Made by a program: the position numbers and the translations under genes
Part shown: positions 1 through 64,000 of the stretch, in pieces
How the letters are laid out: every line of letters begins with the position of its first letter
Position numbering within the stretch: position 1 is the stretch's first letter
NCBI GenBank assembly: GCA_963776345.1
Contig: CAVZMH010000017.1
Span: 32,001-96,000 of the forward strand
Reading direction: 5' to 3'
DNA from: an uncultured delta proteobacterium
GTDB lineage: Bacteria > Myxococcota > Myxococcia > Myxococcales > Myxococcaceae
Length of the DNA stretch: 64,000 bases
Notes under the pieces: generated by a model
Seen by the model: the letters and a program-made list of their open reading frames with translations, nothing else
Told to the model about the DNA's origin: nothing
Database searches by the model: none

Positions 1-429
1 CTCCTCGGAGGGCTCTCGCAGTTCACCGAGCCGGGCCTGGCGGAGCGAGCCAGGGCGCTGTCCTTCGACGACCGGCTCCGGGTCAACGAGCGCCTGGAGG
101 TGCTGCGCGGACAGGTTGCCGAGCCCGACCTTCTGCCCGCCGCGTGGGCCTGGGTGAAGGGGCACCTCGGGGAGCTCGTTCACCGGATCCCCGAGACCTA
201 CGCGCAGTACCTCGCCCTCTCGCAGCGAGGCTGCGGCGAGGCGGACGCGGAGGAGCTCGAGCGGTCCCTCGGCCCCGAGATGGAGGCCCATGCCGGCGCT
301 GGCTACACCCTGGCCAAGGCAGCGGAGGCCACCCGGGTCTGCGGGGCGCTCGCCGCCCACCACCGGGCGAGCGTGGCCCGGTTCTTCGCCGGGACGAGCG
401 CCGGCCGCGGGCGAGCTGCGCTCCAGTAG
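1..429 (+). CDS. C-terminal fragment (5' end outside window), probably the ERAP1-like C-terminal domain of an M1 aminopeptidase
   Basis: Frame 1 is open from base 1 to TAG 429. The helical pattern 'AWAWVKGHLGELVHRIP...C...A.EATRVCGAL' resembles bacterial M1 peptidase C-termini. Confidence 0.6.
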   Translation, partial: LLGGLSQFTEPGLAERARALSFDDRLRVNERLEVLRGQVAEPDLLPAAWAWVKGHLGELVHRIPETYAQYLALSQRGCGEADAEELERSLGPEMEAHAGAGYTLAKAAEATRVCGALAAHHRASVARFFAGTSAGRGRAALQ

Positions 430-597
430 ACGGGTGGCTTCGGAGAGCTGAGATGTCGCGGTTCCGAGCGGCCGCGGGCCCGGAGGGGCAAGCCGCACCG
501 AGTCAAGACGGCCAAGGCCGGTCATCGCCACGTGGATCCTCGGGCCGCCTTGCACGGGGCGCACGGCTCTTCCACTCTCCCGCCCGGAGGGCATCCC

Positions 598-1650
598 ATG
601 ACCACTCGCCGCCACGTCGTCTCGGTGCTGGCCGCACTGCTCGGGTTGACCGTGAACGCGTCGGCCGGGGAACGGCCGGAGCACGGGCACGACGATCACC
701 TCCTCCGCGTTCCCCAGGACCATCCCACCATCCAGGAAGCGGTCGATGCGGCGAGCGACGGAGATCGGATCCGGGTCAGCCGCGGACGCTTCTGCGGAGC
801 GACCATCACCAAGCGGCTGGAGCTGACCGGTCGGGAGGGGGCGACGATCGTCGGATGCGCGGAGCCGGCAGCGGGGGCATATCGCGTGGGGTTCCTGCTC
901 CCCGATGAGCGGGCGTCCGGGACGAAGATCCGGGGCTTCCGGTTCGACGGGCGGGGGGTGTCGAACGCGAACCTCGCTCCGCTCGGCGCGGCCATCCTCG
1001 CCCGGTCCGCGGACGAGGTGAGCGTGATCGACAACCACTTCGACGGGACCTTCCAGGCGGTGACCAACACCGACGGGAGCCGCTGGAGCGTCCTCTTCAA
1101 TCGCATCGAGCACCTCACCGCGCTCACCTGTGACGGCGGCTGCGCGGGCGGCGACGCCATCGTCTTCCAGCAACGGCTGGTGCTGGACCGGCGGCCGAAG
1201 GGAAACCTGGCGGCGTTCAACCACGTCCAGGGCGACATCCCGGACGGGCTCGACGAGTTCTCGATGGTCGGCGTCTTCGTGCTCGGCCAGGAGCGGGCGC
1301 GGGTCGCCGGAAACGTCTTCACCATCCCCCACAATCCGGCCGCCGCCGCGCAGGGCGTGGGCGTGCTGGTGAGCGACCAGTGCTGCGCGGCGGTGGTGGT
1401 CTCGACCTCGGTGAAGACGGACGTGCTGTTCAACGACGGCCGCCGCTCCGAGCTGGTGCTCCGCGTGGACACCGATGCCCAGGGCGGGGCCGGGAACCTC
1501 GAGGGGGCGCGGATCTTCGGAAATCGCGGCCAGGTCGAGCTTCCCGCGGGAGCGACGCCCCCGCACCACGCCGGACGGGAGGCGCTCCGGGCCGCGGGCG
1601 CCTCCCTCCCCGCTCGGACGAGCGGGACTGCGCACTCGATCCTCTTCTAG
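598..1650 (+). CDS. Secreted right-handed beta-helix (pectin lyase-like) protein
   Basis: GGAGG RBS before ATG 598, signal peptide, '[28 protein letters not shown]' beta-helix cap motif, Asn-ladder repeats. Confidence 0.75.
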
Positions 1651-2975
1651 GCCTTGCGGCGACGGCGGACGAGGAGGCCGAGCGCGGCCAGCGCCAGGCC
1701 CGCGGCGGGAGCGCCAAAGGGAAGCGCGGTGCAGCCGCTGCCGTTGGAGCTGCTGGGCTGGACCTTGACCGTGAGGGCCGCGGTGGACTGCTGCACCCCG
1801 GGGTAGCGCGCGTCCGGAGTCACCATCTTCGCGGTGAGCTGGATGGTGTAGTCGCCGTCGGTGTCGGGGGTGAAGACGGGCTTCCCGATGTTGTCCGGAT
1901 AGGCGTAGGCCCAGTGGCGGCTGACGCTGGCCACGCCGACCGGGTTGTTGACGGCGGCGGACGAGCCGGCCGGCCGGGCGGAGACGGTCCAGGTGTAGCT
2001 GATGCCGACGTTGTTCCGGTTGGCGAACAGCGGCAGCCGGAGCGCCTCGCCGCGCTTGAGGGCGATGCTCCCACCGGCGCTCACCGCGAAGGCCGCGTTC
2101 GGGTCGAGGCAGGCGTTGGGGTTGGACGGGTCGATGACCACGCAGTAGCGCGCGTCGCAGGCGTCGCCCACGCCGTCGCCGTCGTCGTCGTGCTGGTCAG
2201 CGTTGGCGACGGTGGGGCAGTTGTCCTGGGCGTTCAGCACCCCGTCGTTGTCGATGTCCTTGTCGCAGGCGTCACCGATGCCGTCGTTGTCGGTGTCCTT
2301 CTGGTCGGGGTTGGCGACGCTGGGGCAGTTGTCGCGGGCGTCGTCGACGCCGTCACCGTCGGTGTCCACCACGCACTGCTGGCCGGGGATGCTGAGCGGA
2401 TTGCTCGCGTCGGCGATGCGGGGGCAGTGGTCCTGGGCATCCGGCACGCCGTCGTTGTCGTCGTCGGGGTCGCAGGCGTCGCCGATGCCGTCCTTGTCGG
2501 TGTCGAGCTGGTCGGCGTTGGGGATGGTGGGGCAGTTGTCCTGGGCGTTGGCGATGCCGTCGCCGTCCTTGTCGTCGTCGCAGGCGTCACCCTTGCCGTC
2601 GCCGTCGGTGTCGCGCTGGTCGGGGTTGGCGACCGCCGGGCAGTTGTCGCAGGCGTCGCCGATCCCGTCACCGTCGCCGTCGGCCTGGTCGCGGTTGGCG
2701 ACGAAGGGGCAGTTGTCGAAGCCGTCGGACTTGCCGTCGCCGTCGGCGTCGTCGGTGTAGCTGAGCGTCTTGCCGTCGTCGGTGTAGCTCACCCACACCG
2801 AGCAACCGCAGCCACAGCCACAGCCGCAACCGCCGCCGCCGCCTTGCTCCTGCGGCGCGCCGCACTGCGTGCCGAGACATTCCGGATTGTCGGCGTTCTG
2901 CGCACGCGCCGGCAGCGCGAACGTGAGCACGAGACCGATGGCCAGCAGCCAGAAAAAGCGAGCGCTCATCCCCAT
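1647..2975 (-). CDS. mtsC: Thrombospondin type-3 repeat cell-cohesion protein MtsC with MYXO-CTERM tail
   Basis: Signal peptide followed by '[33 protein letters not shown]'. Many DxDxDGxGDACD/DNCP repeats. C-terminal 'GC...[17 protein letters not shown]'. Only the 3' part of the 1647..6074 ORF is real. Confidence 0.85.
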
Positions 2976-3010
2976 CTTCCTTCCCCGCCCTTCGCGCACC
3001 GCGGCCACAA

Positions 3011-3026
3011 AGCAAGAGTCGTTCCG
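3011..3026 (-). promoter_or_regulatory. sigma54-like -24/-12 promoter of mtsC
   Basis: Minus strand reads CGGAACGACTCTTGCT (GG-N10-GC), about 35 nt upstream of the start. Confidence 0.55.
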
Positions 3027-3319
3027 GCAACGCCGCCGTCGAGGCGTGCCCTCCGGGCGCTGCTGCATCTTTCCTGGCTGACTGATCCGCGCCTGCTCGA
3101 TTGCGGCGTCGGCCCCCCGCCGTGCTGAGGGGTCAACCCCACGGGAGCCACGAACCACTCGTGCTCGGGAGCGAGCGGCGATGCCCTCGACTCGTGAAGC
3201 GAAGAGCACACACTCGGCGTGCGCCGATGGCCGTCGCCGCATCCTCGGGCCGGCGCGCCCGCAAGCCTTGCGTGCGGCGCAGGTTCCCCGACGCCATGCT
3301 CGAGGCTGGAACCCTCTTC

Positions 3320-3335
3320 GGGCATGGGCGATGCA
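3320..3335 (+). promoter_or_regulatory. Possible sigma54-like promoter of amrS
   Basis: GGGCATGGGCGATGCA (GG-N10-GC), about 27 nt before ATG 3363. Confidence 0.35.
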
Positions 3336-3362
3336 ACTCACGGACTCGAGGGGAGCGTGCCC

Positions 3363-4493
3363 ATGACTCGACCCATGTCCGAGGCCAAGGCCCTTCACGC
3401 GGAGATCGCGCCCGGTGTCGTCCGCGGTGACTGGTGGCATCGCCTCGAGGACGGCCGCGTCCAGTGCGATCTCTGCCCGCGCTTCTGCAGGCTCCACGAG
3501 GGACAGAAGGCCTTCTGCTTCGTCCGCGAGGCCCGGAACGGGGAGATCGTCCTCACCAGCTACGGGCGGGCGACCGGCTTCTGCGTCGACCCGATCGAGA
3601 AGAAGCCGCTCAACCACTTCTACCCGGGCTCGAGCGTGCTCTCCTTCGGCACCGCCGGCTGCAATCTCGGCTGCCGCTTCTGCCAGAACTGGGACATCTC
3701 CAAGGCCCGCGAGGACCGCATCCTCGCCGCCCGCGCCTCGCCGCGACGGGTGGCGGAGGCCGCGGTGGCGGCCGGCTGCAGGAGCGTGGCCTTCACCTAC
3801 AACGACCCGATCATCTTCGCCGAGTACGCGATCGACTGCGCCATCGAGGCACACGCGCGCGGCATCAAGACGGTGGCGGTGTCGAGCGGCTACATGGCGC
3901 CCGAGGCCCGCCGCGCGTTCTACGCGCACATGGACGCGGTGAACGTCGATCTCAAGGCGTTCACCGAGAGCTTCTATCGAGAGCTCTGCTTCGCCCACCT
4001 CGAGCCGGTGCTCGACACGCTCAGATGGCTCAAGCACGAGACGGAGGTCTGGCTCGAGGTCACGACGCTCCTCATCCCCGGCCGCAACGACTCCGAGGAG
4101 GAGGTGGAGAAGCTCTGCACCTGGTTCGCCCGGGAGCTCGGGCCGGAGGTGCCGCTGCACTTCACCGCCTTCCACCCCGACTTCATGATGATGGACGTCC
4201 CACCGACGCCGGCGGCGACGCTCACCCGGGCCCGTGAGCAGGGGAAGGCCGCCGGGCTGAAGCACGTCTACACCGGGAACGTCCGCGACCTCCGGGGCCA
4301 GTCCACCTCCTGCCCGCGCTGCTGGCGGCAGGTCATCGGCCGGGACGGCTACGAGATCACCGACTGGCAGCTCGACGGCCAGGGGCGGTGCAAGGCCTGC
4401 AAGGAGCGGCTCGCCGGGCACTTCGACCCCGAGCCGGGCCGCTGGGGCGCGAGGCGCAGGCCGCTCGACCTCGAGGCCGAGGAATTCAGGTGA
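3363..4493 (+). CDS. amrS: AmmeMemoRadiSam system radical SAM enzyme
   Basis: N-terminal CxxCPxxC...C, '[13 protein letters not shown]', CxxxCxxC (CNLGCRFC), 'YVYTGNV'-like C-terminus with CPxC...CxxC. Confidence 0.92.
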
Positions 4494-5321
4494 GCGGGTC
4501 CGGCGAGCGCCTCGAGGTGCGGCCTCCCGGCCGTGGCCGGCTCCTTCTACCCCGCCCAGCCGGAGGCGCTCCGCGGCGCGGTGGACCGGCTCCTGGCCCA
4601 GGCCGCTCCGCCACCGGTCCACGGCTCGCTGCGAGGGCTGATCGCCCCGCACGCCGGCTACGTCTACTCGGGGCCCATCGCCGCCAGCGCCTACGCCGTG
4701 CTCGCCAGGGCATCTCCCGGCCCGCGGCGCATCGTGCTGCTCGGCCCGTCGCACTTCGTCGCCTTCACCGGGCTGGCGCTCCCGGAGGCCGAGGCGCTGG
4801 AGACCCCGCTGGGCGTGGTGCCGGTCGATCCCCTCGCCGCGTCGCTGCCGGGACGCTTCGCGCAGGTGATTCGCTCGGAGCGGGCGCACCGGCGGGAGCA
4901 CTCGCTCGAGGTGCAGCTGCCCTTCCTCCAGCGCGTGCTCCCCGGAGGCTTCACCGTGGTGCCGATGGCGGTGGGTCTGGCCCCGCCGGCCGAGGTCGCC
5001 GAGGTGATCGAGGCCCTGTGGGACCTGCCCGGCACGCTGGTGCTGGTGAGCACGGACCTCTCGCACTACCTGCCGGCGAGCGAGGCGCGCGAGGTGGACA
5101 GCCGGACCGCCGGGCTCATCGTGAATCGGGAGGCCGAGCAGCTCGAGCCGGACATGGCCTGCGGCCACCACCCGCTCGCCGGCCTGCTGCTCGCGGCGCG
5201 GCGGAGGGGGTTCTCCATCGAGCCGCTCGACTTGCGCAACTCGTCGGACACCGCGGGCGACCCCGAGCAGGTGGTGGGCTACGGAGCGTTCGCGGTGGTC
5301 GAGGCTGGGAGCGCCCGGTAG
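4490..5321 (+). CDS. amrB: AmmeMemoRadiSam system protein B (MEMO1 family), with an apparent +1 frameshift near 4527
   Basis: Motifs 'AGSFYP', '[10 protein letters not shown]', 'LGPSH', '[11 protein letters not shown]', 'STDLSHY', 'VVGY'. GTG 4490 overlaps the amrS stop and restores '[12 protein letters not shown]' if one C is removed. Confidence 0.88.
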
Positions 5322-5332
5322 GGCCCCGACGA

Positions 5333-5990
5333 TCAGTCCTCGTACCTGTCGTGGTGTCGCACCCAGGCCTGCGTGAAGTCGAGCGCGTCCTCGTCTCGAC
5401 CCTTGGGGACCAGGTCCAGGTAGTTGTAGGCGGTGTTCACCAGGTCGATGCCGCGGGCGTAGGCCGAGTAGGTGTGAAAGATGGCTCCCTCGCCGTCCCG
5501 GTAGAAGACGCTGACCCCTTCCCGGTCCTGATGGCTCTCGCCCGTCTCCTCCGGGGAATAGTTGTAGAGGACCGGTCCCTTCCTGAGCTGCTCGGGGGTG
5601 AAGGAGACGCCGTAGTCGTAGTTGAAGTCCGTCTTCCCCGAGGACAGCCACTTGAACTTCCACCCCATCCGTTTCTTGAAGGCCTCGATCTTGCTCAGCG
5701 GGGCCCGGGAGATGGCGACGAAGGTCACGTCGCGGTGGTTCAGGTGCACCCCGATCTCGTTGAAGTTGTCCGCCCAGAAGGAGCAGTGGGGACACCCCTC
5801 GTTCCAGTCCGGGGCGAACATGAAGTGGTAGACGATGAGCTGGCTGCGCTTCTCGAAGAGGTCCGCCAGGGTCTCCTTCCCCTTCGGCCCCTCGAAGACG
5901 TACTTCTTGTCGACCCTCACCCAGGGGAGCTCTCGCCGCTGACGGTTCAGCTCGTCCCGGAGGTGGGTGAACTCCTTCTCCCTGGCCAAG
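5333..5990 (-). pseudogene. DUF899 thioredoxin-like protein, apparently 5'-truncated
   Basis: Contains '[19 protein letters not shown]', 'LIVYHFMF.P....[10 protein letters not shown]', 'HTYSAYARG', 'PKGRDE', 'WVRHHDRY'. Family-like sequence stops near 5990 with no credible start. Confidence 0.7.
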
Positions 5991-6320
5991 CCGGCGGCGC
6001 GGCCGGCGCGCAGCTGACCGCTCCCGCCGCCTCCGTGGCGCTGCCGACCGGAAGCGGTGCGGCCCCGGACGCATCGCCGTACCGGAGCGGGAGCTGCGAG
6101 CGATGTTGGCGAGAGCAGCGTCGGTGCGTTGAGCCCGCTTCGTCGCGCCCGAGCCGGGGCTCCGTCGGGCCGGCAGGCAACCTGGCAGCTCGTCATGGTC
6201 GAGAGGATGGCTGGCACGACCTGCGGCGAGCGAATGGACCTCCCAACAACCCGGGGTACTTCGACACGCACGCCGACCAGCTCGACGTCCGCACCTGGAT
6301 CACCCGGGCGCGCCGAACAA

Positions 6321-7430
6321 CTAGCCGAACAGCTCGCGCACCTTCTCGAAGAAGGTCTTGGTCTGGGGATGGGTCTGCTCCCCGGACAGCTCGGCGAACT
6401 TCTCCAGCAGCGCCTTCTGCTCGGCGGTCAGGTGGGTGGGCGTCTCGACCAGGATGCGCACGTGCTGGTCCCCGCGTCCGCCGCCGTGCAGGTGGGGGAT
6501 GCCCTTGCCCTTGATGCGGAACACCTTCCCGCTCTGGGTACCGGCGGGGATCTTCATCCGGTGCTTGCCGTCGAGCGTGGGCACCTCGAGCTGCGCCCCG
6601 AGCGCCGCCTGGACGAAGGACACCGGCACCTCGCAGAGCACCTCGGTGTCCTCGCGCACGAAGATGGGGTGGTCCTTCACGTGGATGACCACGTACAGGT
6701 CGCCGGAGGGACCCCCGTGCTCTCCCGGCTCGCCCTCGCCGGTCACGCGGACGCGCGTCCCGGTGTCCACGCCGGCGGGAATCTTGACCGTGAGGTTGGT
6801 CTGGCCGTCGATCCGACCCGCGCCCCGGCACTGGGTGCACGGCGCGGTCGCGGTCTGTCCGGAGCCACCGCACGTACTGCAGGGACGGCTCACCGAGAAG
6901 AAGCCCTGCGTGTAGCGCAGCTCGCCCGCTCCCCCGCAGCTCGGGCAGGTGCGAACCTTCTTGTCCGCGCTCCCCGTGCCCTCACAGGCCTCGCAGCGCT
7001 TCGGCTTGGGAATGCGGACCTGCACCTCCGAGCCGAACGCCGCCTCCTCGAAGGTGACCTCGAGGTTGTAGCGGAGGTCCGCCCCGCGGCTGCGCCCGCC
7101 CCTCCGTGACCGGGTGGCGCCGAAGATGTCGCCGAAGATCTCCCCCAGGACGTCGTTCAGGTTCGAGGGGTTGAATCCGCCGAAGCCCTCGAAGGGGTTT
7201 CCGGCCTGGCCGAACCGGTCGTAGCGCGCCCGCTTCTCCGGATCCGACAGGACCTCGTAGGCCTCCGAGGCCTCCTTGAAGCGGTCCTCCGCCTGGTGGT
7301 CGCCCGGATTCCGGTCCGGGTGGTACTGCAGGGCGAGCTTCCGGTACGCGCTCTTCAGCTCCGCCGCCGTGCACTCCCGAACCACACCGAGGACCTCGTA
7401 GTAATCACGCTTGCTCGCAGAGGCGGCCAT
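6321..7430 (-). CDS. dnaJ: Molecular chaperone DnaJ
   Basis: J-domain with HPD, G/F-rich linker, four CxxCxGxG zinc-finger motifs, C-terminal domain. Confidence 0.97.
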
Positions 7431-7560
7431 CGGTCCTTGCTCAACCCTTCATCGCCACAGGGGGATTTCACCCGGAGGAGCCCCGGGCCGCTCGGAGCAT
7501 AATGCAGCGCCGTCGGTCGGCAACGCGGGCGACCCGGGACACCGGCACTCCTTGACGCGC

Positions 7561-9312
7561 ATGACCTCCACCCTGGGCCGGCTCCTCGCGCTGTTGCGCC
7601 CTTCGGCGCGCCTCGTCGTCGGCGCGGTGCTCGCCGCCGCGGTGAGCGCCGCCGCCGCGGCCGGGTACGCCTGGCTCATCGGGCCCCTGCTCCGGAGCGT
7701 GCTGCTCTCCGAGCCGATGCACGTCGGCGGGCTCTACACGTCGCCGGAGCAGGCCCGATGGCTGTTGCCCGGGCTGCTGATCCTCCTGGCCGTGGTGAAG
7801 GCCGGGGCGCAGCTGCTCCAGACCGGCTGGATGCAGGTCGCCGGACAGCGCGCGCTGGCCCGGTTGCGCTCGGACCTCTACGCCCACCTCCTCGCGCTCC
7901 CCCCGGCGACCCACGAGTCGCGGGCGAGCGGCGACGTGCTCAGCCGGCTCACCGCCGACGTGGCGCAGGTGGAGTTCTCGGTCACCCAGGCCCTGACCAG
8001 CTGGGTGCGCGACGCGCTCCAGCTCCTCGCGCTCCTCGGTGTCTGCCTGGCGCTCGACTGGCGGCTCTTCGCCCTGAGCTTCGTGGTCTTCCCGGCGGCG
8101 CTGGTGCCCATCACCCGGTTCGCCCGGGCGGTGAAGAAGACGGCGCGGACGACGCAGGGCAGCCTGGGGAACCTCACCGCGCTGGTCGGCGAGCAGCTCC
8201 AGGCCCTCCCGGTGGTCCAGGCCTACGGGATGGAGCCGCGGGTCCGGACGCAGTTCGACGCCGAGCAGGCCCGCTACCTCCGGGAGATGGACCGCTCGCT
8301 CCTGCTCCGTGGCGCGGCGAGCCCCTCCATCGAGCTCCTCGGCATCACCGGCCTCGCGCTCGCCCTCGCGGTCGGCGCCCGGGCGGTCCGGGCCGAGCCT
8401 TCGCTCGCCAGCCACCTCATGTCCTACGTGGGCGCGGTGCTGCTGATGTACGGGCCGCTGAAGACGCTCTCCTCCACCGTCACCCAGGTGGTCGCCGGGG
8501 TGGGCGCGGCCGAGCGGGTGTTCGAGCTCGAGGACCGCAGCGTGCCGCCCGACAGCGGGGACCCCGCGCCGCCGCTCCTCCGCGGGCTCCGGCTGGAGGA
8601 CCTCCGCATCCAGTACGGCGAGGTCGAGGCCATCCGCGGTCTCACGCTGGAGCTCCCCGCGGGCAAGACCGTGGCCCTGGTGGGCGCGTCCGGGGCGGGC
8701 AAGAGCACGCTCTTCTCGGCCCTGCTCCGGTTCGTCGACCCGGCGGGCGGAGGCATCCTCTGGGACGGGCAGGACGTGCGCGCGTTCAGCCGGGCCTCGG
8801 TGCGGGCGCGCATCGCCTGGGTGCCGCAGGATGCGGTGCTCTTCGCGGGCCCGGTGCGCGACGCGGTCCTGGTCGGCAAGCCCGGCGCGAGCGACGCCGA
8901 GGTGTGGAGCGCGCTGGAGCGGGCCCACGGCGCCGAGTTCGTCCGTGCGCTGCCGCAGGGCCTGGACACGCAGGTCGGTGAGCGCGGGGCGCAGCTGAGC
9001 GGCGGAGAGCGGCAGCGGCTGGCAATCGCCCGGGCGTTCATCCGCGAGCCGTCGCTGCTGCTCCTCGACGAGCCAACCAGCAGCCTCGACGCGGCGAGCG
9101 AGGCGCTGGTCCAGGCGGGACTCGCCGAGCTGAAGGCCGGCCGCACCACGCTGGTCATCGCCCACCGCCTGTCGACGGTGAGGAATGCCGACCTGATCGT
9201 CGTCCTGGAGGGAGGCCGGGTCGTCGAGCAGGGGACGCACGACCAGCTCGTGGCGCACGGCACGGTGTACCGCCGGCTGCTGGACCGGGGAGTCGCCGAT
9301 GGCGCGGCGTGA
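7561..9312 (+). CDS. ABC exporter, fused TMD + NBD (MsbA-like)
   Basis: Hydrophobic N-terminal half, GASGAGKS Walker A, LSGGERQR signature, LLLDEPT Walker B, IAHRLST. Confidence 0.9.
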   Translation: MTSTLGRLLALLRPSARLVVGAVLAAAVSAAAAAGYAWLIGPLLRSVLLSEPMHVGGLYTSPEQARWLLPGLLILLAVVKAGAQLLQTGWMQVAGQRALARLRSDLYAHLLALPPATHESRASGDVLSRLTADVAQVEFSVTQALTSWVRDALQLLALLGVCLALDWRLFALSFVVFPAALVPITRFARAVKKTARTTQGSLGNLTALVGEQLQALPVVQAYGMEPRVRTQFDAEQARYLREMDRSLLLRGAASPSIELLGITGLALALAVGARAVRAEPSLASHLMSYVGAVLLMYGPLKTLSSTVTQVVAGVGAAERVFELEDRSVPPDSGDPAPPLLRGLRLEDLRIQYGEVEAIRGLTLELPAGKTVALVGASGAGKSTLFSALLRFVDPAGGGILWDGQDVRAFSRASVRARIAWVPQDAVLFAGPVRDAVLVGKPGASDAEVWSALERAHGAEFVRALPQGLDTQVGERGAQLSGGERQRLAIARAFIREPSLLLLDEPTSSLDAASEALVQAGLAELKAGRTTLVIAHRLSTVRNADLIVVLEGGRVVEQGTHDQLVAHGTVYRRLLDRGVADGAA

Positions 9313-10067
9313 CCGCCGGGGCCGCGAGGAGTCCGGCGTTCCTCCACCGGTTCGAGAGCGCCGAGGTGCTGGCGGAGCTGCTCGGCGTGGCGGAGTCCCC
9401 CCTCGATCCCGAGGAGGTGCTGAGGAGGTTCCGCGCCGGACGCGCCGAGGGTGCCGAGGCGGGCGAGGTCATCCCCACGCTCTTTCCGGGGCCTCCCCGC
9501 TTCCCGGATCCGGACGTCGCCCGGCGGCTGTTCCAGAACCTGCTCGGGCTCTGGGATGCCGCGGCCTCTCCGGACTTCCGGCTCTCCGGCGAGTCCGTGG
9601 CTCCACGACGGCCCCGTCCCGGGAAGGTCGACCCCCCGGGTCCCCCGGGACCGGGCGGACCGGATGCGGCCTACGTCGCCGCGGTCCGCGCATGGCTGGC
9701 GACGGATCGACGGGCCCACCAGCGGCTGACCGATTCGTTCGAGAACCGGCAGGACGCCCTCCTGTGCTCCCTTGACGAGCGGGGCCTCTCGGACGAAGGT
9801 TGGGGGGTCCTCCGCCAGCTGGCGTTCGAGCTGCACGCCGTTCTCGAGCACACAGATGGCGCCGCCCCGGGGTCGGTCCCGCCCGAGGCGCTCGAGGGTG
9901 ACCCAGCGGCGAAGGTTCCGGTGGAGCTGATCGGCCTCGTCGACCAGGCGCTCGCCCCGGCCGAGCAGGACGGCACAGGACCCGTGCCGGAGGCGGAGCG
10001 CGACACCGTTCGCACCCTTGGCCGGCAGGTGCTCGGCGCGCTGTGGGCGGCGCGAGCCCGGAGGTGA
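9309..10067 (+). CDS. Hypothetical protein
   Basis: GTGA coupling with the upstream stop, GC3-biased frame, helical acidic protein. Confidence 0.7.
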   Translation: MTAGAARSPAFLHRFESAEVLAELLGVAESPLDPEEVLRRFRAGRAEGAEAGEVIPTLFPGPPRFPDPDVARRLFQNLLGLWDAAASPDFRLSGESVAPRRPRPGKVDPPGPPGPGGPDAAYVAAVRAWLATDRRAHQRLTDSFENRQDALLCSLDERGLSDEGWGVLRQLAFELHAVLEHTDGAAPGSVPPEALEGDPAAKVPVELIGLVDQALAPAEQDGTGPVPEAERDTVRTLGRQVLGALWAARARR

Positions 10068-10075
10068 CGGACACC

Positions 10076-10630
10076 ATGGTGAAAGACGACGACGACGGCG
10101 GCGGCTTCACCGGGAAGCGCAACAAGAGCTGGCGGGAGATCGACGCCCGGCGCGGAAAGAGCAAGTACCACTCGCGCCAGGACGACCCGGCCCAGCAGCG
10201 CATCGAGCGCAGCGCGACGTACACCCGGTACAAGCAGGCGGCGGACGCGCTCTTCACCGGCGGCGCCCTCCCCGAGGGCCTGGCGAAGACCTTCGACCCG
10301 GACGGCAAGCGTCAGGCGCAGAAGGAGGCGATGGCCAAGCTGCGCGAGCTGCCCGACCGGAAGGCCTGGGCCGAGGGCGTGCTCGAGTACCTGGAACGGT
10401 ACCCGGAGCTGCCCGAGGACCCGTACTTCCTCGACCAGCTGCTGGACCACCCGCGCGACCGCGTCGTCGGCCAGGCTCTGGGGAAGCTCGAGGCGATGCA
10501 GGAGGCGGGCACCTTGAAGGCCAAGCTGCCCAAGAGCCTCGACCAGCGGCTCAAGTCGCTGGAGCTGACCAGCATGGATCCGGAGCTGCAGCAGCGGGCC
10601 CGGATCCTGCGCGAGCAGCTGCGGGCGTGA
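10076..10630 (+). CDS. Hypothetical charged helical protein
   Basis: GGAGG RBS before ATG 10076, typical codon usage, coupled to the next gene. Confidence 0.75.
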   Translation: MVKDDDDGGGFTGKRNKSWREIDARRGKSKYHSRQDDPAQQRIERSATYTRYKQAADALFTGGALPEGLAKTFDPDGKRQAQKEAMAKLRELPDRKAWAEGVLEYLERYPELPEDPYFLDQLLDHPRDRVVGQALGKLEAMQEAGTLKAKLPKSLDQRLKSLELTSMDPELQQRARILREQLRA

Positions 10631-11104
10631 GCGGGGACGGCTGGACGATTCGCCCCGTCCGGCCCGACGACGCGCCGGCGTTGCGCCGGATGCGCGAGGA
10701 GGCGGGCTGGGACCTGGAGAAGGTTCCGGCGTGGATCGCCGCGTCGCTCTCGGGCGAGCGCCCCACGTGGGTCGCCGTGCTCGCGGGCGCCACGGTGGGC
10801 ATGGTGAGCATCGAGTTCGTCGACCCGGACCCCGAGGTCGCGAACGGCAAGGACGTGGCCGTCATCGCCAGCCTCTCGGTGCTGGCGAGCGCCGCGCGAC
10901 GGGGCATCGGCCGCGCGCTGACCGTCTTCGCCGAGGAGCAGGCGCGGGCCCGCGGGCGTGCGGGTGCTGACGCTCAACACCCGGCCGGCGAACGCCGCGG
11001 CCCTCGCGCTGTACGAGGGGCTCGGCTACCGGCGCTGGAAAGAGCAGGAGCGTCCGTGGGGCCTGGCGGTGTTCCTCCGCAAGCGCCTCGACGGCCCTCG
11101 CTGA
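10627..11104 (+). CDS. GNAT N-acetyltransferase with an apparent +1 frameshift near 10955
   Basis: 'IRPVRPDD' and motif A 'ARRGIGRAL'. After removing one G it continues 'GVRVLTLNTRPANAAALALYEGLGY' to TGA 11104. Confidence 0.8.
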
Positions 11105-11122
11105 TCCAGGGAACCCCGGTCG

Positions 11123-12166
11123 CTACTTCTCGAGCTTCGCCAGGATGGCGGCGATCCGCTTCTGGTCCGCGGGATCCTTCGCCAGCGCCTTCGCCCTGGC
11201 GTAGTTCTCCGCCGCGCCCTTCTTGTCTCCGGTCGTGGCCAGCGCCTCTCCGAGGCTGTCGTAGCAATTCCAGGAGTCGGGGTGCTCCTTCACGTTCTTT
11301 CGGAACAGGGCGAGCGCCTCGGGGACCTTCTTCTCGCCCAGGAGCTGATAGGCGAGGTTGTTGACGTCGGCCTCGGTGGCGACCTTCATCGCCTGGGCCC
11401 GCAGCTCGGCGGCGCCCTTGAGGTCCTTCTTCTTTTCCAGGATTCCGGCCTTGGTGGTGAGGTTCGGATACGTGGCCTGCATTCCGATCGACCGGTCGAC
11501 CCAGGCCAGCGCCTCATCCAGCTCATGGTCGTTCCGGAGGCACCACTGCGCCGCCTGGTTCCAGGGCTGCCAGGAGAACCGGGCCAGCCCTCGGAGCTGG
11601 CCCTTGAGGCTGGCCAGGGTGACCGCCTTGGTGTCCACGCCGACCGGGAACCCGACCTGGAGCTTCTCCCAGTGGAGAACCACGGTGACCGAGGTCTCGG
11701 TGGGGTTGGAGAACCGGTACTCCAGGCTCTCCTCGAACTCCGTCTGGGCGGGCGTCGCGGTGAGCCGGACCGCGTCCTCCTTCTCGTCGTAGCTGAAGCT
11801 GCCCCACGCGGTGGCGACGTTGCTCAGGACGACCGTCCACTTGCTCGGCCCGGGAATCATGTGGAGCCCGTAGGTTCCTGCCGCGAGCTGCTTCCCTCCG
11901 ACCGTGACCGGGCTGGAGAAGCTGACTGTGGTGTTCTCGTTGGCGCCCGCCCGCCAGACCTCGTCGTAGGGGACGAGCGCTCCCCAGACCTTGCGCTTCC
12001 CGACCGCCGGGCGGTGATAGTCGATGGTGATGTCGGTCAGGCCCACCCGCTGGCTCACCGCGGCATGCGGGCTGGCGTCGGGAAGGCTCAGCCGGGGGGC
12101 CTGGGCCAGGGCGGGAGTGGCGCCGGCCAGGAGCACTCCCAGTAGCAGGGGAAGGTGGGGCTTCAT
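11123..12166 (-). CDS. Secreted DUF2911-domain protein with C-terminal TPR repeats
   Basis: Signal peptide, 'SP.A.VSQRVGLTDITIDYHRP', 'LVPYDEVWRAGANE', TPR 'NCYDSLGEAL'. Confidence 0.88.
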   Translation of the reverse strand: MKPHLPLLLGVLLAGATPALAQAPRLSLPDASPHAAVSQRVGLTDITIDYHRPAVGKRKVWGALVPYDEVWRAGANENTTVSFSSPVTVGGKQLAAGTYGLHMIPGPSKWTVVLSNVATAWGSFSYDEKEDAVRLTATPAQTEFEESLEYRFSNPTETSVTVVLHWEKLQVGFPVGVDTKAVTLASLKGQLRGLARFSWQPWNQAAQWCLRNDHELDEALAWVDRSIGMQATYPNLTTKAGILEKKKDLKGAAELRAQAMKVATEADVNNLAYQLLGEKKVPEALALFRKNVKEHPDSWNCYDSLGEALATTGDKKGAAENYARAKALAKDPADQKRIAAILAKLEK

Positions 12167-12418
12167 CTCGACTCCTTCAGGCGCTGACCTCGCAGGACGG
12201 CCGTACGCAGGAAGAGCGAGGGTTTCCATGCGGCTGCAGCGGGACGCGCGGGCAGTGCAGCCCGCCGCGGCGCGCCCTCCTCCGGGCCCGCGGACGGCCC
12301 CCGGGGGACGGGGGCTCGGCCGCTCTGGAGGGGGGCGTTGATTTTGGAGTCAGAACTTTGACCGAAGACCTGCTTGGATGCGCCCCCCACTGGCGTTTCT
12401 GACTGGGAGGAGACCCCG

Positions 12419-13741
12419 ATGAACCATCCGATTCGACGGCTCGGCTGCGGCCTGGCGCTGGCCCTGCTCGCCTCGGCCTGCGGGAGCGACAGCAACAACA
12501 ACACCATCAACATCGACCCGGCGATGACCGAGTCGGCCATCGCCTCGGCGTTCTCGGGAGCGGCGGAGAACTCCACCCTCAACATGGCGGCGGGGACCTA
12601 CCACTTCACCAACTCGCTCAACCTCTCCACCAAGAACGGGATCACGGTGAAGGGCGCGGGGATGACCCAGACCATCCTCGACTTCAGCGCCCAGACCGGC
12701 GGCGCGGACGGGCTGGTCCAGAGCATCCCCTCCGGGCAGACGGTGAAGGTCACCTTCCAGGACTTCGCCGTCCGGGACAGCGCGGGCGATGGCCTGAAGA
12801 TCACCGGCGGGAACGGAGTCCATATCAACCGGGTGAGCGCTTCGTGGCCCACCCGGGCACAGCACGGCCCGTACGGGATCTATCCGGTCCAGTGCAAGAA
12901 CGTGCTGGTCGAGAACAGCTCGGCCGACGGGGCCAGCGACACCGGGATCTACGTCGGTCAGTCGGACACCATCGTGGTCCGGAACAACGTCGTCACCCAC
13001 AACGTGTCCGGCATCGAGATCGAGAACTCGTTCAACGCCGACGTCACCGGGAACGACTCCAACAACAACACCGTCGGGTTCCTGGTCTTCGACCTGCCCG
13101 ACCTTCCGCAGGTCGGCGGGCACAACGTCCGCGTCTACAACAACCAGTTCCGGGACAACAACACGCCGAACTTCGGCGATCCCAGCGGAGAGGTGGCCCT
13201 GGTGCCGGCCGGAACCGGCGGGGCGATCATGGCCAACACCAAGGTGGAGATCTTCGGCAACACCTTCAGCGGAAACAGCGCGGTCGGCTTCTCGGTCATC
13301 AGCTGCTACGCCGCCCTGGGCGTCCAGACCTGCAGCAGTGGGACCGCGGGCTACGTCGCGATCCCCTCCCAGGTGTCCGTCCACGACAACACCTTCACCG
13401 GCAACGGGACCGACCCTCTGGCGCACAACACGAACCAGCAGCATCCGAGCTTCCAGCTGGCTGCGCTGCTGGCCAGCGGCTTTCCCCAGACCCAGGGCGG
13501 GCCGGGCTGGCTCGACGGCCACGTCTCGGACGTCACCTACGACGGCATCTTCCCCCTCGGCGGAACGGGCAATCCGTTCCAGATCTGCGCCCAGAACAAC
13601 GGCTCGGGCCACTTCGCCAACATGCACCTCGACCAGTTCGACGCACAGGCCCCGAACCTCGACCAGATCCTGACCTTCGACGAGTCGGCGTTCAGCTGTT
13701 CGCTCCCGGCCCTCCCGGCGGTCCCGGTGCCGGCGCTCTGA
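12419..13741 (+). CDS. Parallel beta-helix lipoprotein (partner of an SO2930-like diheme cytochrome)
   Basis: GGAGG RBS, lipobox LASAC, 'YGIYPVQCKNVL', 'GASDTGIYVGQS', 'GIEIENS', 'GFLVFDLPDLP'. Confidence 0.85.
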   Translation: MNHPIRRLGCGLALALLASACGSDSNNNTINIDPAMTESAIASAFSGAAENSTLNMAAGTYHFTNSLNLSTKNGITVKGAGMTQTILDFSAQTGGADGLVQSIPSGQTVKVTFQDFAVRDSAGDGLKITGGNGVHINRVSASWPTRAQHGPYGIYPVQCKNVLVENSSADGASDTGIYVGQSDTIVVRNNVVTHNVSGIEIENSFNADVTGNDSNNNTVGFLVFDLPDLPQVGGHNVRVYNNQFRDNNTPNFGDPSGEVALVPAGTGGAIMANTKVEIFGNTFSGNSAVGFSVISCYAALGVQTCSSGTAGYVAIPSQVSVHDNTFTGNGTDPLAHNTNQQHPSFQLAALLASGFPQTQGGPGWLDGHVSDVTYDGIFPLGGTGNPFQICAQNNGSGHFANMHLDQFDAQAPNLDQILTFDESAFSCSLPALPAVPVPAL

Positions 13742-13746
13742 GCGAG

Positions 13747-14839
13747 GTGCCGCCGGAGCTCGTGGTTCGGTCGGGGCCTCCTGGCCAGCGCGCTGCTGGC
13801 GCTGGCCGCGTGCGGGTCCACGTCGAGCGGTGCGTGCACGCCGCGCGTCCCGACCGACGACACCTACCCCACGAGCCTCGCCGGTTGGTGCCAGGTGGGC
13901 CTCGCGCAGGGCGAGGTGACCGGGCTCGCCAGCGACGTCGTCGCCTACGACCTGACGACCCCGCTCTACTCCGATGGAGCCATCAAGCGGCGCACGGTCC
14001 GGGTGCCGCCCGGCACCGCCGCGGCCTACGACCCGACCGGGCCGCTCGGGTTCCCGGACGGGACGGTGCTCACCAAGAGCTTCGGGTTCCGGGCCGACGC
14101 CCGGGACACGGCGCTCCCCATCCACTGGGTCGAGACGCGCCTGGAGTGGAAGGCCCAGGGCGCGTGGAACTTCATGACCTACCGCTGGAACGACGCCGGG
14201 ACCGAGGCGGTGGCCGCGCCGGGCGGCGAGGTGGTGAGCTTCTCCTACGTCGACGTCGACGGGGTGACCCAGGACGCCCACTACCTCGTGCCCAGCCAGC
14301 TGCAGTGCGAGCAGTGCCACTCCGAGAGCGGCCCGGTGGCTCCCATCGGCCCCAAGGCGCGCTGGCTGAACACCGACCACGCCTACCCCGAGGGCACCGA
14401 GAACCAGCTCGCCCACTGGTCACGGATCGGCATCCTCACCGGGGCGCCCGATCCAGCCGATGCGCCGAGGCTCCCGGCCGCCGCCGACCCCGACGCGGGG
14501 ACGGTGGAGCAGCGCGCGCGCGCGTACCTCGAGGCGAACTGCGGCTTCTGCCACAGCCCCCAGGGGAACGCCCGGATCAGCGGCCTGTACCTGTCCGCCT
14601 CGGTGACCGAGCCGGTGCAGCTCGGCATCTGCAAGCGGCCGGTGGCCGCCGGAGTCGGGGCCGGGGGGCGGCCGTACGACCTCTTCCCGGGACAGCCCGA
14701 CCAGTCGATCATCCCTTACCGGATGTCGTCCACCACGCCGGCCGTGGCGATGCCGCAGATCGGCCGGAGCATCGTGGACGCCCACGGGGTCGCGCTGATC
14801 ACCGAGTGGATCTCCGGCCTGCCCGGAACCTGTCAGTGA
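13747..14839 (+). CDS. SO2930-family diheme c-type cytochrome lipoprotein (apparent +1 frameshift just after the start)
   Basis: Two CxxCH motifs (CEQCH, CGFCH), 'YDLTTPLYSDGAIKRR', 'VETRL', 'RARAYLEANC', 'MPQIGR'. Lipobox LAAC lies in frame upstream of 13895 and needs GTG 13747 minus one C. Confidence 0.82.
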
Positions 14840-14866
14840 CCACCGCGGGGAGCCGACCCCGGCCGC

Positions 14867-15250
14867 TCAGACGGCGATGGCCTGGGGCAGCGCTCCCAGG
14901 CGCCGGTCCGCGGTGAGGAGGCGGAGCGTCTCGACTTCGCACTGCGCGAGGAGCAGACGGTCGAACGGATCACCGTGCTCGAGGGCCACCCGTTCCACCG
15001 CCGTGGCGTGACGGAGGGTGACGTCGAGGGTCTCGAACCCCGCCTGCTCGACCGCCTCGAGCAACGACCCGAGCGGGCCCTCCAGCCGCAGCTTGCCGAG
15101 CGAAGCCTTGATCGCGATCTCCCAGGCGCTCGCGGCGCTGACCCAGCAGGTGTTCGCCGGGGCGGACAGGAGCGACCTCACTCCCCGCGAGAGCTTCGGG
15201 CTGTCGCTCAGGACCCAGAGGAGCACGTGCGTGTCCAGCAGGAGCTTCAC
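14867..15250 (-). CDS. vapC: Type II TA toxin, VapC/PIN domain
   Basis: 'LLLDTHVLLW', 'SAASAWEIAIK', 'HGDPFDRLL.AQ', 'LLTAD'. Confidence 0.92.
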   Translation of the reverse strand: MKLLLDTHVLLWVLSDSPKLSRGVRSLLSAPANTCWVSAASAWEIAIKASLGKLRLEGPLGSLLEAVEQAGFETLDVTLRHATAVERVALEHGDPFDRLLLAQCEVETLRLLTADRRLGALPQAIAV

Positions 15251-15507
15251 GGCTCGACCGACCCGCCGAAGAGGCGATCCTGCTCCTTCCTCGACAGCGG
15301 CCGGTCGAAGTCCTTCGAGAGACCCGAGAACAGCTTCTTGCCGGTCCCGAAGCGAATCCGACGGCCCGGAGCGAGACCCGTCAACCGGGCGACCGGCTTC
15401 CCGGCCCGGGCAAGGATGATCTCCTCGCCGGCCTCGGCCGCCTCGATGAGCCGCGAGAGCGTGGTCTTCGCCTCGTGGATGTTGACGGTTTTCAGAGATT
15501 CACCCAT
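15247..15507 (-). CDS. Type II TA antitoxin, Phd/YefM family
   Basis: 'VNIHEAKTTLSRLIE...GEEIILARAGKPVARL'. Overlaps the toxin start (GTGA). Confidence 0.9.
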   Translation of the reverse strand: MGESLKTVNIHEAKTTLSRLIEAAEAGEEIILARAGKPVARLTGLAPGRRIRFGTGKKLFSGLSKDFDRPLSRKEQDRLFGGSVEP

Positions 15508-15509
15508 CC

Positions 15510-15533
15510 TAGCTAAACTTAGTCTAGTCTAGA
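15510..15533 (-). promoter_or_regulatory. AT-rich promoter/operator of the TA operon
   Basis: TAGCTAAACTTAGTCTAGTCTAGA: CTAA-AC-TTAG palindrome and TAGACT -10-like hexamers abutting the antitoxin ATG. Confidence 0.5.
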
Positions 15534-15610
15534 AGACCGCGGAAGGCCACGGTGCATGCCTCGCCGCCCGGTTGCCTGACGGGCGGGGATCGGGCAGAGC
15601 ACCCCCTTCC

Positions 15611-17836
15611 ATGTTCGTCGCCCTGGCCCGGGCCGTCTCCCGGCACCGCCTGGTGGTCCTCGCCTGCACCCTGGTGGTGCTGGCGCTGGCGGTGCTCGCC
15701 CTGGTCCGCGGCGGGAGCCTGACCAGCGGGACCATCGAGGGCACCGAGTCCTGGCAGGCCGCCGCGCTGGTCCGGGGCGCCGCCGGGGCCGACACCGACA
15801 CCAGCGTGGTCGCCCTGCTCACCCACGCGTCGATGCCTGCGACCGATCCGGTGTTCCAGGCGGCGATGGCCCTGGTGCTGGAGAAGGTCAGCGCCCGCCC
15901 CGAGGTGGAGGGCGTGGTCTCGGTGGTCACCGCGCCGGAGCAGGCCCGGAGCCGCTTCCTCTCGCCCGACGGCAAGGCCGCGCTGGTGCTGGTCCGCCTC
16001 AAGGGCGACGAGAAGGCGGCGGTGGGCGCGTTTCCGGCGGTGAAGGCCGCGCTGCGCGACGGTCCCTTCGACGTGGCGGTGACCGGGAAGCCGGCGTTCC
16101 TCGTCGACCTGAACACCCAGCTGGAGCACGACCTGCTCCGCGCCGAGCTCATCTCCTTCCCGCTCGCGCTGCTGGTCCTCCTCTCGGTGTTCGGGACGCT
16201 GGTCGCCGCGCTCCTGCCCATCGTGGTCGGCGGGCTCGCGGTGCTGGCCGGCGTCGCCGCGGTGCTCGCGCTCTCGCACCACCTGGACATGGCCCAGTAC
16301 ACGCTGAACGTGGTGACCCTCATCGGGCTCGGCGTGGCCATCGACTACTCGCTGTTCATGGTCAGCCGCTTCCGGGCCGAGCTGCACGCCGGGGCGAGCG
16401 TGGAGGCGGCGCTCGAGCGGACCGTCGACACCGCCGGGCGCGCGGTCGCCTTCTCCGGACTCGCGGTCGCGGCCGGGCTCTCGGGGCTGCTCTTCTACAA
16501 GGGCTCGTACCTCGCCGCGATGGGGCTGGGCGGGGCCATCGTCGTCGCCTTCTCGGTCCTCTTCTCGCTCACCGCGCTCCCGGCCATCCTCGGCTGGCTC
16601 GGCCCCCGCGTGGACATGGGGCGGGTGCCGATCCCGGCGTTCGGCCTGAAGGCCGGGGCGTGGGAGCGGATCGCCGGCTGGGTGATGGAGCATCCGCTCA
16701 GGGTGCTCCTGCCGACCCTGGGCTTCATCGCGCTGGTGGGCTGGCCCTTCGTCCGGCTCCAGACCGCCGGAACGGACATCACCGCGCTCCCGGAGTCGGC
16801 CGAGTCGCGCCAGGGCGCGGCGGCGCTGGACCGCGCCTTCCCCGGGCAGAATGCGACCCGCATCCTGGTCGCGGTGCGCTTCCCGGGCGCGCCCTTCACC
16901 CCCGACCGGGCCGGGGCGCTCTACGACGCGACCCGGCGCTGGGCCAAGCTCCCCGGTGTCGTCGGGGTGGAGAGCATCGTCGACCTCGACCCCAACGTGA
17001 CCCGCGACCAGTACGTCCAGCTCGCCGGCGCCGGGCCCGCCTTCCGGCCACCCGAGTTCGCGCTCGCAGAGGCGGCGTATCTGCACGGCGACGTCGCGGT
17101 GGCCCAGGTGCTCACCGCCGCCCCGGCGTCGAGCGTCGAGGCCCGGCGGCTCGTCGACGCGCTGCGGAAGGACCGCGTGGTGGGCGACGGGCGCGCCCTG
17201 GTCGGCGGGCAGAGCGCGGGCGACGTGGACTCGACCGCCTTCGTCCTCGACCGGGCGCCGCTCGCCGTCGGCTTCGTGGTCCTGGTCACGCTGGTGGCGC
17301 TCTTCGTCCTCCTCGGCTCCGTCGTCCTGCCGCTGAAGGCGGTGGTGATGAACTTCCTCTCCATCGCCGCGAGCTTCGGAGCGCTGGTGTGGATCTTCCA
17401 GGAGGGAAATCTGAAATCGCTGCTCGACTTCCAGCCCGGCCCGATCGAGCCCGCGCTTCCCGTGCTGCTCTTCTGCACCCTGTTCGGCCTGTCGATGGAC
17501 TACGAGGTCCTGATGCTCTCGCGGATGCGCGAGGAGTGGACCCGCACCCACGACAACCGGCACAGCGTGGCCGAGGGCCTGGAGCAGACCGGCAGCCTGA
17601 TCACCAGCGCCGCGGCGATCATGGTCGCGGTGTTCGCAGCCTTCGCCCTGGCCCGCATCCTGGTGGTGAAGGCGATGGGCGTGGGCATGGCGATCGCCGT
17701 GGCGCTGGACGCCACGCTGGTGCGGGTCCTGGTCGTCCCCGCCACGATGCGCCTCTTCGGGGCGGCGAACTGGTGGGCGCCGCGGGTGCTGAAGCGCCTG
17801 GCGCTCGCGGCGCATGGAGAGAAGAGCAGTCCATGA
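15611..17836 (+). CDS. MMPL/RND family lipid transporter (MmpL3-like)
   Basis: Two MMPL repeats with the Asp-Tyr pairs 'GVAIDYSLF' and 'GLSMDYEV'; 'LDATLVR..VVPATM...NWWAP'. Confidence 0.92.
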   Translation: MFVALARAVSRHRLVVLACTLVVLALAVLALVRGGSLTSGTIEGTESWQAAALVRGAAGADTDTSVVALLTHASMPATDPVFQAAMALVLEKVSARPEVEGVVSVVTAPEQARSRFLSPDGKAALVLVRLKGDEKAAVGAFPAVKAALRDGPFDVAVTGKPAFLVDLNTQLEHDLLRAELISFPLALLVLLSVFGTLVAALLPIVVGGLAVLAGVAAVLALSHHLDMAQYTLNVVTLIGLGVAIDYSLFMVSRFRAELHAGASVEAALERTVDTAGRAVAFSGLAVAAGLSGLLFYKGSYLAAMGLGGAIVVAFSVLFSLTALPAILGWLGPRVDMGRVPIPAFGLKAGAWERIAGWVMEHPLRVLLPTLGFIALVGWPFVRLQTAGTDITALPESAESRQGAAALDRAFPGQNATRILVAVRFPGAPFTPDRAGALYDATRRWAKLPGVVGVESIVDLDPNVTRDQYVQLAGAGPAFRPPEFALAEAAYLHGDVAVAQVLTAAPASSVEARRLVDALRKDRVVGDGRALVGGQSAGDVDSTAFVLDRAPLAVGFVVLVTLVALFVLLGSVVLPLKAVVMNFLSIAASFGALVWIFQEGNLKSLLDFQPGPIEPALPVLLFCTLFGLSMDYEVLMLSRMREEWTRTHDNRHSVAEGLEQTGSLITSAAAIMVAVFAAFALARILVVKAMGVGMAIAVALDATLVRVLVVPATMRLFGAANWWAPRVLKRLALAAHGEKSSP

Positions 17837-19023
17837 GCTCGGTCCTGGTCGTGCTGGTCGTCGTGGCGCTGCTCCTGCTGGTCGACGGGCACCTGCGGCT
17901 GTCCCGCGTCCTCCGCCGTCGCCCCCCGGCGCCGCCCTTTCCGGCGACCGCCCCGTCCATCACCGTCATCCGCCCGGTCAAGGGGCTGGACCCCGGCGCC
18001 GAGGACAACATCCGCGCGTTTCTCACGATGGAATACCCCGGGCGGCTCGAGCTGCTCTTCGTCGTCGACTCGGAGGAGGACCCGGCGTACCCGGCCATCA
18101 AGCGGCTCATCGCCGAGCACCCCACCACGGCGCAGCGGGTGGAGCTCCTGTTCTCGGGCTCGCCGCCGCCGCGGCGGACGGGGAAGCTCAACGCGATGCT
18201 GGTGGGCGTCGCCGCGGCCACCGGCGAGCTGCTGGCGTTCAACGACTCGGACAGCCGCCCGTCGAAGGACGTGCTGGGGCGGCTGGTCTCCGAGCTGCTC
18301 GCCCGGCCCGACTGCGGCTGCACCTTCGCCCCGGTGGTCGGCGAGGCGGATCGGCCCACCGCCGGCGACGTGGCGTACGGGCTCCTGATGAACGCCTGGT
18401 ACGGGCCCACGGTCTCCTGGGCCGCCGAGCCGAAGGGCGAGCTGGATTTCATCATGGGCCAGCTGATGGTGTGCCGGCGCGAGGCGCTCGACGCGGTGGG
18501 CGGGGTCGGCGTGGCCGAGGGCCAGTTCGTGGACGACATGGTCATCGGCCGCGCGCTCTGGAAGGCGGGCTGGAAGAACGTGGTGATCGAGGTGCCGCTG
18601 CGGATCGTCATCGGCGGCATGGGGCTCCTCCAGTTCTTGACGACCTTCCGCCGGTGGATGCTCTTCGGCGAGGGCGGTCTGTCCTTCCGCTTCACCTGGC
18701 CCAACTGGATGCGCGGCATCGCCTGCTGGATCGCCTGGGCGGCGCTGGGCGTGGCCCTCGCCACCGGGAACCTGGCCTCCGCAGGCCTCGCGCTCCTGCC
18801 CATCGCCTTCTCGGTGTGGACCCAGGCCTCGCTCCAGCGCGCGCACCACGGCCCGCGCATCGCGCTGCACCAGCTCTGGGTGCCGGCGGTGCTCCCGCTG
18901 GTGGCCGGCCTGGTGGCGCTCGCCGCCCGGCTGAACCGCCGGGTCGACTGGCGGGGCCGCAGCTACGAGCTGGACGGCGAGGCGCGACTCGACGCCAGCG
19001 GCTCGGCGTCGGCGGGGACGTGA
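17833..19023 (+). CDS. Membrane GT2/GT21 glycosyltransferase (HpnI/ceramide glucosyltransferase-like)
   Basis: N-terminal TM, 'VIRPVKGLD', 'EDPA', 'GKLNAM', DSD (DxD), 'DDMVIG', xxxRW, C-terminal TMs, 'VDWRGRSY'. ATGA-coupled to the MMPL gene. Confidence 0.88.
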   Translation: MSSVLVVLVVVALLLLVDGHLRLSRVLRRRPPAPPFPATAPSITVIRPVKGLDPGAEDNIRAFLTMEYPGRLELLFVVDSEEDPAYPAIKRLIAEHPTTAQRVELLFSGSPPPRRTGKLNAMLVGVAAATGELLAFNDSDSRPSKDVLGRLVSELLARPDCGCTFAPVVGEADRPTAGDVAYGLLMNAWYGPTVSWAAEPKGELDFIMGQLMVCRREALDAVGGVGVAEGQFVDDMVIGRALWKAGWKNVVIEVPLRIVIGGMGLLQFLTTFRRWMLFGEGGLSFRFTWPNWMRGIACWIAWAALGVALATGNLASAGLALLPIAFSVWTQASLQRAHHGPRIALHQLWVPAVLPLVAGLVALAARLNRRVDWRGRSYELDGEARLDASGSASAGT

Positions 19024-20354
19024 GGCGGATGGGCCAGGACCCGGTCCTCGACCGCCCCGGCCATCGCGGTGCGGAGGTGGGGCAGGGCCGAGGCGACCAG
19101 CATGGCTCCGGCGCTCACCGCCCGGCGCGGCCCGCGGACGGCCCTGACCGACCCCGCGCCCAGCGCGACCAGGCCGTGGGCCACCACGCGGGCGTACTCG
19201 CGCGCCATGACCGACATGCGAGCCTCGCGGGTGGAGAGCAGCGACATGGAGACGCGCGCCCCGGTCGGCGAGCGCTCCCAGTACCGGAACAGCCCGCGCC
19301 GCAGCGCCGCCATCTCGGCGGTGTCGCTGGAGAAGGCCTCGTAGAGCGCCGAGGCCAGCGCGATGCGGGTGCGGTTCGCCGGCCGGCGCGCGCTGGCGTA
19401 GGCGGCGAGCGCGCGCGGGAGGTCGTTCTTCGCGTCGGTCATCGCCCGGTGGAGCACGCGGGCGTCGCGCACCGCGGAGGCCATGCCACTGGCGCTCAGC
19501 GGGTGGCAGCAGCCCGCGGCGTCGCCCACCAGCACCACGTGACCCTTGTAGACGTGGTCCATGATGCGGGTGTCGTTGGAGGCGACCAGCGGCGGCTCGC
19601 GCTGGAGCGCATCGAGGATGGCCTGGCGCAGCGGCTGGGGCACGCCGGAGAGGATGTCCGGCTCGGTCCGGACGCGGTCGGGCGTGGAGCCGAGCGGCAG
19701 ATCCACCATCACCCGGGCGTGGGTGCCCGAGATGGGGTAGGCCAGCACCGGAGCGGGACCGCCGATGAAGAGGTGCCCGCGGTCCGGGTGCGGCAGCGTG
19801 TCCGCGGCCACCAGCACGCCGACCATGGTGGAGAGGCGATCGTGCCGCTCGGTGATGCCCAGCGCCCGGCGGAGCGGCGAGGCGCGGCCGTCCGCGGCCA
19901 CCAGCATGCGGGCACGCACGCGCTCGGAGTGTCCCTCGTGGGACAGCGTGGCCTCCACGCCGTCCGGCCCGTCCGAGAGCAGGTTGACCCGGGTCCTGCG
20001 ACGCACCTCGACGTCGCCGCGCTTCTCGAGGATGTCCAGCAGCGGGGTGATGAGCGCGTGGTGCTCGATGCCGAGGCCGCGGTTGCCCGGACCGTAGGGC
20101 AGGAGCGCGGTCGTCTCCTTGTCCACCACCGCGAAACCGACGATGGGCACGCCACCCGAGCGGAGCACCTCGGAGAACCCGAAGGCGGTCAGCTCCTCCA
20201 CGCCCACCGGATGGAGCAGCTCTCCGGCCAGCAGCTTCCGGCGGTCCTGCCCCGCGTCGGCGAGCAGGGTCCGCAGGCCAAGCTGGCCCATGGCTGCAGC
20301 GGTGGTGCACCCCGCGGGGCCACCACCGGCGACGAGCACGTCCACTTCGATCAA
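18963..20354 (-). CDS. Squalene epoxidase (squalene monooxygenase)
   Basis: GGGPAG FAD motif, 'GELLHPVG', 'VAADG..S.LRR', 'VGDAAGCCHPLSASGM', 'LASALYEAF', 'LRRGLFRY'. These parallel the SQLE/ERG1 motifs; adjacent to an OSC. Confidence 0.85.
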   Translation of the reverse strand: MIEVDVLVAGGGPAGCTTAAAMGQLGLRTLLADAGQDRRKLLAGELLHPVGVEELTAFGFSEVLRSGGVPIVGFAVVDKETTALLPYGPGNRGLGIEHHALITPLLDILEKRGDVEVRRRTRVNLLSDGPDGVEATLSHEGHSERVRARMLVAADGRASPLRRALGITERHDRLSTMVGVLVAADTLPHPDRGHLFIGGPAPVLAYPISGTHARVMVDLPLGSTPDRVRTEPDILSGVPQPLRQAILDALQREPPLVASNDTRIMDHVYKGHVVLVGDAAGCCHPLSASGMASAVRDARVLHRAMTDAKNDLPRALAAYASARRPANRTRIALASALYEAFSSDTAEMAALRRGLFRYWERSPTGARVSMSLLSTREARMSVMAREYARVVAHGLVALGAGSVRAVRGPRRAVSAGAMLVASALPHLRTAMAGAVEDRVLAHPPHVPADAEPLASSRASPSSS

Positions 20355-20446
20355 GGCAGCAACCTCACCCCGGCCCTTGTTTCCGGGCTTCTTATAGAGT
20401 TTGACGCCCCTCGGCGCACCCTCCGGGGTGTTTCACTGGGTGTCTC

Positions 20447-21487
20447 GTGACCGGAGCCGAAGATTTCTGCCGCCGCGCTCTTCCGGAGGTGTCCCGCACC
20501 TTCGCGCTGAACATCCCGGTCCTTCCTCCGCCGCTGGACCTGGTGGTCACCGTCGCCTACCTCCTGTGCCGCATCGCCGACACGCTGGAGGACGAGGCCC
20601 GGGGGCAGGTGTCGGAGCGCGCCGAGCTGTTTCACGCGCTCGGACAGCTGGTGACCCTCGCGCCGGGCTGGGAGAAGCGGGCCGAGGAGTTCGCGCGCCG
20701 CTCGGTCGCCGCGCTCCGCCCCTCCGCGCCCTCGGCCGAGGTGCAGCTGGTCCAGGGGACACCGACGGTCCTGGAGGCGATGAGCGGCCTGCCGGACTGG
20801 ACTCACCGCCACATCGCCGCCTGCGTGGGAGAGATGACCGGCGGGATGGCACAGGTGATGGCCGATCTCGACGGCGGCGCGCCGCAGGGCCTGCCGGATC
20901 TGCGCGACACCCTCCAGTACTGCTACTACGTCGCCGGAACGGTGGGGGTGATGCTCACCGGACTCTTCGTCGACGGGGTCGACTCGGTGCGGCCGCGGAA
21001 GGCCGAGCTCGGACCGCGGGCCCCGGCGTTCGGGCGGGCGCTGCAGCTCACCAACATCCTCAAGGACATCCGCGAGGACCTGGACCGCGGCTTCTGCTGG
21101 CTGCCGCGGACCTACCTGGCGCGGCACGGCCTCTCGCCGGCCACGCTGATCCTCCCCGAGCGCCGGACGGCCGCGGTCGCGTTGCTCGACGACCTGGTGG
21201 CGGTGGCCCGCCACGAGTGCGACGTGGCCTTCGAGTACTCGCTCTTGCTTCCGCCTACCGAGCCCGGGCTCCGGCTGTTCTGCCTCTGGCCGCTCCTGTT
21301 CGCGCTGCGCACGCTCGGGGCGCTGGCCCACAACCCGGCGGTGTTCGAGCCGGCGCCGGTGAAGATCGGCCGGGAGACGGTGATGCGGATCATGGTCCTC
21401 ACCCGGGAGAGCGTGGCCGACGACGGCGGCCTGCAGGCGCTCTACGCCGAGTGCGCCCGCGGTCTCCCCGAGGCTCGGGCGGGATGA
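20447..21487 (+). CDS. Squalene synthase (single-enzyme, FDFT1-like)
   Basis: 'VSRTFALNI', 'YLLCRIADTLED', 'YCYYVAGTVG', 'LQLTNILKDIREDL..G.CWLP'. Confidence 0.88.
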   Translation: MTGAEDFCRRALPEVSRTFALNIPVLPPPLDLVVTVAYLLCRIADTLEDEARGQVSERAELFHALGQLVTLAPGWEKRAEEFARRSVAALRPSAPSAEVQLVQGTPTVLEAMSGLPDWTHRHIAACVGEMTGGMAQVMADLDGGAPQGLPDLRDTLQYCYYVAGTVGVMLTGLFVDGVDSVRPRKAELGPRAPAFGRALQLTNILKDIREDLDRGFCWLPRTYLARHGLSPATLILPERRTAAVALLDDLVAVARHECDVAFEYSLLLPPTEPGLRLFCLWPLLFALRTLGALAHNPAVFEPAPVKIGRETVMRIMVLTRESVADDGGLQALYAECARGLPEARAG

Positions 21488-23430
21488 CTGCCCCGAGGAC
21501 GCGGGCCGGCGCCTCCGCCACCGAGCGGGGGCTGGAGGTGCTCGCCGCCACCCAGGACGTGGGCGGCTCGTGGAAGGGCGACTACGGCGGGCCGCTGTTC
21601 CTGGTGCCGGTGTACGTGGCCGGGCTCGAGCTCCTCGGGCGGCCGCCCGACGCCGGAACGCGCGACGGCTTCATCGGCTACCTCCGCGGGCACCAGAACC
21701 CGGACGGCGGCTGGGGGCTGGACGTCGAGTCGCACAGCCACGTCTTCACCTCGGTGCTGGTCTACGTGACCTTGCGGCTCCTGGGAGTGCCGGCCGAGGA
21801 CCCCCCGCTGCAGCGGGCGCGGGCCTGGTTCCTGCCACTCGGCGGGCCGCTGTCCAGCGGCTCGTGGGGAAAGTTCATCCTGGCGCTGCTCGGGCTGTAC
21901 GACTACGCGGGCCTGGTCCCGGTGCCGCCAGAGCTGTGGCTCTTGCCCGAGTCGCTGCCGCTGCACCCCTCGAAGCTCTGGTGCCACTGCCGGATGGTGT
22001 ACCTGCCGATGAGCTGGCTCTACGGCCGGCGGGTGCGCGCCACGGAGACGCCGCTGCTGGCAGCCATCCGCCGGGAGATCTACGCCGAGCCCTACCAGAC
22101 CGTCGATTGGCCCGCGGCGCGCGAGCGGGTGGCCGAGACGGATGCGTACACCCCGAGGACCTCGTACCTGCGCGCGGCGAACGGCGTGCTCGGGCTGTGG
22201 GAGCGGTTCGCCCCGGCGGGAGCGCGCGAGCGGGCGCTGGACCTCGTCCTGGATCAGATCCGCCGCGAGGACCAGGCGACCAGCTACATCTGCATCGGGC
22301 CCATCAACAAGGTGCTGAACACCGTGGTGTGGCACATCGCCCGGCCCGGCGGGCCCGAGGTCGAGGCCCATGTGAAGCGGCTGCCCGACTACCTGTGGCG
22401 CGCGGCCGACGGGCTGAAGATGCAGGGCTACAACTCCTCGGAGCTCTGGGACACCGCGTTCGCGGTGCAGGGCGTCCTGGCGACCGGGGAGAGCGAGCGG
22501 ATGCGCCCGTCGCTGGAGCGCGCGGCGCACTACCTCGAGTCCAACCAGGTGCTGGAGGACGTGCCGGAGATGGAGAAGGGCTACCGGCACCGGAGCCGCG
22601 GCGGCTGGCCGTTCTCCACCCGGGCGCACGGCTGGCCGATCAGCGACTGCACCGCGGAGGGGCTCAAGGCCTCGCTCCTGCTGGAGAAGGTGGGGATGAA
22701 CCAGGTCCCCCGCGTGCGGCTGCGCGAGGCGGTGGAGGAGATCCTCTCGCTGCAGAACGAGGACGGCGGCTGGGCGACCTACGAGCTGCAGCGCGGGCCG
22801 AAGTGGCTCGAGGCGCTGAACCCCTCGGACGTCTTCTCGACCATCATGGTGGACGTCTCCTACGTCGAGTGCACCTCGGCCTGCGTGCAGGCGCTCGCCG
22901 CGTGGAGAGCCTTCGCCCCCGAGGACGCGCGGTGGCTGCGCGGGCCGATCCGCCGGGGCGAGCGGTTCATCCGGAAGGTGCAGCGCGCCGACGGCTCCTG
23001 GGAGGGCAGCTGGGGCGTGTGCTTCAGCTACGGCGCCTGGTTCGGGACCACGGGGCTGGTCGCCGCGGGAGCGCGGCCGGACGACCCGGCGCTCCGGCGC
23101 GCGGCGGACTACCTCGAGGCCCGGCAGCGCCCGGACGGGAGCTGGAGCGAGACGCTGGAGTCCAACCGCGCGCGGCGCTGGGTGGACGGGGCGCGCGGCC
23201 ACGCGGTGCAGACCTCGTGGGCGCTCCTGTCGCTGGCGGCCTGCGGGCGGCGCGACTCGGAGGCGGTGCGGCGCGGCGTGGCCTGGCTCCGGGAGCACCA
23301 GGGCGAGGACGGCCGCTGGCCCGAGCAGCCCATCACCGGCGTCTTCAACCGGACCAGCGCGATCCACTACGACATCTACCTGCGGCTCTTTCCCGTCTGG
23401 GCGCTCGCGGTCTGCGGCGCCGAGCGCTGA
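21484..23430 (+). CDS. osc: 2,3-oxidosqualene cyclase, predicted cycloartenol synthase
   Basis: DCTAE catalytic motif (not the DXDD of SHC), 'DYGGPLFL', 'WCHCRMVYLPM', 'CIGPINK', 'MQGYN', QxxDGxW repeats, 'GSWGVCFSYG', 'GVFN'. Confidence 0.95.
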   Translation: MTAPRTRAGASATERGLEVLAATQDVGGSWKGDYGGPLFLVPVYVAGLELLGRPPDAGTRDGFIGYLRGHQNPDGGWGLDVESHSHVFTSVLVYVTLRLLGVPAEDPPLQRARAWFLPLGGPLSSGSWGKFILALLGLYDYAGLVPVPPELWLLPESLPLHPSKLWCHCRMVYLPMSWLYGRRVRATETPLLAAIRREIYAEPYQTVDWPAARERVAETDAYTPRTSYLRAANGVLGLWERFAPAGARERALDLVLDQIRREDQATSYICIGPINKVLNTVVWHIARPGGPEVEAHVKRLPDYLWRAADGLKMQGYNSSELWDTAFAVQGVLATGESERMRPSLERAAHYLESNQVLEDVPEMEKGYRHRSRGGWPFSTRAHGWPISDCTAEGLKASLLLEKVGMNQVPRVRLREAVEEILSLQNEDGGWATYELQRGPKWLEALNPSDVFSTIMVDVSYVECTSACVQALAAWRAFAPEDARWLRGPIRRGERFIRKVQRADGSWEGSWGVCFSYGAWFGTTGLVAAGARPDDPALRRAADYLEARQRPDGSWSETLESNRARRWVDGARGHAVQTSWALLSLAACGRRDSEAVRRGVAWLREHQGEDGRWPEQPITGVFNRTSAIHYDIYLRLFPVWALAVCGAER

Positions 23431-23697
23431 GGGACGCCGCGGCGGCGCGGGTGCGGAGCCGAGGGGCCCGAGTGGAGGCGCGAGTGGAGGTGCCAAACAC
23501 TCGTGACCGCCAGCGCTGCTCGGCCGGCCCTGCGGCCGTCTCCCACTGCGCGCGGGACTGAGCCCGCGGCTCGCGCACCGGCGCCCGCGCGGTCGGGCCG
23601 ATTCGCTGCATCGTGCCGACCGCTCACCGCAGCCCGTGCAAGAGTGCCCCCCTCTCCGCGACCCCTCGGGATGGTCGCCACTCCACGGAACGCTCGG

Positions 23698-25839
23698 ATG
23701 CGCCTCCCTCTCGCCCTCGCCTCGGTCACCCTCCTCGCCTGCGCCGGAGCCCCGAAGCCCGCTCCGCCCCCGCCTCGCGAGCCAGCGCCCCTCGCCCCCC
23801 CACCGGTGGTGAAGGCTCCCCCGCCGGTCGACGAGCCGCTGGGCGCCGCGGCGGCGCGGATCTCCGGGCCGGTCCCGGCGTTCACCGCCGCCTGCCAGGA
23901 CGCGATGGCCCGCGCGCGCGTCGGCCTCGAGGCGGTGAAGACCAGCAGGCCGCCCCGGGACACCGTGGCGACGCTCACCGCGTACGACGATGCGCTCGCC
24001 GCCATCAACGACGCCGGCGCGCAGTCCGAGCTCGCGCGGCAGGGCAGCCCGGACCCGGCGATGCGCAAGGCCGCCGAGCAGTGCGACCGGGAGATCCAGG
24101 CGATGTCCACCGCCATCAACCAGGATCGCGCCCTCTACGACGTGCTCTCCGGGCTCGACCTCTCGGGGCAGGACGGGGCGACCCGGTGGTGGATGACGCG
24201 CGACCTGCGCGAATTCCGCCGCGCCGGCGTGGACCGGGACGACACCACCCGCCAGGAGATTCGCGCCCTGAGCGACGAGATCGTCGCCATCGGCCAGGAG
24301 TTCGACCGGAACATCCGCGACGGCACGAAGACCGTGGCCTTCGCCCCCGCCGACCTCGCCGGCTTGCCGGAGGACTTCCGCAAGGCGCATCCGCCCGGGG
24401 CCGACGGCAAGGTGACCCTCAACACCGACTACCCGGACTACCACCCGTTCATGGCCTACGCCCGCAGCGGCAAGGCACGGGAGACGCTGTGGCGGGCCTA
24501 CAACACCCGGGCGCCGGCCAACGCCGAGGTCCTCACCCGCCTGCTCGCCAAGCGGTACGCGCTGGCCAGGTTGCTCGGCTACGCCAGCTGGGCCGACTAC
24601 ACCACCGAGAACAAGATGATCGGCACCGGGAAGGCCGCCTCCGACTTCGTGGAGCGGATCTCCTCGGCCGCGGCCACGCGGTCCAGGGTCGAGCTAGCCC
24701 AGGTCCTCGCCCGCAAGCGCAAGGACGTGCCTGAGGCGGCCCACCTCGAGGGCTGGGACTACGGTTACTACTCCGACCGGGTGAAGATGGAGCAGTACCG
24801 CTTCGACGCCAAGGCGGCCCGTCCGTACTTCGAGGCCGACCACATGGTTCAGGGCGTGATGGACGTCTCGGGGAAGCTGCTCGACGTCACGTACCGTCCG
24901 GTGCAGGGCGCGACCGTCTGGCACCCGGAGGTCCAGGTCTACGACGTCATCGGAGGGCCCTCGTTCGGCGAGCGCTCGGGCCGGTTGCTCGGACGCATCT
25001 ACCTCGACCTCCACCCTCGCGAGGGGAAGTACAAGCACGCCGCCCAGTACACCGTCATCTCCGGCCAGGCGGAGCACCGGCTTCCCGAGGGGGCGCTGCT
25101 CTGCAACTTCCCCCGCTCGGGCGGACTGATGGAGTACGGCGACGTCCAGACGCTGTTCCACGAGTTCGGCCACCTGGTGCACCACGTGCTGGGCGGGCAC
25201 ACCGGGTGGGCCGCGAACTCCGGGGTGCGAACCGAGCAGGACTTCGTCGAGGCCCCCTCGCAGATGCTCGAGGAGTGGACGCGCGACGGGGGCGTGCTCC
25301 AGGGATTCGCCCGCCACGTGAAGACCGGCCAGCCCATCCCGGCGAAGATGGTCAAGCAGCTCAGGGCCGCGGAGGAGTTCGGCAAGGGCGTCGACGTGCG
25401 GCAGCAGATGTTCTACGCCGCGACCAGCCTGCACCTCTACGACCGCGACCCACGCGGGCTGGAGCCGACGGCCTTCGTCGCCGATCTGCAGTCCCGCTAC
25501 GGGCCGTTCCCCTACGTCCCGGGCACCACGTTCTACACGGCCTTCGGTCACCTGAACGGATACAGCGCCGTGTACTACACGTACATGTGGTCGCTGGTCA
25601 TCGCCAAGGACCTCTTCACCGCGTTCGAGGCGAAGGGTGTGTTCGATCCGGAGACCGGCGCGCGCTACCGGCGCACCGTCCTCGAGCCGGGCGGCGGCAA
25701 GCCGGCGGCGGAGCTGGTCGCCGACTTTCTCGGGCGCCCCTACGACTTCAGGGCCTACGAGGCGTGGCTCGGGCGCGGAGCGCGTCCGGCACCGAAGACG
25801 CCCGCTGCCGGAGGACGGGGACCCGCGGCGCTTCACTGA
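23698..25839 (+). CDS. M3 family (thimet oligopeptidase-like) metallopeptidase lipoprotein
   Basis: Lipobox LLAC, 'YLDLHPREGKYKHAA', 'TLFHEFGH', 'DFVEAPSQMLE', 'FGHL.GYSA.YYTYMWS'. Confidence 0.93.
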   Translation: MRLPLALASVTLLACAGAPKPAPPPPREPAPLAPPPVVKAPPPVDEPLGAAAARISGPVPAFTAACQDAMARARVGLEAVKTSRPPRDTVATLTAYDDALAAINDAGAQSELARQGSPDPAMRKAAEQCDREIQAMSTAINQDRALYDVLSGLDLSGQDGATRWWMTRDLREFRRAGVDRDDTTRQEIRALSDEIVAIGQEFDRNIRDGTKTVAFAPADLAGLPEDFRKAHPPGADGKVTLNTDYPDYHPFMAYARSGKARETLWRAYNTRAPANAEVLTRLLAKRYALARLLGYASWADYTTENKMIGTGKAASDFVERISSAAATRSRVELAQVLARKRKDVPEAAHLEGWDYGYYSDRVKMEQYRFDAKAARPYFEADHMVQGVMDVSGKLLDVTYRPVQGATVWHPEVQVYDVIGGPSFGERSGRLLGRIYLDLHPREGKYKHAAQYTVISGQAEHRLPEGALLCNFPRSGGLMEYGDVQTLFHEFGHLVHHVLGGHTGWAANSGVRTEQDFVEAPSQMLEEWTRDGGVLQGFARHVKTGQPIPAKMVKQLRAAEEFGKGVDVRQQMFYAATSLHLYDRDPRGLEPTAFVADLQSRYGPFPYVPGTTFYTAFGHLNGYSAVYYTYMWSLVIAKDLFTAFEAKGVFDPETGARYRRTVLEPGGGKPAAELVADFLGRPYDFRAYEAWLGRGARPAPKTPAAGGRGPAALH

Positions 25840-25859
25840 GCCCGGGCGGGCCTCGCGCC

Positions 25860-27173
25860 TCAGAGCGAGCGGAGGAAGGTGAGCAGCTGCTCCTGCGACG
25901 CCGGGGGGAGCGCGTCGAAGCCCTTTCGCGCCGACATCGCCTCGCCCTGGTGCCGGACGATGGCCTCGCGCAGGGTGCCGGAGAGGCCGTCGTGCATCAG
26001 CCGGCTCCGGGTGCGCAGGCCCCACAGCGGGGCGGTCCGGATCCGGTTGGCGCTCCCGGCGAAGGTCTGCTGCATCCCGGCGAACGCCGGGCCGTGATGC
26101 TCCGGGACGGCGAGCACGATGCCGTCGCCCGTGCCCACGTCGTGCATCAGGTAGTCGCTGTAGGGGTGAATGGTCTTGCTCCCCAGCGCCGGCCCGACGC
26201 GGTACGGGCCGCCGAACAAGGGCGTCCCGGTGGGGAGGGTGGTCAGGGTCGGCGCGTGGCAGACCGCGCAGCCGATGGTCTCGAACAGCAGCGAGCCGTT
26301 GCGCGCCTCCGGGGTGGAGGCCAGGCGCGCGTCCCGTGGGGGCGCCTTGGTCGCGCGGATGAAGCGGGCGAACCGGTCCAGGTCGGTGGCTCCGCTGCCG
26401 TCCGGATGGTCCTCCGGGTCGGGCACGGTGTCGCAGAGCGAGGTGACCTCCACCGGCCTCAGCACGCTGGTGACCCCCATCTCGTTGAGGTACGCGTCCG
26501 CGGAGAAGGAGAGGAGGCTCGCGTGCTCCGCCTTCCAGCCGAATCGTCCGATGTGGACCGCCCCGGGGGATTCCAGGACCGGAACGAGCATCGGGGTTCC
26601 GCACACGCCGAGATCGGGCTGTGAGCACTGCCACCGGGCGATGGCGCGCAGCAGCTCGTCGGGCACCGCCTCCACGTACCCGTCGCCGAGCAGGCTGAGG
26701 GAGATCCGCAGGGCGCGAACGTTCTCCGAGTCCGGGAGGTGCTCCTGGGCGTCGCGGTCCGGGAACTCCGGGCCCGGGCAGATCGCCTTGTCGTTGATCA
26801 GGGTCCGGCCGGAGACGACGACCGCGCCGCCTCCGATGCGAACCTCGGGGAAGCCGAACTCGCCCTGCGCGTTGCGGTGGCCGGCGCGAAGCTCGGTCAC
26901 CTGGCTTCCGCCGCCGGCGACCGGGTTCTCGTGGCAGTCGCGGCAGGAGTGGGCGTTGTAGAGCGGGCCGAGCCCGGACGAGACCTCCTCCTGGTGGTCG
27001 AACGCGGCCTGGTCCGTGCGGTGCGTGGAGAGGTCGACCAGCCCGTTGGGGAGCCCGTCGAACCCGGCGTGGGCCTCGGCGGCCTGCTGGGGCGGGGGCG
27101 CCGGCACCGGGGCGCGCGGAGTCGACGTGGTGCAGGCGGTGCAGGCGAGGAGACAGGTGAGCACGCGCCGCAT
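25860..27173 (-). CDS. Di-heme oxidoreductase (DHOR/DUF1111) family protein
   Basis: 'GLGPLYNA.SCRDCH', 'GRFGWKA', 'AYLNEMG', 'CAVCH', 'YSD.LMHDVG', 'RTAPLWG', 'MHDG'. Confidence 0.88.
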   Translation of the reverse strand: MRRVLTCLLACTACTTSTPRAPVPAPPPQQAAEAHAGFDGLPNGLVDLSTHRTDQAAFDHQEEVSSGLGPLYNAHSCRDCHENPVAGGGSQVTELRAGHRNAQGEFGFPEVRIGGGAVVVSGRTLINDKAICPGPEFPDRDAQEHLPDSENVRALRISLSLLGDGYVEAVPDELLRAIARWQCSQPDLGVCGTPMLVPVLESPGAVHIGRFGWKAEHASLLSFSADAYLNEMGVTSVLRPVEVTSLCDTVPDPEDHPDGSGATDLDRFARFIRATKAPPRDARLASTPEARNGSLLFETIGCAVCHAPTLTTLPTGTPLFGGPYRVGPALGSKTIHPYSDYLMHDVGTGDGIVLAVPEHHGPAFAGMQQTFAGSANRIRTAPLWGLRTRSRLMHDGLSGTLREAIVRHQGEAMSARKGFDALPPASQEQLLTFLRSL

Positions 27174-27267
27174 GGCGCACCTCCGGTCGCGTCCCTGCTC
27201 CCCTCGAGACGCTGGCCGACACTTCTACCGCCCGGTCTGCCGGGGCGGCAACCGGCCACGGGCCGCC

Positions 27268-27618
27268 TCAGCCGGGGATGACGTTGGGTGCGCGCGTCAC
27301 CACCACCGTCCTCGGCGCGGTCTGGAAATGCGCCGAGGGGTCCACCGTCCCCGGGTAGCTCAGGCCGGCGTGGGTGAGCGTGAGCGTGCTCGACCCGGGC
27401 GGATGCTCGACCACGGTCAGGTTGTCCTGGACGGTCACCCCGGAGCACGTCCCGCCCGGAAGCAGCGTGACCAGCGTCTGGTACGTCCCTCCGAGCGAGA
27501 GCAGGTTGCCTCCGCCTCCTGCGTCAGGCCCTCCGGGCGACGCGCCCGAGTCGCCACAGCCGGACGCCGCCAGCGAGAGGAGCACCGGGGTCATCCAACG
27601 TCGGGAGCGGATGAGCAT
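27268..27618 (-). CDS. Small putative lipoprotein
   Basis: Lipobox-like 'LAASGC', beta-rich body. Start uncertain (27618 or 27594). Confidence 0.55.
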   Translation of the reverse strand: MLIRSRRWMTPVLLSLAASGCGDSGASPGGPDAGGGGNLLSLGGTYQTLVTLLPGGTCSGVTVQDNLTVVEHPPGSSTLTLTHAGLSYPGTVDPSAHFQTAPRTVVVTRAPNVIPG

Positions 27619-27630
27619 GCGTCCTGGTAG

Positions 27631-27646
27631 AGCACAGGACATGCCG
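27631..27646 (-). promoter_or_regulatory. Possible sigma54-like promoter
   Basis: Minus strand CGGCATGTCCTGTGCT (GG-N10-GC) just upstream of the lipoprotein gene. Confidence 0.4.
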
Positions 27647-27729
27647 TTGCATCTGCCGCCGGCCGCCGACTCGCTGCACGTCGGCTCGGTTTCGCTGCAG
27701 CCCCGACCTTCCGACCGGCGGCGCGGCGA

Positions 27730-27975
27730 TCAGGACCGCTTCTTCAGCTCAGCCTGGTGCTCCCGGACAAAGGCACGGATGTCCTCGGCCATGTCCAGCA
27801 GCTTGAGCCACTGCTCCTGGTAGAGCGTGACCGGGAAGCGGCCGAGACCGTAGACGGAGAGGCCGCCCTTCTCGCTGACCTTCATCGAGACCGCGCCGGT
27901 CCGACGGGTCCGCAACGCCTCGTTCTCGGCCTTCAGCCGCTCCAGCTCCGCTCGGAGTTCGTCGTCGGTCGCCAT
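27730..27975 (-). CDS. Small conserved hypothetical protein (coiled coil + beta domain)
   Basis: 'ELERLKAENEAL' followed by 'SMKVSEKGGLSVYGLGRFPVTLYQEQW'. Confidence 0.8.
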   Translation of the reverse strand: MATDDELRAELERLKAENEALRTRRTGAVSMKVSEKGGLSVYGLGRFPVTLYQEQWLKLLDMAEDIRAFVREHQAELKKRS

Positions 27976-28004
27976 GGAGGAAAGCATATAGCTCGGAACG
28001 GCGG

Positions 28005-28032
28005 AGGGGCGGCCGGCGCCGCACCGCCCCTC
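28005..28032. terminator. GC hairpin downstream of the GYD gene
   Basis: GAGGGGCGG...CCGCCCCTC inverted repeat; no clear U-tract. Confidence 0.3.
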
Positions 28033-28043
28033 GACCCGCTGGA

Positions 28044-28337
28044 TCAGGGAAGCCCCGAGACCAGCTTCCGGTACTCGGCCTCGTTGAACACCCGCATGGT
28101 CTCGGTCCGCACGTTCCCCTGCGCACCGATGGCCAGCGCCATCTTGGCGGCGACCTCGTCGCTCGGCCCTTCGATCACCGCGATCGCGTCGTAGTGACCG
28201 AGGCCGAGGTAGTAGGACTTGATCTCCGCTCCCGCGGACTGGAAGGCCTTCTTCGCGGCCTCCAGGCGGGCGGGCCCCTCCTTGATGTTGCGAATGCCCT
28301 GATCGGTGAAGCGCATCAGCGTCACGTAGGTCGGCAT
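28044..28337 (-). CDS. GYD domain protein
   Basis: 'MPTYVTLMRFTDQG', 'LGHYD', 'GNVRTETMRVF'. Confidence 0.88.
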   Translation of the reverse strand: MPTYVTLMRFTDQGIRNIKEGPARLEAAKKAFQSAGAEIKSYYLGLGHYDAIAVIEGPSDEVAAKMALAIGAQGNVRTETMRVFNEAEYRKLVSGLP

Positions 28338-28508
28338 GACTCGACTCCCTTTCTGCGGCGCCGACGCCGGCACTGAGCCAGCGCCGGTCGGGCTACGGTT
28401 AACCCGTGATGCGAGGGCCGCAAGCCACCCGCCCGAGCGTCGAGCCTGGCCGCCCGTTCGCGCGCGGGTGGATTCCGTTCGCGGTCGATCGGGTTCATCC
28501 TCCGGGTC

Positions 28509-29498
28509 GTGCGTGCCCAGGTCCTCGACCGTGCCGGCGTCCCGCTCGCCCTGCGTGAGGTCCCGGAGCCGCGCCCGGGGCCCGACCAGGTCCGGGTGGC
28601 GGTGAGCGCCTGCGGGGTGTGCCGGACCGACCTGCACGTGCTCGATGGCGAGCTGACGGAGCCGAAGCTTCCGCTGGTGCTCGGGCACCAGATCGTCGGG
28701 ACCGTGGTCGAGCGCGGCGCCGGCGTGAGCACGCTCGCAGTGGGGGACCGGGTGGGCATCCCGTGGCTCGGGTGGACCGACGGCACCTGCGCCTACTGCC
28801 GCTCGGGCCGGGAGAACCTCTGCGAGGCGGCGCGCTTCACCGGCTACACGCTCGACGGAGGATTCGCCGAGCAGACGGTGGCCGATGCCCGGTTCTGCTT
28901 CCTGCTCCCGGCGGGGTTCGACGACGTGCACGCCGCGCCGCTGCTCTGCGCTGGGCTCATCGGCTACCGAGCGCTCCGGCTCGCGGGCGACGCTCCTCGC
29001 ATCGGCTTCTATGGATTCGGCGCCTCGGCGCATCTCCTGGCGCAGGTGGTGGTGGCGCAGGGGCGCGCGCTGTTCGCCTTCACCCGGGACGGCGACGTCC
29101 GCGGCCAGGCCTTCGCCCGCGAGCGGGGCGCGGTGTGGGCCGGTGGCTCGAGCGAGAGACCGCCCATGCCGCTCGACGCGGCCATCGTCTTCGCCTCGGC
29201 GGGCGAGCTGGTGGTGCGCGCACTCGAGGCGCTCGCGCCCGGCGGGACGGTGGTGTGCGCCGGCATCCACATGAGCGACATCCCGTCGTTCTCGTACGAC
29301 CTGCTCTGGGAGGAGCGCAGCATCCGGTCCGTGGCGAACCTCACCCGTGAGGACGGGCGCGAGTTCCTCCCGCTGGCGGCACGGCTCGGAGTCCGGCCCG
29401 AGGTGACGGTGTTCCCACTCGAGCAGGCGAACGAGGCGCTGAAGGCTCTTCGCGAGGGGCGCTTCACCGGCGCCGCGGTGCTCACCGTCGGCGCGTGA
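28509..29498 (+). CDS. Zn-dependent alcohol dehydrogenase
   Basis: 'CGVCRTDLH', 'GHQ', structural-Zn CxxC...C, 'APLLCAGLIGY', 'GFGASAH'. Confidence 0.92.
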   Translation: MRAQVLDRAGVPLALREVPEPRPGPDQVRVAVSACGVCRTDLHVLDGELTEPKLPLVLGHQIVGTVVERGAGVSTLAVGDRVGIPWLGWTDGTCAYCRSGRENLCEAARFTGYTLDGGFAEQTVADARFCFLLPAGFDDVHAAPLLCAGLIGYRALRLAGDAPRIGFYGFGASAHLLAQVVVAQGRALFAFTRDGDVRGQAFARERGAVWAGGSSERPPMPLDAAIVFASAGELVVRALEALAPGGTVVCAGIHMSDIPSFSYDLLWEERSIRSVANLTREDGREFLPLAARLGVRPEVTVFPLEQANEALKALREGRFTGAAVLTVGA

Positions 29499-29555
29499 GC
29501 AGATGCGCTCCGGATCCGCGCACGTGCGAGCGCTGGACCGCCTCGAGGAACCCGT

Positions 29556-32500
29556 TCAGCGCGCGAGGACGAACGCGCAGACCGAGTCGAGCTGGAGCCG
29601 CAGGCCGTGGAGCGCCTCGACGAGGGTGCGGTGGTAGGCACGCTCCTCGGTGAGCTGCGCGTCGATGGCCGCCGGCGTCAGGCCCTGGTGCCGGAGCGCC
29701 CGCTCCATCCGTGCGAGCACCCGGTCGCGCTCGTCCTCGAGCTTCTTCCGGGCCTCGGCCTGGAGCATCTCGAGCTGTGCGCTGGCAGCCCGCATCGCCT
29801 CTGCCATCCCCGGGTCGACGAAGGCCGCCAGGTCGGGGAAGGCGGCGCGGATCTGGTCTCCCTGCAGCGAGCGCCCCTCCTCCCGGTCGAGGAGCTCGAG
29901 CAGCCTGGGCTCGAGGCCCGGTGACCCGTCGGGTCGCGCCGTCACCGCCACCCGGAGGAGGCTCCGGTCGAGCACGCGGGAGAGCTGGCGCGAGGGCACC
30001 CGGGCTCCGGGGCTCGTGTCCTCGGGCTCCGGCGGCACGACGTGGAACAGGACCTCGAGCCCCCGCGCGGCCGCGCCGCGGTGCTGGATGGCGCGGCAGC
30101 CGTTGCGTCCGTAGGGCCCGTCGCGCAGAAACCCGAACAGCGCCTCGACGATGGGATGCCCGGTGGCGAAGAAGTCGATCTCCTCCTGCTCCACGGCCGT
30201 GTCGCGCCAGAAGGTGCCGAGCACGGTGCGCTCCTCGCCGAGCTGCAGCCCGGGCAGCGCCTCCACTTTGAGCGCGTGCCCGAAGTGGAACGCGCACTGG
30301 AACGCGTCCACCTGCTCGTCGGTGTCGACCCCGATGCCCACCTTGCGCGCCAGCTCGGTGACCGACTCCTCGAGGCGCTCGTCGAGGTCGCGGGCGATGG
30401 CCCAGAGCCCGTCCTCGAGCGAGCCATCCTCGGCGGCCTCGAGGCCGATCCGGACGCGGGCACGCTCGACCAGGGCCTCCACCGCCGCCCGGTCGAAGCT
30501 GCGCTCGTCGAGCAGCGGGTCGTAGGCCCGGCGGATGGCGCTGCGGGCCTCGGCGACGCGGGCGGCGAGGGTGGTACGGTACTCGGCCCGCTCGGCGGGC
30601 GTGGCCAGGGCGAGATCGAGGATGCGTGGCTCGACCTCCTCCAGCACCGCGTCCAGCCCGCCCACCGTCTCGCCGAAGACGCCCACCGCGTCGGCGAGGA
30701 GGGTGAGCACGTCGGAGGCGAGCGTGCCCCGGACGTCGAAGACGTGGATGTCCACCGGCTGCGTCTGGCCGATGCGGTCGAGCCGGCCGATGCGCTGCTC
30801 CATGGTGGCCGGGCTCCAGGGCAGGTCGTAGTTCACCAGGTGGTGCGCGAACTGGAAGTTGCGACCCTCGCCGCCCACCTCGGTGCAGAGGAGAAGCCGC
30901 GGCCCGTCGGGATCGCGGAAGCGGGCCACCTGCCGGTCGCGCTCCACCAGCGGGAGGTCGCCGTGGTAGCCGAGCGCCTCGACGCCGTCGCCCGAGAGCA
31001 GCGAGCGGAGGCTCTCCAGCGTCGCCAGCGCCTCGGTGAACAGCAGCACCTTCGCCTCGGGCTCGTCCTCCCAGATGTCGGCCAGCAGCGCCCGAAGCGC
31101 CAGGTACTTCGCGTCGCGCGCCGGGAGAGTGGGGGGCGAGGGGAGGACGCCGCTCGCGGCCTGGGCGAAGGCGGCGGGCGAGGAGTCGAGGCGGCGGAGG
31201 AGGCCGGCGAGCGCCGCGCCCCGGACCGAGCCCGAGCGCACGGCACCGAGCACGGCATCGCGGGCGACCAGCTCGCTCTCCGGCGGCTCGACGACGTGCC
31301 GGTGGAGGCGCCGGGCGCTGAACCCGCCCACCCGCGCGCGGCGGTTGCGGATCAGCGCCTCCGAGAGGCTGTAGGTCTCGGCGAGGTGGGCCAGCAGCGC
31401 CTCGCGACCACGGAGCGTGGCCAAGGCGGCGTCGTCGGGGAAGCGGGCCCGGAGGGCGGTGACGGCCGTCGCGGCCTCGGCGTCGCTGCCCTCCAGCAGG
31501 GCGCGGACAGTGCGCGAGAGCGCCTCCTGCCGGTCGATGCGGGCCCGGAAGGCGTCGGCGTCGGGCGCGGTCACCGGGTCGAGCAGGGTGAGCAGCGCGC
31601 GGTACTCGTCCGGGTCGAGCTGCATCGGCGTGGCGGTGAGCAGCAGAAGTCCCCAGGTACGCGAGGCGAGCGCCTGGATGGCGGCGAACGCCTTCTCGCC
31701 CCGGAGGTGGTGCGCCTCGTCCACGATGACCAGGTCCCAGCCCGCGGCGGCCGCCTCCTGGACCTCCTCGGGTGAGCGCGAGAGGAGCTCGAGGCTGGTG
31801 ACCACCCGCGGGAACCGCTCCCAGGGCGAGGTGTCCGGCTCCTCGCGGCGACTCCGGGCCAGGCGGTCGCCGTCGACCAGGGTGAAGAGCTGCTGGAACT
31901 TGTGGAACAGCTCGGCGAGCCACTGGACGGTGAGGTGGCTGGGGGCGACCACCAGGACCCGGGCCGCGAGCCCGGAGAGGCGCAGCGCGGAGAAGATCAT
32001 CCCCGCCTCGATGGTCTTGCCGAGGCCCACCTCGTCGGCGAGCACGAACCGGGGACGGCGGGCGGACAGCACCCGCTGGACCACACCGACCTGGTGCGGC
32101 TTCACCATCACCCGGCTGGCGAGCAGCGCACCGAGCGCGTCGTTCCTCCGCTCCTCGTCGAGGGTGAGTGCCTGGCGGCGGAGGAGGAAGGCGCGCGCGT
32201 CGGCCACCCGGCCCTCACGCAACATGGTGAGGAGGTCGGTGACCGGGACGGGCGCCTGCACCTCGGACTCCGGGAGCTCGTCGTCGGTCCCGTCCTCGTA
32301 GCGAAGGACGTAGCGGCGCAGCCCGCGGCCGCCGGCCTCCTCGCCGGTGATGGTGGCCGCCTTGCCCTTCGCGGTGCGGACCCGGTCGCCCGGGACGAAC
32401 GGATGTGCCACCAGCGCGTTGCCCCGCGTGGAGACGAGCGTGGCCTGCGACCGGCCGGGGAAGAGAACCTCGGCCACGGCGCCGCCCTCGAGGGTGCGGA

Positions 32501-32567
32501 CGAGATGGCCCACGCCCCATTCGGGCTGCAGGACGTAGCGAACCTTCATGCCCGGGACGAACGCCAC
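29556..32567 (-). CDS. SNF2-family helicase, RapA/HepA-like
   Basis: 'VLADEVGLGKTIE', DEAHH, 'LLLTATP', 'GGEGRNFQ', 'DLPW.P..MEQRIGRLDRIGQ'. N-terminal tandem Tudor-like segments as in RapA. Confidence 0.9.
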   Translation of the reverse strand: MAFVPGMKVRYVLQPEWGVGHLVRTLEGGAVAEVLFPGRSQATLVSTRGNALVAHPFVPGDRVRTAKGKAATITGEEAGGRGLRRYVLRYEDGTDDELPESEVQAPVPVTDLLTMLREGRVADARAFLLRRQALTLDEERRNDALGALLASRVMVKPHQVGVVQRVLSARRPRFVLADEVGLGKTIEAGMIFSALRLSGLAARVLVVAPSHLTVQWLAELFHKFQQLFTLVDGDRLARSRREEPDTSPWERFPRVVTSLELLSRSPEEVQEAAAAGWDLVIVDEAHHLRGEKAFAAIQALASRTWGLLLLTATPMQLDPDEYRALLTLLDPVTAPDADAFRARIDRQEALSRTVRALLEGSDAEAATAVTALRARFPDDAALATLRGREALLAHLAETYSLSEALIRNRRARVGGFSARRLHRHVVEPPESELVARDAVLGAVRSGSVRGAALAGLLRRLDSSPAAFAQAASGVLPSPPTLPARDAKYLALRALLADIWEDEPEAKVLLFTEALATLESLRSLLSGDGVEALGYHGDLPLVERDRQVARFRDPDGPRLLLCTEVGGEGRNFQFAHHLVNYDLPWSPATMEQRIGRLDRIGQTQPVDIHVFDVRGTLASDVLTLLADAVGVFGETVGGLDAVLEEVEPRILDLALATPAERAEYRTTLAARVAEARSAIRRAYDPLLDERSFDRAAVEALVERARVRIGLEAAEDGSLEDGLWAIARDLDERLEESVTELARKVGIGVDTDEQVDAFQCAFHFGHALKVEALPGLQLGEERTVLGTFWRDTAVEQEEIDFFATGHPIVEALFGFLRDGPYGRNGCRAIQHRGAAARGLEVLFHVVPPEPEDTSPGARVPSRQLSRVLDRSLLRVAVTARPDGSPGLEPRLLELLDREEGRSLQGDQIRAAFPDLAAFVDPGMAEAMRAASAQLEMLQAEARKKLEDERDRVLARMERALRHQGLTPAAIDAQLTEERAYHRTLVEALHGLRLQLDSVCAFVLAR

Positions 32568-32696
32568 GGGCAGGCGTTTGCTCCGCTTCGGGCACGCACG
32601 CAAGCGTCGTGGACGGCCCGGCGCGAGTCTGACGTACGACTCCGGTCGCACTTGCGTCGCGTGGCCGGAGCACGCCCCTCCGGGGGAGGTCCGGGG

Positions 32697-32740
32697 GAGG
32701 TGTCAAACACCTCGTTACCAGGTGCCAGGCACCTCGTCAC
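32697..32740 (+). repeat. Two tandem 22-nt palindromic REP-like units
   Basis: GAGGTGTCAAACACCTCGTTAC followed by CAGGTGCCAGGCACCTCGTCAC. Confidence 0.7.
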
Positions 32741-32807
32741 CAACCGCGTGACCACGGAGCGACCCGGCGGGGCGGACCTGAACGGCGGCGAGGACCGGCG
32801 GCGTCCC

Positions 32808-34118
32808 TCAGCGATCGGCCTGCCCGGCAGACCCGGGCGTCGACTGCTGCTGCGGCTTGAGCCCGTGGAGGGTCAGCGCGTTCTCCCGGAGCACTCCCTT
32901 GCCGATCTCCAGCGCCTGCGCCCTGGTGATGAGCCCGTCACTGATCATCCGCGAGAGGGCCAGCGACAGCGCCGCCCGGGTCGTCTCGGCGCCGAGGAAG
33001 GTGAGCTCGGGCCAGCGCAGCTGCGGCGCGCTCGGGTCGGAGGCCGCATCGGTGGCGAAGCAGACGCGCTCCGGGGCGAGCTCGAACCAGCGCCGGAGCG
33101 ACTCGCCCAGCTCGGTCGGCGAGCGCACCAGGTCCTGCACGCTCACGTCCGCGTAGACGTTGGGCCGGAGCAGCAGGGGCCCGGTCTCCTTGTCGAACGG
33201 GAAGCCGCCGTGGACCAGGAGCCACCTGGTCTTCTGGAGCGTCGGATCGGCCATCGCCGACCCGAGCAGGATCGGATTGCCGTTGCCCACGATGCCGGTG
33301 GCGTCGCGCGACATGCCGGTCTTGATGTGCACCACCAGCCCGACCCGCCCGGCCTCGCGCGCGAGGTACCGGAAGGTGTAGTCCTGGAAGGCCTTGAGGT
33401 CCGCCGGGCTGGCGCCGAACTCGCCACCGACGACCAGCCGGCCGTAGGCGGAGCGCGCGGCCTCGGCGTTCACCTGGTCGAAGTCGAGCCCGCGCCATGC
33501 GGAGACGCCGAGGTCGATGCCCACCGCACCGTCGGCGACCCAGCGCTCGAGCGCGCCGGTCACCACCTTGCCCAGGTACTCGTCGAGCCCCTTGGGCAAG
33601 GTGTACATCCGCGCGGCGATGAAGAACGGCTTCAGCGCCTCGGCCGAATCCTGGGCGAACGGCCGGAGGAAGACGTCGGCCCGGGGCACGAAGCGGAAGC
33701 GCGCCATGCCCTTCCCGGTGAGCGGCTCGCCGGAGACGATGGCCATCTCGATGTTCGCCTGGTCGAGCATGCGGTTGGAGAACTCGTCGCCGAGGTCCTC
33801 GACGAGCAGCTCGCGGGCCTGCTGCAGCGCGGCCATGTGCTTCTCGGAGGTGTCGGGGACGTTGACCTTGTAGAGCAGCTTCCAGGCGCGGGCCCACTCG
33901 GGGCCCACGCCGCGGAGGCGGAGGGGGAGCTCGGCCGCGTTGCGCTGCTGGGCGAGCGCCTTTCCCGCCGGCTCCACGCGGTTGATCAGGAGGTGGGAGT
34001 GGGCGTCCACCGCCTTGACCTTGGCCAGCTCGGCCAGGAGCCCGCGATCGGCCGACTGGGCGAGGACGGTGGAGGGCAGGACGACGGCGACGAGGAGCGG
34101 AGCGAGCCGGCGGACCAT
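32808..34118 (-). CDS. Secreted amidohydrolase-family protein
   Basis: Signal peptide, 'VDAHSH', 'LVHGGFP', 'NVYADVS', 'FATDA'. Confidence 0.8.
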   Translation of the reverse strand: MVRRLAPLLVAVVLPSTVLAQSADRGLLAELAKVKAVDAHSHLLINRVEPAGKALAQQRNAAELPLRLRGVGPEWARAWKLLYKVNVPDTSEKHMAALQQARELLVEDLGDEFSNRMLDQANIEMAIVSGEPLTGKGMARFRFVPRADVFLRPFAQDSAEALKPFFIAARMYTLPKGLDEYLGKVVTGALERWVADGAVGIDLGVSAWRGLDFDQVNAEAARSAYGRLVVGGEFGASPADLKAFQDYTFRYLAREAGRVGLVVHIKTGMSRDATGIVGNGNPILLGSAMADPTLQKTRWLLVHGGFPFDKETGPLLLRPNVYADVSVQDLVRSPTELGESLRRWFELAPERVCFATDAASDPSAPQLRWPELTFLGAETTRAALSLALSRMISDGLITRAQALEIGKGVLRENALTLHGLKPQQQSTPGSAGQADR

Positions 34119-34164
34119 GGGTCGCAAGCCTCTCACGGCTCCCCCACCCTCGCCATCCGGCGCC

Positions 34165-35463
34165 TCAGCCGAGCAGCGGGATCAGGCTCCGGTAGAAGGG
34201 ACGGAAGTCGCCGCGCGCGCCGAGCAGGCGGAGGTTCTGCTGCAGGCCGCCGAACGCGCGGAAGAACATCACCCCCTCCGCGGGCGGACGGATCTTCAGG
34301 AACTGCGCGGCGTGCCGGGCGAAGAGCTTCCGGCTGTCGGGGGCCATGGTGTCGTGTGCGTAGTCGTAGTCGTCGGTGCGCAGCGCGCGGCCCGCGAGGT
34401 GGATCATCTTCTCGAGCAGCGGGCGCGCCTCGTCGTCCGGCACGTCGACCGTGAAGCCGACCCGCCGCACCAGCGCCAGCACGTCGATGGGCTGCTGCTC
34501 GAGGACGAGGCGGAAGACGTCGCGGTGCCCCTCGAAGAACTCGCGGCTGAAGCGCTTCACGCTCCCGAAGTCGAGGACTCCGAGGCGCCCGTCGGGCATG
34601 ACCATGAAGTTCCCCGGGTGCGGATCGGCGTGCACCGTGCCGTCCACGAGGAACGAGCCGTGGATGGCGCGGATGAGCTGGCCCGAGACCCGCAGCCGTT
34701 CGGCGTTGTCCGGGTGCGAGGTGAGGAAGGTCTTCAGAGTGTGCCCGGGCAGGAACTGCATCGTCAGCACCCGGGTGCTGGTGCGCTCGACGACGATCTC
34801 CGGGATGACGATGTCCGGAAGGCCGGCAGAGGCCTGGGCGAAGTCGCGGGCGAGGCGGCCCTCGCGGCTGTAGTCGAGCTCGTGGGCCAGCTCCTCGGCC
34901 AGCTCACGGAAGTACTGCCGCCCGTCGAGCGCCCGGTGGGTCAGGGCCATGGTCCTCACCACCAGGCCCAGATTGTCGATGTCGCTCCGGAGCGCCCGAT
35001 CGATGCCCGGGTACTGGATCTTCACCACCACCTCACGGCCGTCGTGCAGCCGGGCGCGGTGGACCTGCCCCAGGCTGGCAGCGGCCATCGGCTCGCGGCG
35101 GAACTCGGCGAAGAGCGCGTCGGGGCTGCCGCCCAGCTCGTCCTCGATGACCTGGGCCACCCGCTCGAACGGCATGGGCGGGGCCTCGTTCTGCAGCCGG
35201 GCGAGCACGGCGCGGATCTCGGGCGGGAAGAGGTCGACGTCCATGCTGGCCGCCTGGCCGAGCTTCATCGCCGCGCCCTTCAGGTCGCCGAGCGTCTCCA
35301 CCAGCCTCTCGGCGGTGCCCATCGACATGCTGGTCGGGTCGAACCCGGCCAGCCGCTTCACCCCGCGGGTGAGGGCGTCGCTGCCGAGCTGGGCGCCCAG
35401 GCCGGCCAGCTTGCGCAGCCGCGCGAGGCGTGAGGACGGCGGCCCGTCCGGTTGCTTGGCCAT
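34165..35463 (-). CDS. ABC1/UbiB/AarF atypical kinase
   Basis: 'KGAAMKLGQ', 'AAASLGQVHRA', 'VVVKIQYPG', 'ELDY..E', 'HADPHPGN', 'LDFG'. Confidence 0.93.
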   Translation of the reverse strand: MAKQPDGPPSSRLARLRKLAGLGAQLGSDALTRGVKRLAGFDPTSMSMGTAERLVETLGDLKGAAMKLGQAASMDVDLFPPEIRAVLARLQNEAPPMPFERVAQVIEDELGGSPDALFAEFRREPMAAASLGQVHRARLHDGREVVVKIQYPGIDRALRSDIDNLGLVVRTMALTHRALDGRQYFRELAEELAHELDYSREGRLARDFAQASAGLPDIVIPEIVVERTSTRVLTMQFLPGHTLKTFLTSHPDNAERLRVSGQLIRAIHGSFLVDGTVHADPHPGNFMVMPDGRLGVLDFGSVKRFSREFFEGHRDVFRLVLEQQPIDVLALVRRVGFTVDVPDDEARPLLEKMIHLAGRALRTDDYDYAHDTMAPDSRKLFARHAAQFLKIRPPAEGVMFFRAFGGLQQNLRLLGARGDFRPFYRSLIPLLG

Positions 35464-35571
35464 TTGGTCCGGGCGACATAACGACCGACCCGTCGGGACG
35501 CGGTCCGATGTCGAAGGGCCGCTGATGCCAGCATGTCGTCGGGGCGAGGGACCGTGCTACGCCAGCGCGCG

Positions 35572-36858
35572 ATGGAGCGGTCGGGACAGGCGTCGGGGCC
35601 GGAGAGCTGGGGCCGGTACCCCCGGGTGGCGCAAGAGGCATGGCCGCTGGCGTGGGCGGACGATCCGCTCCCCTCCGGCGCGCCGGTGCTGGCGTACGGG
35701 ATGGGCCGCAGCTACGGCGACAGCTGCCTGAACGCCGACGGGCCGGTGCTCCTGACGCGCGCGCTGAGGCGCTTCCTGTCGTTCGACGCGGACGCCGGGG
35801 TGCTACGGGCCGAGGCGGGCACCTCGCTCGGAGAGGTGACCGAGCTGGCCCTGGGCAAGGGGTGGCTGCCACCGGTATTGCCGGGGACGCAGTTCGTCAC
35901 CCTGGGCGGGGCGGTGGCGAACGACATCCACGGCAAGAACCACCACCGGGCCGGCGCGTTCGGGCGGTACGTCCGGGCGCTGGGGCTCCGGCGGAGCGAC
36001 GGGAGCGTCCACGCGCTCCACGCGGGCGAGCCGCTGTTCGAGGCCACGGTGGCGGGGCTCGGGCTGACCGGGCTCATCACCTGGGTGGAGCTCCAGCTCG
36101 AGCGGGTGCCGAGCGGGTGGGTGGAGGCGGAGGCGGTGCGCTTCCGCTCGCTCGACGAGCTGGAGGCGCTAGACGACGTGGCGCGAGCGACGCACGCCTA
36201 CACGGTGGCCTGGATCGACGGGCTTGCGCGGGGCCGGGCGCTGGGGCGCGGCGTGTACTTCCGGGGCAACCTGGCCGAGGGACCCGCGACCCCGCCGCGG
36301 CGCCCGAGCCCGAGGAACGTCCCGCTCGAGGCACCGGATTTTCTCATGTCGCCGCTCCTCCTCCGCGCCTTCAACGCGCTCTACGACCACCTGCCGCGGG
36401 GGCGCTCGCGCGCCTCGGTGTGGAAGTTCTTCCATCCGCTCGACGCGCTCGGGGGCTGGAACCGTCTCTACGGGCGGCGCGGCTTCTTCCAGCACCAGTC
36501 GGTGGTGCCGGACATGGAGGGCGTGCGGGCGCTGCTCGCGCTGACGTCGACGCGAGGGCAGGGCGCGTTCCTCTCGGTGCTGAAGCGCTTCGGCTCGCTG
36601 TCCTCGCCCGGGATGCTGTCGTTCCCGCGCCCGGGATGGACGCTCGCCCTGGACGTGCCGAACCGTGGCGAGGAGACGCTGGCCTACCTCGACGAGATGG
36701 ACGCGGCGGTGCGGACCTACGGCGGGGCGATGTACCCCGCCAAGGACGCGCGGATGTCGGGCGAGACCTTCCGGCTCGGGTATCCGCGACTGGACGCGTT
36801 CGCGGCGTTCGTCGACCCGGGGTTCCGCTCCCGCTTTTGGGCCCGGGTGATGGGATGA
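35572..36858 (+). CDS. FAD-linked oxidoreductase, DprE1-like (decaprenylphosphoryl-ribose 2'-oxidase)
   Basis: 'GMGRSYGD', 'PGTQFVTLGGAVANDIHGKNHH..G.FG', 'PLD...WNRLYG..GF.Q.Q', 'VLKRFG', 'LSFP..G.TLALD', 'YPAKD'. Confidence 0.88.
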   Translation: MERSGQASGPESWGRYPRVAQEAWPLAWADDPLPSGAPVLAYGMGRSYGDSCLNADGPVLLTRALRRFLSFDADAGVLRAEAGTSLGEVTELALGKGWLPPVLPGTQFVTLGGAVANDIHGKNHHRAGAFGRYVRALGLRRSDGSVHALHAGEPLFEATVAGLGLTGLITWVELQLERVPSGWVEAEAVRFRSLDELEALDDVARATHAYTVAWIDGLARGRALGRGVYFRGNLAEGPATPPRRPSPRNVPLEAPDFLMSPLLLRAFNALYDHLPRGRSRASVWKFFHPLDALGGWNRLYGRRGFFQHQSVVPDMEGVRALLALTSTRGQGAFLSVLKRFGSLSSPGMLSFPRPGWTLALDVPNRGEETLAYLDEMDAAVRTYGGAMYPAKDARMSGETFRLGYPRLDAFAAFVDPGFRSRFWARVMG

Positions 36859-37604
36859 GCGCGCCCCGCCGGGTGCTCGTGCTCGGGGCGACGAGCGGCA
36901 TCGCCCAGGCGGTGGCCCGGGTGTACGCGGCGGACGGAGCACGGCTGGCGCTGGTGGCGCGCTCGGCGGAGCACCTGGCTGCGGTGGCGAGCGACCTCGC
37001 GGTGCGGGGCGCGGAGGTGGTGCTGCAGCGGACCGCCGACTTCCGTGAGCTCGAGCGGCACCGGAGGCTGATGTCCGAGGCCGAGGCGGCGCTGGACGGG
37101 CTCGACGTGGTGCTGGTGGCGCAGGGCGTCCTGCCGGACCAGCAGTCCTGTCAGGACGACCCGCGGCGAGCGGTGGCCTCGTGGGAGGTGAACTTCGTCA
37201 GCGCCGCGAGCCTGATGGAGGCCGCGGCCGAGCGGATGGCCGTGGCGCGCCGGGGGACGCTCGGCGTGCTCTCCAGCGTCGCGGGAGAACGGGGCCGCGC
37301 GGACAACTACGTGTACGGCGCGTCGAAGGCGGCGCTGACCGCCTACGCGGGCGGACTCGGTCACCGGCTCCGGGGCTCCGGGGTCACCGTGGTGACCATC
37401 AAGCCGGGACCGGTGGACACGCCGATGACCGCTGGCCGGAAACGCACTCCCCGGCTGGTGGCCGACGTGGACGTGGTGGGCCGACGCATCCACGGGGCCC
37501 TCGAGCGCGGCGCGCGGATGCTCTACGTGCCCGGGAAGTGGCGCTGGATCATGGCCGTGATCCGGGTGCTCCCCATCCGCCTGTTCGAGCGGCTCAAGTT
37601 CTAG
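36855..37604 (+). CDS. SDR oxidoreductase, DprE2-like
   Basis: 'LGATSGIA', 'SSVAGERGRADNYVYGASKA' (YxxxK), 'KPGPVDTPMT'. ATGA-coupled to the DprE1-like gene. Confidence 0.88.
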   Translation: MSAPRRVLVLGATSGIAQAVARVYAADGARLALVARSAEHLAAVASDLAVRGAEVVLQRTADFRELERHRRLMSEAEAALDGLDVVLVAQGVLPDQQSCQDDPRRAVASWEVNFVSAASLMEAAAERMAVARRGTLGVLSSVAGERGRADNYVYGASKAALTAYAGGLGHRLRGSGVTVVTIKPGPVDTPMTAGRKRTPRLVADVDVVGRRIHGALERGARMLYVPGKWRWIMAVIRVLPIRLFERLKF

Positions 37605-37644
37605 AGCGCTCCGGAGCGGAGCTCGACCGCCCCGCCACGAGCTG

Positions 37645-37699
37645 CTCGTCACGAGGCTCGTAACTCGTAACGAGGCCGTAACGAGGTGTTTGACACCTC
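37645..37699 (-). repeat. REP-like unit (exact reverse complement of 32697-32718) plus degenerate CGTAACGAGG stutters
   Basis: 37678-37699 = GTAACGAGGTGTTTGACACCTC, preceded by CTCGTCACGAGG, CTCGTAAC and TCGTAACGAGG. Confidence 0.7.
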
Positions 37700-37761
37700 G
37701 GAGAGAGCTCCAACGCCTTGATCTCCTTTGCTTTTCAGACCACCGCCTCGGCCCTGATTAG

Positions 37762-37790
37762 TTGACAGTACATCCTGTCTTGACGATAGT
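37762..37790 (+). promoter_or_regulatory. sigma70-type promoter with overlapping operator palindrome
   Basis: TTGACA-N17-GATAGT with GACAG-N6-CTGTC dyad inside; ATG follows 7 nt after the -10. Confidence 0.55.
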
Positions 37791-37797
37791 GCCGGTC

Positions 37798-38436
37798 ATG
37801 CATGCCGGCGGGCAGGCCTGGGTTGAGGTCGTCGACGCGCCCGGACCGGCCTCGGCGCTGCTGGATCCGGCCCGGCTCCGCATCTTGTCGGCGCTCCGGG
37901 AGCCCGACTCGAGCGCCGGCGTGGCCCGGACGCTCGGGCTGCCACGGCAGCGGGTGGGACACCACGTCCGGTCGCTCGAGGCCGCCGGGTTTCTCACCTG
38001 CGTGGGCGAGCGGAAGAAGCGGAACTGCGTGGAGCGGCTGCTCCAGGCCACCGCCCGCTCCTACGTCCTCGCGCCCCAGCTCCTCGGACAGCTCGGGCTC
38101 CCGGCCGACGGATTCCAGGACCGGTTCTCCAGCGCCTACCTGCTCGCCGCCGCCACCCGGGTGATCCAGGAGGTGAGCACGCTCCGGCCCCGCGCCGAGG
38201 CCGCCGGGAAGAAGCTCCCCACGCTCACGCTCCAGACCGAGGTGCGCTTCTCCTCGGCCCGCTCGCAGAACGAGTTCCTCGACGAGCTGCTCACCACCTT
38301 CGCGGAGCTCGTCGCGAAGCACCACCAGCCCGAGGCCGCCGCGGGCCGCTCGTTCCGGATCTCGCTCTTCGGACATCCGGCGCTCGCGACCTCGCCGCCC
38401 GCCGCGACTCCGCCACCCGAGGAGACGACGTCATGA
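37798..38436 (+). CDS. ArsR-like winged-helix transcriptional regulator
   Basis: 'LLDPARLRIL..LREP.S...VAR.LGLPRQRV.HHVR.LE..G', 'LPTLTLQTEVRF'. Confidence 0.88.
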   Translation: MHAGGQAWVEVVDAPGPASALLDPARLRILSALREPDSSAGVARTLGLPRQRVGHHVRSLEAAGFLTCVGERKKRNCVERLLQATARSYVLAPQLLGQLGLPADGFQDRFSSAYLLAAATRVIQEVSTLRPRAEAAGKKLPTLTLQTEVRFSSARSQNEFLDELLTTFAELVAKHHQPEAAAGRSFRISLFGHPALATSPPAATPPPEETTS

Positions 38437-38880
38437 GCACCCCGCCCGCGAAGCCGCCCCGCACTCTCACGCTCGAGGCCCTTCTCCCCGCCACGCCCGA
38501 GCAGCTGTCGCGGATGCTCACCGATCCCGCCGAGCTCGCGCGGTGGTTCGCGCCGTTCGTCGACGGTTCCGGACGGGTCGGTGACCTCCTGACCCTCGGC
38601 TGGGGCCCAGACGTCGTGTGGCGCACGCGCCTGGAGGCAATCGAGCCGGGCCGGCTCGTCCGCTGGCGCGACGCACCCCCCGAGGACCAGAAGAACGGGC
38701 CACCGGGGGGGATGGTGATCGAGTGGACGCTCACCGCCGAGCCCGGAGCCGGGCAGGACGGGGCCCGTCCAGACGGGCCTCTGGCTCAGCACCTGGAGCC
38801 TCGACCCCGGACGCCTGGACGCGGTCAGGGCGGGCCTCCGGGCGGTGGCGGACGCGGTGTTCGGTCCCGCGCCGGACTGA
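38433..38880 (+). pseudogene. SRPBCC/AHSA1-domain gene with internal deletion and frameshift
   Basis: N-terminal 'LTDP.ELARWFAP...LGWG...IEWTL' breaks near 38745. Another frame then gives a C-terminus 'EPGRTGPVQTGLWLSTWSLDP...VFGPAPD*'. Confidence 0.65.
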
Positions 38881-39120
38881 GCGACGGGCCTTGCCCCGGG
38901 GAGGCCTCGGGGCCGCTCATCGGGTCCAGCAGCCGCACCCCCCGACGTCCCAGGGGCCCCTGCGTCCAACACTTCTAGTCCGGGCCCGGGGTGTGCTATG
39001 CGCGCGCCCGCCACGGGAGGGGGGCTGAGCTCCCCGGATTCCCGCGGAACGAGGCTGCGCTGAAGCGTCCGCGCGAGGCGGGCGGCCAACCCCTCGATTT
39101 CCTCTCGAGGAGATGTGCAC

Positions 39121-41595
<2,475 letters not shown>

Positions 41596-41690
41596 CAGCC
41601 ACTCTCGCCTCACCGGCGCCCGGCCCGGAGCAACCATGCTCGAGGGCGGGCGTCGCCGGCTGCATGGCAGGCACGGTAAGCCCTGGACCC

Positions 41691-42638
41691 ATGAGCAACG
41701 AGCCCTGCAGGGTGCGCACGGGGGTGCCGGCGGCGATGCTGCTCTTCCTGGGCGCCGCGTGCGCGCACGCCCCGGGTCCGTCCGCCGGCGGGACCATCGC
41801 CCAGGTGAACGTGATCCCGGACTTCCTCGCGGCGTGGGACTCGGTCCGCACGGCGCCGCGGGCCGAGCAGGTGGCGCGCACGCGGCAGGCGCTCCTGGCC
41901 TCGCATCCGGAGCTGTTCGGTCCCGAGGTCTTCGGTCCGGTGAACGCGCTCGACCGAAGGCTGGAGATGCTGCTGGTGGAGATGCCGCGGCTCGAGCCGA
42001 AGCTCCGGGCGCTCTCCGAGCGGATGCCCGGCGAGCTGGAGCGCAGCGCGCGGCGCTTCCTGGACGAGTTCCCCGAGCTGGACTGGGCGGGGCCCGGAGC
42101 GCTGAGCCTTTCTATGAGTCAGTTCGAGGCGGTGTGGAGGACGGTGGCCGGCCGGCGCACGCTGGTGCTGGGGCTGGACGCCATCGCCTTCTACCGGGGG
42201 CCGTACGCGCCGGTGGACCCGGTCGTCCATCACGCCCTGGCCTCCGCCCTCCTCCCCGGCTGGAAGGGATCCGGTCCCGCGCCCCTGTGGTGGGCGGTGT
42301 GGGAGGAGGGCTTCCCGCTCGCCGCCGTCCGCACCATGGACCCCGGCGCGAGCGACGCGGATCTCCGGCTGCCGGAGCAGGGCCGCGACCCGGCGTACCT
42401 CGCCGCGCTGGCCCGGCGCGTCCGGGGCGCGCTCGACTCGACGCGCGAGGCGGACCGGGGCGCCGTGACCGGTGCATCCAGCGGGGCGACGGCCGGTGCA
42501 GGCCGCTGGCTCGCGCTCCGGGTCGGGCAGCAAGTCCTGGCCGGGCGCTCGCTCCACGACGCCGCACGACTCGGCGGCCCGCAGCTGCGCGCGGCCATCG
42601 ACGCCGCCCTCGCCGCGCTGGAGCGCCCCGGCAGCTGA
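41691..42638 (+). CDS. Hypothetical lipoprotein, possibly a degenerate zincin-like fold
   Basis: 'LFLGAAC' lipobox, 'LVLGLD', 'VVHHAL' (HExxH degenerate), 'LWWAVWEEG'. Confidence 0.6.
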   Translation: MSNEPCRVRTGVPAAMLLFLGAACAHAPGPSAGGTIAQVNVIPDFLAAWDSVRTAPRAEQVARTRQALLASHPELFGPEVFGPVNALDRRLEMLLVEMPRLEPKLRALSERMPGELERSARRFLDEFPELDWAGPGALSLSMSQFEAVWRTVAGRRTLVLGLDAIAFYRGPYAPVDPVVHHALASALLPGWKGSGPAPLWWAVWEEGFPLAAVRTMDPGASDADLRLPEQGRDPAYLAALARRVRGALDSTREADRGAVTGASSGATAGAGRWLALRVGQQVLAGRSLHDAARLGGPQLRAAIDAALAALERPGS

Positions 42639-42927
42639 CCGACGGTCGACGGTTGCCCAGGACTGAGACGGGCGGGCCAGGCTCGCGCGCGCTGGCGAGG
42701 GATGTGAAGACCTGGCTCGCCGGTCAGCATCCGTCACCCACGGACCCGGAACCTCGGCGCGAGGCCTCGCCGGGCCCCTGACCTCCGGCGGAGGGACGCA
42801 TCGCCGGACGTTCCCGGGGCGACCACGGGGCGAGCGCTCCTCACGGCTTGGCGCGCTCCGGACCACCGTGTTAACGCCCCTGCCCCGCCGAGGGAGGAGC
42901 CGAAAGAACGCCGTGGGCAACGCCGGG

Positions 42928-43851
42928 ATGTCACTCTTGCGCTTCACCTTCCTCGGCACGTCGGCCGCCCAGCCGACGATCCACCGGAACCTGTCCGGCA
43001 TGGCAGTGAAGGCCGACTCGGACCTCCTGCTCTTCGACTGCGGCGAGGGAAGCCAGCGGCAGATGATCCGCTACGGCACCGGCTTCTCGGTGGACGCGGT
43101 CTTCTTCACCCACTTCCACGCCGACCACTACCTGGGGATCATCGGCTTCTTGCGCACCCTGGGGATGATGGGCCGCGAGGAGAAGCTGGTGCTCCACGGC
43201 CCGGCGCCGGCGAAGCGGCTCCTGAACCAGGCGGTGCACCTCGGCGTGGACCAGCTCGGGTTCCCGCTGGAGATCATCGAGCTGAAGGACGGCGACCGCA
43301 TCCAGCGGCACGGCTACTCGGTCCGCGCGGTCGGGGTGCAGCACCGCATCAACGCCCTCGGCTTCGTGCTCGAGGAAGACGTCCGGGCAGGCCGCTTCCA
43401 CCTCGAGCGCGCCCGGGCGCTGGGCGTGCGGGAGGGGCCGGACTTCGGCCGGCTGCAGCGGGGCGAGTCGGTGGTCGCGCTCGACGGGAAGACGGTGACG
43501 CCGGCGGACGTGATGGGGCCCACCCGGCCCGGGCGGAAGCTGGTGCTCTCGGGAGACACCCGCCCCTGCGAGGCGATGGCCGAGGCCGCGCACCAGGCGG
43601 ACATCCTCATCCACGAGTCGACCTTCTCCGACGACGACCAGGCCCGGGCGCTGGAGACCAGGCACTCGACGGCGCGGGAGGCGGGGCGCATCGCGCACCA
43701 GGCGGGCGCGCACCGGCTCATCCTCACCCACCTCAGCTCGCGGTACGACACCGACTTCGGGCGGCTCCTGACCCAGGCGCGAGAGGAGTACGCGGGCCCG
43801 GTGGAGGTCGCCCACGACGGCCTCACCGTGGACATCCCGGTCCGCGAGTGA
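42928..43851 (+). CDS. rnz: Ribonuclease Z
   Basis: 'FLGTSAAQPT', 'DCGEGSQRQ', 'THFHADH', GP exosite, 'SGDTRP', 'HESTF', 'HST', 'THLSSRY'. Confidence 0.95.
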   Translation: MSLLRFTFLGTSAAQPTIHRNLSGMAVKADSDLLLFDCGEGSQRQMIRYGTGFSVDAVFFTHFHADHYLGIIGFLRTLGMMGREEKLVLHGPAPAKRLLNQAVHLGVDQLGFPLEIIELKDGDRIQRHGYSVRAVGVQHRINALGFVLEEDVRAGRFHLERARALGVREGPDFGRLQRGESVVALDGKTVTPADVMGPTRPGRKLVLSGDTRPCEAMAEAAHQADILIHESTFSDDDQARALETRHSTAREAGRIAHQAGAHRLILTHLSSRYDTDFGRLLTQAREEYAGPVEVAHDGLTVDIPVRE

Positions 43852-44169
43852 CCCACGCGCGGATGGTGCATTCGTACCGCGCAACCCGGCTCGGCTGACT
43901 GCGTCCAGGGGGGACGGTAGGGCATCGGACCGGGCCTCGGTCGAGGCGACGGGACCGACACCTCCCTCGCCGCCTCGCCCCATCCGATGCCCGCCGATCG
44001 CCCGTGGTGTCTGCGACAGTGTGCTTCCCCGCTCGCCTGCGGGAGAGCGGGGGTCCTGGCGCCCTCGGCCAGCGCGTCCGTCGCGCGCGGCGCAACACGC
44101 TCCGGGCAATCCGATGCACGGGTGCAACTGCGTGGACGCGCAAGGCCGCGGCTCCACTGGGGGATGCGC

Positions 44170-44187
44170 CTGGCAGGACCCGTGCAA
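44170..44187 (+). promoter_or_regulatory. sigma54-like promoter
   Basis: CTGGCAGGACCCGTGCAA (TGGCA..., GG-N10-GC), about 55 nt before ATG 44243. Confidence 0.5.
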
Positions 44188-44242
44188 TTGCTGCTGCTCG
44201 TTCCGCCCGACTCCTCGCGGCGGGAACCTGGGAGGTTCTGTC

Positions 44243-44681
44243 ATGCGTCGCACGATCCTGTTCGCATTCTTCCTTCTCGCCGCCTGTGGCGGCGGAGTTC
44301 GCAGCACCACCGATGCGGTGAAGCCGTCCGCCGACCTCAGGGCAGAAGCGTCAGGGGTTCCTGCTCACGGCCGACGCGCAGACCGTGATCGCCGCTTTCG
44401 CCAAGTCGTCCAGCCAGGACGCGATCGACACCTGCCTGAACGCCTGGGTCGAGGACGTCGGCGGGCCTGCGCTCCCGAACGCGCCCATCGCCAAGCCGGA
44501 AGTCGCCGGGTTCCGCGTGTTCCTGTCCGACTGCCTGGGGGTTGCGGTGCCCGGTGACCTCCGTGCGTCGCCCGCCAACGCGCGCGTGAGCACCATCCAC
44601 GACGTGCGCGCCGCGCCGACCCGGGGGAACTCCGGATCAGCGACGCCCGGTAATTCCCTGCTCGAGTCCAGGTCCCGGTAG
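44243..44681 (+). CDS. Small hypothetical lipoprotein with an apparent +1 frameshift (G run near 44355)
   Basis: GGAGG RBS and 'MRRTILFAFFLLAAC' lipobox. Joins the 44385..44681 ORF if one G is removed. Confidence 0.55.
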
Positions 44682-44698
44682 CATCGAGGGCCGCTTCC

Positions 44699-46999
44699 AT
44701 GGCGGCCCTCCGCGTTTCATGGCCCTGGGCGCTGGCCCTGGCAACGGCGTCGACGGTGGTGGCGCTGACCGCAGGCCGGCTGCCGGGCCTTCGCAACGCC
44801 GAGGACGCCGCCTACGACCTGCGCCTCACCACCTTCTCGCCGCCGCCCGCGCGGGAGAAGAACCTGATCGTGCTCGGCGTCGACGATGCCACCGTGCAGG
44901 GGCTCCGGGCCAACGAGAGCTACGCGCGAGCCTGGGGCAACTGGCCCTACTCCCGCTCGCTCTGGGCGCGGGTGCTGACCCACCTGGAAGCGATGGGTGC
45001 CCGGGCGGTGGTGCTCGACTTCACCATGGACGAGCAGAGCACCGACCGCGGACAGGACGCGCTCCTCCGCGAGGCCATCGCCCAGCTGCACATCCCGGTC
45101 GCGGTCGGCTACGCGGTGAACGTCCCCTCCCAGAACGGCGAGCCGCTCCCCCGGGTGACCCCGCAGAACTGGACGGTGCAGCACCGGGCGCCCCGCGCGC
45201 GGATGAAGCCCTCCGCCGACGACCCGTTCGCTCCTCCCGAGGGAACCGAGGCGCCGGCAACGCCGGAGCTGGTGGCGAGCGTGCTGTCCTTTCCGGTGCG
45301 CTCGGAACGACCGCTCCCCGACCTTTCGGTGGACCTGCCGGGCGCGCCGAGGACCATGCGCCATCCCGTGCCCCCGGTGGCCCCGCTGCTCGACGTGGTC
45401 CCGGCGCTGGGACTGGTCTATCCGGAGCCGGACGCGGACGGGAAGCTGCGCCGGACCCGCTTCGCGTACACCGACGGGACCAACCAGTACGTCACGCTCT
45501 CGGTGGCGATCGCCGCGGACCTGCTCGAGGCGGACGCGCTGGTCCTCTCCCCGGGGAGGCTGCAGCTCGGCGCCCGCACCCTGGCCATCGACGACGACGG
45601 GAGCGCCGCGCTCGACTACCAGGGCACGCTCCAGCAGCGCTTCGACGCTCGCAGCCTCATCGCGGTGGTGGACGACTCGGTCCGACGCGAGCACGGCGCG
45701 GCGCCACACCTCGGACCGGAGTTCTTCCGCGGCAAGGTCGTCCTCGTCGCCGGCTTCGCGGTGGGCACCTTCGACATGAAGGCCACGCCGTTCGACAACG
45801 CCACCGTGGGCGTGGTGAAGCCCGCCACCGAGCTGGCCGCGCTCCTCGGCGGCCGGTTCATCACCCGCGCTCCGGGGGCGGTGACCGCGCTGCTCGCGCT
45901 CCTCTTCGCGCTCGGCTCGGCGCTGCTCATCCTCGGCGCGCGGAACGTCTGGGTGGAGGGCCTCTGGCCGCTCGCCGCGCCGGTGCTCCTGTTCGTCGGC
46001 ACGGGGTGGCTCCTGGTCCTGGCAAAGACGCACCTGGCGCTGGTGGTCCCGGCGCTGGCGGTCTCCATCGCCAACCTGGCCGCGGTGGCGGTGAACCACC
46101 TCTTCGCCGACCGGGAGCGCGCCCGGGTGAAGGCGATGTTCAGCCGGTACCTGTCGCCCCAGGTGGTGGAGCAGCTGGTCGCCCAGCCGGAGCTGCCGCG
46201 GCTCGCCGGGGAGCAGCTCGAGGTCACCGCCTTCTTCTCCGACATCAAGGGCTTCAGCACCTTCAGCGAGCGCTTCGCCCAGGACCCCCAGGGGCTGGTC
46301 CGGGTGCTGAACACGTACCTCACGCGGGTGAGCGGGGTGCTGCTCCAGCACGGGGCCTGCCTCGACAAGTACATCGGCGACGCCGTGGTCTGCATCTTCG
46401 GGGCGCCGCTCCGGATGGACGACCACGCGGTCCGGGCCTGCGCCGCGGCGCTCGACGTCCAGGCCGAGGTGGAACGGATCCGCGCCGAGTTCGCCGCCCA
46501 GGGGCTCCCGGACGTCTACACCCGGGTGGGGCTGAACACGGCGGTGATGTTCGTCGGCAACTTCGGGAGCGAGCAGCTCTTCAACTACACCGCGATGGGC
46601 GACGGGATGAACCTCGCCTCGCGGCTCGAGGGGGCGAACAAGCCGTACGGCTCGCGCATCCTCGTCGGCCCGCGGACCCAGGGGCTGGTGTCGCACGCCT
46701 TCGAGACCCGGGAGCTGGACCGGGTGCGGGTGGCCGGCAAGCACGAGGCGGTCGCCATCCACGAGCTGCTCTGCCGCAAGGGCGAGCTCTCACCCCGGAA
46801 GCAGGAGGTCTGCGTGCTGTACGCCGAGGGGCTGGCCCTGTGGCGGACCGCCCGGTTCTCCGAGGCGCGCGCCCTCTTCGCCCAGGCGGTCGCGGTGGAC
46901 CCGGACGACGCGCCTTCCCGAGCCCTGCTGGCGCGGTGCGACAGGCACGCGGCGTCGCCCCCTGCCGCTTTCGATGGAGTCGTCGACCTGGACAAGTAG
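44699..46999 (+). CDS. CHASE2-sensor class III adenylate cyclase with C-terminal TPR-like tail
   Basis: 'GNWPYSR', 'DADGKLRR', three TMs, 'FSDIKGFS', 'DKYIGD', 'YTAMGD.MNLASRLE' (Lys/Thr specificity residues indicate ATP). Confidence 0.92.
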   Translation: MAALRVSWPWALALATASTVVALTAGRLPGLRNAEDAAYDLRLTTFSPPPAREKNLIVLGVDDATVQGLRANESYARAWGNWPYSRSLWARVLTHLEAMGARAVVLDFTMDEQSTDRGQDALLREAIAQLHIPVAVGYAVNVPSQNGEPLPRVTPQNWTVQHRAPRARMKPSADDPFAPPEGTEAPATPELVASVLSFPVRSERPLPDLSVDLPGAPRTMRHPVPPVAPLLDVVPALGLVYPEPDADGKLRRTRFAYTDGTNQYVTLSVAIAADLLEADALVLSPGRLQLGARTLAIDDDGSAALDYQGTLQQRFDARSLIAVVDDSVRREHGAAPHLGPEFFRGKVVLVAGFAVGTFDMKATPFDNATVGVVKPATELAALLGGRFITRAPGAVTALLALLFALGSALLILGARNVWVEGLWPLAAPVLLFVGTGWLLVLAKTHLALVVPALAVSIANLAAVAVNHLFADRERARVKAMFSRYLSPQVVEQLVAQPELPRLAGEQLEVTAFFSDIKGFSTFSERFAQDPQGLVRVLNTYLTRVSGVLLQHGACLDKYIGDAVVCIFGAPLRMDDHAVRACAAALDVQAEVERIRAEFAAQGLPDVYTRVGLNTAVMFVGNFGSEQLFNYTAMGDGMNLASRLEGANKPYGSRILVGPRTQGLVSHAFETRELDRVRVAGKHEAVAIHELLCRKGELSPRKQEVCVLYAEGLALWRTARFSEARALFAQAVAVDPDDAPSRALLARCDRHAASPPAAFDGVVDLDK

Positions 47000-47026
47000 A
47001 CTCTCGCGCTCCTGGAGGGCTTTCCG

Positions 47027-47551
47027 ATGCGACAGGCAGCAACGGTGCTCGCGTTCGTCCTGGTGGCGGGCGCGGCATGGGCGCTCGCCCCGGGAGACCG
47101 GGTCTTCGTCCGTGGGCGCGACGTGGCCGTGCTCCAGAGCGCCGCGGCCAATGCGCCGACCCTGGCCAAGCTCCAGCCCGGCGACGCCGTGGTGTGGCGC
47201 GGGGCGGACAAGAAGAAGCCGACCTGGCACCGGGTGGAGGCCAGGGGGAAGAGCGGGTTCGTCTACTTCGCGAACCTCTCGGTGACCCCGCCGGCCTCCG
47301 AGCTGCTCGCCTCGCCGGAGGGAGCGAAGAAGGTGGATGCCCAGGCCTTCGCCAGCTCCGGCGCGGCGGGCAAGGCGCTCACCGACGGCGCCATCCGCTA
47401 CGGCAGCCAGGACGAGAAGAACAGGGGCGAGCTCCGGCCCACGATGAAGGAGGCAGTCCGGCAGACCCAGACGCTGGAGGCCATCGCCGCGCAGCGGACC
47501 GACGACGAGCTCGCCGCGCACGCGGCGAAGGTCGCGGGAGAGCAGCAGTGA
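47027..47551 (+). CDS. Secreted bacterial SH3-domain protein
   Basis: Signal peptide, 'AKLQPGDAV', 'WHRVEA.GKSGFVY', 'SSGAAGKAL'. Confidence 0.75.
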   Translation: MRQAATVLAFVLVAGAAWALAPGDRVFVRGRDVAVLQSAAANAPTLAKLQPGDAVVWRGADKKKPTWHRVEARGKSGFVYFANLSVTPPASELLASPEGAKKVDAQAFASSGAAGKALTDGAIRYGSQDEKNRGELRPTMKEAVRQTQTLEAIAAQRTDDELAAHAAKVAGEQQ

Positions 47552-48630
47552 GGCGCCTGCTCCTCTCGCTCGGCGCCCTGGCCCTGGTGGCGTGCAGCGC
47601 CGCCGCGGGCATCATGAGGGGCGACACCAGCTCCATCGTCAGCGGGCTCGCCGACTCGACGACCACCGTCGTGGGCCTGACCCAGGACCTCTCCAAGTGC
47701 GACCAGATTGGCGCGGCCGACGTCCCCTTCGACGAGGAGCGGACCATCGGAGGCGCTGTGGCGCTCAACTGGGTCCAGCAGGGTGGCGGGCTCCTGGTGG
47801 ACGTGCCCACCGGGGACACCGGCGCGCTCGCCGACCCGAAGAAGCTCCCCGTCCAGGAGACGCCCCACAACCAGCTCGCGCGCTACCTGAACGTGGTGGG
47901 GAAGAACCTCGCCGCGCGCTCCACGCGGCCCACCCTCCAGTGGACGTTCGGGGTGCTGGACTCCGAGGTGGTGAACGCCATCTCGGCGCCGGGCGGCTAC
48001 GTCTTCGTCACCCGGGGTCTGCTGCGCCGGGTGAACAACGAGGCGGCGCTGGCGGGCATCCTCTCGCACGAGATCGCCCACGTGACGCGCAAGGACGCCT
48101 TCGCCATCTACCAGAAGACCAAGGTCGACCAGTGCAAGAGCCTGGCGTACGCCAAGGCCGGGCAGAACGAGGGCGCCGCGGTGCTGCGGAGCTACTCCCC
48201 GGCGTTCATCAACCAGGCGTACTCCGCGCTCCAGGCGTTCAGCGGGGGGCGGCTGGACCTGAACGCCGCCGCCAACTCGGCGCTGCTGACGCTGTTCAGC
48301 GACGAGTTCGTCCACCGCTACCTCGAGGGTGGCTATGCGCGCGACCAGGAGATCCAGGCGGACGCGACGGGGCTCGAGCTCGCCGTGGTCTCCGGGTACA
48401 GCCCGCGGGGGTTCGTGGACTTCGTCGGCGCGCTCCCTCCGGGCCCGAACTTTTTCGCCCACCACCCGCCTCCGAGCGACCGGGTCGCGTCGATGAGGCT
48501 GCTCCTGGGAAAGGCGCGGCTCTCGAGCGCGACCTCCGGCACGGCGAGCACGCCGTTCTCGCCGTTCAGCCAGGACCTCGGGCAGCTGCCGGTGGTGCCG
48601 CTGAAGGATGAGCTGGCCGCGGCGCGCTGA
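47548..48630 (+). CDS. M48 family metallopeptidase lipoprotein
   Basis: Lipobox LVAC, 'VNAISAPGGYVFVTRGL', 'LAGILSHEIAHV', 'QEIQAD', 'HP...DR'. Confidence 0.9.
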   Translation: MRRLLLSLGALALVACSAAAGIMRGDTSSIVSGLADSTTTVVGLTQDLSKCDQIGAADVPFDEERTIGGAVALNWVQQGGGLLVDVPTGDTGALADPKKLPVQETPHNQLARYLNVVGKNLAARSTRPTLQWTFGVLDSEVVNAISAPGGYVFVTRGLLRRVNNEAALAGILSHEIAHVTRKDAFAIYQKTKVDQCKSLAYAKAGQNEGAAVLRSYSPAFINQAYSALQAFSGGRLDLNAAANSALLTLFSDEFVHRYLEGGYARDQEIQADATGLELAVVSGYSPRGFVDFVGALPPGPNFFAHHPPPSDRVASMRLLLGKARLSSATSGTASTPFSPFSQDLGQLPVVPLKDELAAAR

Positions 48631-48720
48631 CGCCCTCCGGGAAGCGGCAGCCGGTCCTCGGGCCCGATGGACGCTTCGAGCAGGACCCCCAGCAGGCGAG
48701 TCGCCATGCGCCCGCCCCCA

Positions 48721-48739
48721 GAGGTGTCAGACACCTCGT
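48721..48739 (+). repeat. REP-like palindromic unit (fourth copy)
   Basis: GAGGTGTCAGACACCTCGT between convergent genes. Confidence 0.65.
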
Positions 48740-48884
48740 GGTGAGGACACGACGGAGGTGACCCGGGACGGGCGTCTCCGGCTGAGCAGGCGAGCAGACG
48801 AGCGCCCCTCCGCTTATGACGTCCTGCGTCAGCGGTGGAGAGCCCGGGCCCGGTGCGAGCGGCGTGGCTGCGTCCGCCCTCCGC

Positions 48885-50147
48885 TCAGCGGCGCGCGGCC
48901 TCGGTGAGCGCGCGGTGCACCGACTCGAGCGCCTTCCGGGCCTCGAGCAGCTCGGCGCGCTCGGCGGTGAGGTCCGCCACCTGGCGGGCCAGGGTGTCGC
49001 GCTCGGCGCTCAGCACCTCGACGCTGCGCCGGAGCTGGGCCGTGTCGTCGCGGAAGCGCTCCAGCTCTCCGGCGAGACGCTCCTCCTCGGAGAGGCTGTC
49101 GGCCAGGTCGGCGTCCTTCTTCGCCAGGAGCCCGGACAGCCGCTCTCGCTCCTCGCGCTCGGCGGCCGCCTGCGCCCGCGCGTCCTGGACCGCGAGCAGC
49201 GCCTCGTCGCGCTCACCCTCCACCGACTGCAGCTCGCGCTCGAGCTCCGAGAGGAGACCGGCGCGCTCGACCATCTGGGCGGCGAGCCGGCGGGCCTCCT
49301 CGACCCGGCCGCGGGCCTCCTCGGTGGCGCGCTCGGCGGCACGCCGGGCGACGTCCAGGTCGTGCTGGAGCGCGGCGTTGTGCTGCTTCACCGCGGTCAG
49401 CTCGGTCTGGAGCTGGGCGATGCGCTCGACCGCGAGCACGCCGGCGGCGGCCACGCTGGTGGGCAGCGGCTCGGGGCGCGGATGCTCGCGCACGGTCCGG
49501 AGCCGCTCGCGGAGCCGCTCCCGGCGGGCGACGGTGTCGTCCGGAGCGGGCGCGGGGTCCGCCCCGGCGCGCCGGGACACGGGCTGGCCGACCGCGGGCG
49601 GCGAGACCGGTGCGACGAGCGTCTCGGAGCGGCCCGGCGCCGCGGGAGCACGGCTGCCGGCAGCCGCGGCTGGAACCGGTGAGGTGGCGCGCGAGGGCGC
49701 GCGGGCCGACGGAGCAGAAGGCGGCGAGGACACGGCGGCAGCGCGCGACGCCGGACGCGACTCGGGCCCTGGCGCGCGACCAGCGCCAGGTCCCGGGCCG
49801 GACACCACCGTCGAGCCTGCGGGCATCGACCCGTGCGCGGTGGCGCCGCGCGAACGCGTCCCGACCGCCACGGTGACCCGCTCCTCCTCCAGGGCGCCCT
49901 CGGCCGCGGCCGCCTCGCGCAGCGTCGCCTCCACCCGGCTCCGGGTCGAGAGCTCCTCGGCTGCCTCGCCCGCGGTGGGCGCCTCCAGCTCGGCCGCGCC
50001 CTGCTGCCCCGCCACCTGGGCCGCGACCTCGTAGACCCAGGCCTCCTCGGCGGAGCGCGCCTCGGTGGCCGCCGGCTCGGGCGGAGAACCGCCGAGCTTG
50101 AGCCTCGGCTTGGCGCGGGACACGTTCTGGTCGAAGGCTTTCTTCAT
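48885..50147 (-). CDS. pomX: Cell division positioning protein PomX
   Basis: N-terminal 'MKKAFDQNVSRAKPRLKLG' ATPase-activating peptide, Pro/Ala-rich disordered region, C-terminal coiled coil; downstream of a ParA ATPase. Confidence 0.9.
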   Translation of the reverse strand: MKKAFDQNVSRAKPRLKLGGSPPEPAATEARSAEEAWVYEVAAQVAGQQGAAELEAPTAGEAAEELSTRSRVEATLREAAAAEGALEEERVTVAVGTRSRGATAHGSMPAGSTVVSGPGPGAGRAPGPESRPASRAAAVSSPPSAPSARAPSRATSPVPAAAAGSRAPAAPGRSETLVAPVSPPAVGQPVSRRAGADPAPAPDDTVARRERLRERLRTVREHPRPEPLPTSVAAAGVLAVERIAQLQTELTAVKQHNAALQHDLDVARRAAERATEEARGRVEEARRLAAQMVERAGLLSELERELQSVEGERDEALLAVQDARAQAAAEREERERLSGLLAKKDADLADSLSEEERLAGELERFRDDTAQLRRSVEVLSAERDTLARQVADLTAERAELLEARKALESVHRALTEAARR

Positions 50148-50156
50148 CCGGTCTCC

Positions 50157-51110
50157 CTACCCCGCGCGCGCGTCGGTCGCGGCGCGTGCCCGTGACTGCT
50201 CCAGCCGGTGCAGCACTTCCCTCAGGAACGCATCCACGTCGTGAGCACCCTTCGAGTCCCGTTGGGCGATGAACACCGGCACACCCTCGCTGGAGGCCTG
50301 GGCGAACTTGGTGCACTGCCGCACGAGCGTGGTCAGGAGGTATTCCGGGTAGTGCTCGCGCAGGGCGGCCAGGGCCTCCTTGGCCAGCTTGAAGGTCTGG
50401 TTGTACGCGTTGACCACGATGAACACGTGGTCGAGCACGTGGTTCAGGTCCTCCTCGAGGCTCTGCACCGTCTCGAAGAGCAGCTTCAGCCCGTGGAAGG
50501 AGAGGAAGTCCGGCAGCACCGGGACAATCAGGTCCTGCGCCGCCATCAGCGCGTTCAGGTTCAGGAGCCCGAACGACGGCGGCGCGTCGAAGACCACCAC
50601 GTCGTAGCGGTCCTGGATCTCCTCCACCGCCTTGCGCAGCTTGAACTCCCGGCCGGCCATCGGCATGAGCGCCAGGTCCACCGTGCTCATCCCCAGGTTG
50701 CTGGGCACGAAGTCCAGGTTGGGGAGCGGGGTGTGCTGGATGGCCTCGGAGAGCGGCACCTTGCGGACCAGCACGTGGAGCAGCGTCTTCTCGAAGTCCT
50801 CGCCCTCGTAGCCCAGGCACTTGGTGGCGTGGCCCTGGCTGTCGAGGTCCACGAGGAGCACGGAGTAGCCGAGCTCGGCCAGCCGGTAGGCGTAGGAGGT
50901 GGACAGCGAGGTCTTTCCCGTGCCGCCCTTGAAGTTCAGGAAGAGCTGCTTCCGCCGTCCCAGCGGAGGCGGGTAGAGGCGCAGCGCCTTGCGGAGCGCC
51001 CACAGGTCCTGCCCCGAGTAGCTCTCCTGCTCCAGCGCGGAGCGGAGCGACTTGGGCGAGATGCCGAGCAGCTCGGCGGTCGTCTTGGGGGTGTAGATGG
51101 GTAGCTCCAT
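50157..51110 (-). CDS. pomZ: ParA/MinD ATPase PomZ (AgmE)
   Basis: Deviant Walker A 'KGGTGKTS', 'DLDSQG', 'DAPPS'; N-terminal HTH-like extension; pomY-pomZ-pomX order. Confidence 0.92.
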   Translation of the reverse strand: MELPIYTPKTTAELLGISPKSLRSALEQESYSGQDLWALRKALRLYPPPLGRRKQLFLNFKGGTGKTSLSTSYAYRLAELGYSVLLVDLDSQGHATKCLGYEGEDFEKTLLHVLVRKVPLSEAIQHTPLPNLDFVPSNLGMSTVDLALMPMAGREFKLRKAVEEIQDRYDVVVFDAPPSFGLLNLNALMAAQDLIVPVLPDFLSFHGLKLLFETVQSLEEDLNHVLDHVFIVVNAYNQTFKLAKEALAALREHYPEYLLTTLVRQCTKFAQASSEGVPVFIAQRDSKGAHDVDAFLREVLHRLEQSRARAATDARAG

Positions 51111-51130
51111 CCGGTCAGTCCTCGTGCTCG

Positions 51131-52834
51131 TCAAGCGACGAACAGCTTCGCCCCGCGGCGGACCACCTGCCCGCGCGCCGTGAGAAGTGCAGCTGCCTCG
51201 ATCACCCGCTCGTCCGTTACGCCCAGCTGCGCTGCCAGGTCCACCACCGTCCGCCCGCGCATCGAGGTGCGGAGCTCGGAGGCGATCTGCAGGCAGAGGG
51301 CCTCGTCGGCGTGCAGGCCCGCCCCGTGCTCGCGGCCCGGAGGCGGCAACCTCACCTCGATGCGGGCCGGCAAGGGAGGAGCCTCGGGCACGTGGGCGGC
51401 GACGAGCGCCATCTCCACCGCCTCCGACTCCACGCCGGGCGGAGCCTCGGGCGCCGCCTCCCAGCCGTCCGTGACCTCGGGCATCGGATCGCGCCGAGGA
51501 GCGGGAGCGGTCAGCGGCCGCACCCGGTGGGACAGGGGCACCGGCGCGAGCGTGGCCAGACGCCGGACCTCGCGCCGTCGCTCCTCGTCGGAGAGCGTGG
51601 CCACGTGGCTGACGTCGACGCCCAGGAGTCCCGAGAGGCTCCGCGCCGCCGCGCGCCGGACGCCGAGGTCCGGATCCTCCAGCGCCCCGAGCAGACGCGG
51701 GCGGGCCTGCTCGCCCCCGGCCGCGCCCGCCGCGAGGACGGCCAGGCGTCGGACCTCGGGATCGGGATCCCGCGCCACGTGCCGCTCGAGCTCGAGCATC
51801 CGTTCCGGGCCGAGCGAGACGGCCAGCAGCGCCGTGCGGCGGCGGACCGAGGCGTCCGGGTCGTGCGCGGCGCGGGCCAGGTGCGCGGGTGCCGCGTCCG
51901 GATCGAGGTGGGTGATGGCCCGGAGCGCCGCGATCCGCACCGCCGCCTCGGGAGCGCCGAGCAGCGGCTCGACGACCGCGGCGCCCTCGCGGGTGGCGAG
52001 CGCGCGGAAGGCCTCCAGCAGCGCGACCAGCACCGTGTCTTCGCGCTCGGCGTGGAGCGCCACCGCCAGGGCCGGGGCCGAGGCGCGATCTCCGAGCGTG
52101 CGCAGACGCTCGGCGGCGCGGCAGCGGGCGGAGGGGTCCGGGCTGGACAGCTCGCGGATGGAGAAGCCGAAGAGGCTCTCCTCGCCCAGGCGGGGACTCG
52201 GCGGCACGGCAAGACGGCCCTGCTCGAACAGACGCTCCGCCTCGCGCGTCACCGCGAGCACCGCGGCCCGGGCGCTGGCGGGCGCGGAGACCGGCTCCGG
52301 CACCGGAGGGCCGCGGAGCGGCTCGCGTGGGAGGTCACCCGTCCCGACGCTGGCCGGCGACGGCCTCGGCGAGGTCGGCACCCCGGCCGGCGTGGAGAGC
52401 GCGACCAGCGGCCCGGAGCGGGTGTCCGTCGGGGGCGCCTCGAACGCCGGGCCCCGGAGCGCCAGCGCCTCCGCCCGGAGATCGGCGATGAACCCGGCGA
52501 GGTCGAAGTCCAGCGCCGTGTCGGAAGGGCCCTGGATGCGGGCGGCCTCCAGCACCTTGCCCATCAGCCCGGCGCGCTCGGCCCGCATCGCCTCGAGCAC
52601 CCGGGCAGCCTCCTCGCGCTCGCGGTGGGCCCGCCCGAGCTCCACCTCTAGCTCGGCCACGCGGCGGCGCAGCTCCACCTCGCGGTGGGAGGCGGCGGCG
52701 AGATTGGCACGCAGGGCATCGGCCTCCGCCCGGAGGGTCGCCGCATCCGCCTGGAGCGTCTCCGAGCGTGCCTCGAAATAGACAATCTTCTCGAGGGCAC
52801 TCCGCAGGAGCGCCTCTGCCCGTCCATCGCTCAC
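51131..52834 (-). CDS. pomY: Cell division positioning protein PomY
   Basis: N-terminal coiled coil 'ALEKIVYFEAR', HEAT repeats (DPD..VRR), Pro-rich linkers, C-terminal wHTH-like 'VVRRGAKLFVA'. Confidence 0.85.
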   Translation of the reverse strand: MSDGRAEALLRSALEKIVYFEARSETLQADAATLRAEADALRANLAAASHREVELRRRVAELEVELGRAHREREEAARVLEAMRAERAGLMGKVLEAARIQGPSDTALDFDLAGFIADLRAEALALRGPAFEAPPTDTRSGPLVALSTPAGVPTSPRPSPASVGTGDLPREPLRGPPVPEPVSAPASARAAVLAVTREAERLFEQGRLAVPPSPRLGEESLFGFSIRELSSPDPSARCRAAERLRTLGDRASAPALAVALHAEREDTVLVALLEAFRALATREGAAVVEPLLGAPEAAVRIAALRAITHLDPDAAPAHLARAAHDPDASVRRRTALLAVSLGPERMLELERHVARDPDPEVRRLAVLAAGAAGGEQARPRLLGALEDPDLGVRRAAARSLSGLLGVDVSHVATLSDEERRREVRRLATLAPVPLSHRVRPLTAPAPRRDPMPEVTDGWEAAPEAPPGVESEAVEMALVAAHVPEAPPLPARIEVRLPPPGREHGAGLHADEALCLQIASELRTSMRGRTVVDLAAQLGVTDERVIEAAALLTARGQVVRRGAKLFVA

Positions 52835-52897
52835 CAGGGCGGGCAGTGTACAGGGCTGATCCGTCGTTGCCAGGTTTGTGACACCCGCGACAGGGCG

Positions 52898-54484
52898 CTA
52901 CCGGGCAGGCGTCGTGGACTGGGGCGGAGCCTCCGTCATTCCGGGCGCCTGCGCCACGTTCTTGCCCGGGGCAGGCGGGGCCAGCGGGGTGTAGGCCTCG
53001 GCCAAGCTCAATGTCGTCTCGCCCACCTTCGGAGAGAGCCGGTCCACCAGATCGTTCAGACTGGTGCCGAGGTCGGCCTGCGCTGCCGCGGCGCGCCGGA
53101 GCTGCCGCTCGAGCTTGCCCATGTGCTCGTAGTGCTCCCGGTCCCGGGCCGCGAGTCCCTGCGCGGTCCGCAGCTCGAGGGCGAGGCCGGCGTTCGCCCG
53201 GAGCCCCTCCAGCACCCGCTCGACGAGCGCCTCGGCGTCCGGATCGAGGCTACCCCTCGGGTACGCCTTGAGGCCGAACCGACCGCCGAACCACACCCGG
53301 CCCGGCTCGCCGTATCCCTCGGCGGGGCCACCGGGGAGGTCCTCGATCACCAGGGCGGGGGTGCTGCGGACGGGGAAGCCCTGGGGCATCACCGCAAAGA
53401 CCAGCGCGCCGTCGCTCCGGGGCCGGGCCACCGCGACGGCGCCGTCGAAGGGGAAGAACGGGTCGATGGCGCCCTCGAGCCCGCTGGCCAGACGCGTCCG
53501 CGCCTTCCGGTCCAGGCTCGAGACCTCCGCGTGGTCGCGACGGGCGCTCTTCTTGAGCGTGGTCATCATGTCGCGCACCTGGTCGATGGCGACGACGACG
53601 TTCAGCGGCGAGTTGCCGGCGTAGCCCGCGTGGTACACGCCGACCAGCTCGAACTCGCCCGTGTGGCAGGACACCGCGAGCACCGGCGAGCCGGAGTTCC
53701 CGGGCGACAGCTGGGCGTCCACCACGAAGTCCACGTGGTCCCAGTCCTTCTCGTCGTCGTGGTCGTAGGTGGAGACGACCTTCCCCACGTTGGTGGCCTT
53801 GAACGCCCCGAGGGGGAAGCCGCGGACGTCGACCACGGCGCGCTCCTTGAGCTCCGCCGAGCGACCCACCTTCCAGGGGAGGATGGGCAGGAGCACGTGC
53901 GCCTTGAGCACCGCCATGTCCATCGACTTGTCGGTGACCACCCGCTGCAGCGGGATGTCGTCGCGGTCGTAGGTGTCGCGCTCGGACTCGACGATCTTCA
54001 GCGCGTCCGAGACGCGCTTGCAGCCCGGAGGCACGTCCTCGACCTTGTGCTCGTCGTCGGTCACCGGAGGCCACTCGGCCACGTGCTGGTTGGTGAGGAT
54101 GTACGTCTCGCCGTTCTGCTGGCGGTAGCCGAAGCCCGTGCCGTGGGCCAGCGCCTTCCTCCGGACGCGCCGCACGTTGCCGTCCCCGGCGTAGCTCAGG
54201 CACTCGTAGGTGGCGGTGGTGCGGATGGCGTAGACCCAGGATTGCGACTGCGGCTTCTGCTCGGCCTCGCGCGCCGCCGGGGAGAGGGCGGCAAAGTCTT
54301 CGGCGTAGGCGCCCGAGCAGTAGGCGCCCTTGCCCAAGGAGGCGCCACCCCCGGCGCCGGCCCGCACCCGGGGCGCGACGATGGCCGTCAGCCCGACGAA
54401 GGTCAGCGCCAGGCCTGCGACCGCTCCGCGCTTCATCCAGGCCACCCGCCTCCGCGCACGGTCTTCGCTGTCCTGGTGCTCCAT
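52898..54484 (-). CDS. Secreted trypsin-like (S1) serine protease
   Basis: 'GTGF', 'LTNQHV' (His), 'DMAVL' (Asp), 'GNSGSP' (Ser). Confidence 0.88.
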   Translation of the reverse strand: MEHQDSEDRARRRVAWMKRGAVAGLALTFVGLTAIVAPRVRAGAGGGASLGKGAYCSGAYAEDFAALSPAAREAEQKPQSQSWVYAIRTTATYECLSYAGDGNVRRVRRKALAHGTGFGYRQQNGETYILTNQHVAEWPPVTDDEHKVEDVPPGCKRVSDALKIVESERDTYDRDDIPLQRVVTDKSMDMAVLKAHVLLPILPWKVGRSAELKERAVVDVRGFPLGAFKATNVGKVVSTYDHDDEKDWDHVDFVVDAQLSPGNSGSPVLAVSCHTGEFELVGVYHAGYAGNSPLNVVVAIDQVRDMMTTLKKSARRDHAEVSSLDRKARTRLASGLEGAIDPFFPFDGAVAVARPRSDGALVFAVMPQGFPVRSTPALVIEDLPGGPAEGYGEPGRVWFGGRFGLKAYPRGSLDPDAEALVERVLEGLRANAGLALELRTAQGLAARDREHYEHMGKLERQLRRAAAAQADLGTSLNDLVDRLSPKVGETTLSLAEAYTPLAPPAPGKNVAQAPGMTEAPPQSTTPAR

Positions 54485-54641
54485 GGGTTCGTCCCGGTCC
54501 GGTCAGTCTAGGCCCGGCGGGAGCCCAACGCGCGCACGGCGGGCAGTGTTCCTGGCCTGTCGCAGCGCGACACGGCGCTTGACACTCCGGGACGGCTGCC
54601 GGAGCGTCCTGCGGCGCAGTCCCACCTCAGGGGAGACCCGA

Positions 54642-54917
54642 ATGAACTTCCGTACCCTCGCCATCGCCGCCGCCATCGCCCTTCCCGGAACCGCCCTCGC
54701 CGACCACAGCTACCAGGTGACCGGCGACGTGGTCTCGGCGGACGCAAGCTCCATCGTCGTCCACTCCACCAAGTACAAGGAGAACTGGGAGATCGCCCGC
54801 GGCGACGACAAGACCGAGGTCAAGAAGGGCGACAAGGTCACCATCGAGTACACGATGACCGCGAAGAAGGTCGAGCTGAAGCCGGCCTCGAGCTCGACGA
54901 AGAAGGCGAAGAAGTAG
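54642..54917 (+). CDS. Small secreted OB-fold-like protein
   Basis: GGAG RBS, signal peptide, 'YQVTGDV', 'WEIAR', 'GDKVTIEYTMTA'. Confidence 0.75.
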   Translation: MNFRTLAIAAAIALPGTALADHSYQVTGDVVSADASSIVVHSTKYKENWEIARGDDKTEVKKGDKVTIEYTMTAKKVELKPASSSTKKAKK

Positions 54918-54965
54918 CGCGGGGTTCGCCTCGGCGACCGCGCCCTCGAGAGGCGCGCGCGTCGG

Positions 54966-56642
<1,677 letters not shown>

Positions 56643-56819
56643 CGTGAGCGGGCGACAGTACAGCGCGGGGCGTCTCGGGCAAGCGCCGAAGTCCTTGCGG
56701 ACCCAGGTGTAGGAAAGCAGCCAGACGGGCAGCCGCCTGCCTGAGGTAAACGGAAGGGTGGTGTCGCGGGGCACATCCGACCTAGACCCGCTCCGAGGCC
56801 GCCTGCGGCGCGGCGAGCG

Positions 56820-58889
56820 ATGACGAGCGACTTCGGATACCAGCTGCTGACCAAGCTCGACGACGGGCCGTCCGGGACGGCCTGGCGTGCGCGCGCCCGC
56901 ACCAGCGGTGGTCGCGCCATGGTCCGGGTCTTCCACGGGAGCCGCTGGGGCGACGAGGACGCGCGGGGCGCCTTCCAGGAGCGGGCCGAGGCGCTGGGCC
57001 GGCTCGATCACCCTCACCTCGCACGGCAGCTCCAGGCCGGGTGCCTCGACGACGGCCGCCCCTACGTGGTGAGCGAAGACCTGGACGGCGAGGACCTGGC
57101 GGCCCATCTCCGCCAGGCCGGACCGCTTACCCCGGACGAGCTGGCGTTGCTGATCCTGCCGCTGGCTGCGGTCCTCGAGGAGCTGCGGGCAAGCGGCATC
57201 GTGGTCCAGGCGCTGCCCGCAGCGCAGGTGTTCCTGGTCGGCGGCCTGACCCGGTTCGAGCCGAAGCTGATCGGCCCGGGGCTCGGGGATGCCGGCCGCG
57301 ACTTCGACCCGCGGGGCGACGTGGTCGCGCTGGGCCGGCTGATGCGCGAGGCCTGTCCGGACCACCTCGGCTGGATGGAGGGGGTGCACGCCGGGTGCGT
57401 TCTCACCGAGGCGGAGGGCGGCTTCGCGGGCCCCGGGAAGGTGGCCCGGGCGCTGCTCGAGGCGCAGCCGAGGACCCAGCTCTTGCCCACCCACGAGGCG
57501 GATCAGCCCCCTCTGCTCCTGGTGGAGGACTCCGAGCGGGAGAAGCCGGGCGACATCCTCGGCCAGTACCGGCTCGAGCGGGTGCTGGGCGAGGGAGCGA
57601 TGGGCCGGGTGTTCCAGGCGCGGCACGTGAGCCTGGGGCGGCCGGCGGCGGTGAAGGTGCTCCGGGGCGAGCACGCCCGGAACACGCACCTCATCCAGCG
57701 CTTCTTCCACGAGGCCCGGGCGGTCAACCAGATCAACCACGCGCACATCGTGGAGATCCTCGACTTCGTCGAGGAGACCGCGGTCGCGGGCCGCTCCCGC
57801 GTCTACTGCGTGATGGAGATGCTCGAGGGCCAGAGCCTCACCGAGCTGCTCGCCAGGGAGCGGCCGAGCGTGGCGCGGGCGGTGGGCATCATCCGGCAGG
57901 TCTGCGACGCGCTCGACGCCGCGCACGAGGTGGGCGTCATCCACCGGGACGTGAAGCCGGACAACCTCTTCGTGCTCGAGCGGGACGGGCGCGACTTCGT
58001 GAAGGTGCTCGACTTCGGGGTGGCCAAGCTGGTCGCGCCGCTGGGCGACGTGCCGATGACCACCACCGTCGAGGGAACCATCGTCGGGACGCCGGCGTAC
58101 ATGGCCCCGGAGCAGGCGACGGGCGGGAACGCCGACGCCCGGACCGACCTCTACTCGGTGGGCGTGGTCCTCTACGAGCTGCTGGCCGGTCATCCGCCGT
58201 TCCAGGCGCCGGCGTTTGGTCAGCTGGTCGCGCAGGTACTTTCCTCGCTCCCGCCGCCGCTCCCGGCGCACACCCGGGACGGAGGGCGCATCCCCGCCGC
58301 GCTCGGCGCGGTGGTGAAGCGGTGCCTGGCGAAGAACCCGGACGACCGGTACCCCTCGCTCCGCGAGCTGTCGCGGGCGCTCGAGGTCGCGGCTCAGGCA
58401 CCGGTCCGCCGTGGCCCGCCGCGCTGGGCGATGGCCGCGGGGACGCTGGCCGTCGTGGCGCTGGGCACGAGCGTGGTGACGGCCCGGGCGGTGCGCCGGC
58501 CCCCGGTGACGCTGCCGGTGGTGACCGGGAAGATCGTGAGCGTCTCCGCCCCGGCGCGCGAGGCCGAGGCTGCACCGGCCGCTGCCGAGGCCGTGGCTCC
58601 AGCACCCGAGGTGCTGGTGACGCTGGTCTCCGAGCCACCGGGCGCGAAGGTCGTGGAGCTTTCGTCAGGACGTTCGCTCGGAACCACGCCGCTGAGCACC
58701 CAGCTCACCCGGTCGAGCGTTCCCAGCCGGCTCCGGCTGGAGCGGGCGGGACGGCAGCCGACCGAGGTCGAGGTCGTGCCCGACGCCGAGCTCGAGGTCC
58801 ACGTCGCGCTCCCCCGGGCGCCGCGGACCACGGGCGCCGCGGAGAAGGGCGCCCCGAAGCAGAAGCACCCCGACCCCTTCAAGCTGTAG
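56820..58889 (+). CDS. Ser/Thr protein kinase: N-terminal pseudokinase + active kinase + TM + PEGA-like domain
   Basis: Second domain has [29 protein letters not shown]. First domain is degenerate. 'SEPPGA.V...LGTTP' is PEGA-like. Confidence 0.92.
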
Positions 58890-58963
58890 GCGGGGACACG
58901 CGCGGCTCGCCGTCGAGCGCTCGGAAGAACGTCCCGCCGCAGGCCTGAGCGCCCGGATCGCCC

Positions 58964-59055
58964 TCAGTGCGCCGCCGCGGCCGCGTTCCCCTTCGGCTTC
59001 TTGAGCAGGAAGACCAGCAGGAACGAGAGCGCGAACACCCCCGTCAGCACGGTCG
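58964..59055 (-). pseudogene. 3'-terminal remnant of a membrane transporter gene (DHA2/EmrB-like)
   Basis: 'VLTGVFALSFLLVFLLKKPKGNAAAAAH*' is a final TM with an AAAH tail and no upstream body. Confidence 0.5.
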
Positions 59056-59119
59056 CTGGACGTCGAAGTGTCAGGGGGTTGCGCGATGTTTCGCGGCCCC
59101 GGCACCTGGCCGGGCTCGC

Positions 59120-59629
59120 ATGTCGGGACCTGTGCGCAAGCTCAATCTGACCGAACTCGAATGGCTGCCGTACGCGATCGCGCCCGGGGTCGGGGGCGAC
59201 GTTCGTGACGTGGGTCGCGCGGTGGGCACACGGAACGTGGGGCTCCGCATCCAGCGCATCCCGCCGGGCGCGCGGGCGTCGCGCCGGCACCGGCACCTGT
59301 TCCAGGAGGAGTTGCTGGTCGTCGTCCGCGGCGAGGGCACGCTGGTGCACGGCGAGGAGCGGGTGCCGGTCCACTCGGGGGACTTCGTGAGCTACCACGC
59401 GGGCGACCCCGAGGCGCACACGCTGGAGAACACGGGGACGGGCGTGCTCGAGGTCTGGGCGTTCGGCGACCGCGTGCCCCACGAGGTCTGCGTGTACCCG
59501 GACGAGTCGGTGGCCTACGTCGAGGCGCTTGGCGGCGACGTGCCGCTCTCGGACGTCCAGGCGTGGGCGACGCTGGCCGGGCGCGGCGAGGGCATCGAGC
59601 CTTCCGGCGCGGACGAGGCCGAGGACTAG
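59120..59629 (+). CDS. Cupin domain protein
   Basis: 'PPGARASRRHRH..QEE', 'GDFV', 'AHTLEN', 'CVYPD'. Confidence 0.88.
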   Translation: MSGPVRKLNLTELEWLPYAIAPGVGGDVRDVGRAVGTRNVGLRIQRIPPGARASRRHRHLFQEELLVVVRGEGTLVHGEERVPVHSGDFVSYHAGDPEAHTLENTGTGVLEVWAFGDRVPHEVCVYPDESVAYVEALGGDVPLSDVQAWATLAGRGEGIEPSGADEAED

Positions 59630-59693
59630 AGCGGCCGGCCCGCGCTCAGAAACGAGCGGAGAGCCGCTCGGTCCTGTTATTCCGCGCGGACCC

Positions 59694-60620
59694 GTGAGCT
59701 CCGCACCCGTCCTCGAGATCGAGCAGCTCGTCAAGCGCTACCGTGACGTCACCGCCCTGGCCGGTGTGACGCTCACCATCGGCGCAGGGGAGATCTTCGC
59801 CCTGCTCGGCCCGAACGGCGCGGGCAAGACCACGCTCATCGGCGCGGTGTGCGGGCTGGTGAAGAAGACCAGCGGGACCATCCGCCTGTTCGGGGTGGAC
59901 CTGGACGTGGATCCGCTCCGCCCGCGGTACGACGTGGGGCTGGTGCCGCAGGAGGTGAACTTCGACCCGTTCTTCACGGTGAGCGAGTCGCTGCGGATCC
60001 AGCTCGGCTACTACGCCCGCCCACCGGACGAGGCCCGCATCCGCGAGGTGCTGGAGGCGCTCAGCCTGAGCGAGAAGGCGAACGCGCAGACCCGCGCGCT
60101 CTCGGGCGGGATGAAGCGGCGGCTGCTCATCGCCAAGGCACTGGTGCACCGGCCGAAGCTGGTCTTCCTCGACGAGCCGACGGCGGGGGTGGACGTCGAG
60201 CTTCGCCGCGACCTCTGGGCCTACGTGCGGAGGCTCCGCTCCGAGGGGACGACGGTCATCCTCACCACCCACTACCTCGAGGAGGCCGAGGAGCTGGCGG
60301 ACCGGGTGGGGGTCATCGACTCGGGGCGGCTGCTGCTGGTGGAGGACAAGGCGGCGCTGCTCCGGCGTCTGGGCGAGAAGCGGGTGCTCATCACTTTCTC
60401 GGCGCCGGTGGGCGCCCTGCCCGCCGCGCTGGAGGGGAAGGCCGTCCTGGCCGAGGACCGGCGCTCGCTGGTGGTGACCGAGCGCAACGGCCTGCCGCGC
60501 GCCGGGGAGGTGCTCCAGCTCCTCTACGCCGGCGGGTTCCCGGTGGAGGAGGTGGACACCAGGGAGAGCCGGCTGGAGGACGTGTTCGTCGAGGTGCTGC
60601 GCGGCGGGGGTGGGGCGTGA
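59694..60620 (+). CDS. ABC-2 transporter ATP-binding protein (YadG-like)
   Basis: '[15 protein letters not shown]', 'LVPQE', 'LSGGMKRR', 'LDEPTAGVD', 'LTTHYLEEAE'. Confidence 0.93.
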   Translation: MSSAPVLEIEQLVKRYRDVTALAGVTLTIGAGEIFALLGPNGAGKTTLIGAVCGLVKKTSGTIRLFGVDLDVDPLRPRYDVGLVPQEVNFDPFFTVSESLRIQLGYYARPPDEARIREVLEALSLSEKANAQTRALSGGMKRRLLIAKALVHRPKLVFLDEPTAGVDVELRRDLWAYVRRLRSEGTTVILTTHYLEEAEELADRVGVIDSGRLLLVEDKAALLRRLGEKRVLITFSAPVGALPAALEGKAVLAEDRRSLVVTERNGLPRAGEVLQLLYAGGFPVEEVDTRESRLEDVFVEVLRGGGGA

Positions 60621-61378
60621 ACCTCCTGGGACTGAGGACGCTGTTCTGGAAAGAGGTTCGCCGCTTCCTCCGGGTGCCGGGCCAGACGGTGCTCAGCCCG
60701 CTCATCTCCACCACGCTCTACTTCGTGGTGTTCGGGGTGAGCCTGGGCGGGCGGATGGAGGAAGCGACGGGGCAGCCGTACCTGCCGTTCATCGTTCCGG
60801 GCCTGGTGTTCCTGGGGCTGGCGAACAACGCCTTTCTGAACACCAGCTCGTCGCTGTTCATCATGAAGATCCAGGGGACCATCGTGGATCTCCTGGTCGC
60901 GCCGCTGGGTCCGGGCGAGCTGCTGCTGGGGTTCGTGGGCGGGGGCATGGTGCGCGGGCTGGCGGTGGGCCTGCTGACCTGGGCGGTGGCGCTGGTGTTC
61001 GCCGGGTTCCAGCTGGCGCACCCGCTGGTGACGCTCGGGTTCCTGCTGGGGACGGCCTACGTCTTCTCGGTGCTGGGGCTGGTCGCGGCGGTGTGGGCGG
61101 AGAAGTTCGAGCAGATCAACTTCTTTCCGACCTTCGTCATGCTCCCCCTGACCTTCCTCGGCGGCGTCTTCTACAGCATCGGGCGGCTGCCCGAGCCGTG
61201 GCGGACGGTCAGCCACTTCAACCCCATGGTCTACATGGTGGAGGGGCTGCGGTACGGGATGCTCGGCACGTCGGCGCTGCCGCCCGGAGTCGGTGGGCTC
61301 CTGCTCCTGCTGCTCGCGGTGCTGGCGACGGTCGTGACCTACGCTCTCCTGACTCGCGGGTACAAGCTCAAGCAGTAG
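60617..61378 (+). CDS. ABC-2 transporter permease (YadH-like)
   Basis: 'KEVRRFLRV..QT..SP', 'FIVPGL', 'PLTFLGGVFYS', 'NPMVYMVEG.RYG', 'GYKLK'. Confidence 0.92.
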   Translation: MNLLGLRTLFWKEVRRFLRVPGQTVLSPLISTTLYFVVFGVSLGGRMEEATGQPYLPFIVPGLVFLGLANNAFLNTSSSLFIMKIQGTIVDLLVAPLGPGELLLGFVGGGMVRGLAVGLLTWAVALVFAGFQLAHPLVTLGFLLGTAYVFSVLGLVAAVWAEKFEQINFFPTFVMLPLTFLGGVFYSIGRLPEPWRTVSHFNPMVYMVEGLRYGMLGTSALPPGVGGLLLLLLAVLATVVTYALLTRGYKLKQ

Positions 61379-62162
61379 GCGAGGCGCGGCGGCTCCGGTC
61401 CACCTCGGCGAGGAAGCGCCGGACGATGTCGGCCACCTCCGCCGGCTCGTCCAGCTGGAGCCAGTGGCTCGAGTCGTCGACGAAGACGTTGGGCTGCTCG
61501 GGGACCGCGTCCCTCATCGCCAGTGGCCCGTCGAGGCCGCGCACGGTGACCAGCAGCAGGGGCTTGCCGAAGCGCCGGACGATGGCCGGGTCGTACGCGA
61601 GGAGCGACTCCATCGAGCCGACGTAGGTCTCGCGCGAGGTGAGCCCGAGGGTGGAGAGCACGTGCTGCCGGGTCTCGGGTCGGGCGTCCTGGAGGATCTT
61701 CTCGAACCAGGCGCGGCTCGTGCCCCGGAAGCGCTCGGTGGCCATCGAGGCGCGCCACTCGGCGATGTCGGCGGGGGGGATGGCCCGGAGGCTTCCGGAC
61801 GCATCGAGGAAGACGGCGCCGGAGAACCGGTCCGGGAAGCGGGCCACCGTCTCGGCGACCACGGCGCCGCCGTAGCTGTGCCCCACGAGGACCGGGGAGT
61901 CGAGACGGAGCGCCGAGGCGACGGCGAGGACGTCTCCGGCCATGGCGGGGAGATCGCGGCGGCCGTCCACCGGCGCGTCGGACTCGCCGTAGCCGCGCTG
62001 GTCGAAGGAGGCGACGGTCCGGTCGGTGGCGAGGAGCGGGGCGAGCGCATGCCAGTGGGTGCGGTCCGCGCCGCCGCCGTGAACGAGGAGGACGGGTGTG
62101 CCCGGTCCACTCCCAGTCGTCTCCACCCGAAGCCGTCCGGCCCCACCCGTGATCCAGTCCAT
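61368..62162 (-). CDS. Alpha/beta hydrolase
   Basis: 'LVHGG', 'DQRGYGES', nucleophile elbow GHSYG, C-terminal 'SHWLQLDEP'. Confidence 0.9.
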   Translation of the reverse strand: MDWITGGAGRLRVETTGSGPGTPVLLVHGGGADRTHWHALAPLLATDRTVASFDQRGYGESDAPVDGRRDLPAMAGDVLAVASALRLDSPVLVGHSYGGAVVAETVARFPDRFSGAVFLDASGSLRAIPPADIAEWRASMATERFRGTSRAWFEKILQDARPETRQHVLSTLGLTSRETYVGSMESLLAYDPAIVRRFGKPLLLVTVRGLDGPLAMRDAVPEQPNVFVDDSSHWLQLDEPAEVADIVRRFLAEVDRSRRASPTA

Positions 62163-62237
62163 GCGGGCGGGCACGCTACGCCTGGTCCGCGGGGGCCCGC
62201 CACAGTCGCGGGGCCCGTGTTACAGGACTGCACGCCG

Positions 62238-62930
62238 ATGCTGGCTGCACGTCCACAGATCGAGCCCCGCCGCGTGCCGGGCGCTGATTCCGTCGTGGTG
62301 AGCGAGATCTATCTCTCGCTCCAGGGCGAGTCGTCGCACCAGGGGCTGCTGTGCAGCTTCGTGCGGCTCACCGGGTGTCATCTGCGCTGCCGGTGGTGCG
62401 ACTCGGAGTTCGCCTTCCGGGGCGGGACGCGGATGGGCATCGCCGAGGTGGTGGAGCGGGTGCGGGCGCTCGGCTCCCCGCGGGTCGAGGTGACCGGAGG
62501 CGAGCCGCTGCTCCAGCCGGGCGTATATCCCATGATGGAGGCGCTGCTCGACGCGGGGTTGACGGTGCTGCTCGAGACCTCGGGAGCGATCGACGTCCGC
62601 CTGGTGCCGCCGGCGGTGCACAAGATCGTCGACGTGAAGTGTCCTGGCTCTGGCGAGGCGGACCGGAACGACTGGCGGGGGCTGGAGAGCCTGACCGAGC
62701 GCGACGAGCTGAAGTTCGTGCTGGCCTCGCGAGGGGACTACGAGTGGGCGAAGGCGTGCATCCGCGAGCGGGGGCTGGACCGCGGGCCGGCGGGGCTCCT
62801 GTTCTCCACGGTGCATGGGGAGCTCGCCCCGACCGCGCTCGCGGAGTGGATCATCGCCGACCGGCTGCCGGTGCGGTTCCAGCTGCAGCAGCACAAGGTG
62901 CTCTGGGCGCTGGACACGCGCGGGGTCTGA
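62238..62930 (+). CDS. queE: 7-carboxy-7-deazaguanine synthase (radical SAM)
   Basis: 'EIYLSLQGE', 'FVRLTGCHLRCRWCD', 'TGGEPL', 'LETSG', 'QLQQHK.LW'. Confidence 0.9.
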   Translation: MLAARPQIEPRRVPGADSVVVSEIYLSLQGESSHQGLLCSFVRLTGCHLRCRWCDSEFAFRGGTRMGIAEVVERVRALGSPRVEVTGGEPLLQPGVYPMMEALLDAGLTVLLETSGAIDVRLVPPAVHKIVDVKCPGSGEADRNDWRGLESLTERDELKFVLASRGDYEWAKACIRERGLDRGPAGLLFSTVHGELAPTALAEWIIADRLPVRFQLQQHKVLWALDTRGV

Positions 62931-63076
62931 GCGGCGCGGCACCCGTGGATCTCGGGCGTGGGCCTCGGGGACGCGGCCGGCGCGGTCGGCTCTCGAGGGG
63001 ACGCCGAGGCGGGCGGGTTGTCGCGCGACCCATCCGCGGGCCACCTCACCAGAGGCCCGCCCGGGCGAGCGGCTCG

Positions 63077-63199
63077 AGCGCTCAAGATGCTATAGCAATT
63101 TCACCTACTCTCAGTGCGATCCGCATGCTCGTAAGTCATTGATTCGTCGAGCTGGTTTCACCGAGAGAGTACCCAGGTTGCTATAGCATCTCGAGCGCT
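63077..63199. mobile_element. MITE/REPIN-like 123-bp hairpin element
   Basis: 22-bp terminal inverted repeats with 1 mismatch (AGCGCTCAAGATGCTATAGCAA / TTGCTATAGCATCTCGAGCGCT), internal imperfect stem, AT-rich core TAAGTCATTGATT. Confidence 0.55.
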
Positions 63200-63442
63200 G
63201 GAGTGGCTCAGGAGGGCCGGCCTCCTCGGGTCTCGGTCCCTCCACTCACAAGCCTCACCGACCGGTGGTCCGTGACACCCGCCCGCCGAGCGTGGCCGCC
63301 GTGCCGCCGACCAGGGCAGACCGCGCCCAGGCTCGCGGCCTTTGAGCCCACGACAGCGCCGACGCCACGAAGCGCCGGCGCGCGTGCCTCTCGGCGTCCC
63401 GGGTCCTCGACGCGAGCTGCCCTCCCCGAGCCGCTCACCGCC

Positions 63443-64000
63443 TCACTTCTTGAGGCTCGCCACGTCGATCACGAACCGGTACTTCACGTCGCTCTTCAGC
63501 GTCCGCTCGTAGGCCTCGTTGATCTTCTGGATCGGGATGACCTCGACATCGGAGACGATGCCGTGCTTGCCGCAGTGGTCGAGCATCTCCTGCGTCTCGG
63601 GGATGCCGCCGATCAGCGATCCGGCGAGCCGCTTGTTCCCACCGATCAGCGAGAACGCCCCGATCTTCATCGGCTCGGGAGGCGCCCCGACCAGCACCAT
63701 CGCCCCGCCCGGCCGGAGGAGCGCGAGGAACGCCTGCACGTCGTGCGGCGCGCTGACCGTGTCCAGGAGGAAGTCGAGCCGCCCGGCGAGCGGCTTCAGC
63801 GCCTCGGGGTCGCGGGTGAGCACGAAGTGGCTCGCCCCCAGCCGCTGCGCATCCGCCTGCTTCGAGGCCGAGGTGCTGAACAGCGTCACCTCGGCGCCGA
63901 TCGACTTCGCCAGCTTCACCGCCATGTGGCCCAGGCCGCCGAGACCGACCACGCCCACCCGCTGTCCGGCCTTCACGCCCCACTGCCGCAGCGGCGAGTA
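63443..64000 (-). CDS. NAD(P)-dependent Zn alcohol dehydrogenase (CAD/YahK-like), 5' end outside window
   Basis: 'VGVVGLGGLGHMAVK', 'DTVSAPH', 'GSLIGGI.ETQEML', 'DVKYRFVID'. Confidence 0.92.
   Translation of the reverse strand, partial: YSPLRQWGVKAGQRVGVVGLGGLGHMAVKLAKSIGAEVTLFSTSASKQADAQRLGASHFVLTRDPEALKPLAGRLDFLLDTVSAPHDVQAFLALLRPGGAMVLVGAPPEPMKIGAFSLIGGNKRLAGSLIGGIPETQEMLDHCGKHGIVSDVEVIPIQKINEAYERTLKSDVKYRFVIDVASLKK

Follow-up and report, generated by a model that had tools for sequence, protein, structure and literature searches.

A candidate gene cluster for synthesis, glycosylation and export of cycloartenol in an uncultured member of the Myxococcaceae

Introduction

Within the Myxococcaceae, Stigmatella and Cystobacter are known to make free cycloartenol (PMC4919349; bioRxiv 10.1101/2024.11.01.621555). 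According to the latter preprint the family leaves cycloartenol unmodified, and the string 'glycos' is absent from its main text. Bacterial steryl glycosides have been described from Helicobacter pylori and Borrelia burgdorferi, where the cholesteryl glycosides are built on host cholesterol (review PMC7666875). The sterol conjugates of Enhygromyxa, Calothrix and Planctomycetes were detected only through release by hydrolysis; steryl glucosides were named as a possibility, the study identified neither an enzyme nor any conjugate in its intact form, and the conjugates of E. salina have a polarity close to that of free sterols, unlike a glycoside (PMC10202945). As to transport, the HpnN-like protein BstA of Methylococcus capsulatus acts on demethylated sterols together with BstB and BstC (PMC10942540, PMC11713862).

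Here we describe a locus from an uncultured myxobacterium, located in a window of 64,000 nucleotides (the whole stretch of DNA that was analysed). It encodes an MmpL3-like RND/MMPL lipid transporter (MMPL), a GT2/GT21-like membrane glycosyltransferase (GT), a squalene epoxidase or squalene monooxygenase (SQE), a squalene synthase (SQS) and an oxidosqualene cyclase (OSC). With the cycloartenol synthesis of Stigmatella aurantiaca and Cystobacter fuscus it shares an SQE gene beside a cycloartenol-type OSC gene, with no CYP51 found, and GT is the addition of the cassette described here. If our inference holds, it shares with Helicobacter and Borrelia a nucleotide-sugar transferase that places a sugar on the sterol 3-hydroxyl, but the sterol would be self-made, in a free-living organism and with a GT21-like enzyme. 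As in BstABC, an MMPL-family inner-membrane protein is encoded by the sterol genes, whereas the transporter is here MmpL3-like and no BstB or BstC partners lie within the cassette. Fold and Asp-Tyr pairs are shared with the mycobacterial MmpL3, but here the setting is Gram-negative and mycolates are not expected. GT has the GT-A motifs in common with eukaryotic ceramide glucosyltransferase and forms a subfamily of its own.

Results

The genes for MMPL (15611-17836, forward strand, 741 aa; PF03176, 253 bits) and GT (17833-19023, forward strand, 396 aa; PF13506, 65 bits) are coupled, the GT start overlapping the MMPL stop (ATGA). SQE (20354-18963, reverse strand, 463 aa; PF08491, 110 bits) is convergent to GT and overlaps its 3' end by 61 bp. 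Divergent from SQE, with 92 bp in between, follows SQS (20447-21487, forward strand, 346 aa; PF00494, 167 bits), which is of the single-enzyme Sqs type, and its stop overlaps, again as ATGA, the start of OSC (21484-23430, forward strand, 648 aa; TIGR03463, 882 bits). The preliminary description had reported five contiguous genes at this place, and an ORF check confirmed that all of them are intact with zero internal stops. The gene orientations point to three transcription units and not one operon. A promoter and terminator scan of the locus gave no signal exceeding shuffles. The single RNA run matching a Corallococcus-like locus (L085, genus g5) had flat contig cover across genes and flanks, with records of at most 41 kb, and resembles DNA. 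Loci from genomes and metagenomes show the same gene order at identities as low as about 50%, so the five-gene cluster is not a product of chance.

Squalene synthase, squalene epoxidase and oxidosqualene cyclase together yield a 3beta-hydroxy protosterol. The only PDB match of SQE at E<1e-15 was the squalene monooxygenase 6c6n, and FAD motifs are present. Squalene synthases were the best PDB matches of SQS, the DTLED at position 45 of which fits the DTxxD mark of Sqs; TIGR01559 was its best NCBIfam model, at 96.9 bits and below the cut-off of 286.75. OSC scored above the cut-off of 851 bits for TIGR03463, has DCTAE at 388 and matched human lanosterol synthase with an E value of 2e-181. Its residues H168, Y316, H382, I386 and D388 align with human positions 232, 381, 449, 453 and 455, and Y316, H382 and I386 agree with the residue rule for cycloartenol synthases, which is Y381/H449/I453 in human numbering (PMC4919349). 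H449 and I453 were also read in the cassette OSCs examined. The earlier proposal that SQS, SQE and OSC make a sterol was thus supported and narrowed: with these residues, cycloartenol is the likely product formed from farnesyl diphosphate.

Among the 33 ORFs scanned in the window we saw neither a CYP51 nor a sterol reductase gene, in agreement with the preliminary description. An FAD protein in the window (35482-36858) is DprE1-like and was ruled out as a sterol C-24 reductase. Of three P450s, two were compared with solved structures and gave no CYP51 match at E<1e-45, and the third scored highest with a CYP152-type model. An ERG4/ERG24-family gene lies on C22 of this genome, unlinked to the cassette; it was rejected as part of the pathway core, being present in 15/59 genomes and missing from the tested carriers of genera g5, g9 and g2.

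The closest solved sequence to GT was human ceramide glucosyltransferase (E 1e-15). GT has the D, DxD, catalytic D and RW motifs and the GT-A membrane fold by which GT2/GT21 enzymes are recognised, with D79, K118, D138-S-D140, D234-D235 and R274-W275 invariant; the Q/R position of the (Q/R)xxRW motif is not conserved and is T271 here. The predicted model (pLDDT 93) has the GT2 membrane fold, and Foldseek searches with it returned general GT2 membrane enzymes only, with no indication of the acceptor. Comparison with five close orthologue loci gave dN/dS values of about 0.25-0.30, the values being identical within each of two pairs of these loci. Another GT2 of this genome belongs to a carotenoid cluster. 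A second GT21 paralogue of the genome scored 93 bits to human ceramide glucosyltransferase versus 60 for GT, and is found in 44/46 close GT carriers and 11/12 GT-negative controls. Judged by sequence, GT is a distinct GT2/GT21-like subfamily, separate from this nearer ceramide-glucosyltransferase-like paralogue.

The locus had been regarded as a sterol counterpart of the hopanoid HpnI/HpnN layout. The analogy stands, as both have a GT21-like enzyme and an RND transporter beside a triterpene cyclase, but orthology does not: the cyclase of the cassette is an OSC, GT reached 127 bits with the HpnI model TIGR03472 against a cut-off of 310, and the transporter is MmpL3-like and not HpnN. A search of this genome gave no squalene-hopene cyclase, which makes a hopanoid acceptor unlikely, and we discarded it as the acceptor of GT; nor did the search give another terpenoid cyclase.

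For MMPL, MmpL3 was the best PDB sequence match (E 3e-83, about 30% identity), compared with 5e-9 for HpnN. The predicted model (pLDDT 86.9) gave a TM score of 0.89 to MmpL3 and 0.69 to HpnN. D245-Y246 and D630-Y631 align with D256-Y257 and D645-Y646 of MmpL3 and are invariant in 48 homologues. The scores fell below the cut-offs both of the MmpL3 model NF052608 (345 bits, cut-off 1400) and of the HpnN models (TIGR03480, 48 bits, cut-off 752; NF052374, 37 bits). From the TM score of 0.89 and the conserved Asp-Tyr pairs, MMPL is predicted to work like MmpL3.

We surveyed 401 Myxococcota genomes, 112 of which have OSC. A close GT orthologue (at least 52% identity) was found in 46 genomes, all 46 with OSC, and the two genes are at most 6.5 kb apart in 45 of these, the remaining case being split by a contig end. 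GT orthologues residing mostly in OSC-less genomes would have spoken against the proposed link; the close ones occur only with OSC. The tie is looser in the distant carriers: GT was next to OSC in 0/12, and in three of the 12 (G147, G094 and G059, 94-98% complete) no cyclase and no squalene synthase were found. Taking all GT carriers together, OSC was present in 54/58, and GT was absent from 58 of the 112 OSC genomes. One carrier (G331) was rejected as an OSC-less case, since it has SQE and the beginning of SQS at a contig end that is homologous to the cassette region of G315, and its OSC probably lies in an assembly gap. In family f12, OSC was seen in 1/3 GT carriers versus 8/17 genomes overall. 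GT, OSC and MMPL all occur in the same 6/32 genomes of genus g9 and the same 6/7 genomes of genus g6, and each of these patterns may be one event. The counts are not independent, because the close clade mostly reflects the inheritance of a single cassette, and a Fisher test of co-occurrence was set aside as overstating significance among related genomes.

All 56 genomes with a close MMPL orthologue have OSC, and MMPL adjoins OSC in 13 genomes without GT (10 and 3 from two comparisons), as it does in the Stigmatella- and Cystobacter-matching genera. Among 20 genomes with a distant MMPL (43-55% identity), eight were without OSC. Because it accompanies OSC with or without GT, MMPL is not glycoside-specific and probably exports sterols more generally.

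In metagenomes, we considered the best 79 loci of 249 matches. Among these best 79, loci of at least 50% identity had SQE in 52/53 and OSC in 33/34 cases with room for the gene. On a single metagenome contig (L146), a g1-type MMPL-GT pair adjoins an OSC of another lineage and an SQE-SQS fusion, and on another (L213) MMPL and an SQE-SQS fusion run in the same direction as a GT of a separate branch. The linkage is thus kept in three layouts, which indicates a shared pathway. Two further loci (L019 and L212) have MMPL-GT and no sterol gene within the stretch of DNA covered.

GT is not distributed in step with ceramide synthesis. An SPT-like gene (at least 475 bits) was present in 44/46 close GT carriers, 12/12 GT-negative controls and 1/12 distant carriers, three of the 11 distant carriers without it being ambiguous at 356-389 bits. 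START-type lipid-binding genes adjoin four distant GT orthologues; the ligand of START domains is ceramide or sterol. Ceramide glucosyltransferase and HpnI, the nearest relatives of characterised function, use ceramide and hopanoid and modify primary alcohols, while the 3-hydroxyl of cycloartenol is secondary and stands beside a 4,4-dimethyl group; this difference weighs against a sterol acceptor.

A profile search found GT in 0/4 Stigmatella-like and 0/5 Cystobacter-like OSC genomes, which match the two genera that make free cycloartenol. In the Corallococcus-like genus g5, GT is present in 21/21 genomes. Corallococcus coralloides DSM 2259 encodes a GT orthologue (P0054). Although SQE and OSC are intact in this strain, its acetylated total lipid extract, for which a hydrolysis step is not described, yielded squalene and no sterol; the authors suggested a silent epoxidase behind the squalene build-up (PMC4919349). 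Glycosylation by GT would explain why some cultured relatives have intact sterol genes and no free sterol.

Discussion

We consider it fairly probable that the cluster makes a cycloartenyl glycoside de novo and exports it. SQS, SQE and OSC would convert farnesyl diphosphate into cycloartenol, and GT, predicted from genomic and literature support to be a candidate sterol 3-O-glycosyltransferase, would transfer a sugar from a nucleotide-sugar onto the 3-hydroxyl of cycloartenol as the presumed acceptor. Glucose, GlcNAc, galactose or mannose are the candidate sugars, and as GT2 chemistry is inverting the linkage would be beta. The active site of GT would face the cytoplasm, and the MmpL3-like transporter may carry the sterol or its glycoside over the inner membrane toward the envelope. 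We hold more tentatively, at a little short of an even chance, that Corallococcus, some Myxococcus and many uncultured soil myxobacteria turn nearly all their cycloartenol into glycoside by a new GT21-derived class of sterol glycosyltransferases, with export by an MmpL3-type flippase, and that this is the first complete bacterial de novo steryl-glycoside pathway.

GT could instead be a second glycosyltransferase for ceramide or another non-sterol lipid, the sterol staying free, being exported by MMPL and cooperating with a glycosphingolipid in the outer membrane. Ceramide glucosyltransferase is the closest solved relative, sources annotate the GT family as such, nearly all close carriers have an SPT-like gene, and START-type genes lie beside the four distant orthologues. 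We nevertheless find this unlikely, as SPT-like genes are equally present in all GT-negative controls and missing in 11/12 distant carriers (the three ambiguous ones included), ceramide could be served by the closer paralogue, and this reading would not account for the absence of free sterol from Corallococcus.

It seems rather improbable to us that GT has a role in predatory uptake or detoxification and glycosylates scavenged sterol besides the self-made one, so that its tie to de novo synthesis comes second and free sterol may be the sole cargo of MMPL: GT is physically tied to the synthesis genes in the clade of the window (45/46). Such a role would suit the three carriers in which no cyclase or squalene synthase was found, a START-type gene being present in two of them and MMPL next to GT in one, the 13 genomes with MMPL beside OSC and no GT, and the OSC-less 8/20 genomes with distant MMPL. 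We regard it as very improbable that GT and MMPL are unrelated to the missing sterol, with cultured Corallococcus not expressing its epoxidase, perhaps because the opposing MMPL-GT transcript dampens it, and GT acting on another terpenoid alcohol. Squalene accumulation in C. coralloides, the convergent 61 bp overlap of SQE and GT in our locus and the GT2 of the carotenoid cluster would fit this, but C. fuscus has squalene together with cycloartenol too (PMC4919349), the search of the genome gave no other terpenoid cyclase, and the linkage is conserved in the three layouts.

For the proposed formation and export of a cycloartenyl glycoside, the locus points to a specific enzyme, a specific transporter and a strain in culture. 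If this reading is true, the acceptors of GT21 enzymes would widen from ceramide and hopanoid to sterols, and an MmpL3-type exporter would stand beside BstA as a second, independent bacterial sterol-export system. These myxobacteria would contain a hidden sterol pool that is missed by GC-MS of free sterols. Surveys of free sterols would then miss some of the bacteria that make sterols, with consequences for sterane biomarkers and for the roles of myxobacteria in sterol evolution.

Results

All five genes of the preliminary description were present as described and intact, and the cassette (15611..23430) is real and conserved. A gene for an RND/MMPL lipid transporter (MMPL; 15611-17836, + strand) shares an ATGA overlap with that of a GT2/GT21-like glycosyltransferase (GT; 17833-19023, +), a squalene epoxidase gene (SQE; 20354-18963, -) is convergent with the GT, and the squalene synthase (SQS; 20447-21487, +) and oxidosqualene cyclase (OSC; 21484-23430, +) genes again overlap by ATGA. 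The GC content of the cassette is that of the window, its close relatives carry the label Myxococcaceae MAGs, and the genome (5.1 Mb) is 98% complete. Upstream, a PIN-domain gene (14867-15250, -) separates the cassette from a pair of beta-helix genes; it is absent from the same place in the related loci compared. A DprE1-like FAD oxidoreductase is encoded at 35482-36858 (+).

OSC exceeded the TIGR03463 cut-off in a family model search and aligned to human lanosterol synthase with an E of 2e-181, placing Y316, H382 and I386 at human positions 381, 449 and 453; I453 is described as a mark of cycloartenol producers (Wei et al. 2016, PMC4919349). SQE and SQS both match solved eukaryotic counterparts, and no triterpene cyclase beyond the cassette OSC was found in the genome. 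Synthesis of cycloartenol by the cassette is well supported, cycloartenol being the product expected from the sequence. The earlier proposal of an unmodified cyclase product holds in so far as CYP51 was sought in the genome and not found, but the genome does carry an ERG4/ERG24-family sterol-reductase-like gene (G000:C22:336073-337149, L225), unlinked to the cassette. This gene occurs in genera g1, g6 and g35 and was absent from the g5, g9 and g2 carriers examined. A Myxococcota preprint suggests that Myxococcaceae leave cycloartenol unmodified (10.1101/2024.11.01.621555).

The GT carries GT2/GT21 motifs that do not vary among its orthologues, and purifying selection acts on the gene. Among 401 Myxococcota genomes 58 matched it at E<1e-70, the next match being at 1e-30, and a full-library search gave 68 representatives with E up to 1e-30. 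In a quick FastTree, with three loci omitted as their alignments were too short, a long branch of weak support (0.72) divides the GT from HpnI-like paralogues. By sequence comparison the GT is a discrete subfamily. OSC was present in all 46 genomes with a GT orthologue of at least 52% identity (close carriers), within 6.5 kb in 45; in genus g9 GT, OSC and MMPL occur in the same 6/32 genomes; and among the best 79 of 249 metagenome matches, loci of at least 50% identity contained, where there was room, MMPL in 61/62, SQE in 52/53 and OSC in 33/34, the link fading below 50% (SQE 2/9, OSC 0/4); these counts mostly represent one inherited cassette and hence are not independent. More independent instances come from two single metagenome contigs: in L146 a g1-type MMPL-GT pair adjoins an OSC grouping with the Cystobacter-like lineage, and in L213 a GT of another branch shares its orientation with MMPL and a fused SQE-SQS gene.

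The GT adjoined OSC in 0/12 further, distant carriers; OSC lay elsewhere in the genome in 8/12, and that of G331 probably falls in an assembly gap. Cyclase and squalene synthase were sought in G147, G094 and G059 and neither was found, so that the co-occurrence of the GT with OSC stands for the close carriers and is not seen in these three distant ones. In family f12 OSC was found in 1/3 GT carriers versus 8/17 genomes overall, and 58 of the 112 OSC genomes are without such a GT.

In sequence (E 3e-83 to MmpL3 versus 5e-9 to HpnN), in structural model (TM 0.89 versus 0.69) and in its two invariant Asp-Tyr pairs, which we take to be the proton relay, the MMPL resembles MmpL3 and is remote from HpnN. 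OSC was present in 56/56 of the 401 genomes that have a close MMPL orthologue, 10 of them lacking the GT, and in three f27 genomes a 51% orthologue adjoins a lanosterol-type OSC without GT; at 43-55% identity, 8/20 MMPL carriers had no OSC. As MMPL lies beside OSC even without GT, the transporter tracks sterol synthesis itself. Of the glycoside exporter first proposed as a counterpart of HpnN, the tie to OSC genomes is retained, but not the likeness to HpnN or the dependence on the GT; this MmpL3-like protein is likely to export sterol. GT-less Stigmatella- and Cystobacter-like proteins are nested among GT-linked ones in the MMPL tree, which suggests loss of the GT in these lineages.

Several sterol loci contain fused genes. 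Single-ORF SQE-SQS fusions (L079:5057-8647, L082:10546-14082, L093:4729-8127, L146:2176-4644, L213:2409-5216) adjoin OSC or MMPL-GT, some having a middle segment that weakly resembles a cyclase C-terminal domain. L071:8304-17450 (G065) and L072 (G103) provide a long SQE-OSC frame and a fusion of 1528 aa that joins HMG-CoA reductase, polyprenyl synthase, squalene synthase and 3beta-HSD-like parts, and a 1723-aa frame (L102:4207-9375, G397) combines a C-terminal MMPL orthologue with a squalene-synthase-like segment. An HMG-CoA reductase gene adjoins the cassette or its sterol genes at L086:14509-15849, L009:4175-5677, L078:5104-6429 and L067:1001-3346, and a U32-family gene immediately precedes OSC at L070:7024-8706 (G054).

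Discussion

The best reading of the cassette GT is that it glycosylates a sterol, a prediction that we hold with somewhat better than even confidence. It may alternatively act on ceramide: the genome has an SPT-like gene of the ceramide pathway, whose score of 512 bits falls short of the cut-off (640) in a model derived from a different phylum. Among 70 chosen genomes this gene was found in 44/46 close carriers, but also in 12/12 GT-negative controls and in only 1/12 distant carriers, three more being ambiguous (356-389 bits). Moreover, a second GT21 paralogue resembles human ceramide glucosyltransferase more closely along its full length (44/46 close carriers, 11/12 controls, 4/12 distant carriers), and from these distributions the cassette GT tracks OSC better than SPT. 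For the distant GTs, use of a scavenged sterol or another lipid is compatible with the genes around them, which encode START-type lipid-binding proteins, GH38 hydrolases, MMPL or an RND protein with a sterol-sensing domain.

Homologous START / polyketide-cyclase-type genes lie directly upstream of distant GT orthologues in L061, L062, L063 and L219, and two START-type neighbours are from genomes without a detected cyclase. GH38 glycoside hydrolases adjoin them in L055, L065, L210 and L222, in two unrelated groups (~25% identity between groups), and might hint at the sugar or at turnover; none was found in the genome of the window. The sterol-sensing RND protein (L223:8216-10018) is convergent with its GT, and a GT above the HpnI cut-off (G147:C146:21342-22454) occurs in a genome without detected triterpene cyclase or squalene synthase.

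A full-text literature search, with subscription journals outside it, found no description of this GT or of a de novo bacterial steryl glycoside, in line with the suggestion that the pathway could be undescribed. The steryl glycosides of Helicobacter and Borrelia use host cholesterol, as review PMC7666875 states, and intact sterol conjugates of sterol-producing bacteria are reported as still unidentified (Lee 2023, PMC10202945). BstABC were described by Zhai 2024 and in a 2024 account. The terms 'glycos', 'MMPL' and 'transporter' gave 0 matches in the main texts of PMC8237579 and PMC7306690, and the synteny figure of the latter could show these neighbours.

Cultured relatives, with genus likeness assigned by identity to named MMPL proteins, offer a comparison. 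By profile search the GT was absent from 4/4 Stigmatella-like (g3) and 5/5 OSC-bearing Cystobacter-like (g14) genomes, closed ones included, and free cycloartenol is listed for Stigmatella and Cystobacter (Table 3, Wei et al., PMC4919349); a Stigmatella cyclase mutant had no phenotype (PMC6606645). The cassette is present in 21/21 Corallococcus-like (g5) genomes, and protein P0054 of C. coralloides DSM 2259 belongs to the g5 GT clade. For this strain Wei et al. report squalene and no detected sterol, citing Bode 2003 for the same result, and judge its SQE and OSC likely functional; their text describes acetylation of the total extract and nowhere hydrolysis or saponification. An unexpressed epoxidase would equally give this result. 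Under the sterol glycosylation that we favour, Corallococcus would turn its sterol into a glycoside, and squalene with the missing free sterol would be what such a conversion yields.
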